A stretch of 64,000 bases of DNA from NCBI GenBank assembly GCA_964016885.1, contig OZ024743.1:162068001-162132000 (forward strand), read 5' to 3'. The translations under genes were made by a program, and so were the position numbers. Shown piece after piece: positions 1-64,000 of the stretch. The DNA is from Eledone cirrhosa. Lineage: Eukaryota. Position 1 is the stretch's first letter. The number at the start of each line of letters is the position of its first letter. The notes under the pieces were generated by a model. It saw only the letters and a list, made by a program, of their open reading frames with translations, did no database searches and was not told the DNA's origin.

Positions 1-48
<48 letters not shown>

Positions 49-50
49 CT
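1..50. repeat. (ATCT)n microsatellite, apparent target of the adjacent Tx1 LINE
   Basis: Direct reading; ATCTATCT resumes at 5804 just after the LINE 3' end. Confidence 0.95.
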
Positions 51-226
51 CATCTCTATAGACGTGTGCCAGTTCGCTGGTAAGTTTTTATTGATTTTCT
101 GCGTAAGAAATCAAAGATTTATTGTTAAATTTGATACTATTTTATATCTTGACCCCACGTCTGGACCTTTAGACGGTGGGTCAACTCGTCTTCACCTCTC
201 CCTGGGGTGAAATTTTCATTTGAAAA

Positions 227-2137
227 ATGTTTTCGGTGAAAAATTGTAAACAAATGTTGCATTCAGTCATGGACGCCGCGTCCAGTACTAGAAGTGGTGG
301 AGAGGCGGTAAGAGTGTTAAGCTCGCAGTCATCTCCTCTCACCACCTCATTGAAAGACGTTAAAAATGTCGTCCGTTTTGAAAACACGTTGTCGAACATT
401 AATTGTAACACCAACACCAACACGAACACCAATAACATGAAAAATGTGAACAACACCAACCAGAACAACAACAACAATAGCAACAATGATAACAACACCA
501 CCAACAACAACAGCAACACGAACAACTCCACAAACAAAGAAAAGATTTCCTTTGCACAAACCGTCCAAAAGACGGAACTGTTTACATATCTTGACATCTC
601 CAATGCTAGGGAGTTGTTAAAAGAAGCAAAACAATATGTAATTTTTGGTGAGAGTGGTGCTTTCAGCATCACTTCTCCTCAACAGTTACGTAGAGAAACT
701 ATCCTAAAAACAATAATTTTTAGGACAGTTTCAAATGTGTCTAAAAAACCAGTCCATTTATCCCAAAACGAAATTGAACTGGTTCTGAAAAATTCAATGA
801 AGGATATTGCCTTCATCCAAAAAGGTAAACTTTTTGGAAGCATTTCGGTGCTGATGAAAGACCAATTGACGGCACAAAAATATTCTGTGTCGCCAATTGT
901 GCCCCCCCCCCTTTACACCTTTTCCCCCACATATATGGGAAAAAGAACCTCAAAAATTAAAATTTCAAACATTACACCAAACCTAAACGTCTGGTGGATT
1001 TTGACTGGCCTCATCGATTTCGATGAAGACACAACAATTTCAGTGGGAAAGTCCTCCAGAGGCACATTCAATGGTACAACCTGGAAGTTTTGGTCCAAAT
1101 AAGGCCCGAATGGATAGCTAAAATACCCCAACTTGTGCCTCTGGATGGGATTTCATACATAAACATTTCTGTTGAGGGTAGGCGGCCTTCATGTTACCAC
1201 TGTTTAAGCAGTGGTCACCTGAAGGCTTACTGTCTTCAGCTAGCTGCAAAAAGGAGGCACTACTGCCAACACCCAAAACAACAACACAACCACCACCACT
1301 ACCACAACAACAACAACAACATGCAAACATAACCAAAGCAAGAACAACAAACCAAACTGCAAGCACAGTCCCACCCAACCCCACTACACCTAAAACCACT
1401 GCAAAAACACCCACAAATACAACAGCTCCCCAAAACATACTCCTTCCAAATAACACAGACACCACAACGGACGAGGCCCCCTCATCATCACCAAGTGACG
1501 ATGAGGGAGAGCCTCTCCGTTCGAAAAGAAAAGACACCACAAGAACAAAAAAGAAACAAACATCACTACAAACATACAACCACCAACACAAACAACACAA
1601 ACATTACAAACAAAACCCTCCCGTCCCGAAAACAAAACCACGACATCACACCAAACACAAACACCTGCAACAAAACGAAAGCTCACACAAGAACAACAGA
1701 CAAAAACCAACACAATACAACAAGAACATTACACATACATAAACAGTGGAAACAAAACTTTAATGGAGGTCATCTCCTACGACCCTCCGGTGAAAACCGA
1801 AGGGAAAACGTTTTCGAACTGTGCAGACAGACCTTATTTAAAGATCATTAGGGTCCCTACGGACACCTATAAGTCTTTAAAGGAAAACTTTCCTAAGGAC
1901 GTGGCTAATCCTTGTGTTAAACCCATTAACCGCGTGCTTTTAAAATGTTTCCCCACCCTCACCCCAGACACCCCCTCCCCACCAAACATCTCCGTCCTCA
2001 CCCCGCCGGAAACCACCACCCAGCAACCCCTCCAACACCCCCATGGAAATCATGCAGCCTGGTCCTCAGGAGACGAAGAGGTGAGTGATTTCTTTTCCTC
2101 TTCTTTTAAATTTTCAGCACCAACATGGCCAATATAA
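227..2137 (+). pseudogene. Tx1 ORF1 (gag-like nucleic-acid-binding protein), broken into ORF pieces 227-1102, 1090-1332, 1191-1742 and 1763-2137
   Basis: Zinc knuckle CYHCLSSGHLKAYC; Asn/Thr/Pro low-complexity tracts; homologous to minus-strand pieces at 23202-24574 (CFVCGETAHL). Confidence 0.8.
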
Positions 2138-5100
2138 GAGTTGGATGTGTGAATGTACGCAGCCTGGGGATGCCCTGGAAAAAGGGCAAATTCTTAAACG
2201 ACCTCAGGTCGCACAGTATGGATGTAGTAGCCATTTGCGAGTCCAAGATCCACAGCGATCGACAGCTGGCCCCCATCTTTGACGACTTTGAGATCTAGGC
2301 ATCTCTCTGTCAGCCGGGAGGTGGGGGCGGGGTTGCCGTTTTGCTGCGGAAACACCTGGCCCTCGTAACACAGACAGTACATCTGGACCCGGAGGGTCGA
2401 CTGGTGGTCCTAGACGTTGACGGTAGTGAAGGTGGAGCCTTCAGGCTGGTGGCCGCATATGCCCCATCCAGGACACCGCGGCCAGACTTCTTCAAACGTC
2501 TAGAGACTTTTCTGGGAACATCCCGCTCCTTGCTTTTAGTGGGGGACTGGAATGGAATCCTAGATGCACGTTGGAACTATGTGGGAGCATGTCCCGATAA
2601 AGGGGAGTGGGGGGCGGGGTGTAACAGCCTCAAACAGTTAATCGGCCGATTTGACCTGGCCGATAGATATCGACTAGATTTTCCGAATGTGTCCCTTTGG
2701 AAGTGGACTAATCGCAGCGGAACATCTAGATCGTACCTAGATAGGGTTCTAGTTAGAAATAAGGTTAGGGACATGTTAAGCTGTCCACAAATGTTCATGG
2801 TTGCCTATTCAGATCACAAACTAGTGACCTGCATGGTCAACTTTAATAGAACCCATAGACAAGGATCCGACTACTGGAAGCTGAACTTGTCGTTACCGAC
2901 ATGCAAAGCCTACAGTTGACGGATTAGCACTTTAGTTAAACAGCACTTGACAGGAGCTATTGTAAACAACAGATGGTGGTACTTTCTCAAGAGGGCAGTT
3001 AGATTAGACTCGTAGGTTTTTAGTAAAGAATTAGCGTTAGATAGAAATAGGGCCGAGAAGGAACTGGTAGATAAAGTAGAAGAGGCAATTAGAAGTGGCA
3101 ACGTAGCCAGCGTGCTAGCAACGAGAACGGCCTTGGACCAGTTCTTCGACGCAAAGCACGAGAGCTGCGCTGTCAGAAGCAAAATACGTGCTCTGAGTAA
3201 CGAGGGAGCCAAAGCTGTTAGCTGGGCCCGGGTGACGGAGACAAAAAGTGGCAACAAGTCCACAATTCGGTCTTTGAGGACCAAGACGGACACGTGATAC
3301 GTGAGCCGAAGCAGATGTGCGCAGCCTTTCAGCGGCACTTTACTCAGCTGTTCGGGCAGGGCGGCGCGCCGGGAAGGGCTATGGATTTCGGTCCATACCT
3401 CGACGGCCTACCGCGACTCTCGGACAGCGAGGCGAAGTTCTGCGAAAAGCCGATTTCGGCCGCTGAGATAGGGGACGCGCTGAGCCAATGCGGCAAACGC
3501 AAATCTCCAGGTCTCGACGGTCTACCCTACGAATTTTATGTAGCAATGCCGGACATGTTCTCCGGTCTCCTGGAAGCGGTCTACTGCAACTGACAGCAGA
3601 ACGAGAGAATTCCCAGGTCTGTTACCAAGGGCGTAGTCACGTTGGTCAGGAAGGACGAGTATAAGGGGGATGACATAAGAAACTTCCGGCCCATAACTCT
3701 GCTAAACACAGAGTTATAGATTTTGGCCAAGGTGTTGGCATAGAGGCTGGCGCTTGTCGTCGAAAACCTGGTGGGAGAAGCGCAGACATGCGCAATCCCG
3801 ACCAGGTCCATACACGACAACCTCCACCTCATGCGATATATCATACAGAGGGTAGGGTGTAAACCCGGCTTCGGTGGCGCCCTGATCAACTTGGATCAGT
3901 CTAAGGCTTTCGATAGGGTTGACCATCGTTACCTGGATGCGGTGCTCGAGGCGGTAGGCTTCGGACCCGTGTTCAGGGGCTGGATTGCTGCAATGCACAA
4001 TAGCAACATCTGCTCAAGGGTCAAGGTGAACGGCTACCTCTCGGAGCTGTTCCATATCACGCGATCCATCCGACAGGGATGCCCTCTCTCCTCCCTTCTG
4101 GACGTACTGACTCTCGAGCCGCTACTGCGGAAGCTGGGGCTATTGCAGGCCATCCCTCTAGAACCGGGACTGCGGAAAGCGGCGTCGGCCTACGCCGACG
4201 ACGTGACAGTAATGGTGTCGAGCACCTCGCAAATCGGGGAGGTCGGCACCTTACTGGAGGAATACGAAAGGTTCACAGGAGCGAAGCTGAACCGGGACAA
4301 ATCCGTCGGTTTACAACTCGGGACGTGGAGAGGCAAACCGATGACTTCCGATGGCGTCGTCAGACGCTGGACGGAAGGAGAAGTAAAGTTGCTCGGGGTC
4401 TGGTTTTGTCCGGACCTCCAGGTGGAGAAGAACTGGAATTAGGTGACGGCCAAGGTGTTTGCACTCACCCAGAAGTGGGCCGAGTGTAAACTATCCTTGA
4501 AAGGTCGAGCGGAGGTGGCGAACACTTTTATAGCGTCCGTCATCTACTACCGCTTGACCATCGTGCCTTGACCAGCCAAACGCTCACCAAAATTGAGCGC
4601 GCGCTCTTCCAATTCCTTTGGAAGAAACGGGCTCCTTTGGTGAGAAGATCCATCTGCTGCCAACACCCTTCAAACGGAGGGATGGGGCTGCCGTGGCTGA
4701 CGATGCGCAAACACGCGCTCAGGTAGCGGCACCTCCACGTATTCCTCACCGGACAACCGGTGTGGGCCCCGTTCGTGAGGCGAGCCTTTCCACCACTCGT
4801 CTCGCTGATCGAGCTGCAGTCCTGGGTCAAGCAAAGACCGAGGAAAATGGGCGACTGGCACATCGAATGTGCTCAGGCGCTCACAGTTCTCTGGCAAACG
4901 GACCCGGCGATCAGTGAGACTCCACTTCGACATTATATAGATGGTTGGTCCGCAGCAAGTGCGACGACGCGCTCGGAGAAACACTAGGCGTAGAGGAGGA
5001 CGAACTGACGAGTCTGTTCGGTAGGACCTTCCGCCCGAGACCAATGGACAACTTCCAAAAGTCCCTGGCCTGGCAGTGCTACCGAGGAACTCTACCAGTT

Positions 5101-5574
5101 TGAGACAAGCTCTACAGACACAGGCGCCCGGGCAGGGACCCTTCGAAAAAGATCTGTCCGAGATGCGTGCGCGACGAGGAAACCATCGCGCACGCATTTG
5201 TACACTGCCCGGGCGTTACCGATCTGTGAGGCTATGTAGAACGACTACTGTCGCGGGTGGGACCAATCCAGTTGACCACCGAGTCCATTGTCATTATCAA
5301 ACCGCCACCCTCCTTCAAAAACGAGGGAGAGGCGGTTTTCCTATGTGTTATGGCTATGGTGAAAGAGGTTATATGGTGGACGAGGTTAAAAGGGCTGAGG
5401 TCAGACACCTTTCTCTCCGGCGAGCAACTGATTCGTCTTTTCAAATATCATTTTGGAAGAAGAATCAGGATGGAGAGAGAGGTGCCGTACCCCAGAAAAT
5501 TTTATAAAATGGGTGAATATGGCAAAGATGGCCCGAGTGGTTGGGCCTTCTCTCTATATAAGCCTGTAGGTTGA
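2125..5574 (+). pseudogene. Tx1 ORF2 (APE endonuclease, reverse transcriptase, C-terminal Cys domain), disrupted
   Basis: MANIRVGCVNVR start; GDWN, YLDRV and SDHK (APE); KSPGLDGL, LDQSKAFDRV, RQGCPLS and YADD (RT). Confidence 0.92.
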
Positions 5575-6699
5575 GGAAAAAGAGGAAGAGAGGAAGGGAG
5601 TACTCACTCTTGGTTCTCCTGGAGATGAGGGTTGTACATTTTTTCGGGGTGTGTACAACCCCTGTGTAACGCCTCCCCCCTATTGGGGATTTCAATTGTT
5701 ATTTGTTATTTTATTAATAGTTTTATTTTCATATACCTGTATGTAAACTCCCCATTTGTATTTGTCCCCTTCTTTTGTGCTCTGGTGGCTAATAAAGAAA
5801 TTTATCTATCTCAACAGGAAAAAAAAAAAAAAAAATGAAGACTTGCAGCCGAAGAAACGTTCCAGTAGTCCAGTGATATTTCGACATATTCAATGAGGTC
5901 GTTTATTGCAGGGAATGGTAGTGTGACACAGTCGACAGATAGAATGGTTTATGGTATTTAATTACGTTTCTCCTTACTGTATATACCGCATAAGATGTAT
6001 AAAATAAGTACACCAGCCATATGCTGAAATCGATTCAATCTACTGCTACTCCAAAAATAGAATTAGAATTTTTAGACTTGTGTCAATGTGAGAAAACAAT
6101 ATCTATAAAGTATCTGCAACGGCAACATAAAACAAGAGGTAAAGTTCCGGAAAACCACTTTTACGACGTGTTATCTTTTTCACGTATGTAAAATAATTGT
6201 TTCTACTTTTGGCACACGAATAATGCCCTGAAAAATGTATAGCCGTGACATTTACTATATTACTCTTTCACTAAGAAAAGAAAATGAAAGAAAATGGAAG
6301 GTACCCTGTCTAATAAAAACTAATTTTTATTATTCCACAACTTTTGAGAATGACGTTTCTTCGTGTTTATTCAATAATCAAAAAGAAATATAACAAAATA
6401 TCATCTGCTTTCAAGGATAATAATGTCACTGACGTGATGTCATGTGTATTCAAAAGTTTCTGAATACATGTTTGGCACTGTAATGAATCAGCAATATTTA
6501 TTAGAATTTCAGAGGCCAATAAAATATTGCGAATAACTTATTTTTAAGTGATAGAGACATCTGAGATATAAATGAACGGGAAAGTTATTGATCAAAACTT
6601 TATGATGAAAATCACACCAAGAAGATTTGTGGCTGACGAATCAATTATGGCTAACGATTTATAAATTTACAATTATTGCCGATGATATAAAATAGTGTT

Positions 6700-6748
<49 letters not shown>

Positions 6749-6771
6749 TTCCATTTTGACGTTATAGTCAC

Positions 6772-8160
6772 TTATATATTATGAAATACTGTCGGCTTCA
6801 CGCTCGTAAATTTTTCATTTAGGCAGAGATTACAGATTTTAGATAGAGAGCTGTTCAAGTATGAGGATGCAGAAGAAATCTTCTTCCAAAAGATGGTATA
6901 TTTAATGTTTTTGTCTTTTAAGGACCATATGAGTTCTGAGAGAGCAGTGTTAGTTCTTTTAAGTTTGTATTTGAAAGATGAATGATGATTATAGAGACGA
7001 GCTTTAAAAGAGGTGGAAGTGGAGCCAAAATAGGTGAAGGAATTGGTGCTAGTTATAATTTTACATTCATAAATTAAGTTTTTATCGAGACAATGGTTGT
7101 TGAGAGGACATTTATTTTTAATGCGGCAGTTGCAATTAGAGAGATTATTAATGAGTGATCTAGTGTTATCTATAGAAGGAATTGGATTGGAGAAGTTGTT
7201 TGCGATAGGAATAATAGGAATAATAGTTTCTTGATTTAGAGTTGGATTATGAACATTTAGCGAAGTTGTGTTTGACGTTGTATTTGGGTTTACAGAAGTT
7301 AGCCTAGGGTTTACAATGACGTCGGGAGTACTATTACTGTTATTATGAAATTCAATATTGGAAGGAAGAGATTTAGTATTTAGTATTTTATTGTTGTGTT
7401 TAGAGATGATGTTGGAAATATTGGAGGGTGTAGAATACGAAAATGTGATGGTGTGTTTGTTAAATATTTTACTATAGATATGTGAGGGAGGGAAGCATTT
7501 ATTTAAGGCACTAAAAAATAATTTAGGAATATTGTTATTAATAGAGATGGAGAAAGGAGCATTATACCAGATTATGTTTTTGTATCTAGGTCTTTTATTA
7601 AAATTATTGGAATGGTCATGATTAATTATTCTACTGTAAGTTTTTCTAGAATTTGTTTCTTTACTATATTTGATTTTATCTGGATAGCCGGCTTTAGAAA
7701 GTGCGTTATTATAGTAATTGGCGTTAGCATCAAAGATGTTTTTATTAGAAGATATGTTAGATATTCTATTTCCAATATTATTAACTATAGCATTCTTGAT
7801 ATTGGTAGGATGGTTAGATTTAAAGTTAACATAATTAAGGTTCTCATTGTTTTTATGGTAAGGGTAATATAGGCCAGTGTCAAGATTAAGAGATACATCC
7901 AAGAAATTAGCTAGTTTGATACTATTATCAAATTCAATTTTTAGGTTATGTTGGTTAAAGAGATTACGTATATTGTTCTTAATAATATTAAGGTTAACTA
8001 TATTGCAATTTAGGATAGTAAAGAGTCCATCGTCACGATAAATTCCACCGCGAAGTTGAGGAATTTTCCGACTCAAAGAGTTCAAAATGAAGATACCAAT
8101 TAAATCAGTCAATTGGGATGAATCGGATGCTCCCATTGTGATGTCGAAGTTGTTAGAGGT
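6772..8160 (-). mobile_element. Penelope-like element, 5'-truncated: RT C-terminal half plus GIY-YIG endonuclease (probably Naiad-type)
   Basis: Open 454-aa ORF with FDITMGASD, GIYRDDG, WYNAPFS, CNCRIKNKCPLNNHC, LIYECK..YFGSTSTSFKARLYNH and CNLC. Confidence 0.88.
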
Positions 8161-8166
8161 ATCGGC

Positions 8167-8219
<53 letters not shown>

Positions 8220-8224
8220 GTCAC

Positions 8225-8828
8225 GTCACCAGTTGCTGCTACTGGTAACATGTATCCCAGTACAACCCGTCTCATGGTCGGGTCGTTGGCGACTAAACTG
8301 GTAACCCCACCAAGGTTTCTTGGTGAGGAGGGTGACTTTGGACATCCTGCAGGACTAAAAACAAAACCTGTCAAAGGGAAAAGGAGCTCTTAAGAGTCAA
8401 TGGCCATCCAAAATCACCGGGAGAGATGACCTCTTAGCCTTTGTCAAGGCAGAATTCTAGGAGAAGGAAAACTCTGATATAACACCTGCAACCCTGATGG
8501 TATCCAATGATGTTGACTTGTTCTTCTTTTTGGTAAATATCATCTTGGTTAAGAGAGTGGGACTGGCTTTGTGCAATGCCTTTGCTCACTATAAAAGCTT
8601 CACGGCACAGGCATTGCTTTATATATGGAGATCTCTCTGCACTTGTCATCACATGGTACCATGGGCCCAGCACTATGTGTCAATAATTGTCACAAGTGAA
8701 GTGTTTGTACCAGAGTTTTCAAGTCGCTGGCTGGACTAAAAAGTCACACTCGTTCAGCGCATCTGTAGGGGTTCTCCTACATGGATATAAAGTAGTGGCC
8801 ATACTCGAAAACGAGTTGGCAGCCACCA
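8225..8828 (+). mobile_element. ~600-bp non-autonomous retroposon, probably RTE 5'-UTR derived; copy 1
   Basis: Near-identical inverted copy at 11302-11907; contains ctaggagaaggaaaactctga, reminiscent of RTE 5' UTRs; no real ORF. Confidence 0.65.
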
Positions 8829-8997
8829 TATATAAGGGATAACAAAATATCGTTATAGGTAATCCAGTTAGAGGTTGTGAATACTTCTTATTATGGATAG
8901 TTTTAGTGTACGGCGTTGTTTGACTCAACAAGAGGTTTACGTAGATGGCGAGTTTTTGATTTCACTTGTATTCCTATGTAAGTTTATCTTGGAGTAA

Positions 8998-9336
8998 TAA
9001 AATTGAAAAAGTGAAGAATAACATGGTCAACAGTACAAAAAAAAAGGGATTTATTTACAGTCTCACAATTGTTTCACTGATTAAGTTGTCTAAAAATTGC
9101 TGAACACTAGAAGCAGTGCGACTCAATTTTAAATACGATGTGAGCATAATCAGATCATCGGAGATAATCTCAGATGATCTGATTAAGCTAACATCGTATT
9201 TAAAATTGAGTGGCACTGCTTCTAGTGTTCAGCAATTTTTAGACAACTTAATCAGTGAAACAATTGTCAGACTGTAAATAAATAAATAAATCCCTTTTTT
9301 GTACTGTTGACCATGTTATTCTTCACTTTTTCAATT
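8998..9336. repeat. ~340-bp palindrome made of two head-to-head PLE pLTR halves with hammerhead 3' halves
   Basis: Arms are reverse complements around ~9165; each has C(C/A)GATGA-stem II-GAAACAATTGT(C/G)-agactgtaaataaa. Confidence 0.85.
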
Positions 9337-9354
9337 ATATATATATATATATAT

Positions 9355-9720
9355 AATGTTATGCTTTGGGAGGGTCATGTTGCCAATAAGAAACACACGC
9401 ACCAGTTGCTTTCACTCCAATTTATTATAAATAAAATTTATAAATTTAAGAATTTATAAATTTCCGGTTGGTTGGTTGGTTCCATAACCGGACGGTTGTT
9501 CATATATTGTCAAAGTTCTTTCGTCACACATTCTGTGACCTCTTCAGTGACTGGAGATTCTTTTCTTTATTTTTGTGCCTCTCCTTTGTTCTGTCCTACG
9601 CCATCTTGTTTTTCTGTGTGTTCTTATTGGCAACATGACCCTCCCAGAGCATAACAATATCGGTTTCAACACACGTTTTCAGATAAAGAATCTTGCTAAA
9701 CAAATTCAGAAACGAAATAT
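9355..9720. repeat. PLE pLTR (same family as 54553-54990) on minus (9355-9620) with a short inverted arm (9621-9720)
   Basis: Sequence identity with the copies at 27375, 29338 and 54553. Confidence 0.85.
9509..9551 (-). ncRNA. Type I hammerhead ribozyme, intact core
   Basis: gtca-CTGAAGA-ggtcac..gtgac-GAAA-gaac-TT-tgac. Confidence 0.8.
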
Positions 9721-9776
<56 letters not shown>

Positions 9777-10113
9777 TATATTAGTACAACCTTAGTATAA
9801 ATATCCATTCAGTCCATAGGACGAGTTAAGTTAAATTAGTTACAACAGTGACGTTGAGTCATTCGCACCAACTCATTCAACCTGTCATATAAATAAAAAT
9901 AAAAATGGCCTCCCATCATGGAAATATTTTATAAAGTATAGGAGAGTTCTAAGGGTAGGTAATCCCGAATTTATCTATAAATAGACACATCCCTTGAATA
10001 ATGCAGGTGAAAATGGCGGTAACTATAAAAAGACAAGGTAGGCTACTTGCGTTACACATGGAGTCCAAGTGGGAAGTTCAAAAGTCGAAGAAAATAAATT
10101 CAGTCGATCCAGT

Positions 10114-10680
10114 CTAGAACATTTTCAGAACAAATTTTGTTTCATGAGGACAGCAAGTGAAGTAATCAATGCGAGTATTTAAGAAACGTTTCCCTGTAGC
10201 CAGTTGCGAGAGTATATTCCACTTCTGTGAGTTACACAGCTGACAAAATTTCGTCCCATTGACATAATGAGTGGATTTTTCCAGTATCCCCCATTTAATG
10301 GAGAACGATGTGCCGTTATTTTTGAGATTCCACACGTGGTTTGCAAGCGGAGTGGTATGCTTTTTGTCAGGATGTCTGAAAGTTGTTTCGTGGTTCAGAA
10401 ACCACTTTTGAACCAGTTCTCAGACATTCATAAGTCCAGGCTTCAGTTTGCTGGAGGTTACTTCTGTTTCATATATCATTGCTGGATTATTCACTGTTGA
10501 TCCAGGGGACATGCCTCTGGCCTTCTGCATGAGCATCCGTAAGGTGGAAGGCTTTTGTGTTTGTTGGTGATATGGGACTTTATGTTACTGGTTCAAAGTA
10601 CCCTATTTTCACTGTATGGCGGTTGAATATCTGTTGGTGTTTATGGCCCACGGGGAAGGGGAAATCTAGGAGGGCTACGA
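10114..10680 (-). mobile_element. PLE GIY-YIG C-terminal fragment
   Basis: CSCRRPEACPL linker on minus; WNLKNNGTSFSIKWGIL..CQLCNSQK..CCPH. Confidence 0.75.
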
Positions 10681-10705
10681 ATTATTTATATATATATATA
10701 TATAT

Positions 10706-10745
<40 letters not shown>

Positions 10746-11301
10746 GCGTGTGCACGCGCGTGTGTGTATGTAAATGTATATATATACGTATGTATGTATG
10801 TATATCCGTTAGTATTGGTGAACACAAGAATGAGTACTCATTACCACAGACTGTTACTATGGAGTTTCGCTGGCGTGGTAGAGGCATAGTTAAAAACTAA
10901 ATGTAAAGAGAGATAAAGTCATCTTAAGGCCAGATTAAGAGGGAATAGTTAATTGGCTGAATTCCTTTGAGGAGGGTAAAGTAAAAGGACAAGGAGACAG
11001 AGGGAGAGGCAAATCGAGACAAAGAACATCCGCATCGGATGTGGAGAAAGGAGGGTGAGAAAATGGAGGAAAGTGTGAAGGATGAAAAGAGAAAAATCGA
11101 GCAGAGGTGAAGAGAAAACAAAAATAAAACACGCTGGAAAATATATAATCAACAATCATTGCTAGTGATCAAAATAGAATAGAATATAAAATATAATATA
11201 AAAATAACAATATGAAAATTATATACAATACAAATGTATATACACATATATCCCAGCATACAGATGAGTATAAACATACACACATACATACATGCATACA
11301 T

Positions 11302-11907
11302 GGTGGCTGCCAACTCGTTTTCGAGTACGGCCACTACTTTATATCCATGTAGGAGAACCCCTACCGATGCGCTGAAGGAGTGTGACTTTTTAGTCCAGCC
11401 AGCGACTTGAAAACTCTGGTACAAACACTACATTTGTGACAATTATTGACACATAGTGCTGGGCCCATGGTACCATGTGACGACAAGTGCAGAGAGATCT
11501 TCAGATATAAAGCAATGCCTGTGCCGTGAAGCTTTTATAGTGAGCAAAGGTACTGCACAAAGCCAGTCCCACTCTCTTAACCAAGATGATATTTACCAAA
11601 AAGAAGAACAAGTCAACATCATTGGATACCATCAGGGTTGCAGGTGTTATATCAGAGTTTTCCTTCTCCTAGAATTCTGCCTTGACAAAGGCTAAGGGGT
11701 TATCTCTCCCGGTGATTTTGGATGGCCATTGACTCTTAAGAGCTCCTTTTCCCTTTGACAGGTTTTGTTTTTAGTCCTGCAGGATGTCCAAAGTCACCCT
11801 CCTCACCAAGAAACCTTGGTGGGGTTGCCAGTTTAATCGCCAACGACCCGACCATGGGGCAGGTTGTACTGGGATACATGTTACTAGTAGCACCAACTGG
11901 TGACCTG
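11302..11907 (-). mobile_element. ~600-bp non-autonomous retroposon, copy 2, inside a (TACA)n tract
   Basis: Reverse complement of 8225-8828; flanked by catacatacatgcatacat on both sides. Confidence 0.7.
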
Positions 11908-11997
11908 CATACATACATGCATACATACATACATACATACATACATACATACATACATACACACATACATACATACATACATACATACATACATACA

Positions 11998-13380
11998 TGA
12001 GAGTGTCAGATATGATGGACCCATAAATAAGGAGAGAACCAGAACTGAATACCTCAGAAGAGTAAAGAAAATATGGTCATCAGAACTGTCAGCATACAAC
12101 AAATACATTGCCCACAATACTTATGCTGTGCCAATTCTAACGCCAACATTTGGCCTACTGAACTGGTCATTGCAAGAACTAAGTGAGATGGATGTTAGAA
12201 CTCGAAAACTTCTCAGTGTTACTGGGAACTTTAACATCAATGGTGATGTGGATAGGCTATACTTCTCACGCAAGGAAGGTGGCCGGGGTTTAAAATCAAT
12301 ATTAACAACATATGAGACCCGGATAGTGACACTGAAGCAACACCTTCAACAGAGGAAAAAGGTTGGCAACCATCTTGCCCAGGTTTATGACCATGAAAAA
12401 AGAAATATCATTAGAATAGCGACTGATCTGGAGGAGAGATATGGAATAAAGCCTGATATAAATCTCTCACCCAGAGAAATCGGAAGATCCTATTCAATGT
12501 TCAAACAAGTTAAAAAAATTGACCAATTTACAGAAAAGGTTGTGCATGGATACTTGAGACGTAAAACACAGACCATAGAGGGAATAAACCACTCAAAAAG
12601 CCTGGCATGGAGTTCCGACGAGTTTATGACATCACACCTTGAGGGATATCTCTATGCAATACAGGAACAAGAACTCCCTACCAAATATCTGCTGCACGAA
12701 AGAGGAGGGTCAGCAGCTGACAATAAATGTAGGCTATGTAAACCAAAGATCGAGGATGTAAGCCACATTGTTGCCAGCTGCGAAAGAATGTCATCTCGCT
12801 ACTACCTCCCCATGAGACACGGTGGGATAGCTAGAACCATCTGGAACGCACTTCGGAAAACAAAATTAACAACAAACGAGGAAGAATATATTGAGACAGA
12901 TGGCACTAAGGAATACTGGTGGAACCTGAAAATAAAAACTGCCACCAAATTAAAGCACAACCGGCCTGATATTGTAGTTTGGGACCACACATTGAAAACG
13001 TGTTATGTTGTGGAGATCAGCTGCCCACTTGATGTAAACGTTGTCAGAAAAATACAGGAGAAGGAGGACATCTACGGACCATTGATGAGGAGTTTACAAA
13101 TCCAGTATCCAAGATACACCTTTAGCTTCATACCCATCATTATTGGTGCTACGGGTTATATACCAACCCGCTTGGACCAAAGTATGACTGAACTTGGATT
13201 TGTGGACAAAAAGCGCAGCTCCCTAATTCATAGTCTACAAATGGCTGCGATAGCTGGCACCTTCAAAATTTGCAAAACATTCTTGCGATTCAAGGGATGA
13301 CAATTTCTTTTCTTTTACAACCTTGCCACCAGGAAGGTGGCCGGTCAAAAAAATATACTCGAAATTAAGAGAAAGAGAAA
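11998..13380 (+). mobile_element. R4-like (REL endonuclease) LINE, 5'-truncated; open ~430-aa C-terminal ORF
   Basis: DVDRLYFSRKEGGRGL, CRLC..HIVASC zinc knuckle, NRPD..VEISCP..EKEDIY REL motif; flanked by (TACA)n. Confidence 0.88.
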
Positions 13381-13419
13381 ACATACATGCATACATACAT
13401 ACACACACACATACATACG

Positions 13420-14410
13420 AACCTCGAAGCGTAGGAGCCCATCTATCAAGCAAGTCCATCTGCATGAGACAGATAAGATCATGAGTGTTGGGAAGGAACT
13501 CCTTGAAAGATATTCTTTGCGTAATAATCAAAAACTCACACCCAGGGAAGTTAACCAACAATACAGCAGTGAATTCATGGATGAAAAACCGCATGCTTAT
13601 CAGCAAAAAATCATGCATGGATATGTTGCCAGGAAGTTCCAGAGTGAGAGTAATATAGATAAACAAAGTAGTCTATCTTGGACCAACAACCGCTATATTG
13701 GCTCCCACTTTGAAGGATGTGCTTTTGCAATCCAAGAACATGAAATCAACACAAAATACCTGATTCACAAAAGAGATAGGGATGCAGGCAAAACACCTAG
13801 ATTTGATAACAAGTGCAGACTCTACAGAATTAACATCGAAGATGTCACCCATGTCATCAGCAGCTGCCCAAAGATGTCATCGCGGTACTATCTACCTATG
13901 AGGCCTGATGTAGTGGCCAAAACACTGTACAATGAAATCCGTAGAAAAGATAGCTCCGATAATAAACACATTAAAAGCTACAACAATGTGGAAGACATAC
14001 ACATACATAATATGAAAGAGTACTGGTGGAATGTTCCAGTAAAAACCCCAATAAAATGCAGGAATAACAGACTAGATATTATGATATGGGACAGGGAGAA
14101 GAAAACATGCACAGTAGTGGAAGTTAGCTGCCAATCAGATGCCAATATAATATCAAAGATCAGCGAAAAGGAGAATATCTATGCAGAACTAATGAGAAAT
14201 CTGCAGATACTCCACCCTGACTATACCTTCACATTTATGCCTGTAATTATTGGGGCACTGGGATATGTTAGTTACTGCCTCAATACAAATCACGAGAAGC
14301 TAGGCTTCACAGAAACAGAAAAAAACGACTAGTTAGGCAATTACAAGTACAATCCATTCATGGAACAGTAAAAATATGTAAAACATTCCAACAATTCTGC
14401 ACCTAATAAC
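13420..14410 (+). mobile_element. Second R4-like LINE 3' fragment, diverged from the first
   Basis: AIQEHEINTKYL, CRLY..HVISSC, NRLD..VEVSC..EKENIY; flanked by TACA-type repeats. Confidence 0.85.
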
Positions 14411-14716
14411 TGCATATACACATGTACAGATACAAAGCATATGTACATGCACACATACCATTCAAAACATCCACATCCACACATACAATAACATCCATGC
14501 CTGCACACACATGCATGCATGCAGACATGCATACATATCTACCTAGTTGATGTTGTGTAAATTCCAATGAGAAAGTCTCGTATCTATGTTAGAAATCGAC
14601 TCTCTCTCTATTGGCAAAAAATTGTGAAATTATAAAACCAGAAGAATATACATACATGCATACATACATACATACATACATACATACATACATACATACA
14701 TACATACATACATACA

Positions 14717-14747
<31 letters not shown>

Positions 14748-15019
14748 CAAAATGGGGACCATTGTGGTCAGTCAGATACTTAGATGTGTATAGTTACTTA
14801 TATGAAGGCAACACATATATTGGAAACATTGAGTCACGAAATACGGTAAGATTACATACGAATATTTCTACATAAGTGTTTAAACATTACAAACACTAGC
14901 AGAAGAACCGCCTTGAGGGTGGTTTTGTGTTAGCATATGTAGTGTTCATATTGGTATTATACGCAAATATATATGCATATAGATATGATATATAAATTGA
15001 AAAGTAAATTGACAATATC

Positions 15020-15450
15020 TTCTTCGTTCACTCCTTCCAGCAAGTTTCTCAGAAGCAAATCTCTAACTGATCCAGCTGGATCCCAGAGCATTACCAGTCA
15101 AGCTCATGGATGTTATTCAACCATCTCGCTCAAGGTCAACTCCTGGGTCTCTTGCCGGTTGGTTTTGCCTGTAAAATCTATCCAGCGATTCTTTCCTGAG
15201 ACATTCTAACCACATGCTCATAATATCGGAGCTGTGATCTCTCAGAGAAGTAGCGGTTCTACCAGGAGTGACTCTCTGATCTCCGAGCTATGCACTTTAT
15301 CGACTAAAATTACTCCAAAGACCCTTCAGATGAACCCCATTTCGGCCGCTTTTATTGGCGATTGTATTCTTTCGGCCATTACCCAAGATTCATCACCCTC
15401 AGTAAGTGTTGGCAGGAATACCAGCTTTTGCAATTTTTGTATTTAATTCA
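15020..15450 (-). mobile_element. RTE-clade LINE 3' fragment
   Basis: Homologous to the 15600-16075 fragment (RT C-terminus, 3' end). Confidence 0.7.
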
Positions 15451-15609
15451 GCCTCCTGCCTTCCAGCACTCATGGACACTGCCCCGAGATAACTTCTCTC
15501 CCTGCTTCAGTGGAACTCCATTCACATGTATATAGATTTGAGTGACTTCTGTCCATCCGTCCGTCACACAATGTATGTATGTATGTGTGTTTGTGTGAAT
15601 GTATGTGTG

Positions 15610-18600
15610 TGTAAAAGGAAGGAGTGGGGGCAGAGTCCTCAAATACTCCTTCCAGCGGGTCTTGTCAGAAGCAACCATCTCCAACTGAACCGATTGGATC
15701 CCCAAGCGCAACCAGCCAAGATCATGGATGTTATCCAACCATATTGTTCGGGGTCTACCCTTAGGTCTCTTGCCGGTTGGTTTTGCAAGTAAAATCTGTC
15801 CAGCGATTTTTTTAGCTGAGAAATTCTAACTACATGTCTGTAATATTGGAGAAGTAACGGCTCTACATGGAGCGACTCTCTGATCTCCGAGCTAGGCACT
15901 TTATCGAGTAACGTTATTCCAAAGACCTTTCGGAGGAACCCGGTTTCGGTTGCTTGTATTCGCGATCGTATTCTTTCTGTCATTATCCAAGATTCATGAC
16001 TCTAGGTAAGGGTTGGCACGAATAGTGAATTGAAGATAGCGAATTTGGCTTTTACACCTACTTCCCTCCTTCCGATTACACTGGTCAACAATTTTTGAAA
16101 AGTTGTGTGCTTCTTAAATGAGATTATTTAATTCTTATGTATTTTCATGTCCTAAATCCAAATATCACCTTGATAAATGCTTAAATATACACATGTAATA
16201 TTTTATTATTTTATTATAACATACAATATGTGTCATTAAGTTCTAGTCCGTATCTAGTCCGTTTTAAGCCCTAGTCCGTATCTACTCTCTGCCTTTTTGC
16301 TTGACCCTTATAGTGGGCTGAAAAATCCTCTCTTGCCCATGTCCAGCAATAGTCTGCAAGCATTGTTGTGCTCCATTTGCCTTAGTACCGCTTTTCCATA
16401 GTTGAAATATCTTGGTGAAACCTTTCACCATGTTCGTCACTAACTGTCCCACACTTCGCTGGAAAAAGTCTAAATGTGAGTCCCAAAAGTGGATTTTAAG
16501 TGACATGTTACATCGCATATTCTTGTAAGCCTTGGTGAGGTTTTCCACAAATTCTTCATAGTTTCCTTCTCTTTTGTTTCCAAGAAATCCCTTCACCACT
16601 ATTTTGAATGCTTCCTAAGCAGCTTTCTCCTTCCCATGAAGGTCTGATTCAAAGTCACCATCTTTAAGAAGCTTTTGATTCTGAGAACTAATGAAGACTC
16701 CTTCTTTTATCTTAGCATCGCTCAGTGAGGGGAATTTTGAGGCTAAATACTGGAATCCCTGACTGGACTTGTCCATAACTTTTACAAAGTTTTTTATGAA
16801 CCTCTGTTTTATGGATAGAGGTGGTAACACAATATTGTTTGGTTCAGTAAGAGGTGGCTGTTGAACATTTTTCATCTCAGGCTCCAATAATTGATGAGGT
16901 GGCCAGTCTCACCTGATATAGTGGGACCCTCTTGCACGACTGTCCCATTCACACAGAAAGCAGCAGTACTTGGTGTATCCGTCCTGCAAGCCCATCACAA
17001 GAGCAACAACCTTTAAGTCACCACAGAGCTACCATTGATGTTCATCATATTTTATGCATTGCAAAATATGCTTTATATTCTTATAAGTTTCTTTCATGTG
17101 TGATGCATAGCCCACAGGAACTGGTAGTTCACTATTGCTATTATGCAGCAAGACAATTTGCAGACTAGTTTTTGATGAATCTATGAACAGCCTCCAGTGA
17201 CTGGGCTCATATTCAATATTAAGTGCTTCCATCAGACCATTGTTGTAGTCCAATAAATCATCTTCCATTATGAAGAAATTGCTGAACTGCTGCTGATAGT
17301 CATGAAATCTTCACATCAGCTGCTAGGAGATTGCACTGTTGAAGACGAGAGCCTAACAGCTCTGTCTTATTCTTAGGTAGTTGTGGATCACTGACAAGGT
17401 CATGGAGTTCCCCTTGTAATATGAGATGTGGTGTAGAGGAGCGTACTTCATCAAAATTTGGGTCACTCTGTAATCCAGCACTGTCACCCTTCTCTGCTTC
17501 CTCCTCATCACTTTCTTCATCTGACTCGATGGCCAAAAGTCGGTGCTTCAGAAACAGGTAATCCGTCTCCATGTAGAACTGATGGAATGTTTGGACATTC
17601 AATGAACTCCTTTTTGTTCTTTGACAAGCTGTTTTTACTGGAGGTACCATGCAGAAACAACAATTGTTGGTATGGTCTGTTGGCTCTTGCCACAACATTG
17701 GCACAGCAAAATGCATCCCTTTCCTCTTCCTGTTCAACCATTAGCGAAGGTTAATAGCACAAGTGTTGTAGCATATATGAGGGGCCCATTTCGTATCCTG
17801 GTCGCCAATCTTGCATCCAAAATATAGGTGATATGCCTTTCTAACCATAGTAGTTATACAGAGCTTCTGTGACGCAAAGGTCATCTCACCACAAACGTAC
17901 GTGTATGTTAAAAAGTAGAGCTAACAAACTATGATATTTATTATCAGCGACCTAAGATTAGTTAGAAATTGCTATTTTGGTCTCAGAAGCATTTTGGTTG
18001 TTGACCAGTGTTACCGAATGCTGTACCTGTTGCAATATTGCACCAATTCTTGCATTTAATTCAGCTCCTACCTTTCATCACGGCAAATTACAGTTAACTG
18101 ACTCTACACTCGCCTGTCGTGATACCACTTCCAAGCCGCCTGTGCATGCCAATCCTGTTCATAAAATAATGAACAGGAGAGGTGACGACAGTACGCACCT
18201 TTGGCGAAGTCCGAAACCAACATTGAATGGTTTCGATTTAGCACTATTTATCCGAACACAAATACTCGGGAAACCGTATAGAGAAACCAAGGCAACAAGA
18301 AGCTAACTATATTCCTGTATAACCTTCCACAGAAGGTCTCGTGGAACGTGGTCATGTGCCTTTTCGAGGACTACAAATCAATCATACATCTCTTGGCAGT
18401 ACTTCCACGATTTCTCAATGGAAGAGAACTACAAGAGCGTTCCTGGGAGCAGGTATGTTGGAGATCTTCTTATTACGAAGTTGACGGAAGGTCTGCCAGG
18501 ACACTGTATTTCCTGATCTGAAGTCGGATTCAAGCTTAACCCCAAAGTCCTCCCCTATCTCAACTTTGGACACCTTTACTGTCTCTGCTGCGATTCCTAG

Positions 18601-18960
18601 TGCTTGCTTGTACAGCAAGTGCATGAACGAGGACTTATTTCCAAGCCAAGCTTTGTAGGACTCCATCTTTGCTCGGATCCGGCCCAAAACTAAACCTCAT
18701 TCGCCCATTAAGGAAGAATCTGTAATCAAATTCCTTGTTTGGTGCATAAACGTGTATCACCCACAGGGACCTATCTTTCAGCTTTAAGCTTTAAAAGGCA
18801 AATCCCGCCTCCCAATGGGATCCAGTTCATAACATATTCTGACAGCCAGAGGCTTGTGAGTATCCCCACTCCCACCTGTGCAGTGATTTCTGGCGCCACA
18901 CCTGAATGGTGGAGTTTCCATTCTCCATCCAAATCTACAATACCAGAGTCACGCAAGGGG
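15610..18960 (-). mobile_element. Decayed RTE-clade LINE (APE remnant, RT remnant, C-terminus) split by a DNA transposon
   Basis: WKLHHSGV..GVGIL (APE region); MTERIRSRIQATETGFLRKVFGITLLDKV; frame ELNARIGAILQQVQHS|VIGRREVG runs on across the 16079-18010 insertion. Confidence 0.8.
16079..18010 (-). mobile_element. CMC/Chapaev3-type DNA transposon with decayed transposase
   Basis: TIRs cactggtcaacaa / ttgttgaccagtg; 3-bp TTA TSD at 16076-78 and 18011-13; motifs WRLFIDSSK..LHN, YCCFLCEWDS, MSLKIHFWDSHLDFF. Confidence 0.85.
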
Positions 18961-19281
18961 TAATCCGTCCTGTGGACTGTGCATTGAAGAAAGGATCAAT
19001 ATCTTTAGAAGGTTATGCAATAACGATTGTCTAGATTCAAGAAATGAGCATTTTTATGTTGTCCACACGTCTGGAAACACCTCTTAATTAATTACAAAGC
19101 TCCAGATTGAATAACTTTAACATTCTAATATTCTGATCAACTCGAATAATTCATTCCGGATATTCGCAGATATCTCCCTTACACCGTTCGACCGTCAGAT
19201 TAAATCGCCTTGGAGAAGTGACCTTTTCTGCGCATGCGTTTTCATACCGCTCTTTTTTCTTTTCCGTACAACTCCACTCAG

Positions 19282-19324
19282 ACCGCGCTGAAGATCCGCT
19301 TAAGGTGAAACATTTGTTCTCGGT
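19282..19324 (+). ncRNA. Minimal type I hammerhead ribozyme in a probable PLE terminus
   Basis: accgcg-CTGAAGA-tcc..ggt-GAAA-catttg-TT-ctcggt, followed by (TA)n. Confidence 0.7.
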
Positions 19325-19350
19325 ATGGTGAACTAACTGTTGTGGAACTA

Positions 19351-19610
<260 letters not shown>

Positions 19611-19726
19611 ATACGATACGATAAGCGACAAATTCGAAAATAACAGCGGAATCAATGTGATCGAGTTACCGATACAAGAATAAAAAAAAACATGGTGATG
19701 GTTATAGTAATCATCGATTCTGATTT

Positions 19727-19905
19727 AGGCACAAAGCCACCAATTTTCGTAGAAGAAAGTCGTTTGTTTCGACTCCAGTACTTAATTCATACTTATTTTA
19801 TCGACCCCGGAAAGATGAAAGATAAAGTTGACATCGACGGCATTCAAACAGTGGAACAAATACCACAAAGGATTTTGCTCAACGCTGTAATGATTCAGCC
19901 AATCC
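19727..19905 (-). mobile_element. tRNA-derived SINE, diverged copy
   Basis: Reverse complement of ttcatctttccggggtcgataaaataagta body. Confidence 0.7.
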
Positions 19906-20140
19906 ATAGCACTCATTGCGAAAGAAACACCAAATATCAGCCCGGGACATATCAAGGAATTGAAACAGCAGGAGTAATTTTTATAATCTTCTTCGTGGTT
20001 TTTCTGGGGTTTTTTTCTGTTCAACTTTTAGTTATCTGATGATCTCATAACTATTGCATAACATTTATCGTCGGAATATATATAACAGCGATCATGAACA
20101 AATGAAATAAATTCTAACATGTTGACTTGTACTTCATTAT

Positions 20141-20234
<94 letters not shown>

Positions 20235-20722
20235 AGTGTGTGTGTGTGTGTCTGCGTATATATATATATATATCACGATAAATTAACGGAGCCATAGGCC
20301 CTCGCAATTCCCTGTAAATAATGTGCTCAAAGGAGAAGAAATCCTGAGCTCTTTAAAATGCAATATGTTGAAAAGGTAACACATCAGAGAGAGATATACA
20401 GTACGCTATCTCTCTCCCACGTGTAGCTGGACAGTCACTTTTAAAATTCTCTTAGTGTTGTCTGAAATGTATAGCCTTACACACGCTGATGAACCGAGGT
20501 TATTCCATTTCTGTCAACAAATTACTGGCGAAACATCTCTTTGGATTTGTACGTGTGTTATATAGTTATAGAGGTATTTATTTACGCTTTAATTTATATT
20601 TTTAAATATCGTGTCTATAGTCTGCCTTTCATAGGTTATAGATTCCATACACTGGTGTTTTTTTCCTTGTTTTATTGATAGCGCACTGTATATCTCTCTC
20701 TGGTGTGTTACCTTTTCAACAT

Positions 20723-20777
<55 letters not shown>

Positions 20778-20852
20778 ATACTTTGGGAGGGTCATATTTC
20801 AACACACGTCACGTTTTCAGTTAAAGAATCTTGCTAAACAAATTCAGAAACG

Positions 20853-20901
<49 letters not shown>

Positions 20902-21339
20902 TATACACAAAGAGGGAGAGATTGTGTATGTGTGTAGGTATGAGTCTGTGTACGCGCGCGCGCGAGAGAGAGAGAGACGGATAGGGAATGCGATGTTTAC
21001 ATGTTATGAAAAGAATTTTTTAAATAGCCAGTGTGCATAATTACCATCTAATTCCTGCTGTTAAATAGTGAAATTCCTGCTGCCAAATAGTGATGCAAAT
21101 TATATAAAGAATTAGATAGGATTGGTGTAAGTAACCCCCAGCCTTGCATCTTGATATTTTCTACTTAGCTAATCGTAAAAGATGTTTTCAAGTATGAACG
21201 ATTCCACACCTCAAACATTTTATTAACCAAGATTATTTTATCTTGGCGAAAATAACTCTGATTATGCAAAAAACATATTCTGTGAAGTATTTGATGCCGA
21301 ATAATTTACTGGTTATCAATATTTAAAAATACAGGAGGG

Positions 21340-21490
21340 TAATGGATTGGCGGAATCAGTATAGCGTCAGATTATACGTATTTAATTATGACTCTTTCCG
21401 TTTATAGTTAGAATCCCAGCAAGGTAAACGTTGCCTTTCATCCTTCAGTGCTCGATGAAATAAAGTACCATTTAAGTACTGAGGATAATT
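21340..21490 (+). mobile_element. tRNA-derived SINE, diverged copy
   Basis: gattggcggaatc head; ttgcctttcatcc..cgatgaaataaagtacca body. Confidence 0.65.
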
Positions 21491-21679
21491 TTATGTTCGA
21501 AATCGATATTGGTAAGGAAATAAAACATGCTTATTGACGACACACATACTGATTCCCAGTTTTAGACCAGTAGTTGAAAATCAACTATCGATTCTATTTT
21601 TTAAAAATTGTTTTGGAGATAATTGTACGCTGCATAGCTGTAATTTACATTGTTTTTGTGATGAATAATGTGGTTTCAT

Positions 21680-24590
21680 GATTAAACTTCCTGGTTACAT
21701 GCCAGATCCTTCCTTTCCGAGTGAAACTTGAAAAAGTCGATGAGGGATTCGCCGAAGAGTATAATGTCTGTCATCAGTTCTTTCAACAAGGTCCACCACA
21801 CAATCTCTTTCGCAACTACCACCAGACAGAGGAAAATTGCCTGCTCTTCCTGGCCAAAAAGAAGACGTTTTACACGCGACAACAGCTGTTCGACATAACT
21901 CCACAAGTCAGTAATGCACGAGTGCGTGCAGAACGGTTTCATCACTCTGCAGGTCCGTCTGTCAGCACTTCCGTGCCTGTAGAGTTTATCTCGAACCGGC
22001 AATGCCTCCCGGTAGCACTGCCAAGCGAGGGAAGTTATCCATCGTCTCCGGCTCGAAATTCCTCCAGAATAGACTGGTCAGTTCGATTTCGTCGACGCCC
22101 AGAGCTTCTCCGAGTGCATCGTCGCACTTGGCCATCAATAATCCTCTATAGAACTCGAGAGTGGAAGTTACGTTGCCCGCCTGGTAGAGGGCAGTGAGCG
22201 CTTGGCAACATTCCAGATACCAAGCGCCCAGTCTCGGTTTCTGTTTGACCTAGGACTGCAGCTCAATCACAGAGATGAGCTATGGAAAGGCCTGTTTCAC
22301 AAACGGCAACCACATCTGTCATCGTTTAGGCAAAACATCTGGAGATACCGCAGTCTCAGTGCATGTTTGCGCATCATTAGTCACGGCGGCATTCCCAGTC
22401 CTCCCCGTAGAGGGTGCTGGCAGCAGATGGACTGTCTCAACAACGGAATTTGTCCCCTCCACAAAAAGTTGAAGAGGACCCGTTTCAATTCGGCAAGGCG
22501 CGGACGGGATCAAGGCACGACGGTCAGGTGATAGTAGATGACGGATGCGATGTACGCGTTCACCAACTCCGCCTGACATTTCAGAGACAGCTTCTCTTAG
22601 CCCATTTCTGGGTAATAGTGGCTACCCTGCTCGTAACCTCGTCCCAATTCTTATCCCCCTGGAGGTCTGATCTGAACCAAACCCTGAGCAACTTTACCGG
22701 TCCGTCCGTCCAGCGCCCCACTTGCCTTTCCAGGTGACAAACTGCAAGCCCACCGACTTTTCCGAGTTTGGTTTTGCCCCCGTCAACCTTTCATATTCCT
22801 TACCTCGATTTTCGAGGTGTCCGACATCATCAGGGTGATGTCGTCCGCATATGCCTACACAGCTTTTCCGTGTCCCGGTTCGAGCGGGATGCCCTGAAAC
22901 AGCTCCAGCTTCCGCAGTAAAGGCCTGAAGTTTTCTAACGTATCCCTCTTGTTCTCGTCTTTCTTCATCAGCATCACTACGCTTCAAGTCACAGATCTGG
23001 GATTACTGCCGTTCTGCTGCGAGTTGCAGTAGAGCACTTCGAGGAAATCGGAGAACTAGTCTGGCATATCTACGCAAAGCTCGTAAGGTAGACCATCCAA
23101 ACCGGGTGATTTGGGTCGTTGAGCAGGTGACCCTGCTTCCAAGACGATCCTCGGCCACGAACATTTATACATCCTACTCTTAAGATTGCCATATTGGCAG
23201 GCTAAGGGAGAGAGAGAGAGTGGGAAAGGTTTACTAACCTCCCGGGGGCTTGTGGAGGTCGGGTTGTTTGACCTACATGGTTGGTGGGTCTTTCTTTGGG
23301 AACCCTTTCAACAATCTTGAAGTGGGTTTCATATTCGGGGGTCCCCACGTCCCAAGGAAAGCTCTCTCTAATCCCTTTGTAGGAGTTGAGCGACATTCGT
23401 ACCAGCACTAAATTTCTGGCACGCGAAATGTGCTCTCTCCCTCTTTTTCTATTTCATACCTTCGTGTTATCAGGGCCATCGAATTCTTGTTGGACCTTCT
23501 TACTAGCACCAAGTTGTGTGTCTTGTTTTGTTCTTGTGTTTGTTGCGGTTGTTTGCGTTTGGGGGGTTGTGATGGTGGTGGTCGTCATTTTAGTGTTGGT
23601 GTTCTTGTGGAAGTGTTTGTTGTGTGTGTGGTGTCTGCATTTTCTATTGTGGGTATGTGTGTAATGTGTGGAGTTTCTTTTGTGCCTTCTTTTTTGCTTT
23701 TTGGCTTTAGGTTTTGCCTCGTCTTTTACTACTGGAAGATGAGTTGTCTGTGTCTATGTGTGTGTTTGTGTTTGTGTCAATGTGTATATTTTGGGGGGAG
23801 GGGAATGGAAGAGTTTTCCCCCTGGGTGGCCAAAGTTGGTGGTGACATTTTTGCTGGTGTTGCTGGCGGTGGTGTTGCCGGTGCTGGTTTTGGTGGTGGT
23901 CCCCACCCCAGCGTCGGCAGCAGTTGAGGCTTACGACCCCTTGCATTTTTCAGTTGAGGGTAGAAGGCTCACAAATGCGCTGTTTCGCCGCAGACGAAAC
24001 AGTGCGGCCTTTTGCCCTCGATCATTACGTGCAGAACCGTCCCGTTTTGGAGACGGATATGGTTCGGGATTTTGCTCAGGTCTTCATGCCTGATCTGGAG
24101 AAGTATCCCTAGATCAACCCCGGACCAGTTCTCTCTGGTTGTTCTCGTCACCTAGATCGGGACGGCATATTTCTCCTCCACAATCACGCAACCCAGGAGC
24201 CACCACATGTCTAGTCATGGGGGATTCCCGGGAATACGGACCGTTACTGTTCTTTTTCCAATGTGGGAGGGGTACATAATGACCTTGCTGGTTTTGTAAG
24301 GGGTCACTGCGTATTTTACGGTGAAGGCTTCAGACTTAAACAACACCGAGATGGTGCCATATTGTTTGCCCATCGCTAGGTACTCGGTGTCATCTCTGAT
24401 GCACCTCAGCGCAGCTTCAATTTCGGCCGGTGGAATGATTGCCGATTTTTTCTTCTGCACTGAAATCCATCTAAAGTGCACCGTTCCCCTCCCCACCGCT
24501 TCTATGACTTCAACCGGGACAACTTTGAAATACGTATGGACACTTGGGAAAAAAATGCTTTCCGTCGCCATCAAGGAAGAAAATGGATAA
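21680..24590 (-). mobile_element. Second Tx1/L1 LINE, diverged and internally deleted
   Basis: ORF1 pieces (IEGKRPHCFVCGETAHL); ORF2 start near 23192; KSPGLDGLPYE, YADD and LPVRDKLYRHG remnants. Confidence 0.85.
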
Positions 24591-25751
24591 AGCGAGCAGC
24601 GGGAAAACTCATAATTTGTGATTTTTATGCCTAACCTGATTAGTCACCAAAGGATCCATAAGGCTATACAAAAAGTTGACTACAGCAAATTCATACAGTT
24701 CATGTGGGGAGTTTTACAAATTTATTGGTGGATTAAAAAGACAGTGTTATACATCAAAATACACTTTTGTATACTGATGTGCACATATGCTGCTTTTTTT
24801 TTGTAATGTCTGTCATATGGCATATAGGAGATTCACGAGCTTAAAGAGCCACTGTCAAAAATAAGATTCTCTCCAATCACTCTACTGAGCCAACAAAATT
24901 ATTTATATATTTATTGAAGATTTTGTGTTTTCAATCAATTTACAAGATGAAAGTCCACCGAAATAATGTTTGGTACAGCATAAGTAAATTACCTTGTTAT
25001 TAAAAACTGAACGAGGAAATCTCATTAGAAGTTAGTTGTACAGAAAATATTGATGATATAATCATTACTGGAATGTCATTGCAGCTTTAAATAAGAGGTC
25101 ATTACATCCATAACTACCAACTTGCTTCTCGAATGGAGATTTTTAGTGATGATGGCATATCCAAATATAGATGTGACTTGTTTCAATATACGCAATGTAA
25201 AACTTTGTAATCTTCAGGAAAAAGGATTCGTTATCATTCACGTACAGATATACACACATGTACATCACCCTCTCTCTCCCTCTCTCTCTCTCTATCATAT
25301 ATATTCATAAACTTTCAGATACAGTAGCACACAGATACACATAGATTCTGAAGAAGCTCACTGAATATCACTGTTTTATTACACACATTTACAGTCATTT
25401 ACATACGCATACACACATCGACACATCATGTAAAAAGATATACACTTAATGTATATGTTTATATATCATGGTCTGTCAAGATGTATGTATATATGCTTAC
25501 ACATGGTAAATGAATTATTGGTTTAATACCATAGATTTCATGTTGTTCCATATAGTTGAGTCCTAATGAGATGAAAGATAGCCGCAGGGTACATTCATTG
25601 TTACTGCAAGCCTTCGTACGATGTCTTAACGTTTCATGAATAAAAAAATAACAGAACACAAAACCATATATGCTCATTAGATATTTATGTCGTTATTACT
25701 CACAGCTATCAATAATGACCAATATTATCTCCTTTTACTCTCTCTCTCTTC

Positions 25752-25852
<101 letters not shown>

Positions 25853-25910
25853 ATATATATTTATCTTTATCGAGCCCTCTTTGGATTTTAGTCTTCAAAT
25901 TTATTATTAT

Positions 25911-25976
<66 letters not shown>

Positions 25977-26039
25977 GCACATATACACACACATACACAC
26001 ACACACACATATATATATATACACACATACACATATACC

Positions 26040-26152
<113 letters not shown>

Positions 26153-26161
26153 ATATATATA

Positions 26162-27800
<1,639 letters not shown>

Positions 27801-28120
27801 AAATACAAACACACACAGACACCCGGATGCAACAAATGCGCGAACCAAGCACACAACACACACAAAAACAAGATGGCGCAGGACAGAACAACGGAGAGGT
27901 ACAAAAAAAGAAAAGAATCCCAGTCACCGAAGAGGCCACAGAATGTGCGACGAAAGAACCCCGACAACACACGAACAAGCGCCCGGCCGTGGAACCAACC
28001 AACAAAGCGGAAATTTATAAATTTCCAAATCCATAAATTTAATATATAACAAACTGAATCGAAAGCAACCGGTGTGTGTGCCCCCCATTGGCAACATGAC
28101 CCTCCCAAAGCACAACAATA
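27801..28120 (+). repeat. PLE pLTR copy B, inverted arm, T>C hypermutated
   Basis: For example aactttgacaatatatgaa becomes aaccccgacaacacacgaa relative to 54787-54805. Confidence 0.85.
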
Positions 28121-28193
28121 TATATATATATATATACATATATACATATATACATATATACATATATACATATACATATATATATACATATAC

Positions 28194-28227
<34 letters not shown>

Positions 28228-28252
28228 ACATAATATACATATACACATATAC

Positions 28253-28303
<51 letters not shown>

Positions 28304-28396
28304 CATATATATATACATATATATATACATATACATATATATATATATATACATATATATATACATATACATATATATATACATATATATATATAC

Positions 28397-28447
<51 letters not shown>

Positions 28448-28576
28448 TATATACATATATATATACACATATATATATACATATATACACATATATATAT
28501 ATATACATATACACACACAAATATATATATATACACATATATATATACATATATATACACATACATATATACACAC

Positions 28577-28627
<51 letters not shown>

Positions 28628-29101
28628 TATATATATATGCATATATATATATATATATACTTATATATATATATACGTATATATACGATATTAAATAAAT
28701 GGAATTTAGTTAAATGAACAATAATAACGCCTAGGGGTATTACTTCTACTACCACTATGACCACGACCACTAACAACAACAACAACAACAACAATAATAA
28801 TAATAATAAAAGTGATGTTGATGGTGCTGATTAATAGAAAATGCTATTTTCATCATTTCAAAAAGCAAAACAATTGATACGTTGGGTATGACTATTGGTC
28901 GTTAGCATGCTCAACCAGCCGTGACGCTTAAACCAATCAGCTGTAGTAATTCAGTGAAACTACACACTGATTGGTCGAAATACAGTTTACAGGGCTTTGC
29001 ATTCTGGAGCCACTTTTCTCTGTATAAAATGTATAAAAGGTAGTAAATTTACCCATCTCATTACAGTTGAAAATTGCAAACTCGACTGTCACCACATATC
29101 A

Positions 29102-29140
29102 TGAACCTGAAGATTGCGAAAGCATGAAAGTACTTGTTCA
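29102..29140 (+). ncRNA. Minimal hammerhead ribozyme with palindromic stem III, in a second pLTR family (copy ~29065-29302)
   Basis: tgaac-CTGAAGA-ttgcgaaagcat-GAAA-gtac-TT-gttca; second copy on minus at 48947-48985. Confidence 0.8.
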
Positions 29141-29302
29141 ATTAACACTTAGAATTTAATATTCTATCATACTATCTCATTATAATACCATATTATATAT
29201 ATTTTAAAGGATTGTAAATAAAACGAGTAAATCAGACAAAGTTGGAATTCCTCTTATTAATATAATCTTCTATACACAATCATACACACCCGTGTATATT
29301 TA

Positions 29303-29337
<35 letters not shown>

Positions 29338-29341
<4 letters not shown>

Positions 29342-30207
29342 CGTTTCTGAATTTGTTTAGCAAGATTCTTTATCTGAAAACGTGTGTTGAAACCGATATT
29401 GCTATACTTTGGGAGGGGCACGTCGCCAACAAGAAACACACGCACCAGCCGCTCTCACCTCAATCCATTACAATAAACCCATAAACTTAGGAATCCACAA
29501 ACTGGCTGGCCGGCCCCACAACCAGACGGTTGCCCACATACTGTCAAAGTTCCCCCGCCACACTCCCGCGACCCCCTCAGCGACTGGGATCTCCCTTCCC
29601 TGCTTCTGCGCCTCACCCCTGCTCTGTCCCACGCCATCTTGTTTTTGTGTGTGTGCTGTGTGCCCAGCTCGCGCATGTGTTACATCCGGGTGTCTGTGTG
29701 TGTTTATATTCGTTTATTTATTTGTTTATTTACATGTTACTGGTTGGTTGTTTGTTCTATGTGCGTGTGTGTTTTCATTTTGTCCTTAATTGTAAGTTGT
29801 GATGTTGCTATTCTATTCATGTTTTCTATTTAATTTTGGTTGGAGTTCATTTATGTTTATTGCCTCTGTGATTTGTCTAAACATTGCGTCTTTTCTGTGT
29901 GTAGATTCTATTTTTATTTCTATGTTCTCTAATTTACCCTTATGTTCTATTTTAGCATGTTGGTAGAGTACAGATGATTCTTTACTATCTTGAAGCTCTC
30001 GCCAGTGTTCATTTATCCGTTCCCCTATACTACGAGCTGTCTCACCTATGTACACTATATTTTTATCTCTACATTGTCCTTCAGTACATCTTATGCTATA
30101 TACTACATTTCTAGTTTTACAGTTAATATGGGGGCTTAATTTACAGATTATGCATTTCTTATCTATACAGGGAGGTCTTTGAAAAGGGTATGTATTGCTA
30201 ATAAGTG
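29338..30207 (-). mobile_element. PLE 3' fragment (GIY-YIG plus pLTR copy C, hypermutated)
   Basis: NVVYSIRC..YIGETARSIGERINEH..RQITEA; pLTR homologous to 54553-54990. Confidence 0.88.
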
Positions 30208-30288
30208 TCCTTGTCTATGAAGTCTGTCAATGTCGATCTCACAGATCACAAATTTATGGTCTGTGTAATCGACTATTTTATCATAATA

Positions 30289-30835
30289 ATACATACTGAC
30301 AGGACCATAAAAGCAAATAGACCTGACATCATTATAAAAGAGGAACATAACAAGGTCTGTTTGTTGATAGATATGAGCATCCCGTGTGATCACAATATCA
30401 CGGCAAAGGGGTTTGACAAGCTACGAAAATATAAAGATCTGCTTATTGAAATTGAGAAAATGTGGCACCTCAAGGCCGTTACAATACCAGTGATTATGGG
30501 AGGACTGGGTATGATCAAGAAAGGAACAGAACAATATTTGCGAATGATTCCTGGTTTTCCCTCTCTGCACGAGGTGCAAAAAATTGTTTTGACTGGTACT
30601 GCACACGTATTGAGAAGAGCACTATCTCTGTAAGATTGATCTCCCTCCTTGTATTTACATATGCATATGCACATGAGTATATATGTATACTGTTTTTTTT
30701 TATTTTTTTTTTATTATAATCAATGTGCTGTATTAACTGCCTTACCAATGCAGACTGTGAATTTATTTGCCCTAGGTGTCGAGAAGACACTCGGCATATA
30801 TCTCAGAAACAACAATGAAGGAAAATAAAAACGGT
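30289..30835 (+). mobile_element. R4/Dong-like LINE 3' fragment in (TAA)n
   Basis: ANRPDIII..LIDMSIP..KYKDLLIEIEKMW; TAA repeats on both sides. Confidence 0.85.
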
Positions 30836-30860
30836 AATATTAATAATAATAATGATAATG

Positions 30861-32011
30861 CTTTCTTTATTAACCATAAGAGTTTACACAAAGTGAGACA
30901 TTAAGGACAGTACAGGACAATACAGGACGGTACAAATGGGCATTTCTGTGTGTAAAAAAACAAAAACAGAGGATGTAACAAAAAAGAGTTATAGAGTTTA
31001 TCCCGAACTGGCAAAGCTCCTCCGTAGCACTGCCAGGCCAGGGATTTCTGGAAATTGTCCATAGGCCTCGGCCCGAAAGTTCTTCCGAAGAGATTGGCTA
31101 GTTGATTTTTGTCGACGCCTAGCGTTTCCCCAAGTACGTCGTCGCTCTTCCTCTCCACTAATCCCCAATAGAACGCCAAGGTGGAGTTTCCACCGATCAT
31201 ATTGCCCGACTGGTCGAGGCTAGTGAGCGCCTGCTTTCTTTATTAACCACAAGGGTTGACATAAAGTATAACATTAAGGACAGCACAGGACAATACAGGA
31301 CGGTACAAATGGGCATTTCTGCGTGTAAAAGACAAAAAACAAACAAACAGAGGATGTAACAAAAAAAGAAACAATGAAAAATTCCCAAATAGGGGGGACA
31401 ATTCCGAGGGTCATTCGTGGAGAAAGCCCATTAAAAAGCCACGGTAACCCTCACCACCAGGGCAAATACCCTCTCCCAGTTTTCTACCTTCAACAATTTA
31501 GAGTCGCATACTCAGAGTATGCTTGCGTCTCGGGCCATGCTTGCGTCTCTCACCCATCTGGGAAGAGAGCACTTCCCTCTCTACCCTGATTTTCCTTTTC
31601 AAATGAAATTTGAAAAAATTAATCAGGGCATCACCGAAGAAGTAAGTGTTCGTCTTCAGCCCTTTCAAACTCATCCACCACACTATCTCTTTCGCCATGG
31701 CCATCAGACAGATAAACACTGCCTGCTCTTCCCGGCTAAAGGAAGAGGACGGGCAATCCTCACGATGGACTCAACTGATATACGGATCTGTCCTACACGC
31801 AACATCAGGTGTTCGACATAAACCCACAAGTCAGCAATGCTCGGACACTGGACGAGTGCGTGCAGGACGCTTTCGTCGCCCTGCGCGCATCTCGGATATG
31901 CCCGGCTGACAGCACTTCCATGCCTGTAGAGTTTATCCTGAACTGGTAAAGCTCTTCGGTAGCACTGCCAGGCCATGGAATTCTGGAAGTTGTGCATAAG
32001 CCCCGGCCCGA
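30861..32011 (-). mobile_element. Two tandem Tx1 3' fragments (30861-31226 and 31233-32011) within (TAA)n
   Basis: FGPRPMDNFQKSLAWQCY..LPVRDKLY; both end ggttaataaagaaagc; bounded by TAA repeats. Confidence 0.82.
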
Positions 32012-32012
32012 A

Positions 32013-32067
<55 letters not shown>

Positions 32068-32559
32068 TCAAGCAAAAACTGATATACTACATATCACAAA
32101 AGTCAGTAACGACAACGCCTCCGCCGCCACCACTCCATCCATCATTGCTACCACTATCCCATCACCGCCGCCACCACTCCTTCATTGCTACCACGACTAT
32201 TCCCCTGTTAACTTGAGAGAGAAAGGGGAAGGTGGCGGTATCACTAGACAAGGGAGAGGCTAGCAAAAGATATAAATAGATTCACTTCGTGACCTGGCCA
32301 CCGGCCAAACGTCAACATCAACAACTATGGGACTGCTGGATCACCCCTTCCTCACCAACAATAAAAAAAGCCCCGGCACCACCACCGACATAGCCAACAA
32401 CAATAACAGGCAACTTCAGCAAAAAGTATATTATATTATTCTAATGCACTGGGTGATTGCTGGCCTTGTGCCTGGAGTGGAGACAATTATTAATAATTTC
32501 ATTCTTAAGCCACGCAATGCTCACATTAAGGAATCACTCATGATAATAACAATTTAAAA

Positions 32560-35500
32560 AAACAACAAAAAAGAAAACCCCGTGACCAAGAAATACCGAG
32601 AAGGAGGCCGGCGGGGAATAGCCGTGTCTCTAGGGGAGAATGACCCCTCTAGTCTTGGTTGACACTCGTTCTAGAAGTGGTAACACGAAATGATTACCCC
32701 TTGGCGGATAAGGATAAAACGCGACAAAATAAAGTAAATGTCTAATGATAAAATCTCATACCGGATCGGCCGTCATCCGGGTAAAAAAGGGCCGCGTCCC
32801 TCAGAGAGGAACCAGACTGGGGTCGAAAAATCAGCTAATGGTTCAAACCTTCCCATCACTTCGGAGCTGGAGACCTCCCATAACCGGAATACTCCTACTG
32901 TTGGCCCTCCATGCTCACCACCAAGAAATCCAAAGAAAAAGAGAGAAAAATGGCCAAGGGAAGATAATAAAGAAGTCCTTGAGGCTTTCTACACTGCCAT
33001 GTACTACCCATCAAATACATCGAATACAGAACAGACATATATCAACTGGAAAAAGAAACATCCCGAAAACAGAGGCTATATTGACAGTAACAAGCCAATA
33101 ACGAAGAAATATTGTAAAAAAAAAGTTACTAACTGATATAGAAATTAATCAGATCAAGCTATTAGCACAAAGTCAGCGAAGGGAAAATGAAACATGTGTC
33201 AGTGAAAACGAGGTAAATTGTAACACTTCGAATCCCAGGGTTGGGGCGGAATCACTGGCAACAGAACAAATTAAAGAAAGGATCGAAAAAGTGGAGGGAG
33301 TGCATGCTCAAGATGAAACTCCAAATGAAAATAATGAGATCGTAAATGATAAAGAAATGAATGAGAATGAACTTGCCAACTTGAAGGATGAAATTATGAT
33401 CGAATGGATGAAAATGAAAGAATCTGACATGGGGCAACGAGACACCCTCCCTAAGATCCAGAACTCCAAATAGAACCAAAAGATAATACACAAGACTAAC
33501 ATAATTCTCAAAAACATTATCATCACAAACAAACTAAACATTACTGATTTAAATCATCTCTATTATGCATCGGCTAAAGTCACCACTCACTTATGTGGAG
33601 TGAAGATGAAAAAACAAAGGAATTCCCACAAGAAATCTACTTGGCAAGAGAACATCAATCGCCAAATAAACCTTCTCCGATCTGACATAGAAATTTTAAC
33701 AAACTATAAAGTAGGTGAACATGTTAAACAAACTAAACTTAGAAAATTGAAAAAAAAGTACAGTATAAAATCAACATGTGACATAGACATGCTGATAGAA
33801 ATAATCAAGCAAAAAGTGTCGGCCAAAGCTGCTCGTATAAGGCGCTTTGAAAAACGATCTAGTATCTGTAAGGACAATAATATGTTCAAAAACAACCAAA
33901 GAAACTTCTACAGAAAAATTGGTAAGTCAATAATAACTGCTAAATCAATACCACCCAAGGAGGAAGTGCAAGAATTCTGGGAAAAGATCTGGGCCGAAGA
34001 AAAAGTTCATAACATACATGCCCCATGGATAGACAGACAAATGAAAGATACAGCTCACCTTGAGGAACAAATATGGGAAAACATAACAGTTGAACAGTTG
34101 CGCTTGGCTCTAAGAAAAACCAGCAAATGGAAATCCCCAGGAAAAGACAAAATACAAAACTTTTGGATAAATGCCTTCACAGAGTCTCATGAGCTGTTAG
34201 CCCAACTTTACAATGAAATAGTTAAGGAGCCAGAAAAGATACCATCATGGCTAGTTAACGGCATTACATTCCTGTTTCCGAAGAATGATGAGACAAACAA
34301 TCCCAAAAATTACAGACCGATAACTTGCTTTACCACAATGTATAACATTTTAACATCAGTCCTAACTGAATCCACATATGACCACCTGATAACAAATGAC
34401 CTATTTCCCATTGAGCAGAAAGGGTGTAAACGAGGCTCATATGGCTGTAAGGATCAGCTTTTGGTTAACAAAATGATACTGGAAGATTGTCATAATAGAC
34501 ACAAAAATCTATCGATTGCTTGGATAGATTATAAAAAAGCATTCGATAGTTTGCCACAGAGTTGGATTGAAAAATGTTTAGAGATTTTCAAAATATCCCC
34601 CGTTGTCAGGAGGTTTTTGTCATTCAGTATGAAGACATGGAAAAGGACACTCCTTTTGAATAGTGAAACAAAATCACTGGAAGCTGCAGAAGTTAATATT
34701 AATTGTGGAATTTTTCAGGGTGACTCTTTATCACCGCTTTTATTCTGCATCGCACTTATACCATTAAGTAAAGTGCTCAATGAAACAAAACATGGATATA
34801 AAGTCTATGACAAAACCATTAATCACCTGTTCTACATGGATGACCTGAAACTATTTGCAAAAAATGATGAACAATTGCAAGGGCTATTATCCACTGTGGA
34901 GCAGTTCAGTGATGACATTAAAATGGAGTTTGGACTAGATAAATGCGCCAAAGCAACGTTCACCAGAGGAAAGCTGCTGAAGAGTTCAGACATTAATCTT
35001 GATCGGGGGAACGTGATAAGAGAACTTGATCAAGAAAAAACTTACAAATATCTAGGTGTTTGTGAAGGAGACGGAATCAAGCACTCGACAATGACGGAAA
35101 GGATAAGGAAGGAATGTTACCGCAGAGTAAGAGCAATCTTAAGAACGGAATTGAATGCAAGGAATAGGATCGATGCCATAAACACGCTTGCCATACCAGT
35201 AGTAACCTACAGTTACAATGTCATCAACTGGTTAAGCACAGAGATCCGTAGGCTCGATACAAAAATTCGAAAATTCTTAACCATGCACAGAATGCATCAC
35301 CCTAGGGCAGATATAGATAGAATATATCTCCCTAGGAAAGAAGGAGGACGTGGGTTAATCCAGTTAGACATTGCGTTGAAAACTGAAACAATTGGATTAT
35401 CTACATATCTAAGGGAATCACATGATTGGATGATCAAACTCGTTTTGAAACACGAAAGCATCAAAAGATCATATTCCATTACAAAAGATGCACAAAGATA

Positions 35501-36526
35501 CAGTAATGGACTACAAATTTCAGAAGTCCCATTTACTGCTGAAATGGAAAACACAGAAAAAGCAAAGCAGGTAAAAGTAACTGCAAAGAAAGAACTGCTA
35601 CAGAAACTGGCTAAGAAATGGCAAGAAAAGCCTCTGTATGGAAAATACCCAGAGCGAGCTAACAATCCTGATGTTGAGAAAACTTTAACCCATCAGTGGT
35701 TGGCATCCTCTGGACTGAAATCGGAGACTGAAGGACTGATTATATCAGCACAAGATCAGTGTCTGCCAACAAAAAATTACCAAGCCAACATAATAAAAAA
35801 TGGATGCAGCCCATTATGCCGTGTATGCAAAAAACAACCAGAGACCATTGACCATATAATTTCAATGTGCAGTCCTATAGCTCCAACCGAATACCTAAAC
35901 AGGCATGACAGAGCTGCACAATACATACATTGGATAATGTGTAAGCATTTTGACCTGCCCCATCAAAAGAATTGGTGGGAGCATCAACCACCTCCCATAC
36001 TTGAAAAGGATCACATCTCAATCTTGTGGAACTTTAGCATCCAAACAGACCGAAAAATAGATGCAAACAGACCTGATATAATATTGAAAGACTTTCAAAA
36101 GAGGGTATGCCTGCTAATTGATATGTCTGTTCCAATAGACAAGAATGTATCTATAAAAACATTTGAAAAATTGAGCAAGTATAAGGACCTGGAGATAGAA
36201 ATTGGAAAAATGTGGAAATTGAGAACTAAAACAATACCAGTGGTTGTAGGCGCTCTAGGAATGATACCTAAGGGGTCTAATGATTATTTATCGCAAATCC
36301 CAGGAAACCCGTGTATAGGAGAAATACAAAAGATAGTACTAATGGGAACTGACCATATACTAAGGAAGATTCTATCAATATAAGTACATCACAAGTCTAA
36401 ACACTAAAGATGCATGTGTGAGTATGTATGTTCTTTCTTGAACATGGCGGACCTTGTTGTCTCTTGAGGTCACTGGTTGTGACTTGGTGATAACTCGTAT
36501 GAACATAAAGAAAGATAAATGCAACT

Positions 36527-36527
<1 letters not shown>
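32560..36527 (+). mobile_element. Near-full-length R4/Dong-type non-LTR retrotransposon
   Basis: 5' UTR, broken N-terminal ORF (32738-33600), long RT-REL ORF, 3' UTR ending in (TAA)n at 36528-36570. Confidence 0.92.
33600..36383 (+). CDS. R4/Dong RT, CCHC and restriction-like endonuclease polyprotein (927 aa open; true start upstream and disrupted)
   Basis: NYRPITC, WIDYKKAFDS, GIFQGDSLSP, FYMDDL, CRVC..HIISMC, NRPD..DMSVP..EKLSKYKDL. Confidence 0.9.
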   Translation: MKMKKQRNSHKKSTWQENINRQINLLRSDIEILTNYKVGEHVKQTKLRKLKKKYSIKSTCDIDMLIEIIKQKVSAKAARIRRFEKRSSICKDNNMFKNNQRNFYRKIGKSIITAKSIPPKEEVQEFWEKIWAEEKVHNIHAPWIDRQMKDTAHLEEQIWENITVEQLRLALRKTSKWKSPGKDKIQNFWINAFTESHELLAQLYNEIVKEPEKIPSWLVNGITFLFPKNDETNNPKNYRPITCFTTMYNILTSVLTESTYDHLITNDLFPIEQKGCKRGSYGCKDQLLVNKMILEDCHNRHKNLSIAWIDYKKAFDSLPQSWIEKCLEIFKISPVVRRFLSFSMKTWKRTLLLNSETKSLEAAEVNINCGIFQGDSLSPLLFCIALIPLSKVLNETKHGYKVYDKTINHLFYMDDLKLFAKNDEQLQGLLSTVEQFSDDIKMEFGLDKCAKATFTRGKLLKSSDINLDRGNVIRELDQEKTYKYLGVCEGDGIKHSTMTERIRKECYRRVRAILRTELNARNRIDAINTLAIPVVTYSYNVINWLSTEIRRLDTKIRKFLTMHRMHHPRADIDRIYLPRKEGGRGLIQLDIALKTETIGLSTYLRESHDWMIKLVLKHESIKRSYSITKDAQRYSNGLQISEVPFTAEMENTEKAKQVKVTAKKELLQKLAKKWQEKPLYGKYPERANNPDVEKTLTHQWLASSGLKSETEGLIISAQDQCLPTKNYQANIIKNGCSPLCRVCKKQPETIDHIISMCSPIAPTEYLNRHDRAAQYIHWIMCKHFDLPHQKNWWEHQPPPILEKDHISILWNFSIQTDRKIDANRPDIILKDFQKRVCLLIDMSVPIDKNVSIKTFEKLSKYKDLEIEIGKMWKLRTKTIPVVVGALGMIPKGSNDYLSQIPGNPCIGEIQKIVLMGTDHILRKILSI

Positions 36528-36572
<45 letters not shown>

Positions 36573-37230
36573 GAGAGACGGTTTTATTCGTATATCTTCA
36601 TTTTATTACGTAATTCTATTATACTTATTTCAAAGATGTCAGAGTGGTTATATAATATACCCCTGGCATGTTTTCATCAGATAGTGTAGGATGTATTTTC
36701 CTATTTATTGATATGTTACTAGTTTCTCGTGGTGTTCACATCGCTCTCCAGTACCAATATAAATCATATTGTTATTCTATTAGCTATATGTAGAGTGGGA
36801 GACTATATTGTTGCTGGCATTCTGTGACTACAAGTAGATTACGGTATCAAATTACAGGAGGGGTCATTTTCAATTCATCAATTTCTTAGATTTGGCTTGA
36901 TTGAACTACTAATTTGTTTATTAATTTTTTAACTTAATTCTACGTATTTATATTTCTATCCCAAGCATTAATTATTGGATAAGGAGATTTCTGTGTAACT
37001 ATGTATTAATGTATGGTTTAGTAATCATTTTTTGGTTTATTTGAGATTAATAATTGCGGGAGCGTTAACTATATGCGCTCGAGTTTTTATGCATATAGTT
37101 TTCGAGATTCTATGCATACAGATGTTAAATATGTCGGAGCGTTTATTAATAACTTTGTAAATTCTCAGTTGTACAGAGGTCACAGCCAGTAAGTATAGAT
37201 TCGAGTAAATAAGGAAAAGCATGTGCTAGT

Positions 37231-37500
37231 TTAGACCATGAAACAGTATTGTACTTGGTTACTTTTCATCCTCCATATCAGTTCAGATAGAGCCGTGCTG
37301 GTTCTTTTATCAGCTCGTTTAAAAGTGTGGCGATGTTTGTACCACCTTTCCTTAAAGCTAGTTGAGGTTGTACCTATATATTTATATGTTGTATTTCTAG
37401 TAGTGATTTTACATTCATAAACAATGTTTCTATCTAGGCATTTATTCTGCATAGGGCAGTTGGCTGGAATTCTGCAGTTGCAGTCAATTTTATTGTTTTG
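37231..37500 (-). mobile_element. PLE GIY-YIG fragment
   Basis: CNCRIPANCPMQNKC..IVYECK..YIGTTSTSFKERW. Confidence 0.8.
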
Positions 37501-37644
37501 TTTTATCGTTCGTTGTTTTTTTTTGGACAGCGTTCCCGATCAAAACTATCTATCTCTCTCTTTCTCTTTCTCTCTCCTCTTTCTTTCTTTCTTTCTTTCT
37601 TTCTCCTCTTCTATTTCTTTTTCCTTTTTCCTTCTTCTTTCCTT

Positions 37645-38860
37645 TGCCCCTTCTAAATCTGACCTGGGGGTTGTTAGTAAATCCATCTTGGATAGAATTA
37701 TCCCACAGGTTTGCTCTAATTCTCAATTAAATTTATGGTCGGGTACTTCTGATGTGATAGACTGGTTCAATGACCTGAATAATAAAAACAAACTAAAATA
37801 TATTCAGTTAGACATTGCTAGCTATTACTTTTCTATTTCTCCTTCACTCCTTAACTAGGCTCTCTCATATGCGTCTAAATACTCGGACATCACTACTGAT
37901 GAATTGAACATCATTCTCACCGCTAGGAAAACCATCCTGGAATTTAACAATGAATATTGGACAAGAGCTGATTTTGACATCACCATGGGTTCGTCGGACT
38001 CAGCGCAATTGACAGACTTGGTTGGAATTTTCAGCTTGAACTCTTTAAATCGGAAAATTCCTCAACTTCGCGGTGGAATATATCGTGATGATGCTCTTTT
38101 TACTGTCTTAAATTGTAACAAAGTCAACCTTAATATTATTAAGAAAAATATACTTGAATTATTTAACCATTTTAACCTAAAAATACAATTTGAGAATAAT
38201 GATAAATTAGCAAATTTCCTAGATATATACCTTAATCTAGATACCGGCCTATATTACCCATACCATAAGGATAACGAGAACCTAAATTATGTTAACTTTC
38301 AATCAAACCATCCTAATAGTGTTAAAACTGCTATAGTCAGAAGTGTTGAAAAAAGAATTTCTAATTTATCCTCTAATAAACATATCTTCGATGCAAATGC
38401 CAACTACTATAATAATGCGTTATCTAGGGCTGGATATCCAGACAAAATTAAATACACTAAGGATACTAATCTTGGCAGAAGTTATAGTAATGTAGCTAGT
38501 TATAAGCATACCAGTAACATAAAGAGGAGACCTAGATATAAAAATATCCTTTGGTACAACGCACCATTCTCTCTTTCACTTATTAGTAATATCCCTAATT
38601 ATTTTTTAGGGCTTTAGATAACAGCTTCCCCTCTTCACATATTTCTAGAAAAAGACAAAAACATTAATTACGAAATCTCTTGGCGTAAAATTTGCAACGC
38701 TTTACCTTACACCAACGCTTCCATATCTAGGGTCTCTAATTTATGTCTAGCTGAAAAATTTACCATTATCTCGAATTTCAACTTTAAATAATTAGACGTA
38801 TGGATTTATTTGCTATCTGTATTCATAAATCTTTTAAGACCTTTCACAAAGTATACAGCT
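37645..38860 (+). mobile_element. PLE RT fragment, same family as 6772-8160, internally deleted
   Basis: PSKSDLGVVSK, QLDIASYY, FDITMGSSD, GIYRDD, WYNAPFS. Confidence 0.85.
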
Positions 38861-39010
38861 AATGTCCTATAACTTATTCTACGAATAACGGTTAATCTTT
38901 TTTACACATATATATTTACACATATATCTTTTCACACATTTTCCCTCACATATTTCATTATATTCTACAATGTATTAATCCCCTTTTCTTTGCATTATTA
39001 AGCCTTTCTA

Positions 39011-39143
39011 GGGCGGTGAATTGGCAGTATCGGTAGAGGGTCGGACGCCATGCTTTGACGCATAGAATTACGGCCCTTGCTACTCTGAGTTCAAATCCCG
39101 CCGAGGTTAACTTTGTCTTTCATCCTTACTTGGTCGATAAAAT
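39011..39143 (+). mobile_element. tRNA-derived SINE
   Basis: A-box-like tggcagtatcggtaga, B-box gagttcaaatcc, body ttcatcc..gtcgataaaat. Confidence 0.8.
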
Positions 39144-40626
39144 TGTAGAAGATCACGCCACCTAGCTTTGACTTTGGAGGCAGTCGATTAGCTGCCCTTA
39201 GTTCTGACGTCACGTTCTGACGTCAGTTGCTGAATACACTCTCTTTTCAACTTTGTGTGTTGATGTGAGCAGACGCACTTCACTGTGGCGAAACAGCGAT
39301 ATCACACCATGCGGTCACGGGATATTTGAACACCGCCACGAAATGATAATTACGAATTACCAATCAAGAAGCAACTGATATGATAACCTGTTTTGTTTAT
39401 TAAAATGCTCATGTACATATAATCTCGAGGTATGTTCTTTTTGCTTAATTGTTTAGCTACACCTAACAACAAATAGAAGAGATGTACTAGCAGCCAAGCT
39501 AGGGAAACGAACTCCCCTCTAAATCGTAAAACAACGCAGCCTTCTAAAATGGTGACCATCTCTCCTAAAAAATAAAGTACCAGTAATTCACTGGGTAATT
39601 GCTGGCCTTGTGCCAAAAGTAGAAACAATTATTAAGCCTTTCACCTTCTTTCTCTATTGACGTTAATTTTTTCGTTCAAACCTTCGTAGATTTTGTAAAC
39701 AATCTATGACGTCATATGTCTTTTTACATTTAAACCTTTCTAGCTATTTCCTTTATTTAGTTGTTGATATAAAATATTAAAATAATAATCTAATACTATA
39801 CCCCAGATATATAAATGTTTAATAGTAATTTTTAATTTTGCAATAGATGGATTATTCTTATTTTTATTTATTATTTATTATTCTAATCTTTTTTTATTCT
39901 AGTCTATCTTATTTTATTTTATTTTATTTTATTTTATTTTATTTTAAAAAACCCTTTTTTTATAATTATTATTATTTTTAATTTAATTTTAATTTTAATT
40001 TTAATTTTAATTTTAATTTTAATTTTAATTTTAATTTTTATTTTTATTTTTATTTTATTTTATTTTATTTTATTTTATTTTATTTTATTTTATTTTATTT
40101 TATTTTATTTTATTTTATTTTATTTTATTTTTTATTTTATTAATACATTTTTACACTTATTAATCCAATTTTTAGTATTCAAACTCAATATTAAATAATT
40201 GTTTCTACTTTTGGCACAAGGCCATCAATTATCCAGTACATTACTGGTACTTTATTTTATCGACCCCGTAAGGATGAAAGGCAAAGTTAAATAATATACC
40301 CAGTTTATATATTCTAGAATCTAATATTCGTTATATTAGCGCATTCACCTCATCAATTTATTTATATTTTTTATATTTATTTTTATTTTTATTATATATA
40401 TATCTTTCTTATATTATATATATATCTTTCTTTCTTTCTCCTCTTCTATTTCTTTTTCCTTTTTCCTTTCCTTTCCTTCATTTTTCTATTTTTGTCATAT
40501 GTTGACTGGACACTTTCTTGATAAAATAATTCTTTATTTTCTTATTTTTGTCAACCCCTGTATTTTAGATACGTACGTGCGCGTGCAAACGTACATTTAT
40601 TTTTATTTTTATTTTTAATATTGTAC

Positions 40627-40740
<114 letters not shown>

Positions 40741-41344
40741 AAGTTTCCGTTGAAAATTGAAAAAGTCATAGGAGTGAAGAGTGCTCTATGTAAGTTACAG
40801 AGCTAAATTTAATGTATAATAAACAATACAATATAATTACCTCATTACCAGAGGTTTCCCGAATAAGTATTTGGTTGCGCGTGTGTGTGTGTTTATACGC
40901 GTGCTTTCATACTTGTATGTGTATATATTTCAATCCTTAGTCCCTGAGTCTGTATGCTAACTCTATTATCTTACAATTTCTTTTTTCAACATATATTATG
41001 TACGTATTTGTGGTCAGTCATACACTGATATGCTTGCCCTCATGTATGTACTTACGCAGACATTTTTTCACTATACACATGTATTTGTACATACACACAT
41101 ATGTACATTTGTAGGTGCATATATACACATACCCTTACTATATTTCCTTATTTTATTTTTATATATCTCTTGCATTACTTTTATTTATATTTTGTTTTTG
41201 CCCGTTAAACTTTTGCCTTTCTTGAGGAGATTTTTCAAGTATTTCACTGTTTTAAATGGCCTTGTCTGACAAACGAATGAGGACGTTTCTTGTATCGTCT
41301 TATTCGGGAAACCTCTGGTAATGAGGTAATTATATTGTATTGTT

Positions 41345-41398
<54 letters not shown>

Positions 41399-41524
41399 GT
41401 ACAAGGACATATATACAAACATACGCACACATATGCATACATACATATACACATGCACATATATACACTCACATATACATACAATTGTATATATATATAT
41501 CTACATACATATCCACGGATATAT

Positions 41525-41569
<45 letters not shown>

Positions 41570-41634
41570 TACACACACACACATATACAATATAAAATCA
41601 AAAACATATACACACATATATGCTTACATATGTT

Positions 41635-41713
<79 letters not shown>

Positions 41714-41716
<3 letters not shown>

Positions 41717-41830
41717 AACGAGTGAGGACCCCGATGGCTGAGCTCAAGCCGTTTCGACGGCTAATTCTGGACGTCCAGAATTAGCTGTCGAAACGGCTTG
41801 AGCTCAGCCGTCGGGGTCCTACTCGTTCCT
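41714..41830. repeat. Near-perfect ~115-bp palindrome formed by an inverted pLTR end carrying a hammerhead 3' half
   Basis: Centre ggacgtcc; GAAA-cggct..agccg-TC-gggg; the rest of the repeat (to ~41910) matches 58995-59130 on minus. Confidence 0.85.
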
Positions 41831-41908
41831 ATTACCCACTCTACTACCCTAAGTATTGAGTACTTTGGTGCGTTATGGTCCACCTGGTTCCTTACCACAT
41901 TTCCTTCG

Positions 41909-41972
<64 letters not shown>

Positions 41973-42376
41973 ACTAGAAATTGATTGACATATATATATA
42001 TATATCTAAAATAAACACATGAAGTAACCGCAGGGGATAATTTGTAAAGTCTGTAAGCAATTTCTAGTTGATATAAAATGCTCGGATCTATTTTTTGGAA
42101 TCTTTGAGCATATTCTACAGTGGATATGTCTTTCGGACATGACACCCTTAATTTAATTTTGGATATATATATACATATATATATACGCGTACAGAGATAT
42201 GTAGAAACATACACACATACCTATGACAAACCATATATAATTACACAAATATGCAAGAATACACACGCAAATATAAATAAATACATACAAAAATGTATAC
42301 ATACATAAACATATATTCATACATAGCCATGAATATAATATCTGGAAAGTAGAAATAGGGTTCCCGTAAAAAAAGA

Positions 42377-42551
42377 ATTATTTCTACTTTTGGCACAATT
42401 ATCCCAGTGTATTACTGGTACTTTATTTTATCGACCCCGTAAGGATGAAAGGCAAAGTTAACCTCGGCGGGATTTGAACTCAGACCATAAAGGGCCGTAA
42501 CTTTTTGCTGCAAAGCATGGCGTCCGACCCTCTACCGATACTGCCAATCCC
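42377..42551 (-). mobile_element. tRNA-derived SINE
   Basis: Reverse complement of the family consensus. Confidence 0.82.
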
Positions 42552-42957
42552 CAAAAATAATGAAATGTAAGGGTGTTTGTAGAAAGACTATAACTAATAG
42601 GTAGAAAGAAGGGATAAGGGTAGTGATAGGGTATGACAAATAATATGTAAATAAAGTGAATATGTGAGTGTTATTGGTTGTAGATAAAGGTAAGTTTAAA
42701 AAAGGGGGAAGAAGTGTTAAGGATCTCTAAAAAAGGGCTAAGAAAGGTGGACAGAAAGAAGGTGGTGGGTGTGTATGTGTTAAAAGTATGACAGAAAATG
42801 GGGGAGGGTATAAATAAAATAAAATAAACAAGTGGGAGATAATGTTGTATAATGGTTGTGGTAAAAATATGTGTTTATAAGTCGATCTGGGTAAAATGTA
42901 TGTGTTCATAAAGCGATTTGGGTAGTGAGTGGAAGAGTTAATTTGTAAAGAGGAAGC

Positions 42958-43206
42958 TCAGGGTGGTTGAGTGTTCGTAGGTATATTGTACCAGCTGGAA
43001 AGATGTGATTTGAGGTGTGGACAACTTCTGAAGATCTCAGTTTTAGAATTGAGGCAAGTAGTAGAAGTTTTCAGATTTTGAAGTACTCTGTATTTTTCGG
43101 TTATACACAAAGAACATTTCTTTGTGCCTTTCTGGTATTCTTTTGAGTGGTCTAAAATTGACCAATCAATCGAGTATGGAATCTTGCGTTCTTTAAACTC
43201 CCACAT
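42958..43206 (-). mobile_element. PLE GIY-YIG C-terminal fragment
   Basis: WEFKERKIPYSIDWSIL..CSLCITEK..SCPH. Confidence 0.75.
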
Positions 43207-43475
43207 GTGTACATATGTGTACGCATGTGTTAGTGTACGTGTGTATGTATGTATTTGTATATATATATGTATGTGTACATGTACGTGTGTGTAAGTGTGT
43301 GAGTATAAGTATATGCGTAGGTATGTTTTTATATATGTATGTGTATATTTTTATATATATACATATACATTTATTATTTTCCCCTTTATTACGCCCGTTA
43401 TTTTATTTCAACCTCGCTTTCAATTGTTCTAGACTTTGTTTTGAAATCCATATCTTACATCCGTTTTAAATAAAT

Positions 43476-43548
43476 TTTCATTCTGACGAACGATTTCAGA
43501 CGTCTGTGTCAAGCTTGTCTGTCCTCGTGAAACCTTTGGTAAATGAAA
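43476..43548 (+). ncRNA. Canonical type I hammerhead ribozyme
   Basis: tttcatt-CTGACGA-acga..tcgt-GAAA-cc ttt gg-TA-aatgaaa; 7-bp stem I and GUA cleavage triplet. Confidence 0.85.
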
Positions 43549-43622
43549 TAATGATTTTATGTTGTTTATTACATAACTAAAAAGCTCTCCTTTCCTTTAC
43601 TTTACCCTTCCTACGGAAACAC

Positions 43623-43714
<92 letters not shown>

Positions 43715-43859
43715 AGAAGACGTGTCGTTAAGGAAGAACTTAGGTTGTATAAAGGTATAAAATGTTTAGAAACATAAATAACCACATTGAGACAAAGATG
43801 TGTAAATTTATAAACGAGGTCTTTCATTGGGCGGGGCTACAAACGTTAATATTAACCCC

Positions 43860-44297
43860 AAAGAATATTTTCAGCCAGTGGAAATAAACACACCCAAGGC
43901 AGTAAGAACTAGAAATAGGAAATTAAATATATCACAACCTATTCTTATACCTACCACATCTAATAGCAATGATAATAACAGTGAACCATCTCATAGAAAA
44001 AAGATAAACTGTAATTGCCCACAGTCCGAAAACTGCCGCATACAAAATATGTGTATGTACAGTAACATGATATACCAGTGTGTAATTGGTGCAATCAAAC
44101 AGAAGATAAAATATATAGGGGCTACTTCAAACGTCTTTAAGAAAAGGTGGTTTGTTCACACGCATTCCTTAAAAACTCATAAGCTTAGAAATTCTACCAC
44201 TTTAGCCAACAAAAATTGGAGGAGGGTGAAGAATATAGGATTCGCCGACTAGTAAAAACAAAATACAGGTGTTTGTAAAATTTGTATACTGGAACTG
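43860..44297 (+). mobile_element. PLE linker and GIY-YIG fragment
   Basis: CNCPQSENC..MIYQC..YIGATSNVFKKRW. Confidence 0.78.
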
Positions 44298-44481
44298 TTT
44301 GGCAGTATCGGTAGAGCATCAGACACCATGCTTTGCAGCATAGAGTTATGGCCCTTTACGCCCTGAATTCAAATTTCACTAAGGCTAGCTTTACCTTTCA
44401 TCTTTACGGGGTCGATAAAATAAAGCTCCAGTAATGCACTGGGGTAATTGCTGCCCTTTGTGACAAAAGTAGAAAATTATT
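44298..44481 (+). mobile_element. tRNA-derived SINE
   Basis: Family head, body and tail. Confidence 0.8.
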
Positions 44482-44602
44482 ACCAGAAAAATAAATAATA
44501 GAATGGAACGCATTTCTGTTTAAATACACTAGGAGTTACCACTCACAGTACCTACGGTTGATAACCACAGGAACAACTATTAAGCACACACTTACACACA
44601 CA

Positions 44603-44777
<175 letters not shown>

Positions 44778-45379
44778 AAATAGGGAGAAAAAGACGATTA
44801 CTGGGAAGAAAAATATATAATTTTCCTTTTATTTTTTTCTCTTTTTTTCCGGGTTAGAAAATGTTTAAAACAAAATATTTTACTTTGTGTGAAGTATTAA
44901 CGTATTAGTTAATTTATTTATTAATTAAGTCTGGCATTTATTTATTTATTTATTTATATATATATTTAATAATTGTCTATTACCGGTTTCAGCATTTTAT
45001 GCATTATCAAAGGAGGGAATTTGTATAAAATGTAGGAGAGAAGATAATGTGATGTTGAACATGTTAAGGAAATAGGAAAGAATGAATAATATTATTTACA
45101 AATAAGGTTTTTGAAGTAAAAAGAAAAAAAGGGGGTGATGTGGAACATGATAAGGTAATGGGAAAGAAAGAATAATATTATTTACAGGTATAGTTCTTAT
45201 ATTTATATATATCTGGTAATAAGTTATCGTTTAAGGTAATCCAGTTAGAGGTTGTTAGTAATATGCACCGTGGAAGTTTCCTTAGTTAGGTGGCGAGTTT
45301 ACGAGAATACCTATGCAGGTGATTCTTGGAGTAATAATACTGAAAGTGTGAAGAATAACATGGTTATAGTACACAATTA

Positions 45380-45494
45380 CAGTATTAACAATTGTTTCAT
45401 TGATCAAATAAGTCTAAAGACCGCTAATCATTAGAAATTATGTCACTCGACCTTAAATACAGTGTGCGTCTCTGATCAAATCATCGGAATACTG
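45380..45494 (-). ncRNA. Hammerhead ribozyme with CCGAUGA core and long stem II; inverted twin at 45845-45959 on plus
   Basis: cagtatt-CCGATGA-tttgatca..tgatcaat-GAAA-caattg-TT-aatactg. Confidence 0.75.
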
Positions 45495-46131
45495 AAGGAT
45501 GTAACACAGGGCACAATTCATAAAGTCAATACACTATATTAATACGCCGCCCACTCACCAAAATGTTCATATATCGTATTTCTTCTCATGTTATTGTTAT
45601 CATTACTATCATTACTACTTTAGACATCCACTTACTCACCATTACAACTTCATATACCACCACCACTACTACTATTATCAATAACCGTATTTTTTTATCT
45701 TTTTATTATTATTTTTTTTTATCATTTCATTATTTCATTATTTTTTATTATTGGTGTTTTATTATTATTATTATTAGTGTTATTGTTTTCATTTACTTGA
45801 TTCTCGATGTATCTATAAATACCAGTGCCCTGTGTTACATCCTTCAGTATTCCGATGATTTGATCAGAGACACACACTGTATTTAAGGTCGAATTACATA
45901 ATTTCTAATGATTAGCGGCCTTTAGACTTATTTGTTCAATGAAACAATTCTTAATACTGTAAATAAAAGCCTTTTTGTACAGCCAACCATGTTATTCTTC
46001 TCTCTTTCACTATATATATATATATACGTTCTGAATTCAAATCCTGAAGCGAAACCAATCCAAACCAAACAGTCAGTGTGTTTTATTATTATTTCTGGCA
46101 AAATTATAACAATATGACTCTCCCCAAATAT

Positions 46132-46211
<80 letters not shown>

Positions 46212-46602
46212 ACTAGAAATTGATATATATATCTAAAATAAACATATGAAACAATCACAGGGGATAATTTGTAAAGTGTGTAAGCACACACAGCTAGGTA
46301 GGTAACTAATTAAAATTTAACTAGAACTTCAAATATAGATACCTTTTAAAATGATTAATCTTCCTTGTATATATTTCATTAAAGAAATATATTTCACCAT
46401 TAATCGGTAAATCATAGTAGTCAAATCCCGGATTTTCAACAAGGGAGAAGATTTAACTATCTGTGTTTAGACAGCAAATGCAAATCTGCGAATGATCCGT
46501 AGCACGTGTTGCATTTTTAAAAAAATACACACATCGTACTAGCGTCATCCCAGTGAATATGGCGCATGTCTCTCGGACATGACACCCTTAATTTAATTTT
46601 GG

Positions 46603-46634
<32 letters not shown>

Positions 46635-46635
46635 C

Positions 46636-46701
<66 letters not shown>

Positions 46702-46745
46702 CAAAAGAAATTGAAAATGCAGCTGGAGTCTTTTAAGAATATTTA

Positions 46746-46789
46746 TTTACTTTACCGGTTTCACAGTTCTTATGATTTTCAAAAGTAAA
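46746..46789 (-). ncRNA. Minimal hammerhead with U3:A8 core
   Basis: tttactt-TTGAAAA-tca..tgt-GAAA-ccgg-TA-aagtaaa; 7-bp stem I, very short stem II. Confidence 0.65.
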
Positions 46790-46833
46790 ATTGAGATGAA
46801 GGGTTTGTTTGTCTGTTGTGGTTTTACTCGCAT

Positions 46834-48405
46834 TTGTGTTGTAACATAAATTCCCGCTGTTGTTATAATATGTTTTCACTCTATTTTATCTTGTTTGGCT
46901 TAGTGAATATAGTCATAATTTGTTGGAATAATTTGTTTGAATAATTTACTTGAATAACTTAATTTGAATTTTTTTTGTAGCATTTGAAATGGAAATTCAG
47001 GGAGGCAGAAAACCCATTTTGGACACTTGCTTTATTTCGCTTTTCGCCGTAATCAAAAAGCCCCCGAAGCAGCTCGGGATATTTGCGCCGTTTACGGAGA
47101 GGATGCTATAGCTGCGAGGACTGCTCGAGATTGGTTTGCCAACTTCGATCTGGACAACCTACCGAGTTCCACGAAGACCATTTGAAGGCGCTTTTGAAAG
47201 AAGATGGTCGCCAAACTTGCAGAGAATTGGCCGAGAAGATGAACAGCAATGCAATTACAATCTCCCACCACCTTCAATCAATTGGTTTTACTCAAAACTT
47301 GGAGCTTGGGTGCCACATGAGCTTACCGAAAACAACAACAAAATTCGCCTTCAAATTGCTGCTCAACATCTCGCCCAACACCAAGCAACACGCGGCCACA
47401 AGCAACGATTTTTATACAGTATTGTCACGAGAGAGGAGAAATGGAGTCTACGTCAATATGAAGCAAAGGAAGGAGTGGGTGGCTTCAGGAGACACGCCAA
47501 AGCCGAGAGTTAAGAAAGACCTCCATCCCCAAAAGACCATGATCTGCGTTTGGTGGGACTGGGAGGGTCTTGTACACTGGGAGATGCTTGAGAAAAACAA
47601 AACGGTCACCAAGAATCTCTACATAGCCCAATTGCATCGTGTAAATGAGGCTATCCAACAGAAAAACCCCATCGACAAGGCCAAATCCTCCTCCTCCACG
47701 CCATCGCCAGGCTCCACGTTGCAAACATCGTCAAAGCTGCCCTCCAAGAGCTCGATTGGGAGGTTCTTCAGAGCCCACCGTATTCTCCGGATCTTGCACC
47801 AACCGACTATCACCTTTTCCGCTCATTGTCGAACCAAATGAGGGGCGTAACCTTCGACAATGACGAGGACCTTGCAAATTGGCTTAACAACTTCTTCGAG
47901 TCCAGGCCTGGCGATTTCTGGCGAAATGGCATTAATACATTGGTCGATAGGTGGGAGCAGGTCGTAAAAAATGACGGAGAATGCATACTTGACTAATTTG
48001 TTGTTATTATTCTTATTATTAAAGTTAAAAGTTATAAAAGTAGGGCGGTGGATTGGCAGTATCGGTGGAGGGTCGGACGCCATGCTTTCCAGCATAGTTA
48101 CGTCCCTTTACGATCTGAGTTCAAATCCCGCCGAGGTTGACTTTGCCTTTCATCCTTACGGGGTCGATAAAATAAAGTACCAGTAATGTACTGGTAATTG
48201 CTGGCCTTGTGCCTAAAGTAGAAACAATTATTAAAGTTAATCCCGTCTAGGTTAACTTTGTATTTCAACCTTGGGGTCGATAAAATAAAGTACCAGTAAT
48301 GTACTGGGTAATTGCTGGCCTTGTACCAAAAGTAGAAACAATTATTATTATTTTCAATAAAACTTCTTAATAAAAAAAACGGCGGGAATTTATGTTACAA
48401 CTTAA
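46834..48405 (+). mobile_element. mariner transposon with frameshifted transposase (~46989-47997) and SINEs inserted in its 3' part
   Basis: WVPHEL and YSPDLAPTDYHLF motifs; TIR core gttgtaacataaattcccgc at both ends; TA at 48406-07. Confidence 0.9.
48042..48345 (+). mobile_element. tRNA-derived SINE plus tandem partial copy
   Basis: Full copy 48042-48231, 3' partial copy 48241-48345. Confidence 0.85.
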
Positions 48406-48437
48406 TAGATGCGAAGTTTGAAAGTTCTTTCGGTTTT

Positions 48438-48508
<71 letters not shown>

Positions 48509-48666
48509 ATATATATATATGTGTGTGTGTGTATACGTGTTTATATATGCGTATGTGTGTGTATGTATATATATATTTTGTTTGTATGTATACATATATT
48601 TTGTTTCGTATGTATATATATGTGTTTGCATGTATGTATGTATATGTATGTCTGTATATATGTGCG

Positions 48667-48791
<125 letters not shown>

Positions 48792-49599
48792 ATATACACC
48801 GGTGTGTATGATTGTGTATAGAAGATTATATTAATAAGAGGAATTCCAACTTTGTCTGATTTACTCGTTTTATTTAGAATCCTTTAAAATTTATAATGGT
48901 ATTATAATGAAATAGTATGATAGAATATTAAATGTTAAGTGTTAATTGAACAAGTACTTTCATGCTTTCGCAATCTTCAGGTTCATAATGTGTGGTGACA
49001 GTCAAGTTTGCAATTTTCATCACACACATATATATATATATGTGTGTGTGTGTATGTGTGTGTGTGTATGTGTGGTTGTTGCGCTTATATATCTATGTAG
49101 GAGTGTATATGGATGTACGTGTAGATGTATGCTTGTAATTCTATGTGTGTGTGTGCATGTATGTATATTTATATGTGTGTATATATATATATATATTTTT
49201 TTTTTCCGTTATAAGATGTTATTTTAACTCAGCCTCACTTTCATTTTAATAGATATTAATTTCAAAACTTATATCCAAAAGATAACTATTTCATCTGATG
49301 AACGGGCTGGACTTTTATGTAAGGATCGTCTAGTATCTTAAACCTTTAATTATATTGTGTTGTTTATTATATAAATATATATATATATATAATTTTACCT
49401 CGTAATGAACAGTTGAATTCCACTACTATAGGCTTTCTGATGAAGTGTAATAAATAATTAAGTATTGCATATGATTGAACAATATATATTGTAGTCAGCA
49501 TATGCAGACAATTTATAATAGACACAGGAACATATGTAAAGCAAATAAATTCATAATCTCTTCACGCCGACGGTTTATTTTTCTCGGTGCAATACTTGC

Positions 49600-49703
<104 letters not shown>

Positions 49704-49827
49704 CACCTATTTTGCCCATATTCTTCACTTCAAATGTTTATGTCTTCTTCAGATTCCCCTTTTGTCTGTTCTCATTATCAACTCAAAGTATTTCTATTTG
49801 ATTCAAGATCAAAGTATTTAGTCTGAC

Positions 49828-49958
49828 CTTTACAAATAATTCATGTTTAGAGTACATGGGAAGTACATGCAGAGAAAGTTGTTCGGCTGAAGTATAAAAG
49901 TTGAAACAAAAGTCCTCCTCCCGAGCATCGTTTACACTAATTGCTTGTTTAAACTTAA
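49828..49958 (-). CDS. Candidate internal exon of an unidentified host gene
   Basis: ctgtcAG| ... AAG|GTCAGA; 131 nt; open frame KFKQAISVNDAREEDFCFNFYTSAEQLSLHVLPMYSKHELFVK; not repetitive within the window. Confidence 0.35.
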
Positions 49959-50154
49959 CTGACAGCATAATATATTCCACTATACACACACGCGTTCTCT
50001 CTTCCACAGTCTCCCTACTCTCACTCTCTCTCTCTCTCATGTCTCTTTCTCTCTGTCCCGCCCCTACTTATAATACTGCTAAGGCATACACTCACACACA
50101 CACATACACACACATATGTGTGTGTATGTGTGTGTGCATACACACATACGTACG

Positions 50155-50505
50155 TAGCCGGCCCTCGCCGGATGTCTTATCAGTGCTTCGGCAAAAACAT
50201 CCGGACCTCCCCCCCCCCCCCCCCCCAGTCGACATCAGGGACGTTCTATCCCCGGCCAGCAACCTTTCCGCAGCTGCGTCCAGTGAGGACGTCGTAGCTA
50301 CCCTGAGATCTTTCCCAGAAAGCAGCTGTGGCGGAGTGGACGGCCTGTGCCCCGGTCACCTCAGAGACCTCATCTCGCCTCACGCTGCAGAAGCAGGGGA
50401 CCAACTGTCTCCTCCGCGCCAACTTACCCTGCCATGCCCACGATCATTTCTTCCCAGCCAGTCTGACCGCCCTGAGGAAGATTGATGGAGGCGTCCGCCC
50501 ACTCC
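50155..50505 (+). mobile_element. CRE-clade non-LTR retrotransposon RT N-terminal fragment
   Basis: LRQKHP, LRSFPESSCGGVDGLCPGHLRDL, ASLTALRKIDGGVRP. Confidence 0.72.
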
Positions 50506-51720
50506 ATCGCAATGGGCAACGTCTTTTGCACCAATCAACCCCCACAGCCTTCACACAACTACACAAGCAGACGCAAACCTGCCTAAACACTGACCCTGAG
50601 AGGGACACCCAAGCGCCAATCGGACAGGCTGCACGTGTACATAAACATACACTTATACACAACAGAGGAGATAAATTATATATGAATAAAATAGCCATGA
50701 GCGCACCCGCGCACACGAACACCGACATCACAACAAACGCTTTGCGACTATGAGGGTATCGGCCAACGCCCAATCCAATAGGCCACCCTGTAACTTTCCC
50801 CTTCTGCCCCCCCCCCCCCCCAACTACACTCTTTTCTCCACATGCCCTACACTTTCCTTCACCTGAAGGAACAGCGTATGGAATCAGCTGAAAATGAACA
50901 AATACTTCTGTTACATTCTATATGTCCTTCCACGCGCCCCTGTATTTATGAATGTATGTGTGTGTGGCTCGGTGTATCCTCTGTGTATGCGTGTGTGAGG
51001 TGACATATGTGTGTATGTATATTTATATTGATATGTATGGATGTGCGTGCATGCGTGTGTGAATCTGGGTGCGTGTGTACAGATGCATCTTTATATTCCT
51101 TTTTATATTCTTTCCACAATATGCACTGCACCGGTATCTTGCTTTTACCAACACAGTTATTTTAGCAACTTTTTCACACTTTTTTTTTATAGTCTTTTCA
51201 AACTCTAACCGCATACCTTAATTCGTTATTTCATTAATTCCTTATAGTGCAAATGCCCCTTTAAGGATATATAAATAGCTTACAACAAAGCCCCGCCCCA
51301 ACCTAGGATAACATACTTCCCTTATGTCTCTCTTTTTTCCTTTTCACTTACCCCTCAGTGATAAACCGATGACCAGCTTAAACCCCTCCACTCCTTGTAC
51401 AGCACCACACTCTTTCATCTCCCATCACGCATAATCCTATCACATCCATACTCACACCCAGCACCTTCACCTCACCACATACACGCCACAATATATATGA
51501 AACTGCCAAAACACCACACCCCCGCAACTCACATCAACCATCGCTCCCCACCACCACCACCACCTCCTCATTATGTCCATACCCCCACCTACCACACATG
51601 CCAAAACATTCTTCACAGCAAAACCGCCAATCAAAACAACATAAACTGACCACCATATGAACGCGAAACATTACAGAAGTCCCTATGCTTTATATGTTCA
51701 TTCTGTCATTACCACAGCAG

Positions 51721-51807
51721 TGGTCCGACGAGCATTTGATTCCAGAGTCGGGCCAGCTTGATACAGTCCGAACCTTCAGCTGATCAATAACGAAACGCGT
51801 GTCACCA
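51721..51807 (+). ncRNA. Probable hammerhead with CCGACGA core
   Basis: tggt-CCGACGA-..-GAAA-cgcgtg-TC-acca, then aataaa; stem II imperfect. Confidence 0.55.
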
Positions 51808-51949
51808 ATCAATAAACGTAATGAAGACATAACAAATCATCCTTTTATTATTATATTTACACTCTGTTTAGCTCTACATCTCGCTACTACACAGGAATCT
51901 AAACATCGAGTGCTCACCTGGACGAACTTACAGTAACTGCACTTTACAA

Positions 51950-53700
51950 TCCCTATAATAGGCAGTATGGGTGTAGTATCACTGTACCCATCCATTAACA
52001 TTGATTTTGCTGTGGAAAAATGTGTGGAAATAATCAGTGAGAGCGAAGTGGAGTTCTGCGACGTCGACACAGATGAACTGGGCCTCCCACTTAGACTTAC
52101 TTATGACACCGAGTACCTAGATAATCATGACCTTAGCTGTTTCTGCCCCAGTAGGCCTATAAGAGGTAGACCCCCTCCCCCATAACCTCAATGGCTAAAC
52201 AGATGGAATGGATAGATCAAAGCAATACGGACACCCCAAAACAATGATCAGGTGAGAAAAATGGTCGCACATGCAATAGGGGCTAGTATTGAAACTACCC
52301 TAAAGAGCCATATGTTTAAATTGGATGAAAAGATCTACACTCAGAATGAGGGAGCAGCCATTGGCGTCAGCATAGCTGGCGATGTTGCCAATCTATAGTA
52401 TGGTGGGAGAGGAGACTCAGAGAACTCCTTGAAGAGAACTCCATAGACCTCGTCATGTACTCTCGTTACGTAGACGATATTAATATAGTAATAAGAACAC
52501 CCCCCACAAGAGAGTACTAATGAACATGAATTAGAAAATAGCACAATGGAAAGCATCCAACAGATAGCTAACTCCATACACCAGAGTATAACTGTAACTG
52601 TTGACTACCTTTCCAAACACCCTAACAATAGACTACCACTATTAGACAGGGAACTCTGGATTAACACTATAGACGAGAGGGCCCAAATTCTCCACTCACA
52701 CTATGCTAAACCCATTGCCTCCAAATACCTGATACTCAAAAACTCAGCAATGTCCAATAGTGCTAAGTTTAATATTCTGATTGCAGACTTGGTAGGAGTG
52801 ATGAAGAATGTGTCCCGCATGTGCGACCCAACTGAAATGGAAAGACACATCCAACACTTCATCAATCGCATGCAGTTCTCTGGCTACAACCAAAGAGATA
52901 GAATCAGAGTATACAAAGGAGCCACGGAGAAATATAAGACTCCCATAGAAATGGACATGAAAGGAATTTGCCCAGGAGCAAATCATGGAATAGCTTAGAT
53001 AGGACTAAACATAAGATAGGGAAAGCCACTTCATGGTACAACAACCAGAGATACCAGAGTGTCATGTTCGTGGATGCTACCCCTGGAGGGAAATTAGCTA
53101 AGCAATGTAGAAAGGCTCTAAGAAAGACCCATCTAAAGATTAAAGTGGTAGAAAAGCCAGTAACTACCATTAAATCCCTCATCAGCAAGACATACCCCTT
53201 TAAGAAAACCCACTGTACGAATAAGAAATGCATAATATGTAGAATGAACCCCCAGATAAATTGTAAAACTAGAAACGTAGTTTATAGCATAAGATGTACA
53301 GAGGGTACTTGCAGAAACAAGACAACGACATACATAGGCGAGACAGCTCGAAGCATAGGAGAAAGACTAGACCAACACTACTAAAAGAACAAAAGAAAAA
53401 CGGTTCAGTACTATATGAACACTCCAGAGAAAGACATGACGGTAATATAGACAACATAGAAATTAAAATAATATCTAAGCATAGAAATAACTCAACAGGT
53501 AGGTAAATCAGAGAAGCAACTAAGATAGAACTAAGAAGACCGAAGTTGAACAGAAAGAACAAATGGAATAACAACAACCATACTCAAACAAACAATACTG
53601 ACTGAAGGGAAATATAAATAAATAAATATATACACAAGTACAATAATAACAAACACATATAAACACACAGTAGTAAAACAAAGATAGAATACAAAAAACA
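51950..53700 (+). mobile_element. Decayed PLE of a second clade: RT, Cys linker and GIY-YIG
   Basis: VVSLYPSI, QNEGAAIG, RYVDD, VMFVDATPGG, CTNKKCIIC, VVYSIRC..YIGETAR. Confidence 0.88.
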
Positions 53701-53711
53701 AAACACATACA

Positions 53712-54990
53712 CTCAAAAGGGTATGTATTACTAATAAGTGTTTTTATGGAGGTACCTGGTCTTTCTACTATCTTAATATTAAGTTTAAGTTTATCTAGGG
53801 CCCTTCTAAATTTGTAAGCTAATTCACCTCTAGGGGTTGTATTGATGAACATTACACTCTGGTATTTATTGCTATCATACCATGAGTTTATTCAATTAAC
53901 CTTATTCCTAGTTCTTTCTAGTCTATTCCAAAATTTGCTCCTATACAAGAGGCAGGTCCCATTTGTATCATTATTTACCGTTTTTTCCCATTTGGTTCTG
54001 GCTCCTCTATATACTCTGATTTTATCTCTCTGATTGTAACCAGAATTGAATTAGCTTATAAATTTAGAAAGGCCCTAGATAAACTTAAACTTAATATTAA
54101 GATAGTAGAAAGACCAGGTATCTCCATAAAAACACTTATTAGTAATACATACCCTTTTCAAAGACCTCCCTGTATAGATAAGAAATGCATAATCTGTAAA
54201 CTAAGCCTCCATATTAACTGTAAAACTAGAAATGTAGTATATAGCATAAGATGTACTGAAGGACAATGTAAAGATAAAAATATAGTGTACATAGGTGAGA
54301 CAGCTCTTAGTATAGGAGAACGGTTAAATGAACACTGGCGAGAGCTACAAGATAAAAGAGAATCATCAATACTCCACCAAGATGCTAAAATAGAACATAA
54401 GGGCAAATTAGAGAACATAGAAATAAAAATAGAATCTACACACAGAAAAGACGCAATGTTTAGACAAATCACAGAGGCAGTAAACATAAATGAACTCCAG
54501 CCAAAATTAAATAGAAAACATGAATGGAATAGCAACATCACAACTTACAATTAAGGACAAAATGAAAACACACACACACATAGAACAAACAACCAACCAG
54601 TAGCATGTAAATAAACAATTAAATAAACAAATAAAAACACACACAAATACCCGGATGTAACACATGCGCAAACTAAGCACACAACACACACAAAAACAAG
54701 ATGGCGTAGGACAGAACAAAGGAGAGGCACAAAACAAAGAAAAGAATCCCCAGTCACTGAAGAGGTCACAGAACGTGTGACGAAAGAACTTTGACAATAT
54801 ATGAACAACCGTCCGGTTGTGGAACCAACCAACCAGCCGGAAAATTATAAATTTATAAATTTAATTTATAATAAATTGGAGTGAAAGCAACTGGTGCGTG
54901 TGTTTCTTATTGGCAACATGACCCTCCCAAAGTATAACAATATCGGTTTCAACACACGTTTTCAGATAAAGAATCTTGCTAAACAAATTC
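53712..54990. mobile_element. PLE with inverted 5' part (minus 53712-54045; plus 54053-54990 including GIY-YIG and an unedited pLTR)
   Basis: Overlapping inverted arms; ORF 54285-54554; reference pLTR 54553-54990. Confidence 0.85.
54753..54795 (+). ncRNA. Type I hammerhead ribozyme, intact, ~200 nt after the PLE stop codon
   Basis: gtca-CTGAAGA-ggtcac..gtgac-GAAA-gaac-TT-tgac. Confidence 0.82.
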
Positions 54991-55013
54991 ATATATATTT
55001 ATATATTTATATA

Positions 55014-55364
55014 ACTAAAAAAATCAATCTGTGGACGCAGAAGTAAATATTTCGAAAAAAGTTGCAACCAAACGAAAACAGGAAGACGATACTTGGTTTG
55101 TGAGGACGTTCCCTGGCAATGAACGGAAAAAAGCGAGGATAATACCTCGTTATGTGGTGCGATAGAACGATTTCACTCAAAGGCAAAAACACGTTTATGA
55201 TATAAATGGAGTCATAGACTAATATTCTATTTAGGAAACCGAATGTTTCCGTTCATTGCCAGGGAACGTCTTCACGAACCAAACTATCGTCTTCCTGTTT
55301 TCTTTCGGTTGCAACATTTTTCGAAATATTTACTTCTGCTACCACAGATTGATTTTTTTTAGTT
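55014..55364. repeat. ~115-bp inverted repeat pair (MITE-like); partial third copy at 55660-55715
   Basis: 55014-55130 is the reverse complement of 55246-55364. Confidence 0.75.
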
Positions 55365-55577
55365 TCAGAAGATGAAAGCAGCGATTCTCTCCTTAAACTT
55401 TAATCTGTTATTTTAATATATACTAGCAGAATGGCCGGGCGTTGCTCGGGATTTGCTCTAGGGTTCTTAGGGTTCTTATATATTTGATATATATTTATCC
55501 TTATCGAGCCTCGTGAGATAAATACGTTTGTTTATATTTTGATATTGTGTATGCAACAATATGTGTACACGAATATA

Positions 55578-55609
<32 letters not shown>

Positions 55610-55722
55610 ACAGATTGAATTTTAAGCAAAAAATCGGTGCTTTCACCCTTAACGGGATCTTCTGAAACAAAAAAAAATCAATCTGTGAACGCAGAAGTAA
55701 ATATTTCGAAAAACGTTACACA

Positions 55723-55768
<46 letters not shown>

Positions 55769-55863
55769 TATATATACATATACACACACACACATACACA
55801 CACAGAGCTACGTCATAATGTCGTAATGCAGACAGCCAAGCATACAGACAGATATTATAAGGG

Positions 55864-56040
55864 CGCAATCGGTAGAGGGTCTGACGCCATGCGTTGCAGC
55901 AAAGAGTTACGGCCTTTTATGGTCTGAGTTCAAATCCCACCGAGGTTAACTTTGCCTTTCATCCGTACGGGGTCGATAAAATAAAGTACCAGTAATACAC
56001 TGGGATAATTGCTGGCCTTATACCAAAAGTAGAAACAATA
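55864..56040 (+). mobile_element. tRNA-derived SINE
   Basis: Family consensus match. Confidence 0.8.
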
Positions 56041-56281
56041 ATAAATTATAAGGGTGAAAAGTTATATCTATGTATCTATCTAAAACGAGAAAGACTAAGA
56101 ATTATATATATAGAGAGAGATAGCTAAATCGCCTAATGCGGTCCGTAGGGCATTGAAACTTTGAAATTTCTTTTGCTCAAAACACTCACAGGACCATAAG
56201 TATTACATGTATTAAGTTTGAAAACAATCGGTTGAGTGGTTCTCGAGTTTTAGTGATTGGACAGACAGACATTCTCTGTTT

Positions 56282-56387
<106 letters not shown>

Positions 56388-56519
56388 CTGAGATCCAGTT
56401 CGTGGTTAAGAAAGCCAGTTTCATGGACGGTTTCATGTGCCACGTTGTTGATGTTTATCAGTGCCGCCTCATTAGTTTTTTGTATTTCCTATGTAATTCT
56501 TTCCGTATGAAGCTATTGT

Positions 56520-58310
56520 ATGTCGCATAACACAAACTCCAGAAACACACGCACACACGCATTTACGCATAGAACTACAAATGATACGATAAATAGAAAT
56601 ACAACATCGAAATCAAACAAGTCACGCAGTAGAAAATATATTTGGTATAACCCCATATTTAACACCTCTATTAGTACTAACCTACCCTCTACCTTCTTTA
56701 GAATAATAAATAAGCACTTTCCAGATTCACATAGATACAGCAAAATCCTTAACACTAAATCTATTAGACTATCTTACTCCACGGCACAAAATATAGAGGC
56801 ACACATTAAGATGCTTAACGCTAAAAAGATACATAACACAAATTTATAACAATAACAATACAATCACCATTGAAACAACAGAATATCTAATACACAACCA
56901 CCCACTAGTAGGCAAACAAAACGTAACACACTTGTACAGGCATCGGAGCCCACCAATAATGCCAAAGTTGCCCATGACAAGAATTGTAACTGCCACCTAC
57001 CTGAAACCTGTGCATTACATAATGAATGTATGCAGTCTAACCTGGTTTACCAATGCACAGTAGAATCAGACAACCAGAAATGGTATTACATCGGAGCGAC
57101 TGGGAATACATTTAAAGCCCGTTGGTATACACACCGTTACGCAATGAAACATTCCCAGCATCGTTATGTAACTACCATTGCAAACAAGACCTGGCAACTG
57201 AGGGAAAGTAACCATCAATACACCCTGAAGTGGAAAAAATTATCGAACGCGCCCCCATATCGGAGTGGTATGAGAAGCTGTCGATTATGTGACCTTGAGC
57301 TGTTCCACATTTTGAGTTCGAAGAATAAGTTACTCAACAATAAAATCGAAAGATCGATTTATTGTAACCATAGACTCTAAGAAAAGTTTTCGCACTACAA
57401 GTGCATATCGAACCCTTAACCTCTTACTACCAATTGACAACTGCATATACTTAGACTTTATACCCTCGTATTGTATCTAACCTCTTTAATTACCCATAAA
57501 AACCAATACCTATATCCCTCCCTTCTCCTTCATTCCTTTTCTATTTCTTTTCGTTTTCTTCCTTTCTTCCCTCCCCTTTTTGGCTATCTTTTCTTTTCTT
57601 CTTTCTCCCCCACCCTCTTTACTTTTAGTTTTATCATTATTATTTATATCTTTATTTTTATATATATATTTATCTCTTTATATCCCCCCCCTCTCTCTCT
57701 CTCCATCCCTCCCACTATTAACAATTTAATTCTCTTTAACTCACTACACTCTAAATCGACGACATGAAGTCTACGTATCAAAACTGATCAAGGAATCCTT
57801 CCACCTCTACCCCTCCCTCCATCTCAGTTTGTCACTCTACTTCCTAACTCTTCTCCCCCTTCCTCTCTCTCTCTATACTATTCCGTTTGTCTCCCCCCCC
57901 CCCACACACTGTCTAATTCCTCTTCCTCTCTCTCTATACTAGTAAATACAATTCCAAAACAATGTTTTTCTCTATATATTAAGAACTATTTCAAGAGTAA
58001 CTTACTCACTATTTTGAAAATTTGGACGTGAACAACAATTATCATTGAGTGGCTGCTTTTTGCAGTATAGCAATATAAGGTTGCACTTGCCAATGAAACG
58101 GTCGTAAATACCTGGATAAAATCCTTCTCTTAATGCTTACATGTGTTTTCTCTTTTATACTATATACATATATATATATATATATTTTGCTTAAACTTGA
58201 ATCTGTTATTTTAATAAATATTTGCTCTAGGGTTCTTATATATTTGATATATATTTATCCTTATCGAGCCCTCTTTGGATGTTATTCTTCTAATTTATTA
58301 TTATTACTAT
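56520..58310 (+). mobile_element. PLE 3' part: thumb/linker, GIY-YIG and pLTR
   Basis: YIWYNPIF, CNCHLPETC, LVYQC..YIGATGNTFKARW, CRLC; hammerhead at 58010-58110. Confidence 0.8.
58010..58110 (+). ncRNA. Hammerhead with U3:A8 core
   Basis: tatt-TTGAAAA-tttgg..ccaat-GAAA-cggtcg-TA-aata. Confidence 0.65.
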
Positions 58311-58314
58311 ATAT

Positions 58315-58392
<78 letters not shown>

Positions 58393-58656
58393 CAAGGTCT
58401 AGTGAAGATTGTTCCCTTCTCAATGGAAGTCCGCTTGGATTTCCCGTTTATTCTGATACATGAAACCGCGGCAAAGGCACATATAGTAAGTACAGTGAAT
58501 TTTTTAAAATTTATTTAAAAACTTTTTCTCTATTTGCTAGACCTTGATTTTATATGTTCTGGCTTGTTAATTTATTAACTCGCCATAGAACCACATTGGC
58601 ATACGGTTGGATAATACTTGTTTCCCTATATGTATTTTTTACACGTAGGAATTCAT

Positions 58657-58711
<55 letters not shown>

Positions 58712-59087
58712 TATAAATTATGTCCTTAGAATCATTTGATAAGATATATATTCAATTTCCTCTCCCAATTAGCATAATCAACCACACAAAAACCCAATTA
58801 AACCAGGCTATAAGATTAAAAGGCACCTGTGAAGAAATAATAGATAAATAAACGATAGCCATTTATTCGCGTTCAACAGCCATAGAATATTTACCCATCA
58901 TTTCAATAGCACGTGGAAATCGATTAAATATATCGTCAACCATACACAATTAGGTATAAAATTAAAGTTAGAAAAAAAATATATATATATATATAACGAA
59001 GGAGGTGTGGTAAGGAACCAGAGGGACCATAACGCACCAGAGTACTCAATACTTAGGGTAGTAGAGTGGGTAATAGGAAAATGTGTG

Positions 59088-59183
59088 ACCCCGACGGCAG
59101 AGCTAAAGCCCTTTCGACGGCTATTTCTGGACAAAATTAGAATTTTTAGCGTGATAAATAAATAGCCGAACTTTTCAAGGGAT
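59088..59183 (-). ncRNA. Hammerhead with U3:A8 core and long stems II and III
   Basis: atccc-TTGAAAA-gttcggctattt..aaatagccgtc-GAAA-gggc..gccg-TC-ggggt. Confidence 0.65.
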
Positions 59184-60019
59184 AATTCCTTATATGGGAA
59201 GATTGTAGTTGTCAAGAGGATTGGTCAAAATTTCTTGTAAACACAATTACGTCTTTCATGGTGGTGGATGGGAGGTGGGGTGGCTGAACTTTCCTGTAGA
59301 ACAATGAGGTAGTGGGTGGAGCCGGTCAAGCGTTGACAGTGAATTCTATACAGCAAATTCTAAGGAGTGTGTATGAAAATAGGCTAGATAGGAAGCAGGC
59401 GAAAAGGGATTCTGGAGAAAATAGAGAGGGAACGTTATAGAATAGGTTAATAAATTGAGATTAAAAGATAATAAATAAATAAATAAATATATAAAAATAT
59501 AAAATTGGATAGTAAGAAGTAATAAAAAATCTCTAGAGTCTAAGACAGCTGCTATATTTAGTTCGTATTGCATTTTCGGTCAATGCTATAGAATAGGTTA
59601 ATAAATTGAGATTAGAAGATAGTAAATGAATAAAAAATATATAAAATTATAGAATTGGAATGTAAAAAGTCATAAAAAATCTCTAGGGTCTAAATCCGCT
59701 GCTATAATTAGTTGGTATTGCGTTTTCGGCCAATGCTATATATAATTTACTGGGGTGGGGGTACTGAGGCTACAAAGGCCCGATGGGCTGCCTCGGGGTA
59801 GGCGAAAGGAGAAAAAGGAAAAGAAAGAGGATAGGGAGTGGAAGGAAGTGATAGGAAGTGATAAAGGGAAGAAGAAAATAAAAAAGAAAAGAAAAGAAGT
59901 ACATCTACCTATGTTAGCTGGGGTTTCCCCTATCTAGTTCGGCAAGTGAGGAAAAGGAGGATGTTGCAGCCATTGTCTACCCACCCGGGTCATGAGGGGG
60001 TTTGAGGGCGAGGGAAGTC

Positions 60020-60245
60020 CTACGCAATCGGTGTTTACATGCAATTACAAGTTCGTCTTTTTTGTTTAGGAGTTGGTCTTTCGTAAACAGCATTTTTAAC
60101 GTTTCCTCCGAACATAAGTTACACGGACGGCGTCCTCTCGTGTAGTAGTTAGCCCTGGACAGTAAGCTCCAAGGAAGATTGTATGTTATGTTATTATCTT
60201 GGAGGTCCCAGATGTGGCCAGAAAGTGTAGTGGCATGTCGCCAGG
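60020..60245 (-). mobile_element. PLE GIY-YIG C-terminal fragment upstream of the 59088 hammerhead
   Basis: Hand translation: ATTLSGHIWDLQDNNITYNLPWSLL..CNLCSEE..LLNKKDE..CKHR. Confidence 0.72.
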
Positions 60246-60377
60246 CCGGGTTTCGGAACGTGTGTCGGTGTTGGTAGAGCCGGGTCTTAAAGTCACAAGC
60301 GGTTAATCCTATATAGGCTTTGTTGGAGGTAAAGGAAAGAAGAGTGCTCTATGTATAGTACAGAGCTATTTAATTAC

Positions 60378-60545
60378 ATAATAAACAACACTATAATTAT
60401 TCCATTACCAAAGGTTACAGAAAACTAGACGATCCCTAGAGAAACGTCCAGCTTGTTCATCAGATGAAATAGTTATTGCTTGTAAGGATCGTCTAGTTTC
60501 TTGAAACCTTTGGTAATGGAATAATTATATTGTGTTGTTTTTTAT
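60378..60545. repeat. Inverted pLTR pair with hammerhead remnants (family also at 40815, 41280, 43476 and 49285)
   Basis: Minus: ttcat-CTGATGA..cctttggTA-atgga; plus: GAAAcctttggTAatgga. Confidence 0.7.
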
Positions 60546-60762
60546 GCAATTAATATGTGTATATATATATATACATACACATACATATATACATACATAC
60601 GCATGCACATACACATATATATATATATATATACACAGATATCCACGGTTAGTTGTGGGGTCTAGTCTGCATGAAGAACTCAATGTAATCCATATGTTGA
60701 AAATGTTGTAGGTTAAAATAAATCCCGGAAAACAATAAAACATTAAAAGGAAAACAGAGTCA

Positions 60763-62360
60763 TGATATAAGTTAAAACAAGGAAATTAAAAATCAAGTCA
60801 TTAGAGATATACTTCACTGCTTTACGATCGTTTCTAGGTGATGATAATACATCGTAACTATACTTCGTTATCGATCCATGTAAGGTTATTTACAAACTAT
60901 CAGATAAGGAGAATATTTACTTACATGCATATCACCAGCTGTTGTCAAAAGCAATAATAATTTTATTCAAAATTAGTAGTAAATTAGTATTATGTTTAGT
61001 TCTATGACTTTATTTGGAGGTAGCTGAAGAACTAACCAATCAGATTGTTTTTTTTCTATGATGTTAAGATGAAAAATAATTCACTTTTGTTGAAAGGAAT
61101 GGTTGAATGGTGTTAATAATAGAAATGCCATACAAAATCTATTAGGAAGAAAAGGGTTTGTCAAATTGATAGTTGAATGTATCTGGTATAGTGAAGTTTA
61201 AAAGGAGTGTAAAAATTAAATGTTGAGTTGTATTGTATGGAGTTTTTAGGTGAATATAAATTAAGGTCATGGCTAGGAAAGATAGTATATTAAAAGATGA
61301 AAATTATAATAAGATAATGAAATACAGTAATACAATAATATAATATAATGTAACACAATATAGTACGGTGTGGTAAATTGTACTTAGTATAATACAGCGT
61401 ATGATACGCTTTAAAATACTTTCAAGTATGTCTATATATAAATAATCAAACTCAGATAAATACGTGTTGACACAGTCAAAACGCATACATTTCATAGATC
61501 AGAAAGTGCATATACCCACATTATAGATAGAGATATAGTTATATTGATACTCAACTAAAAATATACATACGTATAAATAGATGCAAACATATACATACAT
61601 TTACACATGTGCACAAAATCATATACACATATATCTATATCTATATATATATATATATACATATACACAACTATACACACATATATATATGTATGTACAC
61701 ACACATACATGTACACACACATATAAACACTCATACACATATACTCGCATATACACACATACATATACACACATACATACACACATGTACACACATACTC
61801 GCATATACACACATACATACACACATATATATATATATATTCCCATATCATACATACATAGATACATATTTACTCATGCAGTTACGGGTGGTTGTGTACC
61901 TTGTTGCCCTTAGTCATTAACGCATAAATCTGAGGTAACTAAAACATTAAAAGGTAAGAAGCATGAATGCGTATAATTAGGGGAAAGGGATACTAACAAA
62001 TGTTACGCTACATAGAATTATAGTGAGTTGCTATTTAGAATATTTAATTAGGTTTATAGTATTTAAATGTTTTTCGTATACGGTGATTACAAGCTATAAT
62101 CAGTTCCTGTCTTAAAGTCATAGAACTAAACATAATACTAATTTACTACTAATTTGGAATAAAATTATTATTGCTTTTGACAACAGCTGGTGATATGCAT
62201 GTAAGTAAATATTCTCCTTATCTGATAGTTTGTAACTAACCTTACATAGATCGATAACGAAGTATAGTTACGATGTATTATCATCACCTAGAAACGATCG
62301 TAAAGCAGTGAAGTATATCTCTAATGATTTGATTTTTTATTTCATTGTTTTAACTTATAT
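60763..62360. repeat. ~250-bp inverted repeats (60763-61010 and 62114-62360), each with a U3:A8 hammerhead (62168-62311 on plus)
   Basis: ttattgctt-TTGACAA-..ggtgat..atcacc..-GAAA-cgatcg-TA-aagcagtga. Confidence 0.78.
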
Positions 62361-63347
62361 ATATATATATATACATGTATAGACACACGCACATACATAT
62401 TACCTCGCCACAAACCCCATATTATAGATAATTTTATGTAGAAACACTATATCTTGGTATTCAAACTTTCAATTTCCTTTCGTTCAATATATCGATTTAT
62501 TGATTATCAATTAACTTACTCAGGAATTGACTGCCGGAAGTAATAATCAGTCTGTTTTATATTTTGTTTTATTTATTATATGGCCACTCATATCAGATTG
62601 ACCTTCTAATATCGTATCAATCATCAATTTCGAAATCTCTATTTTAATGAATATTTTACGGCGATATTTTACTGTGTATCGCAAACTTATGTTTCTAATT
62701 ATACACACAAAGATATAAAGTATAATATCAGATTGCACATATGATAAATATGTATACACTATATATATTTGACATTTATCTGCATAGTGTACGCTTTTTA
62801 AAAAAGATTAATAATTTAGTTCGAAAATAGAAGGATCGGTGCCTTTGATTTCCATAAGCCATCCTAGATAGGTATATATTAGCAGGGGAAACGTAGTGGA
62901 TAGAATTAACTTAGATCAAAGGCACTTGATGGAAAACTATATTCCGATTTACAGTAAACTCAGCTTTAAAATGTACAGCTAATGAACTGTTATCTATCCA
63001 CGGCAGGTGATTTACTTTTTACTCCATTAAGTGAAATGATGTGTCATGGTGGTCTTTAGCTTGTCTCCACTAGGGTCGATAAAATAAGTGGACAAATGGG
63101 CTTCCACTCGGTAGTTAGACTTGCTAAAATTATTGGCCAAATATCCCTTAAATCGAAGGAAACATCGAATGAGGTAGACATCAATATACTATAACTGAAA
63201 AAAAGGAACGTCTCGGAACATGTCTTCAGTAATAGAGCAAGCCGGATGAAAAACACTTTTAACGAGCAAATGAGGAAGCCCCTATACAGATGCTCGACTT
63301 GCTAGAAATATTAGTCAAGCCACACAACGCACTCCTCCCAAAAGAAC

Positions 63348-63728
63348 ACTCTCGGGTCTCGAATAATGCCCCCTTCCCCGGCCGCTTAATAATTTTAAAG
63401 ATTTTTTCACACCCCTACGCTCTTACCCCCCCCCCCCCCGGTTATTAAATTTTGCTAATCTATCTTAAAATTGTATTTTAAGTGGTAGCATTCCTGCGTT
63501 AATTATTTTTCTTTAGATATTCAAAAACATTATACATGACATGTCAAAGAAAAAAAAATTACAAGAAATCGCATACGTTATAAAATAAACAGGATGGTTT
63601 GGAGTCACAATATGTAAACTAAACGATTGATACTGGTTTAAAATAAAATCAAGAGAGGCACCTAGAAATTTTACTAATCCCCCCCCCCCCCCCCCCACCC
63701 CCGCCTCTTATTTGGGTCCCCTAAGAGT
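63348..63728. mobile_element. MITE-like element with degenerate TIRs
   Basis: actctcgggtctcgaataa versus the reverse complement of ttatttgggtccctaagagt. Confidence 0.5.
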
Positions 63729-64000
63729 ACACTGTGTTTGCAAAAATACAAAGGTGATGTGTTCATGGGTGGAATGCCTTTCATTGTTGGTGTTTAGTCC
63801 CAAGTTATCACTGATAATCTGGGGCAAACACCAAGAACTTCGTACGAACACTGACGTATTTGTTACCAATTCAATATGTAAGCATCAGTACTACAAAAGA
63901 AAAAGACCAACAACAAAACCATGCATGTATCTAAAGGACAAAAATAAATATTGGAATCAGTTCTTTAAGCAAGATGGTAATGCATTTTCTATAAAAGACT

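Follow-up and report, generated by a model that had tools for sequence, protein, structure and literature searches.

LINEs copy through RNA, and a splice within such an element therefore usually either disappears or kills the new copy. The locus described here raises the question why two diverged LINEs in the window (the whole stretch of 64,000 nucleotides that was analysed) should both feature a 37-nt GT..AG module directly before the ATG of ORF2, a coincidence pointed out in an earlier note on this DNA, whose coordinates, preceding GAG and module length proved to be exact in both copies. The features concerned are the following.

50..5802, plus strand: copy 1, a decayed, apparently full-length Tx1-type LINE flanked by 10-nt direct repeats (40-49 and 5803-5812)
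227..2137, plus strand: ORF1 of copy 1, interrupted by frameshifts near 1080-1100 and within its low-complexity middle part
2078..2086, plus strand: junction donor-like site of copy 1, GAG/GTGAGT, the best by U1 pairing among the 298 GT sites of copy 1
2081..2117, plus strand: 37-nt GT..AG cassette of copy 1 (GTGAGT...TTTCAG), with the best acceptor in copy 1
2125..5569, plus strand: ORF2 of copy 1 (EN, RT and C-terminal part), interrupted by stops and frameshifts
21690..24650 (ends approximate), minus strand: copy 2, a decayed Tx1-type LINE with an internal deletion
23190..23192, minus strand: ORF2 ATG of copy 2, 9 nt past the AG, sharing its frame with the ORF1 stop
23238-23202, minus strand: 37-nt GT..AG cassette of copy 2 (GTTAGT...CCTTAG), with the best acceptor in copy 2
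23233..23241, minus strand: junction donor-like site of copy 2, GAG/GTTAGT with a non-consensus T at +3, third among the 150 GT sites of copy 2

The two elements and their splice-like cassette

Judged by their sequence, both copies are LINEs of the L1-Tx1 type with a separate upstream ORF1, the APE endonuclease followed by an RT being identified in copy 1. They share with other L1-Tx1 non-LTR elements the two ORFs, both enzymatic domains, an ORF1 stop beside the ORF2 start and an insertion adjoining a simple repeat, copy 1 being inserted where an (ATCT)n run ends. ORF2 of copy 1 matches PF03372 (EN, E 8e-10, 2299-2916) and PF00078 (RT, E 4.5e-19, 3744-4439). Its ORF1, for which 227, 254 and 269 are candidate start codons, gave no Pfam match; it is homologous to the intact ORF1s of the related loci L006 and L019 (E to 1.6e-8), and we take its parts to be an RRM-like part, a CCHC knuckle, which was read directly from the sequence, and a C-terminal domain. 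Identity between the copies amounts to 57% in ORF2, 52% in the EN-type N-terminus of ORF2 opened by both ATGs and 31% in the RRM-like part of ORF1, and the ATG context CCAAYATGGC is common to both. Rfam yielded 0 matches within the window, the plasmid collection no match and the ESM Atlas nothing at 0.9 or above.

The window contains further mobile elements. A third Tx1 family (30852-32013, minus strand) is represented by its 3' part alone, with two tandem 3' ends, and its 3'UTR features an extended T-rich tract, the closing CAG of which lies some 80 nt upstream of AATAAA. The second of its 3' fragments (30852-31227) jumps from ORF2 to the 3'UTR and was rejected as a spliced copy, since the breakpoint is not at GT/AG. 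A 969-aa open RT frame (PF00078; 33474-36383, plus strand) belongs to another non-LTR element, 22% like Tx1, which we presume to be perhaps of the R4/Dong type. Besides, the plus strand carries a zf-RVT frame as a mobile-element remnant (11891-14332), a mariner-type transposase remnant (PF01359; 47053-47841) and a GIY-YIG frame, likely of a Penelope-like element (53922-54554).

In copy 1, the cassette is preceded by GAG (2078-2080) and comprises a TnA with its A at -30 (2088), 17 pyrimidines in 20 positions (2095-2114) and a closing CAG (2115-2117), with the ORF2 ATG (2125) beginning 7 nt after. Likewise, the cassette of copy 2 is preceded by GAG, has a TnA with its A at -30 and 19 pyrimidines in 20 positions, and ends with TAG (23204-23202), 9 nt before the ATG at 23192; this TAG doubles as the stop of the ORF1 C-terminal frame, which the earlier note did not mention. 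The TnA is a weak heptamer match to a branch-like A in both copies. Donors were scored by their pairing energy with a U1 5' end taken from locus L043, and both junction donors match U1 at 7 of 9 positions, with -11.6 kcal/mol in copy 1 and -8.4 kcal/mol in copy 2. In carrying a strong donor as well as a strong acceptor signal where the two ORFs meet, the window elements differ from the L1-Tx1 elements described in the literature searched. A conserved junction hairpin was rejected, as copy 2 folds otherwise than copy 1, for which a purine/pyrimidine stem can be proposed, and no fold over the junction is significant (z 0.0 to -1.4). The same applies to a conserved peptide, since the two ORF1 tails have no residues in common; any constraint on the module thus acts at the nucleotide level.

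By U1 pairing, the donor of copy 1 ranks in the top 0.07% and that of copy 2 in the top 1.1% of the window's 7364 GT sites, and the acceptors are equalled or bettered by 24 (copy 1) and 3 (copy 2) of its 6849 AG sites. Dinucleotide shuffles of the 130 nt round each junction, with the pyrimidines preserved, gave rise to the module in only 0.1-0.4% of trials (6/5000 for copy 1, 19/5000 for copy 2); the whole window contains 4 loose matches to it, where 100 shuffles average 1.16 (P=0.03). The earlier claim that the signals are kept while the inner sequence differs is borne out by identity at 10/11 signal positions compared with 18/59 other nearby positions (Fisher p=0.0003), with thresholds and positions picked after the motif had been seen; measured against the four-fold sites of ORF2 (75/140 identical), the binomial p is only 0.011. 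As the copies are homologous, this represents one origin kept twice and not two origins. The loose definition also matches coding or antisense DNA, i.e., position 2253 of L037, two sense sites in L045, one to four antisense sites in each of six distant loci and two other sites in the window. Overall, the splice-like signals are real and above chance, on the evidence of two sequences.

The likeness to splice sites might still be incidental, if the module were an ordinary Tx1 junction made of stop codons and a pyrimidine-rich spacer aiding re-initiation, or were held by some other non-splicing constraint. Besides the modest binomial p, this explanation gains from the fact that GTGAGT, GTTAGT and GTAAGT each contain a stop codon, TAG even closing ORF1 of copy 2; furthermore, T-rich inter-ORF regions are reported for fish L1 (PMC5381506), and one human L1 donor is described as being kept through its overlap with a RUNX3 site (PMC5860796). 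The rarity of the module in the shuffles and the unremarkable folding speak against it, as does the position of the stops inside the donor hexamers, which lie outside the ORF1 domain frame in both copies and in a different register. We regard this explanation as doubtful, albeit a serious one.

Reading frames and probable re-initiation at the junction

In copy 1, the ORF1 C-terminal frame (last open from 1505 to 2137) traverses the module and ends 13 nt inside ORF2, its TAA (2135-2137) overlapping the ORF2 start, and in copy 2 it ends at the TAG 9 nt before the ORF2 ATG. Such proximity is widespread: among the 15 lineages in which both ends are readable, 12 have their ORF1 stop between -14 and +29 nt relative to the ORF2 start; the spacing is 14 nt in the related L001-type elements, and stop and start overlap as TAATG in the L037 family. 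Going by the sequences, this is the layout expected for termination-reinitiation, a mechanism described for ORF2 in human L1 and SART1 (PMC5972666). The earlier proposal that these elements rely on splicing to express ORF2 is not supported, given the stops at -13 and +9 nt and the existence of intact sister families without an acceptor before ORF2.

Excising the 37 nt in silico joins the frames in neither copy, and the distance to the ATG differs (7 and 9 nt). An in-frame ORF1-ORF2 fusion was accordingly rejected, in agreement with the earlier note, which had stated that excision does not fuse the ORFs and had on this ground considered a micro-intron the less likely reading. After excision, the ORF1 stop of copy 1 shifts to 158 nt beyond the ORF2 start, by which the coupling of the two ORFs would be broken, whereas the stop of copy 2 falls only 13 nt beyond the ORF2 start; the effect is thus not common to both copies. 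A true micro-intron without fusion, excised from part of the transcripts and either aiding export or translation or uncoupling ORF2 from ORF1, would explain the complete anatomy, the equal length in both copies and the narrow range of 33-40 nt in relatives, and introns so short do occur in some animals (PMC13644364). Nevertheless, the length falls short of the roughly 50-90 bp that the same source gives as typical of the shortest animal introns, and an excised intron should be lost by retrotransposition, while 46/46 related copies retain theirs with 0 exact losses. A micro-intron consequently appears very improbable.

Junctions, cassettes and leaders of relatives

A scan of a genome collection yielded 53 loci of eukaryote-like Tx1 DNA within MAG records. 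The bacterial records CAXXMW, CBDAUV, JBEVXV and CBDHHR contain long eukaryote-like repeat contigs, which are probably host contamination. L001-L039 (CAXXMW contigs) harbour head-to-tail tandem arrays that consist of intact Tx1 elements from several subfamilies, with a unit of about 6.4-6.9 kb, in which the 3'UTR is common to the subfamilies and leaders and ORF1 N-termini are swapped; no Rfam target gene was found between the array units in the four loci scanned. Distant Tx1 elements (L043, L044, L046, L049, L052, L053 and L041) are located in or adjoining U1, U2 and 5S gene arrays, which is consistent with Tx1 targeting. For Octopus vulgaris, a listing of L1-Tx1 families runs to 80. In a FastTree tree of 28 rows, containing no named Tx1 reference element, the window copies form one clade with P0001 and P0002, and the L001-type and L037 families are its sister, with support of 1.00 at both nodes, to be taken as rough because the alignment was query-anchored. 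The sister families are intact, and their ORF2 is 38-44% identical to that of the window copies. A protein search with EN retrieved eight proteins, the only named source being Argonauta hians, so that an octopod origin of the window is probable. One of the eight, P0004, belongs to the sister clade and is a fused prediction of great length, in which the junction is not readable at the protein level. Fused or extended ORF1-ORF2 proteins of the window clade appeared in none of three protein searches. Two matches to the ORF1 C-terminal query were discarded as low-complexity and unrelated, and alignment searches with the ORF1 RRM and the ORF2 N-terminus found no proteins.

For the comparison of junctions, L042 (5' truncated) and L052 (same family as L051) were excluded, four L001-type loci were included, and the start codon of L049 is uncertain; the window clade contributes two readable junctions, those of copies 1 and 2. 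A donor at the ORF1 end is present in 2/2 window copies and in 56/56 distinct L001-type ORF1 ends, where TAA is followed by G/GTAAGT (8/9 U1 matches), 7 nt and the ATG. It is absent from L037 (5/9 U1 matches), and among 12 distant Tx1 lineages a 7-of-9 donor near the ORF2 start was seen in one. A pyrimidine tract with a usable AG before ORF2 occurs in 2/2 window-clade junctions, in 0/2 sister families, the L001-type having neither tract nor AG there, and in 0/12 distant lineages. In six of these 12, at least 18 of the 25 nt preceding the ORF2 start are pyrimidines, again with no usable AG, as would be expected of an ordinary Tx1 junction. It follows that the acceptor is peculiar to the window clade, the tract common in Tx1 and the donor shared with one of the two sister families. 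The invariance of the donor within the L001-type is weak evidence, since the family is homogeneous (only 4/16 four-fold sites near the junction vary, and seven fixed bases arise by chance with a probability of about 0.13) and diverged copies would have been missed by the family anchors used for finding them. In the distant L044 (2275-2318), a donor-like CAG/GTATAT stands 38 nt before the ORF2 ATG, followed by a tract without AG.

A second cassette of the same anatomy as the window module was found after ORF2 in the sister families.

L001:3096-3129: post-ORF2 cassette
L006:9483-9519: post-ORF2 cassette
L037:5539-5573: post-ORF2 cassette, a 35-nt version

In the L001-type, this cassette of donor, tract and YAG measures 33-40 nt and is located 14 nt past the ORF2 stop in 46/46 copies, the donor being GTAAGT in 26 and GTGAGT in 20 of them, with variable inner length. 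An exchange of GTAAGT and GTGAGT is tolerated by 5' splice sites, and this alternation argues against an ordinary junction held by non-splicing constraints. Deeper in the 3'UTR, 12/12 representative sister-family copies carry an additional pyrimidine tract with TAG, so that distant acceptors for an ORF1-only splice are available. The 3'UTR of copy 1 has no strong acceptor (none among the top 8 of copy 1). T-rich 3'UTRs are described as usual in L1 (PMC5381506). Precisely spliced genomic copies were searched for with five junction patterns in 39 overlapping loci and none was found; a shortened copy in L008 was rejected, as its breakpoint is not at GT/AG.

The leader of copy 1 carries two features of its own.

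77..85, plus strand: leader donor-like site CTG/GTAAGT (GT at 80) followed by a T-rich run, 8/9 U1 matches, top 0.6% by pairing energy
149..184, plus strand: leader hairpin of the TGACCCC...GGGTCA type, with a similar one in the leaders of L001-type relatives

Between 60 and 200 (plus strand), this leader folds far more strongly than its shuffles (z=-4.0), and a UUCG hairpin takes up the donor in its 3' arm. The donor-like sites in the leaders of relatives are weaker (6-7 of 9 U1 matches). In 4/12 of these leaders (after L007:5211, L011:3740, L015:5202 and L031:5211), an inverted repeat that lies further downstream and is exact over 12 nt covers the site, possibly a way of hiding it from U1.

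The leader bears on the view preferred in the earlier note, by which the acceptor is used with an upstream donor. In its full form, the leader donor at 80 would be spliced to 2117/2118, ORF1 would be removed, the resulting ORF2-only mRNA would be the main source of ORF2 protein and the unspliced RNA would be copied. As 40-79 contains no ATG, such a splice would indeed give an mRNA with the ORF2 AUG first. The strong leader donor of copy 1 fits this scheme, as does the fact that in both elements the best acceptor lies 7-9 nt ahead of the ATG and has a TnA at -30; moreover, a spliced ORF2-only RNA of human L1, SpORF2, is reported to give functional ORF2p (PMC2896524). However, the scheme leaves the junction donor unexplained and stands against the stop-start spacing for re-initiation retained in both copies, and the acceptor on which it depends is found in neither sister family nor any of the 12 distant lineages. 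In addition, no leader-to-ORF2 spliced copies were found in the relatives searched, the AG of copy 2 is the ORF1 stop, and the limits of the copy 2 leader are undefined, with only a 7-of-9 donor-like site near 24635. L1 proteins, furthermore, favour their own mRNA, and spliced L1 copies are described as dead ends (PMC5860796). The availability of an upstream donor thus stands for copy 1, but as an account of how ORF2 is mainly made the scheme is unlikely.

Possible roles of the cassette and its counterparts

Our preferred reading, with a probability of roughly 0.4, is that the cassette is selected and that its core is the donor closing ORF1, with a role like that of the Copia gag donor, ORF2 still being produced mainly by re-initiation. 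From the sequence, ranks, spacing, lineage distribution and copy retention given above, we infer U1 binding, some splicing and the RNA isoforms as follows. A U1 site closing ORF1 would be the core common to the lineages. In some transcripts, by analogy, this donor may be joined to a distant downstream acceptor, which would give an ORF1-only message, while on unspliced transcripts the bound U1 may protect the full-length RNA. The unspliced bicistronic RNA would stay the template, with ORF2 translated mainly via termination-reinitiation, and the acceptor before ORF2 would be an addition of the window clade, which may yield a minor ORF2-only message from the leader donor. Donor and acceptor stand so near each other that an animal intron of this size would be unusual, and the two sites are probably not joinable to each other, because excision would lose the cassette, relatives always retain it and 33-40 nt is under the usual minimum. 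The pair would therefore not be removed as a unit, and the cassette could survive copying through RNA.

Several observations weigh against the preferred reading. The ORF1-end donor is missing from L037 and rare in the distant lineages, copy 1 offers no strong acceptor in its 3'UTR, and not a single precisely spliced genomic copy was recovered. Moreover, with 0 AATAAA or ATTAAA in ORF2 of three elements, U1 would find hardly any poly(A) signal to suppress. A further effect, independent of splicing, that is reported for intact 5' splice sites in human cells is nuclear retention (PMC11629677).

A more far-reaching variant would treat ORF1 and ORF2 as mutually exclusive exons, in which the sites 33-40 nt apart cannot be joined, ORF1-only and ORF2-only mRNAs arise via distant partners and the unspliced RNA is copied by trans-supplied proteins. 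A cellular precedent is alpha-tropomyosin, whose exons are sterically exclusive as donor and branch point are too close for joining. If this were true, the element would be a LINE whose splicing programme resembles that of retroviruses and whose cis-preference is relaxed; we deem it distinctly unlikely.

Among mobile elements, the Ogre elements of the Ty3/gypsy group feature an intron between coding regions, the splicing of which joins the frames. The window elements resemble them in placing splice signals between two coding regions, but excision joins no frames in the window copies. The closest counterpart to the preferred reading is the plant Ty1/Copia element EVD, in which a conserved donor at the gag end is reported to give a gag-only RNA and U1 binding to protect the full-length RNA (PMC5580714). 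Both systems would have in common a conserved donor closing the structural ORF, and in EVD the unspliced RNA is the genome, with U1 both defining the short message and protecting the long one. However, EVD belongs to the LTR elements, has a single gag-pol frame and contains an intron of some 300 nt demonstrated by RNA-seq, whereas the window elements are LINEs with a 37-nt cassette seen in the DNA sequence. In human L1, the SpORF2 and SpIRE transcripts are comparable in that a 5'UTR donor is joined to a downstream acceptor, which removes ORF1 and leaves ORF2 (PMC2896524, PMC5860796). These splice sites are nevertheless presented as side products and the spliced copies as dead ends (PMC5860796), and the window elements differ in that their acceptor immediately precedes the ORF2 ATG and has a partner donor 37 nt upstream. 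Elsewhere, introns are reported for the antisense RNA of TART, and L1, Tad, Penelope and Athena are also mentioned in this respect (PMC1636488).

The full-text literature searched contained no account of a comparable cassette in Tx1, a weak absence given that subscription journals, Repbase, repeat libraries and preprint supplements are little covered; the string 'splic' is missing from the main texts of PMC5381506, PMC7140322 and PMC13282606. What appears to be new here is thus a Tx1 LINE with conserved splice-signal cassettes at its ORF borders. Splice signals of this kind are surprising for a LINE, and they are directly testable with existing RNA data, as exact junction coordinates can be named for the available cephalopod data sets and the intact relatives suit reporter work. 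The means by which LINEs produce much more protein from ORF1 than from ORF2 are understood only in part. The top-ranked splice signals at the ORF borders offer a test of whether LINEs may control the ratio of ORF1 to ORF2 by U1 and alternative splicing, as some LTR elements do.
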